Of a DNA stretch of 32,000 nt, positions 1 to 32,000 are shown piece by piece. The first letter of the stretch is position 1. Each line of letters starts with the position of its first letter. This stretch comes from Sinorhizobium meliloti (lineage in GTDB: Bacteria; Pseudomonadota; Alphaproteobacteria; Rhizobiales; Rhizobiaceae). Both the position numbers and the translations under genes were made by a program. The notes below the pieces were generated by a model. That model was not told where the DNA came from and did not search any database. It saw nothing but the letters and a program-made list of their open reading frames with translations. The DNA lies in the NCBI RefSeq assembly GCF_017876815.1, contig NZ_JAGIOS010000001.1:2910001-2942000 (forward strand), read 5' to 3'.

Positions 1-350
1 CCGATGCGGATCTCGACAAGCGCGTCCAGGCGCGTGCCGATCTCATCACCAAGGCGCACGCGATCGCCAAGGACGTGAAGACCGAAGGCCTCTCCGATGC
101 CGCCATCCGCACGGCCGTGGTTGTCGCCAAGCTTGGCGATGCGGCCGTCGCCAACAAGTCGGACGCCTATATCGACGCCCGCTTCGACATGCTCGTCGAG
201 GATGCCAGCAAGAACGGCGCCGATCCCTTCCGCACCGTCGTGCAGCAGGGCCTTTCCCAGGCCAACGACGCCGACAAGGTGGTCGTGGACGCCTATTCCC
301 AGATGGTCGCCGACATGAAGGCCGGCAAGACCTCTGCAGCGACCAACTAA
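1..350 (+). CDS. prohead scaffold/protease protein, C-terminal part (5' end outside window)
   Basis: The frame is open from the window edge: DADLDKRVQARADLITKAHAIAKDV precedes the GTG listed at 75. The C-terminus is helical and rich in Ala, Asp and Lys. It lies directly upstream of the decoration-like and major capsid genes. Function is by synteny and composition only. Confidence 0.55.
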   Translation, partial: DADLDKRVQARADLITKAHAIAKDVKTEGLSDAAIRTAVVVAKLGDAAVANKSDAYIDARFDMLVEDASKNGADPFRTVVQQGLSQANDADKVVVDAYSQMVADMKAGKTSAATN

Positions 351-362
351 GGAGGCGCTTCA

Positions 363-833
363 ATGGCTACCTACCAGACCACTTATGGCGCGGCTCCCGC
401 GAAGGGACTTGCAGGCCAGATCGCTTCCGAAGAGAAGTGCAACAAGGTCAGCCGTACAGTCGAGACGGCGGCCGGCATCAAGTTCGGCGCTCCTGCTCAG
501 CGGGGAGCCGGCAATCATGGCGTTGCCATCCTCACCACCGGCGACTTCCTCGGGCTCGCAGTGCTCAACCCGGCGGTACCGCCGAGCGCCAGCAATCCCG
601 ACGCCTATCCGCAGTACTTCACCGGCGCCTTCATGACTATGGGCACGATGTACGTCACTGCGGGTGCAACGGTCGCTGCCGGTGACCCGGTCTACTATGT
701 GACCGCAACCGGCCGCTACACGAACACGGACAACACGGGCGCCAACCCCGCAATCCCCGACGCCTTCTTCGAAGAATCGGGCACCGATGGCGCCATCGTC
801 CAGATCAGCCTTGGCTTGCGCCATCAGGCGTAA
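363..833 (+). CDS. head decoration / cement-like protein (DUF2190/Gp24-like)
   Basis: ATG is preceded by AAGGAGG. The 156-aa Gly/Ala/Thr-rich product lies between the scaffold and major capsid genes. Its pattern (GDFLGLAV ... AGDPVYYV ... GAIVQISLG) resembles decoration/cement proteins from memory. Confidence 0.55.
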   Translation: MATYQTTYGAAPAKGLAGQIASEEKCNKVSRTVETAAGIKFGAPAQRGAGNHGVAILTTGDFLGLAVLNPAVPPSASNPDAYPQYFTGAFMTMGTMYVTAGATVAAGDPVYYVTATGRYTNTDNTGANPAIPDAFFEESGTDGAIVQISLGLRHQA

Positions 834-858
834 CGCTTCGCGAAAGGAACCCTGAACT

Positions 859-1836
859 ATGAACCAGATCATCCGTCAGGCCTTCGCTGATGCGCAGGCC
901 GCGTTCCCCTTCGTCATCGCGCAGGGGCGCAACATCGAGACCCGCATCTACCAGCGGCGTTATCCGACCTTTAACTACGGCGCCCACGTGCCCGTCGTTA
1001 CGGAAGGGAACGCCTGGGCGATCGGGACGACCTTCTTCACCGTCGATACGGCAGGCGAGGCGAAATTCCTCTCCGGCGCCGGTACCGACATGCCCTTCAA
1101 CCAGGCCACGAAGGATATGGCCAGCCATGACTTCGCGATGATCGGCTCCGGCTGGGAGTGGAACCTCGAGGAGGTCAATCAGGCTGCCCTTTACGGCATC
1201 GACCTGAACGGCACTAAGGCCATGTCGGCGTCCGACAAGGTCGAGCGCCTGCTCAACTCGGTTGCCATGGTCGGCACGACCGAGAAGAACTGGACCGGCT
1301 TCGTCAACGACCCGCAGGTCTCACGTGTCGACGTTGCGGCTGATGGCGCAGGCGGCGGCGGCTCGTCCACCTTCTGGGTGAACAAGACCAACGACCAGAT
1401 CCTCCGGGACATCAACGACCTGATCTCCAGCGTTCGGGAGAACACGTCGGAAGTGGAGTGGGTCGACACGCTGCGGCTGCCGCCGGAAGCCTTCCGCCTC
1501 ATCGCCACCCGCCGCCTCGGCGAGGGCGATGGTCTCCTGACCCTCCTGGAATACATCCGCCGCAACAACGTCTACACGGCGGAAACCGGCCAGCAGCTCG
1601 ACATCCAGCCGCTCCGCGAACTCGCGACGGCATCCCAGGACGGCGGCGGCCGCATGGTCGTGTATCGCCGGGATTCGGAAGTTCTCCGCTTCCACCTGCC
1701 GATGCCTCGCCGTGTCCTCCAGCCGCGCCAGAAGTCCATCATGGGCTTCGAGACCGGCATCATCGCCCGTACCGGCGGTACCGAATGGCGTCTGCCTGGT
1801 GCCGCTGCCTATGGCGACGAAATCACCGCACCGTAA
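859..1836 (+). CDS. major capsid protein (DUF2184 / HK97-fold family)
   Basis: The 325-aa ORF has an AAGGAA SD. Its N-terminus (FPFVIAQGRNIETRIYQRRYP ... PVVTEGNAWA) and its size and position are typical of DUF2184 major capsid proteins. Confidence 0.8.
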   Translation: MNQIIRQAFADAQAAFPFVIAQGRNIETRIYQRRYPTFNYGAHVPVVTEGNAWAIGTTFFTVDTAGEAKFLSGAGTDMPFNQATKDMASHDFAMIGSGWEWNLEEVNQAALYGIDLNGTKAMSASDKVERLLNSVAMVGTTEKNWTGFVNDPQVSRVDVAADGAGGGGSSTFWVNKTNDQILRDINDLISSVRENTSEVEWVDTLRLPPEAFRLIATRRLGEGDGLLTLLEYIRRNNVYTAETGQQLDIQPLRELATASQDGGGRMVVYRRDSEVLRFHLPMPRRVLQPRQKSIMGFETGIIARTGGTEWRLPGAAAYGDEITAP

Positions 1837-1850
1837 CCGGAGGATCAGTC

Positions 1851-2198
1851 ATGAAGGTCACCAACAACAGCAAGGCGTTGCAGGGCGTCCGCTCCAAGGG
1901 GCGGGCGGTCTACATCCCACCGGGTGAGACTCTCGACGTCGATCTCGAAGGCGTCGACCTCGAAAAGGCCAAGCGCCTTCGCTTCCTCAGGATCGAGGGC
2001 GTCTCCAAAGCTGCAAGCAACCAGGACGGCGACGGTCCGAAGACGGCACTCGAAGTGCTTGAAATGGCAAAGGACCAGAACGTGCAGTTCATGTCCTTCA
2101 AGTCTGCGGCATCCAAGCTTCTCGGCGATAAGACGCCGGGCAAGAAAGACGAGATCGTCGCGGCCCTCGAAGATCTGGCAACCAAGCCTGGCGCCTAA
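1851..2198 (+). CDS. hypothetical head-module protein (115 aa)
   Basis: An internal ATG at 1851 follows GGAGGA and lies 12 nt after the capsid stop. The longer track ORF from 1458 overlaps the capsid gene in a Pro/Arg-rich frame and is rejected. Confidence 0.7.
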   Translation: MKVTNNSKALQGVRSKGRAVYIPPGETLDVDLEGVDLEKAKRLRFLRIEGVSKAASNQDGDGPKTALEVLEMAKDQNVQFMSFKSAASKLLGDKTPGKKDEIVAALEDLATKPGA

Positions 2199-2228
2199 GC
2201 GCCGGGTTCTATTCCATCGGAGATTGAC

Positions 2229-2723
2229 ATGGCTGGATACGGCACGAACGACGGCTTCACGGCGTACGCCACCGAAGCCGGCTATGTCTTCCCCGAGGGC
2301 ACGACCGAAGAACAGAAGACCGCTGCACGTCAGCGCGGTTCTCTGGTGATCGATCGATATGAGCCTCGGTTCAGCGGGCGGCGCACTGGCGGGTATGCCC
2401 AAGAGCGCGCTTGGCCACGCACCGGCGCCACCACCTATTACGGCGAGGCGATCCCTTCGAGTGAAACGCCGGTCGCCATTGTCAACGCCTCATACGAGGC
2501 CGCTTTCCTCGAACTGACGAATCCCGGCAGCTTGTCGCCAGTCGTGACCGGATCGCAAACGGTGAAGCGCGAGAAGATCGGACAGCTTGAGGTCGAGTAT
2601 TCAACCTCTACTTCAACGGATATCGACGACCTCGTCGCGCTCGCAACGCCTGTCGTGACCACGATCGAAGGGCTGCTCTGGCCGTTTCTCGTGCCGGTCT
2701 GGCCGGGTGCTTTGGTGGTGTAG
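2229..2723 (+). CDS. head-tail connector/adaptor protein (DnaT-like ssDNA-binding-domain family)
   Basis: The ATG has a GGAG SD. The motifs YATEAGYVFPEG..AARQRGSLVIDRY..F.G.R......WPR and PVAIVNASYEAA match the gp6-like/DnaT_2 connector pattern from memory. It sits downstream of the capsid gene. Confidence 0.6.
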   Translation: MAGYGTNDGFTAYATEAGYVFPEGTTEEQKTAARQRGSLVIDRYEPRFSGRRTGGYAQERAWPRTGATTYYGEAIPSSETPVAIVNASYEAAFLELTNPGSLSPVVTGSQTVKREKIGQLEVEYSTSTSTDIDDLVALATPVVTTIEGLLWPFLVPVWPGALVV

Positions 2724-2746
2724 CTCCAGGCATCGCCCGCACTTGA

Positions 2747-2908
2747 TCAGAATACGCCCAGTGAACCGAGCAACGAGACCATTCCGGCGATCAAAATAAC
2801 GAATTGAGCCCTCTGCTTCATCGTAGGGTCAATTGGAAGCTTCTGCACGAGATAAAGCACAACCCCGGCGAAGAGGATGGTCAGGAGGATGCTGATTGTG
2901 GCGGACAT
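2747..2908 (-). CDS. small two-TM membrane protein (53 aa), antisense moron
   Basis: An internal ATG at 2908 is preceded by GGGGGA. The product is MSATISILLTILFAGVVLYLVQKLPIDPTMKQRAQFVILIAGMVSLLGSLGVF, two hydrophobic helices around a short basic loop. It resembles the widespread ~55-aa Thivi_2564-type phage membrane proteins from memory. The segment is lower in GC. Confidence 0.5.
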   Translation of the reverse strand: MSATISILLTILFAGVVLYLVQKLPIDPTMKQRAQFVILIAGMVSLLGSLGVF

Positions 2909-2988
2909 GTCCCCCAGATCCTTGAACAAAGAGCCTTGCGGCAATGAGGCGTAAATAAGGCTTAGCTCTCGAAAAGGAAGGGCGGAGG

Positions 2989-3354
2989 ATGGCAAACCCG
3001 ATCTATGCGCGCCTCCCGGCGACCGCGCAGCGCCTCATCGCCAAGTACGGCCAATCCGCTACTGTGAAGCGGATCACGCCTCCGGATCCTGTTTACGGCG
3101 GCGAGCCTGTCGTCACGTCTTATCCCGCCACGCTCGTCCCGATGGCCTACGAGGCCCGCTACATCGACGGCACGGTCATCCAGACCGGTGACATGCAGAT
3201 TTACATCTCCGCTGTCGGCCTCTCGATCGAGCCCACGGTCGGCGACGTCGTGACCGCCAATGGCGCCGATTACGCCATCATCAACGGCGACCCGAACAAA
3301 TACGATGGCATCACGCCGGTCGTCTTCATCGTCCAAGGAAGGATTGCGGCTTAG
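2989..3354 (+). CDS. head closure / head-tail joining protein
   Basis: The 121-aa ORF has a GGAGG SD. Its size, its position after the connector gene, and the pattern (TV.R.T...D..GG ... GDMQIYISA ... GDVVTANGADYAI) fit phage head-closure proteins. This is a memory-based call. Confidence 0.55.
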   Translation: MANPIYARLPATAQRLIAKYGQSATVKRITPPDPVYGGEPVVTSYPATLVPMAYEARYIDGTVIQTGDMQIYISAVGLSIEPTVGDVVTANGADYAIINGDPNKYDGITPVVFIVQGRIAA

Positions 3355-3494
3355 TTCTCCTGAACCGAGATCCCGTCCTCGCCAATCTTGATCTCGACGC
3401 CTTGTGTCGTCTCCTCCTGGTAGACGTAGATGCCCAGTCCGACAGTAATGACGGCAAGCACGGCGATGATGAGATAGAGGGCGTTTCGGTTCAT
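3351..3494 (-). CDS. small single-pass membrane protein (47 aa)
   Basis: Hand translation gives MNRNALYLIIAVLAVITVGLGIYVYQEETTQGVEIKIGEDGISVQEN, ATG at 3494 and TAA at 3351-3353. It is below the track size cutoff. One clear TM helix. Its stop region overlaps the stop of the convergent head-closure gene. Confidence 0.45.
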   Translation of the reverse strand: MNRNALYLIIAVLAVITVGLGIYVYQEETTQGVEIKIGEDGISVQEN

Positions 3495-3510
3495 GCAGCG
3501 GAATCCTTAC

Positions 3511-3591
3511 ATGAATTTCGATCAGTTGCTCAGTGCATACGAGCCAGAGCTTGTGGCGGGCTTTCGGGAGGCGATCGATCCCTCGCGATAG
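3511..3591 (+). pseudogene. 5' remnant of a second Mu F-like head morphogenesis gene (26 codons then stop)
   Basis: MNFDQLLSAYEPELVAGFREAIDPSR* aligns with the N-terminus of the intact gene at 4240 (MTFDELLAKYEPALAAAFRQAIEEIK). About 14 of the first 23 residues are identical. Confidence 0.6.
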
Positions 3592-3651
3592 CGCTTCGAA
3601 TATCACGCTACCGCCCCGACACGGCCCAAGGAGAGGGTTGCCCTATGAGCA

Positions 3652-4161
3652 TCATTGTTTCTCGAGCATAGCATCGCTCACCTCCCGCCCGGTGTGGCGC
3701 GGCCTGATAAGGTTCTTCAGGTCAAATCCCTGCCGCCGAGCCTCAGCTAGGTAGTCTTCCAGGGTACTTTCCGAAATGGCACTCTCGCGCGCGATCACCC
3801 AAAGAAACTTGCGATCAGGCGTGCCGACCAGTGCGACCCGGTACTCAGGATCGATTTTGAGCACCCAATAATCGCCGTCAGTGAAGGGTATCCAGCGAAG
3901 TGCAGCCGGAAGAAAGTTGACTTTCAGCTTCGCGTTCGTCGCATCGACTGGCTCTGCTTGGCCAAGCGCTTGCTTGGGCTGGTTGTTGTTATCGAAACAG
4001 CGGTTGTCGACGCGAATCTTTCCGTCGTTATCAAGGGAATAGTCTGCCGTGATGTCCGTCGCGGCATCTTCTTCATATTTGAGCGGCAGGCGGACGATCT
4101 CATACCAGCGCCCCAGATAACGGTTGAGGTCGAGACGCGGAATTGCTGTGACTTCGCCCAT
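3652..4161 (-). CDS. bacterial lipocalin (Blc family) lacking any signal peptide or lipobox
   Basis: The 169-aa product aligns with E. coli Blc motifs: LNRYLGRWYEI (Blc: AKRYLGTWYEIAR), YSL..DG.I.V.N, AKLKVNF, DYWVL..D.EYR.ALVG.PDR.FLW..AR, GFD. The ATG has an AAGGAGAA SD, and no ATG/GTG/TTG start is available upstream in frame. Confidence 0.85.
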   Translation of the reverse strand: MGEVTAIPRLDLNRYLGRWYEIVRLPLKYEEDAATDITADYSLDNDGKIRVDNRCFDNNNQPKQALGQAEPVDATNAKLKVNFLPAALRWIPFTDGDYWVLKIDPEYRVALVGTPDRKFLWVIARESAISESTLEDYLAEARRQGFDLKNLIRPRHTGREVSDAMLEKQ

Positions 4162-4239
4162 GGCTTCGGTTCTCCTTCAATGAGGAGCGGCAACGCCTGC
4201 AGGGTACTTCGGTTCCCTGGCAAGAAGATTGGATAACCT

Positions 4240-5277
4240 ATGACGTTTGATGAACTCCTCGCCAAATACGAGCCGGCGCTCGCCGCCGCATTCCGGCAGG
4301 CTATCGAGGAGATCAAGTCGGGCATCGTCCTCCGCGTCGTGGTCGAGCGGCTGGAGCGCGGCGACGTCAACGGCGCGGTCGATGCCATGCAGATCGAGCC
4401 GGAGGTGTTCTCCGCGCTCGAAATTGCCCTGCAGGACGCTTTCAACGCTGGTGGCACCAACGCAGTCGCTGAGCTACCGAAGGTCATGGACCCGCAAGGC
4501 AATCGCGTGATCTGGCGCTTCGGCGTCCGCAATCCTGTTGCCGAGGCGATACTGCGCGACCTGTCGTCGACGATGGTCACGCACATCACCGATGACCAGC
4601 GACAGGGCATCCGCCTGGCGTTGGAGCAGGGGCTTGCCAGAGGCGCCAACCCGAGATCCACGGCCCTCGACGTCGTCGGCCGGCAGAGCCGCGTCACCGG
4701 CCGCCGAGAGGGCGGCGTGATCGGTCTGACCCGGTACCAGATCGAGTTTATCGAGCGGGCGCGCCTGCATCTTGATTCCGGCGACCCGGACCTGATGAAC
4801 CGGTATTTCGAGCTCAAGACGCGCGACAAGCGTTTCGACCGAACCGTTATGGCAGCCATCAGAGCAGGGAAGCCGGTGACCGGCGAGGCGCTGGCCAAGA
4901 TCATCGGCCGGCTGCGCGATAAGAACCTGCTTCTCCGCGGCGAAATGCTGGCGCGGACCGAGACCATGATTGCGCTCAGCTCCGCCCGCGACGAGGCGAT
5001 GCGGCAGCAGATCGAGGCCGGCAAGGTCCGGGCGCAAGACGTCACGAAGGTATGGCGTTCCGCCGGCGACAGCCGTGTGCGGCACACCCATCGTGTCCTC
5101 AACGGCAAGGCCGTCGGCATGGATGAGGTATTTCAGAGCCCATCTGGCGCGCTTCTCCGCTTCCCGGGCGACCCGCGCGCGCCCATATCGGAGATTTCCG
5201 GCTGCCGATGCCGGCTCGAATACAAGGTGGATCACATCGGCGCGGTCGTGCGCCGGTACCGCGCTGAGGTCGTTTGA
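4240..5277 (+). CDS. phage head morphogenesis protein (Mu F / SPP1 gp7 family)
   Basis: The C-terminal motif set ARTE..........D.RVRHTH..LNG......F......L.FPGDP......CRCRL is typical of Phage_Mu_F. Its stop overlaps the start of the next gene (TGATG). Confidence 0.85.
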   Translation: MTFDELLAKYEPALAAAFRQAIEEIKSGIVLRVVVERLERGDVNGAVDAMQIEPEVFSALEIALQDAFNAGGTNAVAELPKVMDPQGNRVIWRFGVRNPVAEAILRDLSSTMVTHITDDQRQGIRLALEQGLARGANPRSTALDVVGRQSRVTGRREGGVIGLTRYQIEFIERARLHLDSGDPDLMNRYFELKTRDKRFDRTVMAAIRAGKPVTGEALAKIIGRLRDKNLLLRGEMLARTETMIALSSARDEAMRQQIEAGKVRAQDVTKVWRSAGDSRVRHTHRVLNGKAVGMDEVFQSPSGALLRFPGDPRAPISEISGCRCRLEYKVDHIGAVVRRYRAEVV

Positions 5278-5723
5278 TGGCAACGCTCTCATTTAGCGCT
5301 GCCGTGGCGCAGTGGGCCGACAAGGTCGAGGGTGCCGTCGAAGCTATCTTCAAGGAGGCGACACAGGAGGTCGTCGAAGAAATGCAGACGCCGGTCGGGC
5401 AGGGCGGCCGTATGCGCGTGGACACCGGATTTCTCCGGGCATCACTGCTCGCGTCCTCGACCGCCATGCCCGCGATCAACGCCGCTGCCAGTCCTGCGGA
5501 AGGAAGTACCTACGCGCCAGACTTTGCTCAGATCGAAGCGGTAATCGCTGGAGCGGACATCGGCGATACGCTCTACTTCGGCTACACGGCATCTTACGCT
5601 GGCTACCGAGAATATGGCGCTAATGGACAGCCCGCCGATGGCTTCGTCAGGCTCGCAGCTCAGAACTGGCCGCTCATTGTGGATCGGAAGGCCTCGGAGC
5701 TGAAGGCTCGTCTGGGGCTTTGA
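5277..5723 (+). CDS. HK97 gp10-family head-tail joining protein
   Basis: ATG at 5277 overlaps the upstream stop. The motif VDTGFLRASL and the ~148-aa size match the HK97 gp10 family. Confidence 0.75.
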   Translation: MATLSFSAAVAQWADKVEGAVEAIFKEATQEVVEEMQTPVGQGGRMRVDTGFLRASLLASSTAMPAINAAASPAEGSTYAPDFAQIEAVIAGADIGDTLYFGYTASYAGYREYGANGQPADGFVRLAAQNWPLIVDRKASELKARLGL

Positions 5724-5916
5724 CGGCTCGGTTCTTGTCGCTGCTTTGCTCCATCGCCGACAGAAGCCCAAGCTGCAACAGTGTCAGCGCCTTCCGTGCT
5801 GCTCTTAAACTAGTTTCGCCCCGAACCGTGGCCGCCGTCTCGCGCCCCAACGCGAGCAGCGCCGCATGGATGCGCTCATAGACCTGATCGTCAGTGAGAG
5901 GCGGCTTCTCAGACAT
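5674..5916 (-). CDS. hypothetical helical protein (80 aa), antisense to the late operon
   Basis: It is the only ORF that fills the 206-bp gap between the gp10-like and tail-terminator genes, taken from the internal ATG at 5916 (MSEKPPLTDDQVYERIHAALLALGRE...). It has no convincing SD and overlaps the gp10-like 3' end by 50 nt. Confidence 0.3.
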   Translation of the reverse strand: MSEKPPLTDDQVYERIHAALLALGRETAATVRGETSLRAARKALTLLQLGLLSAMEQSSDKNRAVKAPDEPSAPRPSDPQ

Positions 5917-5929
5917 AGGTAACGGATAT

Positions 5930-6355
5930 ATGGCGGCAGGCACCGACGCAATCATCTTCAAGGCCGTGACAGGCCGCCTCTTAGCAATGCCCGGTGTATT
6001 GCCGGTTGCCGCGCCGAACGTCGTGTTTCCGGCGGCAGGGCAGCCGCTACCGCCGAAATACCTTCGATTGACCTTCCTGCCCAACCAGACACGTCAGATC
6101 ACCATGGGCAACGATCCGCAACAGAAGCGCGGACTACTTCAGGTCTCAGTCGTTTGGCCGGTCGGGCAAGGGATCATCGGCGCTCTCGATGTCGCCGACC
6201 AAGTGATCGATCACTTCAAGAACCAATCCCTATTCGCCTCTGGCGTGAAGATCACGATCAGCAGCGAGCCGTGGGCGGCGGGCCCGCTCCAAGAGGGTGA
6301 ACGGGTGCAGATCCCCGTCACCATTCCGTACATCGCCTTCGAACCGGAGAACTGA
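5930..6355 (+). CDS. tail terminator / tail completion protein (DUF3168/DUF4128-like)
   Basis: The start is an internal ATG at 5930 (MAAGTDAIIFKAVTGRL...). It lies immediately upstream of the tail tube gene. The pattern P.KYLRLTFLP and the ~140-aa size fit tail terminators. Confidence 0.6.
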   Translation: MAAGTDAIIFKAVTGRLLAMPGVLPVAAPNVVFPAAGQPLPPKYLRLTFLPNQTRQITMGNDPQQKRGLLQVSVVWPVGQGIIGALDVADQVIDHFKNQSLFASGVKITISSEPWAAGPLQEGERVQIPVTIPYIAFEPEN

Positions 6356-6356
6356 C

Positions 6357-6842
6357 ATGGCAAACAAGGCAACGAAGAAGGGCAGCAAGGTCTATGTTTG
6401 CGCCACTGCCCAGAACACCGATCTTATAGAGTCAGCATATGCGGCGCTCACCTGGGTGCAGGTTGGCAAAGTCGGAAACATCGGCGATTTCGGCGCCGAG
6501 TCGACGATGAACAGTTACAACACCCTCGATGAGCCGGTGACCCAGAAACAGAAGGGCACGGCAAACGCCGGGGATCCGCAGATCGAGGTCGCCTCAGTGC
6601 ATGACGATGCCGGCCAGGTCATCCTGCGCACTTTCGGCAACCCCCTCAACCTCGACAACATGGCGATCAAGGTCGAGCGCAACGATGGCGGCGAGGGGTT
6701 CACGAACACGATTTTCTACAGCCGCGGCGTCGTGTCCGGCCCGCTTTATCCTGGCGGCGGTTCCGACGACTTCGAGCTCGAGCGCTTCACGGTCGGCCTC
6801 AACCAGCTGCCGATCCGCGTCAATCCCGCTGTAATCCCGTAA
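6357..6842 (+). CDS. major tail (tube) protein
   Basis: ATG at 6357 has a GGAGAA SD and lies 1 nt after the upstream stop. The 161-aa product (KVYVC ... WVQVGKVGNIGDFG ... YNTLDEPV.QKQKGT.NAGD) resembles TP901-1/GTA-type tail tube proteins and is followed by chaperone genes. Confidence 0.75.
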   Translation: MANKATKKGSKVYVCATAQNTDLIESAYAALTWVQVGKVGNIGDFGAESTMNSYNTLDEPVTQKQKGTANAGDPQIEVASVHDDAGQVILRTFGNPLNLDNMAIKVERNDGGEGFTNTIFYSRGVVSGPLYPGGGSDDFELERFTVGLNQLPIRVNPAVIP

Positions 6843-6856
6843 TCGATAGGTGACCC

Positions 6857-7258
6857 TTGGACATCTCCAAACTCGTCAATTCCGAAGACCTCTTCGAGCT
6901 CAATCTCACCGGCCCGGATACCGATGAGTTCGTAGGTATTCGTTTCATGATCCGTTCCGCGGAGAGCGATGCGGTGAAGCGCGTGGTCCGGCAGCATAGC
7001 GACAAATTCCTCGCGAGCCGGAAGAAGAAGCTTACGGCCAGCAAGGTCGAGGCCGAATATCTCGACAAGGCGGCAGCCTCCGTCGCGTCCTGGGACTGGG
7101 GCGATCACAACTGGAAAGGCGAAAAGCCCGAATGCACCTTCGAAAAGGCTCGCGAGGTTCTCGAAGAGGCCGGCTGGATCTATGACCAGGTCGCCACGGC
7201 CTCAGAGGACCGCGCAAATTTTACGAAGAGCTTGGCGAAAGGCTCTGCGAAGCCGTAG
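6857..7258 (+). CDS. tail assembly chaperone (G-like, zero-frame product)
   Basis: TTG start with an AGGTGA SD. The 133-aa acidic protein lies between the tube and tape measure genes and contains a slippery heptamer near its 3' end. Confidence 0.7.
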   Translation: MDISKLVNSEDLFELNLTGPDTDEFVGIRFMIRSAESDAVKRVVRQHSDKFLASRKKKLTASKVEAEYLDKAAASVASWDWGDHNWKGEKPECTFEKAREVLEEAGWIYDQVATASEDRANFTKSLAKGSAKP

Positions 7259-7596
7259 CGATTGTCGCGCGCTACGACAGCGTCCGAGACAAGGACGGTG
7301 AGACCAGGCGCGAGCGCAACGACAGCTTTGAGGTCGAAAGCCCGGAAGCGGAGGTGCCGGATAACGGTGCCTTCCTCTGGGATTGGTTTTGGGAGCTCCG
7401 GCAGGCGCAGCCGCCTGGGTTCTCCGGGCCAGTACCGATCTCGAACATCGAACTCTCGGTTTGGTGCCAGCTGACTGGCAATATCGTCCGGCGCGAGGAG
7501 CTTGCGATCCTTAGGGCAATGGACGCGCGGTTCTGCGTCGAGATCGAGAAGGAGAGCGAGGCGATCAGGGCGCGCGATGAGTGCTCTATACGATAG
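6857..7596 (+). CDS. tail assembly chaperone GT-like fusion made by programmed -1 frameshift at 7216-7222
   Basis: The -1 frame is open from 7186 to 7596. It encodes ...KFYEELGERLCEAVAIVARYD...FLWDWFWELRQAQPPGFSGPVPISNIELSVWCQLTGNIVRREELAILRAMDARF, a DUF1799/gpT-like motif. This frame has no plausible start of its own before the GTG at 7354. Confidence 0.6.
7216..7222 (+). promoter_or_regulatory. -1 ribosomal slippery heptamer A_AAT_TTT
   Basis: The zero-frame codons gcA AAT TTT fit the X_XXY_YYZ rule. The site lies inside the 73-nt overlap (7186-7258) of the G frame and the T frame. Confidence 0.5.
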
Positions 7597-7664
7597 CCAG
7601 CGACAACGATGACCTACAACTATCCAGGTGCTAAGGCACATGGATGATTTCGCATGGAGGCTAT

Positions 7665-8198
7665 ATGGCAAAATTCGACCCAAAGATCATTCTCGATGAT
7701 GTTCGAAGTCGGGACGTGGCGCTACTCACAATGTTATTGGCGACTGATCGTCAGGCTGTGGCGCTGTTTCGCGTTTATGTGACTTTGGCAGCAGCTTTGA
7801 TATCAGCCGCTGTCGCGGGGGCGATTAAGGCGAATTGGGCGGTGGACATTTGGATCAATGTCGGTGTTGGACTATCCGCATCAGGCCTTGCACTCGCTTG
7901 CTGGTATTGCATAGTCGCAATCAAAACAGCCAAGGTGGGCATGCCTGGGAAAGGGGCCGAATTTTGGCAGTGGGCGCGTCGAGACGACATATCCGAGGAT
8001 GTCGCACTCGACGCGTATCTGACTCAGGCGCTATTTGCCCAAGATACCAATATCGAGGTCAACCGCCGGTCGTCCAATTGTCTACGCATGGCCAAAAGGC
8101 TCGGGGTTGGTTCGGTTGCATTGGGCGGAATTGTAATATTGATCGGATTAAGCGGTTTTGCTTCTACCGCTTGGGAGGCTTTGAGCCGTCTTTTATAA
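7665..8198 (+). CDS. membrane protein with three predicted TM helices (177 aa), unknown function
   Basis: ATG at 7665 has a GGAGG SD 5 nt upstream. Hydrophobic helices are VYVTLAAALISAAVAGAI, IWINVGVGLSASGLALACWYCIVAI and LGVGSVALGGIVILIGLSGFA. GC is visibly lower than in the flanks. Confidence 0.7.
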   Translation: MAKFDPKIILDDVRSRDVALLTMLLATDRQAVALFRVYVTLAAALISAAVAGAIKANWAVDIWINVGVGLSASGLALACWYCIVAIKTAKVGMPGKGAEFWQWARRDDISEDVALDAYLTQALFAQDTNIEVNRRSSNCLRMAKRLGVGSVALGGIVILIGLSGFASTAWEALSRLL

Positions 8199-8271
8199 CC
8201 ATTCTATCCGGCGGCGGAGGTGGCGGTGGTTCGCGCGGCGGCGGCGGGGATGGGTTCTTAGGATCGCTCAT
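8164..8271 (-). CDS. possible 35-aa polyproline peptide
   Basis: Hand translation gives MSDPKNPSPPPPREPPPPPPPDRMVIKDGSKPPKR*. AGGGAG lies 6 nt upstream of the ATG. It is downstream of, and co-oriented with, the secreted-protein gene, and it overlaps the 3' end of the convergent membrane-protein gene. Confidence 0.25.
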   Translation of the reverse strand: MSDPKNPSPPPPREPPPPPPPDRMVIKDGSKPPKR

Positions 8272-8363
8272 GTTTGTCTCCCTTTCCCAGTAACAAATCA
8301 CGAGTCGCAACGTAGAGTCGAGTCAGCTACTTGAACTCTTCCTTGGTGCCGTCCGGAACGCCT

Positions 8364-8759
8364 TCATTTGTCGGCGTCGCGAGCCTGTTTAAAACGGGCC
8401 TGAGACACACGAAGTCTGGTCTGTGTCACGAGGATGCCGTCTAAGCACTTCTGATCGTTCTCCGCCGGTGCTTTCTTTTGATGATCTCGCCGTATTCTTT
8501 TGTCGAAATCGTCAGCAATGATAACGGCGTCGGTCTGCGATTTACCTCCAAGGATGGCGGTCTGTTCGACAGCGGATCGCGCAGCATAATAGTGCGAAGT
8601 CCCCAACGCGTCTTGGCAAAGATATGCCGCGCCAAGGTAAATGAACGCATCTTCCATCATCTGTTTGGCTGCCTTCTGAGCAGCCGCACGGGTATTGGCG
8701 TCAGCGTTGGCCGGGGCGGCACACAACACCAATGCCAAAGCAACCAATATCTTGCGCAT
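8364..8759 (-). CDS. exported protein (131 aa) with Sec-type signal peptide, unknown function
   Basis: ATG has a GGAGGA SD. The N-terminus MRKILVALALVLCAAPANA-DA is a classical signal peptide. The mature part is helical with two Cys residues. The segment is lower in GC. Confidence 0.75.
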   Translation of the reverse strand: MRKILVALALVLCAAPANADANTRAAAQKAAKQMMEDAFIYLGAAYLCQDALGTSHYYAARSAVEQTAILGGKSQTDAVIIADDFDKRIRRDHQKKAPAENDQKCLDGILVTQTRLRVSQARFKQARDADK

Positions 8760-8818
8760 CGTCGTCCTCCGGTTGAATCGACAGGACGATAGCGCACGTT
8801 CTTTGAAAAGGAAAAGCC

Positions 8819-10909
8819 ATGGCAGATGTAGCCACGCTCGGGCTCCAGGTTGAAAGTGGCTCCGTTCAGAAGGGCACCGACGCTCTCAATCAGCTGACGG
8901 GAGCGGCCGCGCGCGCGGAAGCAGCCGCAAATGGGCTGTCGGGCGCTAATCGCGGTGCGACCGGAGCCGCGGCGGCCGCCGCCAAGGCTTATGCAACAGA
9001 AGGTGCCGCTGCGGCGTCAGCGTCGAAGCAGATCGAGATGATGAACCGGGCGGCCAATCAGAACCGCGCATCATCCCGCGGGAATCTTGGAAACATAGCC
9101 GCTCAGTTCCAAGACATTGCTGTCAGTGCGCAGATGGGCATGGGCCCGCTGCAGATTGCTCTTCAGCAGGGCACGCAACTGGCCGCCGTCCTTTCTTCTA
9201 TGGAGAGACCAGTGCAGGGCTTGGGGGCAGCCTTCTTGTCAGTGCTCTCTCCCGTTAGCCTCCTGACGATCGGCATAATCGCGCTGGCGGCCGCTGGCCT
9301 GCAGATGGTTGATTGGGCAAAGCTGGCGCAATCGGCGCTGATGGCCTTGGCGGATGTTCTCGAAACCGTGGCACCCTACGCTGTCGCCGCAGCCGCAGCC
9401 CTGGCGCTGATCTACGCCCCGTCTATCGTCGTTGGCATCGTGAATGTTATCGCGGTTTTGTCGCGCCTCGTAGTCGCGGCTGGGACGGTTGCGGCCAGCT
9501 TCACGGCAGCTTGGTTGGCTGCGGTGGGGCCCGTTGGCTGGGTTATCGCTGGCTTCAGTACAGTTCTCGCGGCTGCAATCATTTTTCGCGAGGAGATGCA
9601 GCAGATCTTTGGGCGCGACCTCGTTGCCGATGCCAAAACAGGCGCCAACTTTGTAATCGGTTCGTTTGTAGCCGCCTATCACGACATCAAGTTCCTTTGG
9701 GATCAATTTCCCAATGTAATCGGAGCAGCTGCAATCGGGGCCGCTAACGCAGTTATCAAAGCCATGACCGATATGGTTCAGCGTGGCGCCGGTCTCATCG
9801 ACAGTTTCGCTTCGAAAGCGAATCAGTGGCTACCGGAAGGGATGCAACTCGGAACGATTGGAGACCTCGGTCTGGACAAGGACTTCCAGTTCGCAAACAA
9901 GTACGCCGAGGAGCTCGCGAAAGCGGCAGACAAGCGTAACGGGCAGATAGCATCCGATCTCAGCGCCGATTATCTCGGAGACTTCGGCGGTGCCATTGCC
10001 AGAGGTGCTTTGGCGGCGACCGGCAAACTCAAAGAGCTTGCCGCAAGTCTGACCGAAGTCGACGAGAAATCGAAGGAGCGCACCGGCGGCAAGAGCGAGC
10101 AGGAGAAGTATTCCGACATCATCGCCGGCGCCGAACGCCAGATCGCGGCGCTTGAGGCGGAGCGTGATGCTATCGGGCTCACGGAGCAGGCGGCAGCCGC
10201 GCTCCGCTACGAGACGCAGCTCCTGAATGAAGCCCAGCAGCGTGGTATCTCGCTCACTGATGCGCAGAAGAGCGAGCTATCGTCACTTGCGCAGGTCATG
10301 GCCTCGATCGAGGAAGAGACCCGCCAGATGGGTATCGCGCTCGATTTTGCTAAAGAAGTAACCGGAGGCTTCTTCGATGACTTCTTCGCGGGAATTGAGA
10401 ACGGCAAATCGGTATGGGAGTCTTTCGGCGACGCGGCTTTGGGGGTGCTTGACCGCATCGCCGACAAGCTGCTGAACGACGTCCTCGATGCCGTGTTTCA
10501 GGTCAGCGGGGCAGGGGCTGGCGGAGGAGGACTCCTCAGTTGGCTCTTCGGCGGTGGCTCAAAGGTGGACCCATGGGCTGGGCTGCGTGGGTATGCGAAC
10601 GGAACGAGCTCCGCTCGTCCTGGCGTCGCATGGGTTGGTGAAAAGGGGCCGGAGCTCGTCCGTTTCAAGGGTGGCGAGGAGGTCATTCCGAACCATCGCC
10701 TTCAACGACCGGCTAATGGCAATGTGGCGCCATCGGGCGGTCAGCTAAACCAGAATGGGCCGCGCGAGATCATCCTTCGGGTGATTGCTGAGGAGGGGCC
10801 GATGTTCAGGCCCGTCATTCGGTCGGAGAGCCGAGGCGTCTCCGTCGAGACCATAAAACAGTATGACGCGGCGAAGGCAAACATCTACCAGAACGGCGAA
10901 GACCGCTAA
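8819..10909 (+). CDS. tail tape measure protein
   Basis: 696 aa, in the expected position. Ala-rich helical N-terminal region, central hydrophobic block, coiled-coil region, and the C-terminal motif GVAWVGEKGPELVRFKGGEEVIP typical of tape measure proteins. Confidence 0.9.
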   Translation: MADVATLGLQVESGSVQKGTDALNQLTGAAARAEAAANGLSGANRGATGAAAAAAKAYATEGAAAASASKQIEMMNRAANQNRASSRGNLGNIAAQFQDIAVSAQMGMGPLQIALQQGTQLAAVLSSMERPVQGLGAAFLSVLSPVSLLTIGIIALAAAGLQMVDWAKLAQSALMALADVLETVAPYAVAAAAALALIYAPSIVVGIVNVIAVLSRLVVAAGTVAASFTAAWLAAVGPVGWVIAGFSTVLAAAIIFREEMQQIFGRDLVADAKTGANFVIGSFVAAYHDIKFLWDQFPNVIGAAAIGAANAVIKAMTDMVQRGAGLIDSFASKANQWLPEGMQLGTIGDLGLDKDFQFANKYAEELAKAADKRNGQIASDLSADYLGDFGGAIARGALAATGKLKELAASLTEVDEKSKERTGGKSEQEKYSDIIAGAERQIAALEAERDAIGLTEQAAAALRYETQLLNEAQQRGISLTDAQKSELSSLAQVMASIEEETRQMGIALDFAKEVTGGFFDDFFAGIENGKSVWESFGDAALGVLDRIADKLLNDVLDAVFQVSGAGAGGGGLLSWLFGGGSKVDPWAGLRGYANGTSSARPGVAWVGEKGPELVRFKGGEEVIPNHRLQRPANGNVAPSGGQLNQNGPREIILRVIAEEGPMFRPVIRSESRGVSVETIKQYDAAKANIYQNGEDR

Positions 10910-11301
10910 TCTTCGATGGATTTCCCGCCTTGGATCACGGTGAAGATGCTTTCGCCGCTCTTAGCCTTCCTCATTGATGTGAGGAATTCCTCCATTTCCT
11001 GCGCCATTACCTCGAAGGCACGTCGTGCACCGGACCGCTGCTCGGGTGTCAATTTCGGATCACTCGCGAATTTCTCCGCTGAGTTGATGTTCGATTTACG
11101 GGCGTTCTCTGTCATGGCCATCAGCGCCTCGTACTGAGATTCATCGATGTTCGATAAAGCGCTTGCAACAAACATAAACATAAAGCGATGGGCATTCGCC
11201 CTGAATTCCAGGTCCGATACTTGCTTGACCAGCTTGCTGTGTTCATCGGCCAAGAGCTGAAGCACCTGCTGGGTTGTCCCGCTGAAATCGATTGTGGGCA
11301 C
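10906..11301 (-). CDS. hypothetical helical cytoplasmic protein (131 aa), antisense moron
   Basis: GTG start at 11301 with AGGGAG 8 nt upstream. Lower GC than the flanks. Its stop overlaps the tape-measure stop (convergent). I recognise no family. Confidence 0.6.
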   Translation of the reverse strand: MPTIDFSGTTQQVLQLLADEHSKLVKQVSDLEFRANAHRFMFMFVASALSNIDESQYEALMAMTENARKSNINSAEKFASDPKLTPEQRSGARRAFEVMAQEMEEFLTSMRKAKSGESIFTVIQGGKSIED

Positions 11302-11364
11302 TGATTCTGCTCCCTAATTCCCTACCGCTGCATATTGCGGCCATTACCCTGGATTGCAACCAAC

Positions 11365-12018
11365 ATGGCTGATCCGATTCCATTGCCGATGCTGCCCTGG
11401 CGAGACTGCCAGTTTGATCCCATCAATCCGACAGACGTTTCCATGATGGAGGGCCGGCGTTCCGAAGAGCAGGCCGCGGGCACTCCATTTTGGAAAGCGC
11501 AATACACGACGAACTGGATGACGCCGGCCTTCTACGGGTTGTTCGATGCTTTTGTCATGAAGTCGAGTTCGCGCGGTGCACCTTTCCTCGGATACGACCT
11601 GTTTCGGCCGCGCCCGATCGCCCACAACAACGGAAAGCCGCTCGCCGGCACGAAAGCAGGGGGAGGGGTATTCAACGGCGGCGCGGTTCTTCAGGCCATC
11701 ACCAATAGCCGAACGGTCGTTGTTGCTGGTCTGCCTGCTGGTTTCAAGCTAACAGCGGGAGATTATGTCGAGTTCAGGATGTCGGCGCTCGTCCGGTCAC
11801 TTCACCGGATCGTCGAGAACGCCACGGCGAACGCCAGCGGCGTGGTCACTCTCTCGATCATGTTCGGCTTGGATACTCAGCATTTCACTACGTCGGCGAC
11901 AGTCCATCTCGAGAAGCCGTCGTGTGTCATGAGTATTGATCCGGGCAGTGTGGCGGCACCGAAATCGTGGGCGGGTCGCGAAGCCTCTTTTTCCGCTACG
12001 GAGATGTTTTTCTCATGA
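11365..12018 (+). CDS. distal tail protein candidate (Dit position)
   Basis: It is the first gene of the tail-tip block after the tape measure and is coupled to the next gene by an ATGA overlap. The start could be ATG 11365 or TTG 11335. Function is by synteny only. Confidence 0.5.
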   Translation: MADPIPLPMLPWRDCQFDPINPTDVSMMEGRRSEEQAAGTPFWKAQYTTNWMTPAFYGLFDAFVMKSSSRGAPFLGYDLFRPRPIAHNNGKPLAGTKAGGGVFNGGAVLQAITNSRTVVVAGLPAGFKLTAGDYVEFRMSALVRSLHRIVENATANASGVVTLSIMFGLDTQHFTTSATVHLEKPSCVMSIDPGSVAAPKSWAGREASFSATEMFFS

Positions 12019-12605
12019 GTGTGCTGGATCCTGCTGTCGAGAGTGCGCTCGAGACCGGCCGCCTTGCACGGCTCGACCTCATCCGCTTCGATTTACCCGG
12101 CAAGACCGTCGGCTACCATCGCGGTGGGAGGCCCTACACCTATAACGGTCTGACCTATCTTCCGAACCGCTTTCTCGAGCCGGGCGAACTGGTGAGCGCA
12201 GTGGGCGTCGCCGTGACGACGCGGACTATCGTCTTCTCAAACATCCCAGTCAGCAACCCCGAGGACGCAGTCTCTCAGATTGAGCAATATAATTACCAAA
12301 GTGCTCCGGTGATCATCTCCCATCTGGCGGGAGATCCCGAAACGGACGCAGTCCTCGGTATTCTCGCCTCATCGATCTACGAGATCGACCAGGTCCGCTA
12401 CAACGAAGGCGCGGTCTCAGGCTCCGAACGGACACTTACGATGATGATCGACCTGCAGCCGCCGGGACGATCGGCGCGAGGCTCGACCGGCGTCAAGCGC
12501 TCGCAGGCCGAGCAGCAGTTCGACAATAATCCGACCGACACGGGCCTGGAGCACGTGGCGACGAATGCGACCATCCCCGAGGAATGGGGCCAGGTCGCGC
12601 GCTGA
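12015..12605 (+). CDS. tail hub protein, DUF2163-like (RcGTA g13-like)
   Basis: ATG at 12015 overlaps the upstream stop. The N-terminus LARLDLIRFDLPGKTVGYHRGGRPYTYNGLTYLP resembles the DUF2163 pattern (l.i.r.DG...g.T.h...l...G.tY.p). It is followed by an NlpC/P60-like gene, as in RcGTA g13-g14. Confidence 0.6.
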   Translation: MSVLDPAVESALETGRLARLDLIRFDLPGKTVGYHRGGRPYTYNGLTYLPNRFLEPGELVSAVGVAVTTRTIVFSNIPVSNPEDAVSQIEQYNYQSAPVIISHLAGDPETDAVLGILASSIYEIDQVRYNEGAVSGSERTLTMMIDLQPPGRSARGSTGVKRSQAEQQFDNNPTDTGLEHVATNATIPEEWGQVAR

Positions 12606-12704
12606 TATCGATCTAAATCATAGAGTATAGAACGGCTACGGAACGCTTGGGGGACAAAGCGGGTCCGCCTCCTGCCGTCCATACCGCTACCTCAGAGGCA
12701 GCCC

Positions 12705-13109
12705 ATGAACCGCTTCCGCATCGTCGAAGCCACGCTCGCGCGTGAGCTTGCGAAACCCTATGCCTATGGCTCGGCCGATTGCTTCATGCTCGGCTGCGCC
12801 TTCATCGACGCGCTGACGGGCTCGGCCGTGGCCGACAAATACCGTGGCGCCTATCGCACGCTCGCCGGTGCTCAGCGGGCGCTGCGCCGGCGCGGGCATA
12901 CGTCGCTGGTGAGCTTCTTCGCGGCCGAGCTCGGGCAGGAGCCGAAGGGCGGGGCGGAAGCGCGGCTCGGCGATCTTGTCATCCTGCGCCTGGCCGACGG
13001 CGCCGAGCATGTTGGCGTCTGCCTCGGCGGCCGTTTCGTGACCAAGACCGAGCGCGGCCGCAGCGATCATGGCCTTGCCGACGTCATTGCTGCCTTTCAC
13101 CTCGGATAA
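12705..13109 (+). CDS. phage cell-wall peptidase, NlpC/P60-like (RcGTA g14-like)
   Basis: 134 aa with candidate catalytic Cys (GSADCFMLG) and His (GAEHVGVCLG) at NlpC/P60-like spacing. It lies just upstream of the host-specificity gene. Confidence 0.65.
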   Translation: MNRFRIVEATLARELAKPYAYGSADCFMLGCAFIDALTGSAVADKYRGAYRTLAGAQRALRRRGHTSLVSFFAAELGQEPKGGAEARLGDLVILRLADGAEHVGVCLGGRFVTKTERGRSDHGLADVIAAFHLG

Positions 13110-13115
13110 TCAGAC

Positions 13116-15863
13116 ATGGCAATCTTCACTTCAATCGCGACGGCGATCGCCGGTGCGCTGTTCGGCGGCTCTGCGCTCGCTGCCAGCCTCATTGGTGGTG
13201 CGCTCGCTTTCGGTGCCAAGCTGGCGATCGGCAAGCTCAGCCAGCAGAAGCAGCAGAAGCGGAAATACACGGCCGTTCAGGGCGAGATCCAGTTCGGCGG
13301 GGATGTGCCGGTCGGCACGCTCTACGGCGTCGGCAAGACAAAGGGGCAGCGGACTTTCTATGCCAAGTGGGGGAGCGGCAATAAATGGAATGCCGAGGTC
13401 TTCGTGCTCGCGAATGGCTGGTGCGACGGGCTGGAGCCCTACGTCTACATTTACGGCGAGAAGAAAGCGCTGGTATCCCGGCCGGTCATCGGCAATGAGG
13501 TCGCGAACTATCATATTGAGGGCTTCGTCAACGGCTCTGGCGACCCGGTCCTGACGATCCGCTTTTACGATGGCAGGCCAGGCCAGTTGGTGGATCAAAA
13601 GCTGGTCGACGTGTCGGCGGGTCTTGGCAACAAGTGGAAGAGCACGAGCGTCAATGCCGGGATCTGCTACGTCGTCGTCGAACGCATCTATAGCGACAAG
13701 CTCTTCGGCTCGAAGGGTAGGCCGGAGCTTGAATTCGTGCTCCGCGGGCTTCGCGAATACGACCCGCGCAAGGACTCGACGGTTGCCGGTGGCTCCGGGA
13801 CGCAGCGGCTCAACGATCCTTCGACCCATGTGCACACGAAGAACCCGGCCGTTCACCGCCTCAATTATCAGCTGGGGCTGCGCGCGCTCGTCTCCGGCCG
13901 CACGCTGATCGGCGAGGGCAAGAGCCTCGGCCAGATCGATCTCGCCACCTATTTCGTGGCGATGAACGTCTGCGACACGCTGCGCAGCAACGGCAAGAAG
14001 ACCTATGAGTGCTCGCTCTTCGTCAGTGGCGACGATGATCATACCGAAGTGCTGAAGCAGTTCGACGATGCCATGGCCGGTTATGGCCTCAATCGGCGCG
14101 GCCTTTCCGGCGTCATCCCGGGCGCGCCGCAGATCCCGGTCAAAGACCTGACCGCGGCCGATATTCCTATCGACCGGGCGAAGGACGTGCAGTTCCGGCC
14201 TTCGGCTTTCGAGCGCTTTAATCACCTTTCCGGCCAGTTCACCTCGATCGAATCGATGTGGAACCCGGAAAGCCTGAAGCCGGTCTATGTGAATGCGGAC
14301 ATCGCCGCCGACGGCCGTAATCGGCAGACGAGCATCGACTTCCTGCAAGTCACCGATCCGGACATTGCGCAGTATCTGCTCAATATCCGCTATCGGCAGA
14401 ACCGTATGGGCGGCAAGGCCACGGTTCCGGTCAGCCGTCGCTTCGGCCTGGCGGTGCAGGAAGGCGAGTGGATCACCTGGCGCGGCAAGAGCTGGTTGAT
14501 CAGCGAGTGGCGGGCCGATGATCGGCTGCGCATCACGCTGGTGCTCTCCGAGACCAGTGCGGCAATCTATGACGACGATGACATCGAGCCCGGCCCGATC
14601 GTCATCCCGCCGACGCCGACGATCAACCCGTCGCTGCTGTCGACGGTGCAGAACTTTAACGTTGCCGCAGGCATGATCAATGGCGCGCAGGGCTACGACA
14701 CGCCGGCGCTCGTCTTCACCTGGACCCCGCCGGATGATCCGACGATCACGGCCGTGCGCTTCTCGTATCAGATCGAGGGCACTACCGAGCTGTTCGAGGA
14801 TCAATGCACCTCGCCCGAGGACGGTCTGTTCCGCACCACGAAGAACGTGGTTTCCGGCAAGGTCTATAATGCCCGGGCCACGATCACGACCGTGCCCGAC
14901 CGGCTGCGCACCTTCACGCCCTGGATGACGACGGCGCAGCCGACCGGTTTGCAGACGCTGCTCACTGGCCTGCAGCAGCTGCAGGACGATGCGCTGAACC
15001 GCTTCAAGGAACTGCAGCAGGAGATGGACGAATTCTTCCGTCCGCGCCTCGTCGAGCTGCTGGATGCGTTCTCGCTCGAAGGCGCAGTCGGTCAGATCGA
15101 GCGCCAGCAGATCGTTGCGTCCATAGGTGACGCGTTGGCGCAGATCACCGAAGAGCGCCGGGTGCGCGTTTCGGAGAACGAGGCGACGGCGCAGCTGCTG
15201 AAGTATCTGCAGGCGAGCCTCGGCGGCACCAATGCGCGCCTGATCACTGAGGAGACTGTGCGTGCGACGGCAGATTCGGCGCTGAGCAGCCAGATCACGC
15301 AGCTCACGGCGGAAACGGGCAACAATTCGGCGGCCATTCAGGCGGAAGCTACCGCCCGAGCAAACGCTGATAGTGCGCTCTCCAGCAGCATTACCAGCCT
15401 CGATGCGGAAGTTGATGGCAATCTCGCCCGGCTGATCCAGGAAGAGACCGCGCGCGCCAATGGAGACAGTTCGCTCGCGACCAGCATCAACGGGGTGAGT
15501 GCCGATTTCAACGGGAGGTTCGCGCAGGGCCTTGTGAAGTTCGAAGCGGTCGCTGCGCCAACCGGGGTTGATGCCCGCTTTTCGGTGCTCTTGCGGGCGG
15601 GCACGAGCCAGAGCTTCAAGGTGTCGGGCTTTTACGTCGAGCTCTACACCCAAGGCGGAATTCAGAAATCGCGCATGGCCATCCAGGTAGACCAGTTTCT
15701 CGTGTTCTCGGGCAACAGCGGTCACTTGCCGTTCGCCTTCGAAAACGGGGAGCTGAAGCTGGCGATTGCCAATATCGGCACGGTCAACGCCGGCCTGCTT
15801 CAGTCGCTGAACGGCAAAATGAAGATCGATCTCAACAACGGCACGATCGAAATCTTTAGCTGA
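13116..15863 (+). CDS. host specificity / central tail fibre protein (gpJ-like, RcGTA g15-like)
   Basis: 915 aa. Gly/Ala-rich hydrophobic N-terminus; the FYAKWGSGNKWNAEVFVLANG block is typical of Phage-tail_3 proteins; the C-terminal coiled-coil carries repeated ARANADSALSS motifs. Confidence 0.9.
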   Translation: MAIFTSIATAIAGALFGGSALAASLIGGALAFGAKLAIGKLSQQKQQKRKYTAVQGEIQFGGDVPVGTLYGVGKTKGQRTFYAKWGSGNKWNAEVFVLANGWCDGLEPYVYIYGEKKALVSRPVIGNEVANYHIEGFVNGSGDPVLTIRFYDGRPGQLVDQKLVDVSAGLGNKWKSTSVNAGICYVVVERIYSDKLFGSKGRPELEFVLRGLREYDPRKDSTVAGGSGTQRLNDPSTHVHTKNPAVHRLNYQLGLRALVSGRTLIGEGKSLGQIDLATYFVAMNVCDTLRSNGKKTYECSLFVSGDDDHTEVLKQFDDAMAGYGLNRRGLSGVIPGAPQIPVKDLTAADIPIDRAKDVQFRPSAFERFNHLSGQFTSIESMWNPESLKPVYVNADIAADGRNRQTSIDFLQVTDPDIAQYLLNIRYRQNRMGGKATVPVSRRFGLAVQEGEWITWRGKSWLISEWRADDRLRITLVLSETSAAIYDDDDIEPGPIVIPPTPTINPSLLSTVQNFNVAAGMINGAQGYDTPALVFTWTPPDDPTITAVRFSYQIEGTTELFEDQCTSPEDGLFRTTKNVVSGKVYNARATITTVPDRLRTFTPWMTTAQPTGLQTLLTGLQQLQDDALNRFKELQQEMDEFFRPRLVELLDAFSLEGAVGQIERQQIVASIGDALAQITEERRVRVSENEATAQLLKYLQASLGGTNARLITEETVRATADSALSSQITQLTAETGNNSAAIQAEATARANADSALSSSITSLDAEVDGNLARLIQEETARANGDSSLATSINGVSADFNGRFAQGLVKFEAVAAPTGVDARFSVLLRAGTSQSFKVSGFYVELYTQGGIQKSRMAIQVDQFLVFSGNSGHLPFAFENGELKLAIANIGTVNAGLLQSLNGKMKIDLNNGTIEIFS
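15729..15863 (+). repeat. direct repeat copy 1 (3' end of host-specificity gene)
   Basis: By codon-by-codon hand alignment, about 104 of 135 nt are identical to 15951-16085. The last ~55 nt are nearly identical. Confidence 0.85.
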
Positions 15864-15878
15864 AAAGAGGGTTCAATC

Positions 15879-16085
15879 ATGAAACGCAGGTCTTTTCTAC
15901 TGGCGCTCATCAGTGTCCCAGCAGCCACCAGTGCGGTGCCGGCACGGAGTCCGCTAGTCTTCAAGGATGGCGCTATGAGGCTCGCCATCGCCGACATCGG
16001 CACGGCCGACGCCGGCCGGCTGCGATCTCGTAATGGCAAAATGAAGATCGATCTCGACAGCGGCACGATCGAGATCCTTAGCTGA
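15879..16085 (+). CDS. 68-aa protein: twin-arginine-like signal peptide fused to a copy of the host-specificity protein C-terminus
   Basis: ATG has AAGAGGG 8 nt upstream. The N-terminus is MKRRSFLLALISVPAATSA-VPA. The last 45 residues are homologous to the last 45 residues of the 915-aa protein. Its stop overlaps the next start (TGATG). Confidence 0.6.
   Translation: MKRRSFLLALISVPAATSAVPARSPLVFKDGAMRLAIADIGTADAGRLRSRNGKMKIDLDSGTIEILS
15951..16085 (+). repeat. direct repeat copy 2 (3' part of the 68-aa ORF)
   Basis: See copy 1. Both copies share the same reading frame and the same stop context (agctga). Confidence 0.85.
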
Positions 16086-17593
16086 TGACGCGGACAATGA
16101 TTGGCCGTGACAGTACGGGCGCAGGGTGCGTCAAAATCATGAAAAATGATGCTGACGACCCGCGCACCACGCCGGATAGCCAGCGGTCAAAGTTCCTCTA
16201 CAACTCAAAATACGCTCTGAACGCTTCGATCGCGCACATCGAGGTTATCAATTCGGGCTTCAGTGGGAGTACATACCAGTATTTCCCCGCGGGGTCGAAT
16301 TCAAGCAACTATCAAAAAGCGCTTGGTCAAGGCGGAGGGGAGGCGTGGTGGTTCTTCAGGAACTCCGCGTTCCCGAAGATGAAATACAATATGCCGCTAT
16401 TCGACGTGAAAGCCACGCGGACGAACACGGGACGGTTCAATCAACAGCGCATCCAGCGCCGCTATTCCGGCAAATACTACAATGACCAGGGTGGCTATTT
16501 CTTCATGGGGAACTGGGCTCAAGAGCCTTGGGTGAAGAACTTCAGCGGCGTTGTCAGTCAGTATGGATCGTTTCCCTACGGGACGTTTGCTCACATCACA
16601 ACGTCCACGCTCGACGACGCTTACAACCGTTTTCAGTCGAGAGACAAACGGCTGATTGTGTGGAACCTCCCCGGCAATGAGGATCCTTCACTCGAGGCTC
16701 CCGCATTGGCACCGAACGGCGCAAAGAACATCATCATCCGTTCGGACAAAATGGTGATCGCTAAGCCGGGCTACAACGCAGAAACTGCGACCGAGTGGCA
16801 AGTCGCCTTCGACAGCCGACGCGTTCCAGTCAAGGTTATCGCGGCTGCAGACATCGCGATCCCTGCGGGAGAGTCGTTCTATGAAACGGGCATCACCTTG
16901 CCTAACACCATCGCTCTCGACGTTCACTTCTACACGGGGTCAACAATCTACTATCCGTGGACGCCGAACTTGGGCGACGGTGTAGGGGCGGACTATTGGT
17001 TCAGCGGTTCACGTATCTATTTCAACGCGTCCGGAGCAATGCGAGCCCGATTTATGCTCTACCTCGATGCGGGGGATAGTCCGACAAGCGGCAGCAACCG
17101 CGTGCTTCGGGAGTTCACTGAGGGCGGTCAGGACGTCGTGCAGTTCTTGCGTCCAGGATCAGCCAACCCGCCGTCATGGGCCGATATCGTCATAGATACC
17201 CGGTGGCCGTGCGTTCAGATCATCGCGGAAGGCTATTTCAATGTAGCGGTAGGAAGCCCGCTCGAAACGGTGATCAATTTCGACGCGGCCGGAATGTTTC
17301 CGATGGTCAAATATATGACCAAGCACGGTGGCGGCTCAGAACAGAATTTTGGGAGTTGGCAAGAAGCTATCAAGCTCCCGTCGGTACGCCAACGCGTCTA
17401 TTCGAGCAACAGCAATTTTGAGTGCGGTGATAGCTCGCATTGCCGGCTCACACAGACAAGCGCAACGTTTGTCACCAATCGCGGCCAGCCCGGCGATTAC
17501 TACAACGATGCAGACGACCCCGGCACGTGGCGCACGGACGGCGCCGATAACGTGCTCGGCATCCGCTACTACATTCTCGGCATCCCAGCTTAG
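16085..17593 (+). CDS. tail-module protein of unknown function (502 aa), candidate receptor-binding component
   Basis: A long ORF translationally coupled to the upstream ORF, lying between the host-specificity and tail-fibre genes. Rich in Gly, Asn, Ser and Tyr. I recognise no family. Confidence 0.7.
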   Translation: MTRTMIGRDSTGAGCVKIMKNDADDPRTTPDSQRSKFLYNSKYALNASIAHIEVINSGFSGSTYQYFPAGSNSSNYQKALGQGGGEAWWFFRNSAFPKMKYNMPLFDVKATRTNTGRFNQQRIQRRYSGKYYNDQGGYFFMGNWAQEPWVKNFSGVVSQYGSFPYGTFAHITTSTLDDAYNRFQSRDKRLIVWNLPGNEDPSLEAPALAPNGAKNIIIRSDKMVIAKPGYNAETATEWQVAFDSRRVPVKVIAAADIAIPAGESFYETGITLPNTIALDVHFYTGSTIYYPWTPNLGDGVGADYWFSGSRIYFNASGAMRARFMLYLDAGDSPTSGSNRVLREFTEGGQDVVQFLRPGSANPPSWADIVIDTRWPCVQIIAEGYFNVAVGSPLETVINFDAAGMFPMVKYMTKHGGGSEQNFGSWQEAIKLPSVRQRVYSSNSNFECGDSSHCRLTQTSATFVTNRGQPGDYYNDADDPGTWRTDGADNVLGIRYYILGIPA

Positions 17594-17604
17594 GAACTCC
17601 TGAC

Positions 17605-18729
17605 ATGACGATACCCTATGTAACGGGCACGGTATCCGTGACCGCCGGCAGCGCCGTGGTGACCGGTTCCGGGACCGCCTGGGCCACGGCGTTGATTGCC
17701 GGCGGGCTCTTCGGGCTCGACAGCAGCAACGGCAACCCGGTCCCGATCCTCTCCGTCGACAGCAATACGCAATTGACGCTGGCCAAGCCATGGCGGGGCA
17801 CGACGGCGGCCGGGCAGGGATACTGGATCATTCGTGACACTGCATATCTGCAGCAGCAGACCGTCAACGCTCAGGCGCTCTCGACCTATATCCAGCGGCT
17901 CGACAATGCGGTGCTGTCGGTTTTGGCCGGCCTTACGCCGGCTGCTGACAGGCTTGCCTATTTCACTGGCCCCAACTCTGGCGCGCTTGCGGACATCAAG
18001 GCGAAGGGGCGCGACCTGCTTTCGTCGACGAACGTGCTCGACGCCCTTCTGAAGCTCGGGCCGGTGTGGGGCGGCTCCGTTCGGTCACCTGCTAACAGCG
18101 ATGTCGGCTTGGTCGATGGCGATCTCAACACTATAACCATTGCTGGGGTTTATACGCTTGCGGGAAACTGGGCCAACACCTACGCCGGCGCCGCCTCGAC
18201 AGCCACGACCGGAACGCTGGTCGTGCTCCAGCGAAGCTCCAACGCCGTCTTTCAGTATTTCTACCGGGACAACAACCAGGTCTTCAGGAGGAACACCGTC
18301 AACGGCGGCACAAGCTGGACGGACTGGACGATCGTGGAGCTTCCGGTTGTAGGCACTGCCTCAAACTCGGCAGGTTTCCCGGCTGGCGCAATCATTGAGC
18401 GGGGCAGCAACGCCAACGGCGAGTACGTGCGTTTTGCTGACGGTACACAGATCTGTTGGGGAACTGGAACCATCAACGTCTCGACTGCCCTCAACAATCA
18501 CTTCGGATCTACCTCTGGAGCCTCGGTCACCGGCAACGCGCTAATCAGCTTCCCGGCGACGTTCTCGAATACAAACTACTCGGTGTCTGTCCTCCCGACC
18601 TTCCGCGGCTTCACAGTCCTTGGTGCCTACTCCAAGAACGGCGCCAATGCCGCCGTCAGGATGGGCGTATCAGGCTCAACCGCAAACGATGTTCCCTATG
18701 AATGGTCAGCTTTCGGAAGGTGGTTCTGA
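17605..18729 (+). CDS. tail fibre protein with pyocin-knob-like domain
   Basis: The N-terminus TGTVSVTAGSAVVTGSGTAW is typical of alphaproteobacterial phage fibres. The central block DLNTITIAGVYTLAGNWAN...GTLVVLQRSSNAVFQYFYR...TSWTDWT matches the pyocin knob pattern from memory. Confidence 0.75.
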   Translation: MTIPYVTGTVSVTAGSAVVTGSGTAWATALIAGGLFGLDSSNGNPVPILSVDSNTQLTLAKPWRGTTAAGQGYWIIRDTAYLQQQTVNAQALSTYIQRLDNAVLSVLAGLTPAADRLAYFTGPNSGALADIKAKGRDLLSSTNVLDALLKLGPVWGGSVRSPANSDVGLVDGDLNTITIAGVYTLAGNWANTYAGAASTATTGTLVVLQRSSNAVFQYFYRDNNQVFRRNTVNGGTSWTDWTIVELPVVGTASNSAGFPAGAIIERGSNANGEYVRFADGTQICWGTGTINVSTALNNHFGSTSGASVTGNALISFPATFSNTNYSVSVLPTFRGFTVLGAYSKNGANAAVRMGVSGSTANDVPYEWSAFGRWF

Positions 18730-19076
18730 TGATAATTGATCTCTCTCCCCAGCGCCGCGATGACTTCCTGGAGGTCACAAGGGCTGGTGACGCCCTCACG
18801 ATCAACGGTGTGGCATTCGACTTCTCAGCGTTGCCGGACGGTGCGACGATACCGGCCGGCGAGGTTCCTTGTGGATGGCTTGTCGGCCCCGTCGAACGGA
18901 TCGCCGGCGAGCTTCACCTGACGCTCATCCTGCCGCACGGCCCGAGCCCCTCTCAGGCCGTCGCATTTCCTCCGCCGCTCATCGACCCGCCCGACGGGGT
19001 GATTGCATTGCCGGCCGATCTGGCACCGTCGATCCCTGATCCTGCTGAAGAGGAGCCTGCCAATGTGGACGGTTGA
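18729..19076 (+). CDS. hypothetical tail-fibre-associated protein (115 aa)
   Basis: ATG at 18729 overlaps the fibre gene stop (ATGA). The C-terminus is Pro-rich. Confidence 0.65.
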   Translation: MIIDLSPQRRDDFLEVTRAGDALTINGVAFDFSALPDGATIPAGEVPCGWLVGPVERIAGELHLTLILPHGPSPSQAVAFPPPLIDPPDGVIALPADLAPSIPDPAEEEPANVDG

Positions 19077-19318
19077 CCTATCGAAAGTTGTCACGGCCGA
19101 GCAGAAGGCTGCGGAAATGCGCGCCGCGCTCCAGGCGCAATACTCCGCCGCCATCCAGGCGCATCTCGATGCCAAGGCGCGTGAGCGACAATATGACGGC
19201 ATCCAGACCGCCATCACCTATCGCGGCGACCCGAACCCGCAATTCTCGGCTGAAGGCGAGGCGCTCTTCGCCTGGCGATCGGCGGTGTGGACCTATTCCA
19301 CGGACGAGCTGGTGAAGG
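19063..19318 (+). pseudogene. 5' part of last tail-module gene, interrupted by IS66-family element
   Basis: The ORF from ATG 19063 (MWTVDLSKVVTAEQKAAEMRAALQ...) runs into the IS left end at 19319 and stops inside it at 19359. Confidence 0.8.
19311..19318. repeat. target site duplication GGTGAAGG (left)
   Basis: An identical 8-mer abuts the right end at 22013-22020. IS66 elements make 8-bp duplications. Confidence 0.85.
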
Positions 19319-19407
19319 GTAAGCGCCGTCTCCGCCCCATTGGACAGGCTGTATTTTGAGGCTGGCTGGGCGTGCGAAAAGGTTTCCAGGACTATCTGGA
19401 GATTTGC

Positions 19408-19851
19408 ATGGCAGATGATGGATTTGTTGGGCGCTACGAAGTTGTCGAGCCGCGCCGCGGAAACCGACGTTGGCCGGATGCTGTGAAGGCGCGGATCGTC
19501 GCGGAAAGCCTTGAGCCTGGTGTTCGTGTTGTTGATGTCGCGCGCCGTCATGACGTTGTTCCGCACCAGCTTTCCTTCTGGCGCCGACAAGCGCGCGAGG
19601 GCATTCTGGCGCTGCCGTTTGAGGCTATGCCGGGCCTGTCGGAGAGCGGCGATGCCGAGCCTGCATTTGTGCCTTTGGCGATTGCGGCAGAGCCGAGCGA
19701 GGCTGTGAGTGTTTTGGCGCCGCCGCTGTCGGAGGCGGTTTCGTCGGTCTTGACGTTGGAGATCGGCCCGGACGTTGTGTTGCGGGTTCCCGGCGATGTA
19801 TCGGTTGAACGTGTGGCGGCCCTGGTGCGCGCCATTCGAGGGACGGCATGA
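19408..19851 (+). CDS. tnpA: IS66 accessory protein TnpA (Orf1)
   Basis: RRWPDAVKARIVAESLEPGVRVVDVARRHDVVPHQLSFWRRQ matches the IS66 Orf1 HTH pattern. Its stop overlaps the tnpB start (ATGA). Confidence 0.85.
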   Translation: MADDGFVGRYEVVEPRRGNRRWPDAVKARIVAESLEPGVRVVDVARRHDVVPHQLSFWRRQAREGILALPFEAMPGLSESGDAEPAFVPLAIAAEPSEAVSVLAPPLSEAVSSVLTLEIGPDVVLRVPGDVSVERVAALVRAIRGTA

Positions 19852-20201
19852 TCGTCGCGGGCCAACGACTGCCGATCCTGGTTGCAACGCGGCCGGTGGA
19901 CTTCCGCTGTGGGCATCAGGCGCTGGCTCTGATGATGCAGACCGAGTTGAAGCTCGACCCGCATTCCGGGGTGACGGTGATCTTCCGGTCGAAGCGCGGT
20001 GATCGTCTGAAAATCCTGGTATGGGATGGCACCGGCATGGTGCTAACCTACAAAATTCTTGAACATGGAAGCTTTGCCTGGCCCAAGGTTCAGGATGGGA
20101 CGATGCGTCTTTCCAGGGGGCAATACGAAGCTTTGTTCGAAGGTCTTGATTGGCGACGGGTGATGGCGCAACGGGTGACGGCGCCGTCGGCGGCAGGGTG
20201 A
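19848..20201 (+). CDS. tnpB: IS66 Orf2 protein TnpB
   Basis: 117 aa. The motifs VDFRCGHQALALMMQ and GDRLKILVWDGTGMVL are typical of IS66 Orf2. Confidence 0.85.
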   Translation: MIVAGQRLPILVATRPVDFRCGHQALALMMQTELKLDPHSGVTVIFRSKRGDRLKILVWDGTGMVLTYKILEHGSFAWPKVQDGTMRLSRGQYEALFEGLDWRRVMAQRVTAPSAAG

Positions 20202-20263
20202 GTATCCGGCCGTCTTTGCATTGTTTTGTTTGGCTTTTTTGTGCTGCCTTGCTATAAGGCCGC

Positions 20264-21916
20264 ATGTCGTCACCCCTTGATCTCAGCCTGTTTCCGAACC
20301 TTCCGCCAGAGGTGGTGAAGGCGTTTGCGGCGATGCAGTTCGAGCTGTCGGTCGAGCGTGCTGCGCGTCAGCATGAGCAGGCTGTGGTGGCCGAAAAGGA
20401 CGCGTTCATCGCCGAGTTGAAGGAACTGATCGAGAAGCTTGAGGGGCAGGTTCACGACTATCGGCGCACGAAGTTCGGGCCGAAATCGGAAAAGCTCGAT
20501 CCGGCGCAGATGGAACTGGCGCTGGAAGACCTTGAAACGGCGATTGCCGAAACACAGGCGCGGATCGCCGCCGTCGAGAAAAAGATCGAAGCAAGCGCAT
20601 CCGATCCGGACAAGGCCGTTCCTCGCAAGGAGCGTAAGGCCCGTGCACTGCCCGAACACCTGCCGCGGGTCGAGAGAGTGATCGAGCCTGAGAGCATCGT
20701 TTGTCCCTGCGGTTGCGGCAACATGGTCCGGATCGGCGAAGACCGGACGGAACGGCTCGACCGGGTCCCGGCGCGCTACGAGGTGATCGTCACGATCCGC
20801 CCGAAATACGCCTGCCCCAAGGGTCGAACGGGCGTCGTCCAGGCCAGAGCGCCGGCGCATCTCTTGGAAGGGAGCTGGCCGACCGAAGCCCTTCTGGCTG
20901 AGATTGCCGTCTCCAAGCATTCCGAACATATGCCGCTCAACCGGCAGGCCGAGGTCATGGCGCGACACGGGGTGCCGATAGACCGCACCGTCCTGGCCGA
21001 TTGGATGGGCAGGACGGGTGCTGCGATCGCGCCGGTGGTCGACCATATGGCCAAACGGCTGCTGTGGGAAAGCACGCGGCTTTATGTCGACGAGACAACG
21101 GCTCCGGTGCTTGATCCGGGGCGAGGCAAGACGAAGACCGGTTATCTATGGGCCGTGTTGCGTGACGATCGCGGCTGGAATGGCTCTGCGCCGTCGGGCG
21201 TGGTGTTCCATTATCGACCTGGGCGTAAAGGCGAATATGCCGCTGAAATCCTCGACGGGTTTAACGGGACAATCCAAGTGGATGCCTACGGTGGTTACTC
21301 TCACCTCGCCACGTCGGACCGGGTGGGTGGCGATCCCTTGAGGCTGGCTTTCTGTTGGGCGCACGGGCGCAGAAAGCTGATCAAGGCCACGCCAAAGAGT
21401 GGATCGCCCATCGTCGACGAGGCGCTGGTGCGGATCGCCGCGCTCTACAAGATCGAAGACAGTATCCGTGGCTCAGATCCCGAACATCGCCGGGCAGTTC
21501 GACAGGACCTCTCCCTCCCGCTGGTGGACGCGTTCTTCGCCTGGCTGGCAGCGCAAGCCAAGCGCGTCTCACGCAAGTCTGACCTCGGAAAAGCCCTGGC
21601 CTATATGCTAACGCGGCAGGACGGGTTCCGGCTGTTCCTGGACGACGGCCACGTCGATATCGACTCCAACCTGGTGGAAAACGCGATCCGCCGACCGGCC
21701 ATGAACCGCCGCAATGCGCTCTTTGCGGGGCACGATGAAGGGGGCCGCAATTGGGCCCGGTTTGCCAGCCTGATCGGCACTTGTAAAATGAACGGCGTTG
21801 AGCCCTACGCCTATCTGTGCGATCTCTTCACCCGCCTCGCAAACGGCCACCTCGCCAAAGACATCGATGCCCTGATGCCATGGGCCTATGCCGCCCGCAT
21901 CACGGCCTCACAATGA
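20264..21916 (+). CDS. tnpC: IS66-family DDE transposase TnpC
   Basis: 550 aa. N-terminal leucine-zipper-like region, the zinc-finger motif CPCGCG...YACP, and the blocks VDETTAPVL, YLWA, QVDAYGGY and CWAHGRRK are typical of IS66 transposases. Confidence 0.9.
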   Translation: MSSPLDLSLFPNLPPEVVKAFAAMQFELSVERAARQHEQAVVAEKDAFIAELKELIEKLEGQVHDYRRTKFGPKSEKLDPAQMELALEDLETAIAETQARIAAVEKKIEASASDPDKAVPRKERKARALPEHLPRVERVIEPESIVCPCGCGNMVRIGEDRTERLDRVPARYEVIVTIRPKYACPKGRTGVVQARAPAHLLEGSWPTEALLAEIAVSKHSEHMPLNRQAEVMARHGVPIDRTVLADWMGRTGAAIAPVVDHMAKRLLWESTRLYVDETTAPVLDPGRGKTKTGYLWAVLRDDRGWNGSAPSGVVFHYRPGRKGEYAAEILDGFNGTIQVDAYGGYSHLATSDRVGGDPLRLAFCWAHGRRKLIKATPKSGSPIVDEALVRIAALYKIEDSIRGSDPEHRRAVRQDLSLPLVDAFFAWLAAQAKRVSRKSDLGKALAYMLTRQDGFRLFLDDGHVDIDSNLVENAIRRPAMNRRNALFAGHDEGGRNWARFASLIGTCKMNGVEPYAYLCDLFTRLANGHLAKDIDALMPWAYAARITASQ

Positions 21917-22012
21917 GCTCGTCAGGTACTCTTCGGTGAGCTCATTTGACCGCCGAGGATCGGCCTCAGATCGCCGCAACTGAAAAATCAATGGGGCGTG
22001 GACGTCGCATAC

Positions 22013-22020
22013 GGTGAAGG
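22013..22020. repeat. target site duplication GGTGAAGG (right)
   Basis: See the left copy. Confidence 0.85.
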
Positions 22021-22100
22021 TGCTGGCCGGCGAGCGACTGCAGCCCAGCCTCGAAGAGTTCATGGCCGAGTTGCCGGTGTTTGAGTGGCCGCAGTCGTAG
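22021..22100 (+). pseudogene. 3' part of the IS-interrupted tail-module gene
   Basis: Joining 19318 to 22021 (removing the IS and one duplication copy) keeps the frame: ...DELVK-VLAGERLQPSLEEFMAELPVFEWPQS*. This gives a 111-codon ORF. Confidence 0.75.
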
Positions 22101-22230
22101 GGGTTGGGTCTCTCGCCCATTCGGGGACAGCAATCGCTGAACTGAGCAATATGGCCGGCAGCGCCAGCGCAGCGAGGAACCTGATCACGCTCTTCCGATA
22201 AGATCGCTTGCCGTCCCAATCGTAAGACAT
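22060..22230 (-). CDS. possible small membrane protein (56 aa)
   Basis: An internal ATG at 22230 has a GAAGAGG SD (MSYDWDGKRSYRKSVIRFLAALALPAILLSSAIAV...). One TM helix. It overlaps the 3' fragment of the disrupted gene. Confidence 0.3.
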   Translation of the reverse strand: MSYDWDGKRSYRKSVIRFLAALALPAILLSSAIAVPEWARDPTPTTAATQTPATRP

Positions 22231-22429
22231 TGTGTTCGCCTCTTCGTGATCCGAACGACGGCTCCGGCTGAACCGTATGGTCACGGTTTCCGATACTGGT
22301 CGAGTGAATTTAGGTGAAACATGCTCGGGAAACTCTTCCCGTCGCCCTCGAACTCATGTTCGGGGATGAGGGCAACCATCCTTGTTGGGGAACGTTTCGT
22401 TCCAGGGGGCGCACCGAAGGAGGAGTGCG

Positions 22430-22525
22430 ATGCGTCCTGATGAGCGCGTCAAGATAATAGAATGGACTGCAGCTCTCGCCGCAGCCGCTTTCGTAGCGGC
22501 GCTTGTCGTGGCGCTGGTGTCCTGA
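22430..22525 (+). CDS. possible 31-aa single-TM peptide
   Basis: Hand translation gives MRPDERVKIIEWTAALAAAAFVAALVVALVS*. A very strong SD (GAAGGAGGAG) lies 5 nt upstream of the ATG. It is below the track size cutoff. Confidence 0.4.
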   Translation: MRPDERVKIIEWTAALAAAAFVAALVVALVS

Positions 22526-22536
22526 GGACGTCACTT

Positions 22537-22776
22537 TCAACGAAGGCCGGAGAATTCCCGCTGTGTCCGAATGTAAGTGATGGCGGCAGCTTCTAGGCTT
22601 CTGCACTCAGCTTCGCATCCAATCAGGGCGTCGTCGTCTTTCTCCGCGGCGCATCGAAGTCCGTCGCGGCGCAGACACGCATGTTCGTAAGCCACGCAAA
22701 GCTTCAGAAATACGGAGCTGTTCATCATCCACGCGCTAGCACGCAGATCTGGTGCCGCCAAAAACAACCGGGCCAT
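22537..22776 (-). CDS. possible Cys-rich small protein (79 aa)
   Basis: An internal ATG at 22776 is preceded by AAGGCAGGA. The product has six Cys residues. The long N-terminal extension in the track ORF looks non-coding. Low-GC region. Confidence 0.3.
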   Translation of the reverse strand: MARLFLAAPDLRASAWMMNSSVFLKLCVAYEHACLRRDGLRCAAEKDDDALIGCEAECRSLEAAAITYIRTQREFSGLR

Positions 22777-22928
22777 TCCTGCCTTCTGCGCATTCATGGC
22801 GGTGTTCGCTTTCGTTTGAGAGCTAATTCGTCTTAACGGGTGCTTCGAGGGAATAGTTCCACCAAGTTGACCGGCACTGGGATTGAGCAACTCAAGAAAT
22901 CGAATAGCTAAAAGGGGTCCGGCTCGGC

Positions 22929-23102
22929 TTATGTCGGGATTGGCTCGATCGGTCTTGCTGCTAGGGCTTTGAGGTCCTCGGCGAGGCCGGCAAGCTGTGC
23001 CGCAAAGTCCAGAAGGTTCGAAGCGGCGCACTGTGCCGCGATTTCTGAGAGGTCAGAAGCCGGCTCGATTGGGCCGGCGCTTTTCGCTTTGCTATCGTCC
23101 AT
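22929..23102 (-). CDS. possible small acidic helical protein (57 aa)
   Basis: Internal ATG at 23102 (MDDSKAKSAGPIEPASDLSEIAAQ...). The SD is weak. It would form a minus-strand pair with 22537-22776. Confidence 0.2.
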   Translation of the reverse strand: MDDSKAKSAGPIEPASDLSEIAAQCAASNLLDFAAQLAGLAEDLKALAARPIEPIPT

Positions 23103-23298
23103 GTTCAATTCCCATTTCCACTGATGTGGATCAATGGCGAGGCCCGTCAAGGGCCGCGGGCCAGTGACGAGCCTCCCGGCCGCCTGCGAGGGGGGGCAAA
23201 GCGACCAACGTCAGTCTAAACCCGAACACTGCGGGCCGCCATGCACCAGTGTGTGTGGCTAGCCGCCAAGCTTCCCCAACGACAATCAGGAGAAATCG

Positions 23299-24267
23299 AT
23301 GAGCGCCATCACCGCTCAGCACGTTCGCGCTGCCGCAAAGGGCAGGGTGAACGAGAGCAACGTCGCGTCCGTGATCGTGGCGCTGGATAGATACGGGGAG
23401 CGTTTCGGCATGGATCGGCCGCACCGGCTCGCCCAGTACTTCGCCCAGCTCATGCACGAAAGTGGCGACTTCCGCTACGACCGGGAGCTCTGGGGCCCGA
23501 CGCCGGCACAGCAGCGCTACGACGCCCGAACCGATCTCGGCAACACGCCGGAGAAGGATGGCGACGGGTATCGTTACCGTGGCCGTACCGGCATGCAACT
23601 CACCGGCAAGGACAACTATCGCCAGTTCCGCGACTGGTGCCGAGCGGCCGGGCTCGATTGCCCGGACTTCGTCAAGGAACCTGATGCGGTGAACACCGAT
23701 CCTTGGGAAGGCCTGGTGCCTCTGTTCTACTGGGACACGCGGGATCTGAACCGCTGGGCCGACGAGGGCGACGCCGAGACCATCACGAAGAAGATCAACG
23801 GCGGTAAGAACGGCCTGGCCGACCGGTTCGACCGACTTGCGCGGATCTCGCTCGTTCTCCTCGGTTACCGTGCCGACAACGTCCTTCAGTTCCAGGCTGA
23901 CCAGCGCCTGCAGGTGGACGGCGACGTCGGCCCGAAAACGCGCGCTGCGATGCACACGGCGCTTGTGGCTCTCACCCCGGGCGAAGCGGCACGGCCGGAG
24001 GTCAAAGCGGCGCCCGTAACAGAGGAGAAGCCGGTACCGGTTCCCGTCACGCCGCCTAGCCTCGATGCGCCGTGGTGGAAGTCGAAAGAGGTGATCACGC
24101 CGTCTGTCATCGGCGGCGGCGCTTCGTTGCTTACCGCGATCGGCGGCATACCATGGCAAAACCTGCTCCTGATCCTCGTCGCATTCGGGGGCATCGCCGG
24201 CTTCCTCTACTGGCGCAAGAACGCCGATCGGAAGGCGGTCGCCAAGCAGGTAGAGGGGATGGCCTGA
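23299..24267 (+). CDS. endolysin: GH19-type muramidase/chitinase domain + PG_binding_1 domain + C-terminal double hydrophobic anchor
   Basis: AGGAGA SD. YFAQLMHESGDFRYDRE...GDGYRYRGRTGMQLTGKDNY matches COG3179/GH19 phage lysins. LQVDGDVGPKTRAAMH is the PG_binding_1 motif. The C-terminus has two TM-like stretches (VIGGGASLLTAIGGI and LLLILVAFGGIAGFLYW). Confidence 0.85.
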   Translation: MSAITAQHVRAAAKGRVNESNVASVIVALDRYGERFGMDRPHRLAQYFAQLMHESGDFRYDRELWGPTPAQQRYDARTDLGNTPEKDGDGYRYRGRTGMQLTGKDNYRQFRDWCRAAGLDCPDFVKEPDAVNTDPWEGLVPLFYWDTRDLNRWADEGDAETITKKINGGKNGLADRFDRLARISLVLLGYRADNVLQFQADQRLQVDGDVGPKTRAAMHTALVALTPGEAARPEVKAAPVTEEKPVPVPVTPPSLDAPWWKSKEVITPSVIGGGASLLTAIGGIPWQNLLLILVAFGGIAGFLYWRKNADRKAVAKQVEGMA

Positions 24268-24584
24268 TGGCTGCCCTATCGAGAAAGCTCCGCAGCGTCG
24301 AGGGCGGCCGGCTCATGTTCTGGTGCCCGGGCTGCGATGGCGCCCACCACGTCGGCGTCGGCGCCGGACCGGGGCCTCGCTGGGGATACAACGGCAACCC
24401 GGATGCGCCAACTTTCACTCCTTCGGTACTTGTCACCTACGACGGTCCAGACGCCGGCAAGGACGGTGCGCCGCCTGCAATCTGTCATTCGTTCGTGACC
24501 GACGGCAGCATCCAATTCCTTTCGGACTGCACGCATGCGCTCGCTGGCCAGACAGTCGACATACCAAACTGGGAGGAGGCGTGA
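24267..24584 (+). CDS. small Cys/His-rich phage protein (DUF6527-like)
   Basis: ATG at 24267 overlaps the endolysin stop. LMFWCPGCDGAHHV...W.YNGNPDAPTFTPSVLV...CHSFVTDGSIQFLSDCTHALAGQTV matches the DUF6527 pattern from memory. Confidence 0.65.
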   Translation: MAALSRKLRSVEGGRLMFWCPGCDGAHHVGVGAGPGPRWGYNGNPDAPTFTPSVLVTYDGPDAGKDGAPPAICHSFVTDGSIQFLSDCTHALAGQTVDIPNWEEA

Positions 24585-24868
24585 TGTTCAGCCGCCTCTC
24601 TCTGGCCGCTGGCGCTGTTGCCGGCGGCATCCTCGTCTTTATCGGCATGCAGACGGTCAACGCGCTCTGGATCATCCCCGGAGCGCGGGAAGAGGGCCGG
24701 AAGCTCGAACGCGCCGAACTCGAAGCCGCCACCACCAAAGCAATCGGAGAACTCGCCAATGAAGCTGATCAGGCTCGGGTTAATCGTCGCCTCTGCATTG
24801 AGCGCGGCCGGGTGTATCTCAACTCAAGCGGTAAATGCGTCGAAAGACCGTCTCAACCAGGCGGCTAG
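24584..24868 (+). CDS. i-spanin candidate (type II membrane protein, 94 aa)
   Basis: ATG at 24584 overlaps the upstream stop. One N-terminal TM helix (LSLAAGAVAGGILVFIGM) is followed by a charged helical periplasmic part. A lipoprotein ORF overlaps its 3' end in another frame. Confidence 0.55.
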   Translation: MFSRLSLAAGAVAGGILVFIGMQTVNALWIIPGAREEGRKLERAELEAATTKAIGELANEADQARVNRRLCIERGRVYLNSSGKCVERPSQPGG

Positions 24869-25013
24869 GGCCGTCGTAGGTACATCCCTAATCGGCGCTC
24901 GAGGCGCAACGCCCGCCGATCAGGACAAGATCGACGAAACAGTCGCGGGACTATGCGGCGCCCGCGCCTGGACCCAGAGCGAATGCGCCCGCCACGACGC
25001 GGCGCAGCAGTAA
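24759..25013 (+). CDS. o-spanin candidate (lipoprotein, 84 aa)
   Basis: The start is an internal ATG at 24759. The signal peptide plus lipobox reads MKLIRLGLIVASALSAAG-C. The ORF begins inside the i-spanin ORF and extends past it (overlapped architecture). Confidence 0.55.
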   Translation: MKLIRLGLIVASALSAAGCISTQAVNASKDRLNQAARAVVGTSLIGARGATPADQDKIDETVAGLCGARAWTQSECARHDAAQQ

Positions 25014-25071
25014 CCATCCAGCATTGCATACGAGGGGCAGGGCATTGGCTGAAACACAGGAAACCGAAAAG

Positions 25072-25437
25072 ATGGTCGCAACTCCGAAATGGAGGTTTGA
25101 ATTCAACCTCAACACATTCGTGATCCTGTTCGGCTTTGCCGGCGGCCTCGTAGCGTGGGGCGCGACATGGGAGAGGGTGAACGCCAATCAGGACTCGCAG
25201 GCGAATTCCATCGATCGCCTCGACAAGCGCCTGACGGCTGCCGAAGTCTCCCTTCGGCAGATCGACAATCACGAACTCCGAATTTCGGCGGTGGAGAAGC
25301 AGGCGGCCGAGGCGGCGACATCAATGAAGGCCGTCGAGAACACGCTCAACAGCCTGTCCATAGATACGCGCGTGATGCGCGAGATCCTGCAGCGGATTGA
25401 GGCCAGCCAGCGCGACGGCGTGCAGTTGCGGCGGTGA
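25072..25437 (+). CDS. membrane-anchored coiled-coil protein (121 aa), lysis-cassette associated
   Basis: ATG at 25072 (or TTG at 25024). One N-terminal TM helix (FVILFGFAGGLVAWGA) followed by heptad-like helical sequence. Confidence 0.6.
   Translation: MVATPKWRFEFNLNTFVILFGFAGGLVAWGATWERVNANQDSQANSIDRLDKRLTAAEVSLRQIDNHELRISAVEKQAAEAATSMKAVENTLNSLSIDTRVMREILQRIEASQRDGVQLRR
25363..25437 (+). repeat. direct repeat copy 1 (3' end of coiled-coil gene)
   Basis: DTRVMREILQRIEASQRDGVQLRR* is repeated as GTRVMREILQRIEASQRDGAQLRR* at 25955-26029. There are about 8 mismatches in the last 66 nt by hand alignment. Confidence 0.85.
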
Positions 25438-25440
25438 GCT

Positions 25441-25477
25441 GGCAGCGCCCCGATGAAGGGGAACGAGAGGCGCTGCC
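25441..25477. repeat. hairpin, stem GGCAGCGCC / GGCGCTGCC (copy 1), possible terminator
   Basis: 9-bp perfect stem with a 19-nt loop, starting 4 nt after the stop at 25437. The same stem sequence recurs at 26565 and 26739. Confidence 0.5.
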
Positions 25478-25954
25478 CGATGGGTCGACTTGGCGAATAG
25501 CGAAAGGGATAAAGTCGACCTCGCTGAAGTAGCCGCTTCATGGAACAGCGACTGCTAACGAACTCCTTGGGCCGCCGATAGTTCCAAGTTTTTCTTCCTT
25601 GGGGTTTTGCCGCGGTCCCTTCCGAGGCCTCTGATCTGCTGAAAAAAAAACAGCGCTCCGGCAGATGCGATCAGGAGCGCTGCAGTTGTCCGACACATGC
25701 GATTGTCCGCCAGTCGAAATTCAGAGGGAGAAAACAACCTCCTGAAATGAGGAACGCCTCTCAAACGCCGTGTTGGCTGGAATGTTCCGGAACAATGCTC
25801 GTTTTTGAGATTGGCAAATTTCAGGCCGGTTCGGGTAGCGGCTGCTGAGGAAGGGGGCTGTCGTCTCCACCGCCATGATCGTCATCCGGCCACCAACCTT
25901 GCCAGTCGTCTCCAAGGTCTTCCTTCGCCTGGCGACCGTCTAGGCGCGCGATGA

Positions 25955-26029
25955 GGTACCCGTGTGATGCGGGAGATCCTGCAGCGAATTGAGGCTAGCC
26001 AGCGCGACGGGGCTCAGCTGCGGCGCTGA
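25955..26029 (+). repeat. direct repeat copy 2 (orphan 3' end, preceded by an in-frame stop)
   Basis: See copy 1. An in-frame TGA at 25952-25954 shows this copy is a detached gene end. Confidence 0.85.
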
Positions 26030-26081
26030 TTTGCATAATCATGCAATTGCGCGATGCGCCTGGGTCTGCTTTCTTCTTTGC

Positions 26082-26285
26082 ATGGAAACGAAACTTGCAG
26101 ACTTGAAACTCAGGCCTTGGCTTCTCCGGGAGTTAAACATGATCGGGTATGAGGTGGTCGAAGATATGCAGCATCTGCCGACTGCAGAATTGCTGCGAAT
26201 ACCCGGTATGGGCGGAAATGACTGGCGCAAGATTGCCAAGGCGCTGGGGCGAGATCCATTCCCCACCTTGAAGAAACGTCCATAA
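26082..26285 (+). CDS. small helix-hairpin-helix protein resembling the RNA polymerase alpha C-terminal domain (67 aa)
   Basis: The start is an internal ATG at 26082. LKLRPWLLRELNMIGYEVVEDMQHLPTAELLRIPGMGGNDWRKIAKAL fits the alpha-CTD pattern (L.L..R..N.L...gi..v.dL......eLl.i...G......I...L). There is no clear SD. Confidence 0.45.
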   Translation: METKLADLKLRPWLLRELNMIGYEVVEDMQHLPTAELLRIPGMGGNDWRKIAKALGRDPFPTLKKRP

Positions 26286-26564
26286 ACCAGCTGGCAAATC
26301 AGGCGCTTTCCCTTGATTCCGGTTCTGCTGAGAGTAAAATGTCCGCAAGCGACGTTCGAAGCGGTTCCCTTGAATGGAACAGGGCAATTGCGCCCCAGCT
26401 AGGATGAAGAATGCGTCGCGTTCGGAGCTGCAGCACCCCCGCTGCAGCTCTATTTGTGTCAGCCAAGATCCGATTTTCCGGCAGGTCAACACCCAACCGC
26501 GTGAGCGTTCCCGCCGTTCGGCAGATCGGCGAACTCGGGACAGCCTCTAGCTGTAGCCAGGAAC

Positions 26565-26596
26565 GGCAGCGCCCCGGGAGGGGCTGGGGCGCTGCC
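26565..26596. repeat. hairpin, stem GGCAGCGCCCC / GGGGCGCTGCC (copy 2)
   Basis: 11-bp perfect stem with a 10-nt loop, in a region with no credible ORF. Confidence 0.5.
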
Positions 26597-26738
26597 AAAT
26601 GACGATCCTCCCCATGCGGTAGACAGGATCGACATTTCGAGGAAGATCCGGCGCTCAAATGAGTGCCGGCAGCGGTTAACTCACCGTGTTCTGGTTGGTT
26701 CCCGAAAACTAAATGAAGAAGTCAAATTAGAAAAAAAC

Positions 26739-26769
26739 GGCAGCACCCCGAAGCTAGAAAGGCGCTGCC
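26739..26769. repeat. hairpin, stem GGCAGCACC / GGCGCTGCC (copy 3, one mismatch)
   Basis: It shares the ACGGCAGC(G/A)CCCCG left arm with copy 2 and is preceded by an A7 run. Confidence 0.4.
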
Positions 26770-27104
26770 TAGCAGTTCTGGAGAACGTCACGTTAATCTT
26801 TCATCAGCAGCCCGCCTTTAGTCAGCGGTGCTCTCTAACCGCGGGCCTAGCGGATGGTTCCAAAGAAAACTAAGCCGGCTGGAGCTTGCGAAGTAAGGGC
26901 TGCGTCTCAAAGTGCGACCCATGCAAAGGCGAACAGTGCAATGACAATAAGTAGAATTAATATGCCGGCTAGATTGAGCGAGTGCATTTCTATGTTCTCT
27001 TTGTAGACTCCCTCGGCAGGTGAACACGTCACCGGGCATGAGGTTCCCGCCCTTGTCGTCATCCGTCCGGCTCCTATCCTTCATGTTTGATCATGGAGGA
27101 AAGC

Positions 27105-27278
27105 ATGGCAGACAATCCAAAGAAGAGGGGCCGCGACCGCGAGCTCGTTTCCGAACAGGAGCACGAGGTCGCCTATTTGATGAAAACGGCGAAGGTGTCG
27201 CGACAGAGGGCGCTGGAAGCGATCCGCGAAGCCGGGCCGAACCGAGAGAAGGTGATGGCGTATCTGGGCAAGAAGTAA
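27105..27278 (+). CDS. DUF3606-like small protein (57 aa)
   Basis: ATG at 27105 has a GGAGGAAAGC SD. MADNPKKRGRDRELVSEQEHEVAYLMKTAKVSRQRALEAIREAG resembles DUF3606 proteins (MAD..skRG..Dr..i......YEv.Yw......s...l..Av...G). Confidence 0.65.
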   Translation: MADNPKKRGRDRELVSEQEHEVAYLMKTAKVSRQRALEAIREAGPNREKVMAYLGKK

Positions 27279-27293
27279 CGGCTGCGCGATGCC

Positions 27294-27790
27294 TTATTGC
27301 CGGGGCTTTCCTATGAAGATCGTATTGCCGTCTCGGTTTTCGCACCTCTTACATCGCATTCTCGGCGCCAACTGAAGGATGCTCTGTCTTTTGCCGAAGC
27401 ACGCGGCCAGAGCGCGCCGATTTAGTCGGTCGATGCGGCCGCAGCTCCGGCACTTGCACAGCACGTCGCACCATTCGGGGAGGTTCGCGAAAGTAATCTC
27501 TTCTGGAGCGCCGGCTGGGGCCGCATCACCAGCCGGCTCCTTCGAGAGACGGGCGGCTCTCCCGATGGCATGTCATATGTGAGCTTGCAGCGGTCGCGAT
27601 ATAGATTGCCGCTCTTGGGGCAACCGATCGCTTTGGAGAATTCGGAGAGCAACTCCGGCATGCTCCTGTCGCCGACCCGATCGAAAAGCTGCTGGACATC
27701 GTATTGCCTCTTTACCCCACACTCGCATTTGATTCGGATCTTCGTCCAGGCCAGTAGCTCCGAGAGCCACCATGCTCCGCCTCTAGGCAT
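27294..27790 (-). pseudogene. two-domain Cys-rich (zinc-ribbon-like) gene split by a frameshift
   Basis: The frame of 27422-27790 is protein-like only to about ...RDRCKLTYD. A second frame is open over 27294-27572 and encodes ...SKEPAGDAAPAGAPEEITFANLPEWCDVLCKCRSCGRIDRLNRRALAACFGKRQSILQLAPRMRCKRCENRDGNTIFIGKPRQ*. That frame has no usable start and has the same C.C...C..C layout as the first domain. Confidence 0.45.
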
Positions 27791-27953
27791 GCTTCAATTT
27801 CCATTCGGGCTGGTGCTCCGCGCAGAACCACCGCGGCTCCTCTTTCCCCAGGGCAAATCCGAAGCTGCCCCACTTCTTGCAGCCGGCATGCTCGCACCAG
27901 TGCTCGTACGCGACCGTTTCCTTGAATGTGCTCGCCCCGGCTTCATCGCTCAT
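27783..27953 (-). CDS. small zinc-finger-like protein (56 aa)
   Basis: Hand translation gives MSDEAGASTFKETVAYEHWCEHAGCKKWGSFGFALGKEEPRWFCAEHQPEWKLKHA*. It has a C-x4-C ... C-x2-H arrangement. Its end overlaps the start of the next minus-strand ORF (ATGCCTAG). Below the track size cutoff. Confidence 0.5.
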   Translation of the reverse strand: MSDEAGASTFKETVAYEHWCEHAGCKKWGSFGFALGKEEPRWFCAEHQPEWKLKHA

Positions 27954-28052
27954 TTCGATTTCCCGTAATTCCCGCCGACATTTGTTCCTAATATGTTCTC
28001 TCAGCCGAAAGAGTCAATTCGGCTTTTCGCGGGCCTGTGCGTTAATGGGCTA

Positions 28053-29021
28053 ATGGCCAAGCCATCGTCGAAAACACCGCGCGGCACCTCATCGCCGGAC
28101 CCGATGCCGGAGCGGGTTGATCCATGTCTGGCGATACTAGTCGTACAAGCCGCCAAAAGGGCCGGACAGGGCCTTTGAGATGGGACGGCTACCGTCTGGC
28201 CGTTCACGTGGAGCCGGACAGGGTACGGATAATCACACGCGGCGGCTACGACTGGACGTCCCGCTTTGCTTCAATCGCGGCAGAGGCGCGCCAGCTTGGT
28301 TACGAAACCTTAATCCTCGACGACGAGGCGGTTGTCCTTGACGATCAGGGGCGGTCGGATTTCGGCATGCTTCAGCGCGCGCTCGGTAAGCGACCTAGCT
28401 TGCATGATCCACGCGAAATCATCTTTTTGCTTTCGACCTTCTCTATGTTGATGGTTGGGACCTGCGCCGACTGCCGCTTCGCGAACGCCGGTGGCTGCTC
28501 GACCCCATAGTTGCCGGCCGTGCCGGTGCCATCCGGCTATCGGAAGAGGTTCAGGCCGATGGCGACGAGTTCTTCCGCGTCGCCTGCGAGCACGGCCTCG
28601 AAGGCATCATCGCCAAGCATGTCGAGAAGCCCTATCGGTCCGGCCGGGGCGAGTGGTGGCAGAAGATCACCTGCAAGCGCCGGGATAGCTTCGTGATCGT
28701 CGGCTTCGAGCCTTCGACCGTGCCCGGCCACCTCGGCCGGTTGTTGCTCGCCGCGCGCAAGGGCGACGATCTCGTCTATGTCGGCGGCTGCGCACCGGCT
28801 GGTCACATGAGCTTTCGCGCGAGCTGCGCAAGCTGCTCGAGGGGATGGCGACGAAATCGCCAGCAGTCGTCCTGAGAAGGAAGGGAGCCGTCTTCGTCGA
28901 GCCTGTTCTCGTGGCCGACGTCGAGTATCGCGCCTGGACGGATGACGGCAAGCTGCAGCACGCCTCGTTCAAGGGGATTAGAGAGCGGGCCGACGACGCA
29001 ACGGTGTTCGAATTACAGTGA
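28053..29021 (+). pseudogene. ATP-dependent DNA ligase (LigD ligase-domain-like) pseudogene
   Basis: Ligase motifs are spread over three frames: MPERVDPCLAILV..., then LRWDGYRLAVH...RIITRGGYDWTSRF...ILDDEAVVLD..GRSDFGMLQ, then FAFDLLYVDGWDLRRLPLRERR...EGIIAKHVEKPYRSGRGEWWQKITC...FVIVGFEPS...LLLAARKGDDLVYVGG, then TGWSHELSRELRKLL...VEPVLVADVEYRAWTDDGKLQHASFKGIRE. Motif I KxDG reads RWDG and motif III LDGE reads LDDE. Confidence 0.8.
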
Positions 29022-29173
29022 ACACTCAGTGGGCAAAAGGTTCCGTGCCACCTTTCCAAAGATCGAGTCTATGTCTGACTTTAACGTGATTGGACTAAGT
29101 GACCTTGGTGAATTACCAGTACATTTTTAGGGGTATTATATTAAAGTCGTTCATTAAACCATTATTTTAGAAG

Positions 29174-29197
29174 AGAGCTCGCTCAGGAGCGAGCTCT
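29174..29197 (+). terminator. perfect 10-bp hairpin AGAGCTCGCT-cagg-AGCGAGCTCT
   Basis: The inverted repeat was read directly from the sequence. It is followed by gctttct, a weak T tract. It lies in AT-rich DNA downstream of the ligase pseudogene. Confidence 0.4.
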
Positions 29198-29409
29198 GCT
29201 TTCTATGCACCACCCAACATCCGCGAAGGTGAATCAAGCCGCGAGGCGATGACGCGACCGTATTCGAAATTCCTGTTGCAGATCAGCCAAAGAACAACTA
29301 ATTTTCGGTTTCCAATTCACGAAACGTTCCGCGTTTTTGGGTGTAGGTATCGTACGGCATTGGAAACCGCTTTACTTGATTTGTAGGCTGTTCAGAGAAA
29401 AATAGATTA

Positions 29410-29454
29410 CTCTTAATCAGCGGGTCCACGGTTCGAGCCCGTGATCACCCACCA
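29410..29454 (+). other. 3' fragment of a tRNA-Lys(CUU)-like gene (anticodon loop to CCA); probable att core/boundary
   Basis: CTCTTAA (anticodon loop, CTT) - TCAGC - GGGTC - CACGG TTCGAGC CCGTG (T arm) - ATCACCC A CCA. No matching 5' acceptor strand (GGGTGAT) or D arm occurs upstream, so it is not a complete tRNA. Confidence 0.7.
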
Positions 29455-29568
29455 TTCTTCTCTTCTTCTCAAAGATCCGTTCATTGCTTGCCGGATACCA
29501 ATGCCTTGCTTAAGGCATGGACACTCGTTCCAAGCTTTTGAAAGTACGCGCTTCCGCATGGAAAAGCG

Positions 29569-30030
29569 TTACACATTTTTGCTGGAAGTGCCCAAAGCCG
29601 ACAAGCGGGATTCCGCATAGGCGTCGTGGCCGTCATTTGCCCGTTCGATCTCGTGCGTTGCAGCACGAGCAAGAAATCCAGACCGCGTAAGGCCGTGGGC
29701 TTCGGCGAAGGCATCTATCTGCTTCAGGACACCTTCGGGAAGCGTAACGTTCACTCGAATGGCTCTTTTTGCCTCGGTTTTCACCGCGACGAGAATAGCG
29801 ACGCAATCCCTGTTCTCGGCGTCGGACATGACAACCTCAAGGGAGGAGGGCTCCGGGATGGCCTCGCCGTCCTCTACCAGCCCTTCAATATGCAAGGCCA
29901 AGGCTTCCTCTGCCATAGCGCGCGCGTCGTCGAGGTCGGCACCGGCGGTCACGACGCCGGAAAAATCAGGAAAGGAAACGCCGTAATCGCTCTCGGCGTC
30001 CTTGTGGATCAATCCGATATAGTTGCGCAT
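29569..30030 (-). CDS. hicB: HicB-family antitoxin with C-terminal ribbon-helix-helix
   Basis: YIGLIHKDAESDYGVSFPDFSGVVTAG.DLDDA...AEEAL..HIEG matches the HicB N-terminal domain. RVNVTLPEGVLKQIDAFAEAHGLTRSGFLARAA is a CopG/RHH motif. It lies directly downstream of hicA. Confidence 0.85.
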   Translation of the reverse strand: MRNYIGLIHKDAESDYGVSFPDFSGVVTAGADLDDARAMAEEALALHIEGLVEDGEAIPEPSSLEVVMSDAENRDCVAILVAVKTEAKRAIRVNVTLPEGVLKQIDAFAEAHGLTRSGFLARAATHEIERANDGHDAYAESRLSALGTSSKNV

Positions 30031-30034
30031 GGCC

Positions 30035-30223
30035 TTACCTCAATTTCAAACCGGACTGCTTTTCAATGCTCCTGAGGGTACCGATTGGTAGATCCCTCTT
30101 CGGGTGAGGAACGGTAACCCGGCCGTGCTTTTTCGGATGTTTGAATTGAACGTGGCTGCCCTTGGTCGCAACCTCGTACCATCCGTCCTTCTGCAATGCT
30201 GCAATAATGTCGCCGCTCTTCAT
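30035..30223 (-). CDS. hicA: HicA-family mRNA interferase toxin
   Basis: MKSGDIIAALQKDGWYEVATKGSHVQFKHPKKHGRVTVPHPKRDLPIGTLRSIEKQSGL matches the HicA consensus (GSH..F.HP......TVPHP.KDL..GT...I.KQAGL). ATG at 30223 is preferred over the TTG at 30235. Confidence 0.85.
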   Translation of the reverse strand: MKSGDIIAALQKDGWYEVATKGSHVQFKHPKKHGRVTVPHPKRDLPIGTLRSIEKQSGLKLR

Positions 30224-30233
30224 CTGATACGAC

Positions 30234-30253
30234 AATACACACGCATGTGTATT
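30234..30253. promoter_or_regulatory. palindrome AATACACA-cgca-TGTGTATT upstream of hicA (candidate HicB operator)
   Basis: Perfect 8-bp inverted repeat located 11 nt upstream of the hicA ATG. RHH antitoxins usually bind palindromes in their own promoter. Confidence 0.4.
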
Positions 30254-30399
30254 CGTCCAATGAATTTGTCAAGCCAATCTAAGGCGGCTTTCTCGGATGG
30301 TCTCGAACCGTCGGATCATCAGCTTGTGCTAAAAAAGCCAATATTCATCTCTAACGACCGCCTGGCTGGGACTTCGAAGCGAGTTCGGACGGAGAGTTC

Positions 30400-31170
30400 A
30401 TGCGAGGTTATCTGCTCCTGACGGAGGCGAGAAGCGGGTCGAACTGGCTGGGTTCGCTCGTCAATGGCGCCGGTAATATGGGGCGCTCGAGCGAGTGGCT
30501 CTCGCCCAAGATCCATCGGCTGGATACCGGCGCCTTGTCATGGGACGCATTCTTTCAGGAACTCCTCAGGAAGTGCTCTACGCCGAACGGCGTCTTCGGC
30601 TCGAAGATATTCCCGAACCAGCTTTTCGTGACGCATGAGGTCTATGGAAGGGATTTCATTCAGCATTGCCTCGCCATGCATGACGTTGCGCTCGTATTCC
30701 TGCGGCGCAGGGATACGCTGAGGCAGGCGATATCCTATGCGCGGGCGAGGCAAACACGTAGTTTTGCCGCTCACGTCGAGGGAAGGGCCAATCCCCAATA
30801 CGACTTCGAGCAGATCGCCCGATGCTTTTTCTACATTCGCGACAGCTATGCCTTTTGGCAAAGCTATCTGGAACTCACCGGCGTTGAATTTGCCGAATTC
30901 GTCTACGAGGAGCTCGCCGCCGATCCGATTCCATTCGTCAGCCACTTGGCGGAGCACTTGCAGGTGCCGCTACCGGCGCAGCTGCAGACATCAATGGCAG
31001 TCCAGCGCGACGATCTGACGGAAGAGTGGATCGCCCGCTTCCACGAGGATCGCAGATCTGCGAACCTCCTGGAGGCCTATGACCGGCGCGAACATATTCC
31101 GGGAAAACTCAAGAACTTCGTCAAGTTGGGGACCCGGAGCCTGCGACCGCGGTATCCGTTTGCGTTCTAG
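30400..31170 (+). CDS. Stf0-family sulfotransferase
   Basis: GGAGAG SD. The blocks ARSGSNWLGSL, TPNGVFGSKIF, LRRRDTLRQAISYARARQT, YDFEQI, AFWQSYL...GVEFAEFVYEEL and QRDDLTEEWIARF align with mycobacterial Stf0 as I remember it. Confidence 0.7.
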   Translation: MRGYLLLTEARSGSNWLGSLVNGAGNMGRSSEWLSPKIHRLDTGALSWDAFFQELLRKCSTPNGVFGSKIFPNQLFVTHEVYGRDFIQHCLAMHDVALVFLRRRDTLRQAISYARARQTRSFAAHVEGRANPQYDFEQIARCFFYIRDSYAFWQSYLELTGVEFAEFVYEELAADPIPFVSHLAEHLQVPLPAQLQTSMAVQRDDLTEEWIARFHEDRRSANLLEAYDRREHIPGKLKNFVKLGTRSLRPRYPFAF

Positions 31171-31236
31171 CGCATTGGCCCGAAGTCTTGCGGCGGCAAG
31201 CGCCTCGAGTTGCGGCGGAGTTGAATTCCCGTGGCG

Positions 31237-32000
31237 ATGCCGATAAACGCATCCTCCTGCAGCGGCCGATCGGAGCGAACCTTGAAAGATCTTCACTATC
31301 CTTCTCGCCAAGCTGAGAATGAGCGGGATCGGAGAGGGATATTCGATCGCGTGCTTACCCGGTACGAGACCTACAAGCTCACGGCGCGTGTTCGCAAGCG
31401 GAGGCGACCGATCGAAATGTCATGCCTGACCGAGGGCGGCCAGAGGCCTCTCGGCAAAGGCGACATTCCCGTCGTGTTCAATACGCATAACGATCGCAAG
31501 TTGATGCCGTCGTTTCTGGCGCACTACAGAGGGCTCGGCGTTACCCGCTTCATCTGCGTCGACGACGTATCGTCGGACGGGACGCGGGACTATCTGCTTG
31601 CGCAGGCCGATGTGGACCTTTGGAGTTCGCCGGTGCGGTATCGCGATGCCCGCAGGGGGCGTGAATGGCGCGAGGCTCTCTTCGAGCGCTATGGCTGGGA
31701 CCGGTGGTATCTCAATGTCGATTCCGACGAGTTCCTGATTTACGAGGACTGCGAGAACCGGCCGCTCGGTGCGCTTCTGCAGGCATTGGAGAGCAGAGGG
31801 GAAAAGCGCCTCGCAGCCCCCATGCTCGACATGTATCCGACCGGACGGCTCGGGGCTGCCACGCTCGACAGCGACGACGGCCGCATGCCGTGGGAAATCG
31901 CCGATCATTTCGACGGCTCCGGATACGAGATCAGCTATACGAAGCGGGCGATCAGCATCACGGGCGGCCCGCGCAAGCGCAAATTCGCCCATCTGCTCGA
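31237..32000 (+). CDS. glycosyltransferase family 2-like protein (3' end outside window; start uncertain, 31237 or 31417)
   Basis: This frame is open from 31225 to the window end and is not in the track because it has no stop. IPVVFNTHNDRKLMPSFLAHYRGLGVTRFICVDDVSSDGTRDYL ... WYLNVDSDEFL matches the Glyco_tranf_2_4-type pattern (NE..l..wl.hy..lGv..f...Dn.S.DgT...L ... D.DEf). Confidence 0.6.
   Translation, partial: MPINASSCSGRSERTLKDLHYPSRQAENERDRRGIFDRVLTRYETYKLTARVRKRRRPIEMSCLTEGGQRPLGKGDIPVVFNTHNDRKLMPSFLAHYRGLGVTRFICVDDVSSDGTRDYLLAQADVDLWSSPVRYRDARRGREWREALFERYGWDRWYLNVDSDEFLIYEDCENRPLGALLQALESRGEKRLAAPMLDMYPTGRLGAATLDSDDGRMPWEIADHFDGSGYEISYTKRAISITGGPRKRKFAHLL

Follow-up and report, generated by a model that had tools for sequence, protein, structure and literature searches.

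[quoted passage not shown] Type I toxin-antitoxin systems with convergent, 3'-overlapping transcripts are also known, for example bsrG/SR4 of a B. subtilis prophage. HK97 gp15 is a dispensable inner-membrane protein, and its gene lies between the tail assembly chaperone and TMP genes with a GC content unlike that of its neighbours (PMC3594210). Among defence effectors, PycTM is reported to disrupt membrane integrity (PMC11224242), and prophage defence hotspots have been described at P2/P4 and mycobacteriophage prophage loci, in work that PMC10884400 lists among its references.

We analysed a stretch of 32,000 nucleotides of Sinorhizobium meliloti DNA, hereafter the window, in which an island at 7597-8818, within a siphoviral prophage, is inserted at a point identical to that of the HK97 gene 15 moron, a YebO-like superinfection exclusion gene. 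The island encodes a 177-aa protein with three transmembrane (TM) helices (MEMB) and a protein of 131 aa with a signal peptide (EXP), and between them lies a polyproline ORF of 35 aa. The features of the locus are as follows.

7354-7596, plus strand: tail assembly chaperone, T part, the left anchor of the hotspot (Pfam Phage_TAC_18, E=2e-7)
7578-8326, no strand: cassette 1, MEMB and the polyproline micro-ORF, with limits from comparison with a prophage without the cassette
7656-7660, plus strand: GGAGG, the MEMB Shine-Dalgarno, read from the sequence
7665-8198, plus strand: MEMB, 177 aa, predicted inner-membrane protein with three TM helices, of a distant PycTM-like family
8164-8271, minus strand: polyproline micro-ORF, MSDPKNPSPPPPREPPPPPPPDRMVIKDGSKPPKR, 35 aa, convergent with MEMB
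8317-8322, minus strand: CTCGAC motif, candidate -35 element, preceding the ATG of the polyproline ORF by 46-51 nt
8327-8818, read divergently from the TMP start: cassette 2, the exported-protein slot including its control region
8327-8353, minus strand: 27-nt relic 3' end of an earlier slot occupant (DGTKEEFK and stop)
8364-8759, minus strand: EXP, 131 aa, with a Sec signal peptide encoded by codons 1-19 and a pair of invariant cysteines, predicted all-helical bundle
8760-8818, no strand: divergent control region, 59 bp between EXP and TMP
8819-10909, plus strand: TMP, the right anchor of the hotspot (Pfam TMP_2, PHROG 8892)

The first-pass annotation of this DNA had described an island of lower GC content, and the measurements agree with it: GC is 0.537 across 7597-8818 and 0.601 in both flanks (6000-7596 and 8819-10400), while the line 7681-7740 has exactly 28 G+C, the lines beyond the island having 34-43. 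Across the 32 kb, 2% of the segments of 1222 nt are as GC-poor as the island, the remainder of them all lying at ~28.8-30.5 kb. GC at third codon positions (GC3) is 0.53 in MEMB, 0.57 in EXP and 0.67 in TMP, and 0.75-0.79 in the three tail genes upstream, those of the major tail protein and the two parts of the chaperone. The same annotation had also read the two larger genes correctly, namely a 177-aa protein with three TM helices and a GGAGG Shine-Dalgarno (three hydrophobic segments were recovered and the start was fixed by homologues) and a convergent 131-aa exported protein with a signal peptide and a GGAGGA Shine-Dalgarno (8364-8759, minus strand), separated from TMP by exactly 59 bp (8760-8818). 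Scans for an E. coli-type σ70 consensus and for intrinsic terminators gave results no better than in shuffled sequence, an Rfam scan of 7000-11500 returned a single chance microRNA match, and a megablast of 6800-11400 against the INPHARED phages returned none. The island proteins have no significant match in Pfam, PADLOC or NCBIfam, and their PHROG matches are exclusively to families of unknown function (25606 and 27949). A weak match to EccD (E=9e-4), whose 18 bits fall far below the cut-off of 95, was attributed to transmembrane composition and set aside.

Comparison with related prophages, a check proposed at the outset, showed that the content of this junction varies and bore out the claim that chaperone and TMP genes, separated here, abut in distant relatives. 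In two distant relatives the gene upstream of TMP ends 8 bp (RHph_X3_2) and 3 bp (Rivra) before it; the abutting gene of RHph_X3_2 matches the T part of the window's chaperone, and the two genes upstream of TMP in Rivra are annotated merely as hypothetical proteins. The gene before TMP abuts it in L001, where it is a chaperone T homologue, and in L002, and the spacing between chaperone T and TMP is ~0-0.3 kb in L001, L002, L016 (~120 bp) and L017. It reaches 0.5-3.7 kb, with differing cargo, in eight related Rhizobiaceae prophages (that of the window, L003, L009, L010, L012, L013, L014 and L015), and the insert of the window measures 1.2 kb. The cargo of L010 includes a candidate defence pair similar to PDC-M55A/B of PADLOC (E=1e-47 and 1e-8), and other cargo at the junction consists of a DUF4238 gene together with one whose product matches ClpP weakly and below threshold, or of Arc, ANT and pRha genes. 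On the chaperone side homology to relatives extends to ~7577 and breaks there: the window aligns with L009 at 6800-7577 and the alignment resumes at 8328, and L003 is 94% identical to the window over the entire cassette 1 stretch.

The island is thus extra DNA between genes that adjoin in relatives, and its base composition is unlike that of its neighbours (GC 0.537 against 0.60, GC3 0.53-0.57 against 0.75-0.79), as is typical of morons. The conserved 59-bp region and the CTCGAC motif are suggestive of promoters within the island. At the level of sequence, these comparisons show that the chaperone/TMP junction is a hypervariable hotspot of accessory genes (morons), and that the window holds two independent cassettes in it. 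Taken by itself the island is nothing unusual, a moron hotspot, and very probably a dispensable one with two cassettes. That its ORFs are instead ordinary virion or assembly proteins, or debris, we regard as scarcely credible. Their location inside the tail operon and the lack of an assigned function would suit such proteins, but the island comes and goes among syntenic relatives, its genes are under purifying selection (mean column identity of 62% for MEMB and 78% for EXP, and substitutions that favour the third codon position in the micro-ORF), and a signal peptide and TM topology are unlike tail parts. The proposal that this is an inserted accessory island rather than a set of conserved virion genes is therefore upheld, since relatives lack it or have other cargo at the junction. 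Like the P2/P4 and mycobacteriophage hotspots, the junction is a fixed place between core genes with fast exchange of cargo, including a candidate defence pair (L010). Unlike them, it is embedded in a tail operon, that of a siphovirus lineage of Rhizobiaceae, and has a sub-slot in which the exported protein is swapped but a candidate promoter, a ribosome-binding site and the opening codons stay.

The first-pass annotation had treated MEMB and EXP as one module, with HK97 gp15 as its precedent. The precedent is sound as to place, gp15 lying at the same chaperone/TMP junction (PMC3594210), and a single module for superinfection exclusion, acting like gp15 against DNA entry that depends on the tape measure, would also account for a predicted inner-membrane and a predicted periplasmic protein encoded side by side in the window. 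The distribution of the two genes argues against it. EXP occurs without MEMB in three loci (L009, L010 and L012), and MEMB occurs without EXP in six (L003, L004, L007, L027, L028 and L029), which it does at five kinds of site besides chaperone/TMP; a mosaic DNA breakpoint (8327/8328) falls between the genes; and, among the matches listed, S. meliloti contigs with the EXP cluster far outnumber those with the MEMB cluster. Neither protein resembles gp15/YebO or another known superinfection-exclusion (Sie) protein in Pfam or PHROGs, and a single exclusion module is very unlikely. The island has no sequence relationship to gp15, which is a small single gene, whereas the island consists of two cassettes, one with the three-TM 177-aa protein and a micro-peptide and the other a separate exported slot. 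As judged from co-occurrence, the partner of MEMB is the polyproline micro-ORF and not EXP.

This ORF, given in the first-pass annotation as a possible peptide, is by its conservation a real gene; its existence was rightly suspected and its role, as the true partner of MEMB, underrated. In the window it overlaps the 3' end of MEMB by 35 nt and is preceded by a Shine-Dalgarno-like GGGAGA 5 nt before its ATG. It is absent from the NCBI annotation, where MEMB and EXP have consecutive locus tags. We found it in all nine sequence-distinct MEMB-family loci that were aligned, including a bridging subfamily of ~25% identity, each time convergent with the MEMB-family gene and with an ATG, a purine-rich Shine-Dalgarno-like run upstream and a TAG or TAA stop. 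Across loci it either shares 32-35 nt with the MEMB gene or directly adjoins it, the peptides are 32-37 aa long, and the pairing persists from 95% down to ~25% MEMB identity. Substitutions at the three codon positions number 4/4/17 between the window and L029 and 8/5/22 between the window and L004, with 14 synonymous against 7 non-synonymous changes in the first pair and 16 against 8 in the second; the L003 peptide is the same as that of the window despite 3 nucleotide changes. This pattern points clearly to selection at the protein level, and so the gene would not be a mere antisense RNA. Runs of at least five prolines, sought in six frames over 331 kb, lie directly after MEMB-family genes in 21 of 31 cases. 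The CTCGAC motif, exact or with one mismatch, stands upstream of the ORF in five of the six contexts compared. MEMB and the polyproline ORF form a tightly linked pair that moves together, with an overlapping or adjacent small partner as in toxin-antitoxin loci, and we are highly confident that they are a functional pair. A role of the peptide as an Rz1-like spanin was rejected, as it has neither a signal sequence nor a cysteine.

The MEMB ORF spans 7644-8198 on the plus strand, and the ATG at 7665 was taken as the true start because homologues begin there. The protein has three hydrophobic segments, at about 32-54, 62-86 and 146-168 of the 177 residues, which the AF2 model (mean pLDDT 76) renders as helices, and conserved motifs in its predicted cytoplasmic parts (K..LDD.R.RD, PGKGAEFWQWA and AYL..Q..N..VN). 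The column identity given above was taken over 16 aligned sequences. The family comprises 180 representatives at E<=1e-3 and 50% clustering and occupies six kinds of genomic site, accompanied every time by the polyproline ORF: chaperone/TMP, HNH/TerS, upstream of TerS, Dit-like/baseplate in a myovirus-type prophage, DUF6950/tail tip, and a non-phage chromosomal site. The last is that of L028, where the gene is outside any prophage and adjoins Prok-E2/ThiF genes. No match to MEMB was obtained by tblastn against phages or against plasmids, and a metagenome scan with the family alignment gave 0 confirmed loci. Sequence-profile searches of the PDB with the MEMB-family, broader MEMB and EXP alignments returned chance matches only. 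The structure check proposed in the first-pass annotation, a Foldseek search of both AF2 models against the PDB, yielded no match at E<=0.001 for MEMB or EXP; the best match of MEMB, to BAR domains, was discounted as a generic likeness of long helices.

In all five phage-type contexts MEMB has the orientation of the late operon, and comparison of the upstream regions across contexts revealed no conserved promoter before it, whereas the polyproline gene has a recurring motif. Because of these two observations MEMB may have a late lytic rather than a lysogen function, being holin-like, an antiholin or a factor in lysis timing that is co-transcribed with the structural genes and timed by the polyproline gene. 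Pore-forming PycTM relatives exist, and weak matches to Phage_holin_3_6 turned up in the family; yet these concern 2 of 117 relatives at E ~1e-3. MEMB is also missing from most close relatives in the same phage lineage (L009, L010 and L013-L015) and is therefore not a core lysis gene, its insertion sites are spread over head and tail modules with none in lysis cassettes, and the L028 copy is not in a prophage. We consider a late lytic function unlikely. As a holin proper MEMB was rejected, the window protein being unmatched and its position being the tail operon, not a lysis cassette.

The relation of MEMB to known effectors was examined with Pfam and PADLOC profiles in 117 members of the family. 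The first-pass annotation had seen a loose resemblance to SLATT/PycTM-type effectors, of which the PycTM part gained some backing and the SLATT part failed (NCBIfam SLATT_1 at E=0.24, with 11.4 bits where the cut-off is 41; no SLATT among the Pfam matches of the 117 relatives at E<=0.01). Seven distant members of the 117 match the PADLOC PycTM profiles (PDLC02363 and PDLC02364), at a best single-protein E-value of 1.6e-5, and the matches are colinear, that of P0103, for example, covering profile positions 28-149 of 160 and that of P0150 covering 13-144 of 160. P0103 has a precomputed PF18967 tag that a direct Pfam scan of the protein did not reproduce. The window family and the bridging subfamily were joined by hhalign with a probability of 99.8% (E=1.8e-27). 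The window protein itself matches no PycTM profile in PADLOC (E<=1) or Pfam (E<=10), nor any SLATT, holin or other profile. MEMB thus appears remotely related to PycTM, through a link that is transitive and has modest E-values between hydrophobic proteins. PycTM (PF18967) and MEMB are alike in length (~160-180 aa), and a minority of the family is colinear with most of the PADLOC profile; by analogy, MEMB could plausibly act by membrane disruption.

A cyclase was sought 1.7-6 kb to each side in L003, L004, L007, L018, L019, L021, L027, L028 and L029, and none adjoins MEMB in the seven distinct contexts with neighbour Pfam calls. In the window MEMB is flanked by chaperone T to its left and by the polyproline ORF, EXP and TMP to its right, and the bridging-subfamily loci P0174, P0127 and P0177 also have no neighbouring cyclase and hence no Pycsar operon was found there. 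Because no cyclase adjoins MEMB in these contexts, the cassette would not be a Pycsar system; it differs from Pycsar in having no adjacent PycC cyclase and in its conserved polyproline partner, and the window protein falls below all PycTM profiles. To our knowledge, no polyproline partner has been reported for Pycsar. A limited literature search found no precedent for a polyproline peptide with an antitoxin or anti-phage role, or for a stand-alone PycTM. The findings suggest that PycTM-like effectors may be able to act without a cyclase. Remote PycTM similarity in a phage-borne protein without a cyclase could also, by analogy, indicate an anti-defence decoy, a look-alike that titrates or poisons a cyclic-nucleotide effector of the host, and phages are known to counter Pycsar (PMC9117128). 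However, nucleotide binding by MEMB is unsupported, MEMB is also present at a non-phage chromosomal site and a decoy leaves the conserved polyproline partner unexplained, so that we hold this reading to be highly improbable.

For cassette 1 we propose instead that MEMB would be a membrane-perturbing effector restrained by the polyproline gene, through a transcript antisense to the 3' end of MEMB, through the peptide, or through both. The peptide might, as one option, bind the conserved aromatic cytoplasmic loop of MEMB (FWxW, Y). With at least seven consecutive prolines, it would be slow to translate and dependent on EF-P, and an incoming phage that disturbed host expression would therefore lower its supply. 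Loss of the peptide would then free MEMB and abort the infection; alternatively, the pair could be an addiction module, and in neither case would a cyclase signal be needed. Cassette 1 resembles type I toxin-antitoxin systems in that a membrane-protein gene shares its 3' end with that of a small gene convergent to it, in a mobile, prophage-borne unit. It differs from them in that MEMB is far larger than type I toxins and the small gene is visibly under selection as a protein, and a toxin role is here an analogy. We tentatively read the pair as a module for defence, or one akin to toxin-antitoxin systems, that works roughly as proposed, and would put this somewhat short of an even chance. It is doubtful that the pair represents an unrecognised class, namely a cyclase-independent abortive-infection or addiction module in which a labile antidote, an EF-P-dependent peptide and/or an antisense transcript, reports translation status by its supply and restrains a PycTM-like effector, and which moves among insertion sites in prophages of several Hyphomicrobiales genera. 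The pairing of MEMB and polyproline gene is undescribed and offers a specific pair of genes that can be cloned as a candidate for a new mechanism of defence or of the toxin-antitoxin kind, at loci whose micro-ORFs are missed by annotation.

EXP belongs to cassette 2. Its N-terminus reads MRKILVALALVLCAAPANA/DA, its ATG is preceded at 5 nt by GGAGGA, and by inspection the signal peptide consists of MRK, a hydrophobic core and ANA/DA, an AXA cleavage site, so EXP is a predicted periplasmic protein. The mature region has two cysteines, both invariant. A candidate lipobox cysteine is missing in P0023 and P0024, and a lipoprotein or o-spanin was rejected as this cysteine is not conserved. The column identity of EXP was taken over 8 sequences, and its AF2 model has a mean pLDDT of 89.5. 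The fold has no match at E<=0.001 in the PDB or BFVD by Foldseek, the top match, LemA, being discounted as a generic likeness of long helices; EXP has no match in Pfam, PADLOC or NCBIfam and none by tblastn against phages.

The 59-bp region contains ribosome-binding sites for both flanking genes, a Shine-Dalgarno for the exported gene and that of TMP, together with an inverted repeat (CGTCCT..AGGACG) and the block gacgatagcgcacgttct. It is conserved in the window, L003, L009, L010, L013, L014 and L015 despite differing exported genes, which is consistent with the earlier claim that the signals for the minus-strand gene lie in it. EXP homologues are always divergent from TMP and 59-60 bp away. 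Four non-homologous signal-peptide genes occupy the slot among the prophages. The control region and the opening codons are retained there, and unrelated, predicted Sec-exported proteins have repeatedly replaced the gene body; EXP is the current occupant. Such serial replacement looks like an arms race, and EXP may be made in the lysogen from the 59-bp region and counter superinfecting phages in the periplasm. The slot is a natural cassette system in which factors that exclude phages in the periplasm might be sought in rhizobia, a group whose inoculant strains and phage ecology are affected by resistance encoded on prophages. Taken as a whole, the two-cassette hotspot with the mechanisms proposed here is the best explanation that we have, and we think it a little better than even. 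The exchange of occupants has left a trace in the 27-nt relic, which is identical or has one mismatch in L003, L009, L010, L013 and four IMG/VR loci and matches the C-terminus, AVLYEDGSKEEFK and stop, of the exported protein of L014.

The window corresponds to the late region of a prophage of Sinorhizobium meliloti, and exact copies of its proteins are present on S. meliloti chromosomes, where the records name them hypothetical proteins or tape measure protein. The genes around the lower-GC island are arranged as follows:

6357-6842, + strand, major tail protein
6857-7258, + strand, tail assembly chaperone, G part
7354-7596, + strand, chaperone, T part (Pfam Phage_TAC_18)
7597-8818, island, between the chaperone T part and the tape measure gene
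8819-10909, + strand, tape measure protein (TMP)
11335-12018, + strand, distal tail protein

Analysis of the base composition indicates that the island has a GC content of 0.537 versus 0.601 on either side, and the 28 G+C counted in 7681-7740 by the first-pass annotation is exact. Windows as GC-poor as the island make up 2% of the equally long windows of the 32 kb, and GC3 is 0.53 in the gene of the three-TM protein (MEMB) and 0.57 in that of the exported protein (EXP), versus 0.75-0.79 in the three upstream tail genes. The sole other stretch as GC-poor lies at about 28800-30500 (0.51-0.53). MEMB has 177 aa, since its homologues begin at the ATG at 7665, which is preceded at 4 nt by the GGAGG Shine-Dalgarno. 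EXP (8364-8759, minus strand) begins with a typical Sec signal peptide, its gene is preceded by a GGAGGA Shine-Dalgarno, and exactly 59 bp separate the gene from the TMP start. All the sequence-level statements of the first-pass annotation were thus correct.

We assembled a set of 13 syntenic tail modules besides the window, from prophages in genome or metagenome assemblies and from two isolated phages, and mapped their core genes. Chaperone T and TMP lie about 0-0.3 kb apart in L001, L002, L016 and L017. The gap widens to 0.5 kb in L012, measures 1.0-1.3 kb in the window, L003, L014 and L015, and reaches 2.5 kb in L013, 3.4 kb in L009 and 3.7 kb in L010. The upstream neighbour of TMP ends 8 bp before it in RHph_X3_2 and 3 bp in Rivra, the distant-relative phages, and in RHph_X3_2 this gene matches the chaperone T part of the window. 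The cargo is different in nearly every module. The window and L003 carry MEMB, and L009 carries Arc, ANT, pRha and DUF6338 genes. L010 has an ABC-ATPase and its partner, which match the PADLOC defence candidates PDC-M55A (E=1e-47) and PDC-M55B (E=1e-8), together with a DUF6693 gene. In L013 the cargo is DUF4238 and a protein whose ClpP match is weak and below threshold, and in L014 and L015 it consists of genes of unknown kind. The accessory nature proposed for the island is therefore supported by relatives that have no cargo or other cargo at this junction, which behaves as a moron or defence hotspot. This location has a classic precedent in the HK97 gp15 moron (PMC3594210), and the hotspot as such is a known kind of thing. 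In L010, an Ensifer prophage (region 6995-9659 for this cargo), the PDC-M55A match is also NsnB-like and the DUF6693 gene adjoins EXP.

The first-pass annotation had read the membrane and periplasmic proteins as one unit, which proved wrong. The DNA of the window and L003 is 94% identical across 6800-8353 and homologous again from 8740, so that the body of the exported gene alone differs, and homology with L009 ends at 7577 and restarts at 8328, the MEMB part alone being different. These mosaic breakpoints divide the island into two cassettes, with MEMB in cassette 1 and EXP in cassette 2, the slot for exported proteins, and make the two genes separable. The two genes are also found apart: EXP homologues group into just 8 clusters in a search of 5.8 billion sequences, each of them from Sinorhizobium/Ensifer or metagenome assemblies, and in every contig showing neighbours (L009, L010 and L012) EXP starts 59-60 bp upstream of TMP, divergently and without MEMB, while MEMB homologues occur without EXP at five further kinds of site.

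The AF2 model of EXP is a confident all-helical bundle (mean pLDDT 89.5), for which a fold search against PDB and BFVD gave no match. The protein has two invariant cysteines and the cysteine of the signal peptide is not conserved, indicating a periplasmic protein and not a lipoprotein. One EXP variant (UniRef A0AAW9U1E7_RHIML) is named 'Type VI secretion protein', a name that our findings do not support. In related prophages the same position and orientation are kept by signal-peptide genes unrelated to EXP, which encode a 153/154-aa cysteine-rich protein (L003 and L013), a 130-aa protein (L014) or a 103-aa protein (L015). The 59-60 bp between slot gene and TMP are conserved across prophages with differing slot genes and contain the slot-gene Shine-Dalgarno, the block gacgatagcgcacgttct and the TMP ribosome-binding site; this makes the independent expression suggested for the island plausible. 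The inverted repeat CGTCCT-N14-AGGACG (8766-8791), partly conserved in relatives, overlaps this Shine-Dalgarno and may serve as an operator or as an RNA hairpin sequestering it. In L014 (about 7520-7550) and L015 (about 7600-7630) the slot gene has at its 3' end a strong GC-rich hairpin (GCCCGC-TTCG-GCGGGC, then TTTT), which looks like a terminator for the plus-strand cargo and has no equivalent in the window.

Homology between L003 and the window restarts about 20 nt within the signal-peptide coding region. A 27-mer downstream of the slot gene (8327-8353) recurs unchanged or with a single base difference in L003, L009, L010 and L013. Its minus-strand reading is DGTKEEFK and a stop, in longer versions VLYEDGTKEEFK and a stop, and corresponds to the C-terminus of the L014 slot protein, AVLYEDGSKEEFK. 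This relic indicates that the slot formerly held an L014-type gene and has since been overwritten several times. Such repeated exchange of an exported protein whose expression signals stay fixed would fit an arms-race function, for example the blocking of superinfecting phages in the envelope. No description of this replacement slot was found in the searchable literature.

Close homologues of MEMB are rare, with 16 clusters in Sinorhizobium, Pseudochrobactrum and Bosea, and a profile search of 1.84 billion representatives recovered 180 relatives at E<=1e-3, mostly of 160-180 aa. The family conserves an N-terminal cytoplasmic helix with K..LDD.R.RD, then DRQA..LFRVY leading into TM1, two cysteines in TM2, the loop PGKGAEFWQWA and the helix AYL..Q..N..VN..S..L..AKR.G running into TM3; the AF2 model has three long helices (mean pLDDT 76). 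The gene occupies six kinds of site: between chaperone and TMP (window and L003), between HNH and small terminase (L004), upstream of the small terminase in another prophage (L027), between Dit-like and baseplate genes of a myovirus-type prophage in Bosea (L006, L007 and L025), between DUF6950 and a tail-tip gene (L029), and in a Boseaceae chromosome beside Prok-E2/ThiF genes (L028). In the last case (L028, 5001-5595) MEMB and its polyproline neighbour lie outside any recognisable prophage, between a 1267-aa protein and a Prok-E2_A/ThiF cluster, in what may be a defence island.

At all six kinds of site a small convergent polyproline ORF lies directly downstream of MEMB. The peptide is MSDPKNPSPPPPREPPPPPPPDRMVIKDGSKPPKR in the window and L003, MSEEKPPAPPTPRQEPPPPPPTDRMVIKDGSVLPKR in L004, MSNDKPPPPPPPQPSAPPPDRMGVKDGIRPPKS in Bosea and MSNNEPPPPPPPPPPPPDRMIVRDAPKPSARK in L028, and the approximately 25%-identical MEMB relatives of L018, L019 and L021 have MAKPPPPPPPPPTTIQKGSVP... 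at the corresponding place. Each of the nine distinct versions starts with ATG, shortly after a purine-rich Shine-Dalgarno-like run, ends with TAG or TAA, and either shares 32-35 nt with the 3' end of MEMB or abuts it. In the minus-strand frame, substitutions concentrate at third codon positions (4/4/17 for window versus L029; 8/5/22 versus L004), synonymous codon changes outnumber non-synonymous ones (14 versus 7 and 16 versus 8, respectively), and the three nucleotide differences from L003 are all silent. Among the 31 proline runs of at least 5 in a six-frame reading of 331 kb, 21 directly follow MEMB-family genes. Of six contexts compared, five have a CTCGAC motif, exact or with one mismatch, 46-51 nt before the ATG; the DNA upstream of MEMB, by contrast, is not conserved between contexts. 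Judged by these sequence patterns, the polyproline ORF is a real gene and the true partner of MEMB. It is unannotated in NCBI, since MEMB and EXP have consecutive locus tags and accession numbers, and we found no description of the pairing in the searchable literature. Within a PycTM-like bridging subfamily, the pair is followed by a conserved 81-aa gene (L018, 4262-4507; L019, 3073-3318; L020, 1341-1586), which may be a third component in this branch.

The first-pass annotation also saw a loose resemblance to SLATT/PycTM effectors. Searches of Pfam, PADLOC and NCBIfam gave no match for the window MEMB, and SLATT has no support, the SLATT_1 match being noise (E=0.24). The PycTM part is plausible through the relatives: 7 of the 117 family members scanned singly match PADLOC PycTM profiles (best E 1.6e-5 and 7.5e-5), although the window protein matches none. 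Scanning of concatenated family sequences located the matches on members P0103, P0150, P0140, P0154 and P0101, and none among the closest 48 relatives of MEMB. Most of the profile is covered colinearly (positions 28-149 of 160 in P0103, 13-144 of 160 in P0150); P0103 has a precomputed PF18967 (PycTM) tag, which a direct Pfam scan did not return. Profile alignment shows a clear homology between the window family and the bridging subfamily (hhalign 99.8%, E=1.8e-27, 156 columns), and a remote homology of MEMB to PycTM seems somewhat probable. The PycC cyclase, the defining Pycsar partner, is not adjacent to MEMB in the window or in any family context with neighbour Pfam calls, so MEMB is not a Pycsar system. 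PycTM is reported to disrupt membrane integrity (PMC11224242), and by analogy this would be a plausible mode of action for MEMB. The earlier interpretation is thus partly supported: the island, its accessory nature, its independent expression signals and the PycTM idea are plausible, the MEMB/EXP pairing is wrong, and SLATT lacks support.

From this structure we infer that cassette 1, MEMB with its polyproline gene, most likely behaves as a toxin-antitoxin or abortive-infection pair, in which MEMB would act as an effector that perturbs the membrane and the convergent gene would restrain it through antisense pairing over the common 3' end, through the peptide, or both. The most conserved cytoplasmic loop of MEMB contains FWxW and a tyrosine, and polyproline helices are classic ligands of aromatic grooves. 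Runs of at least seven prolines are reported to require EF-P and to be translated slowly (PMC11611912, PMC4890201), so the peptide supply could sensitively read out translational health. MEMB could instead be a late lytic function, for example in lysis timing, a reading that deserves weight because the gene is always oriented as the late genes and no promoter belonging to it is conserved. What argues against a core lysis role is that most sister prophages lack MEMB and that the gene also occupies a chromosomal site outside phages.

Two further regions of the window were observed. A second small island (10906-11301, minus strand, GC 0.52) between TMP and the distal tail protein encodes a 131-aa ORF of PHROG 14807 (unknown function), whose 3' end overlaps the TMP stop by 4 nt. 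As TMP abuts or overlaps the distal tail gene in L003, L009, L010 and L013, the position is a further moron slot. Its protein is commonly found in Sinorhizobium, the exact sequence alone being present on 412 contigs. Directly after the prophage tail-fibre genes, three co-oriented ORFs (19372-21916; 159, 117 and 550 aa) match PHROG transposase families, in a layout that we take to resemble an IS66-family element.
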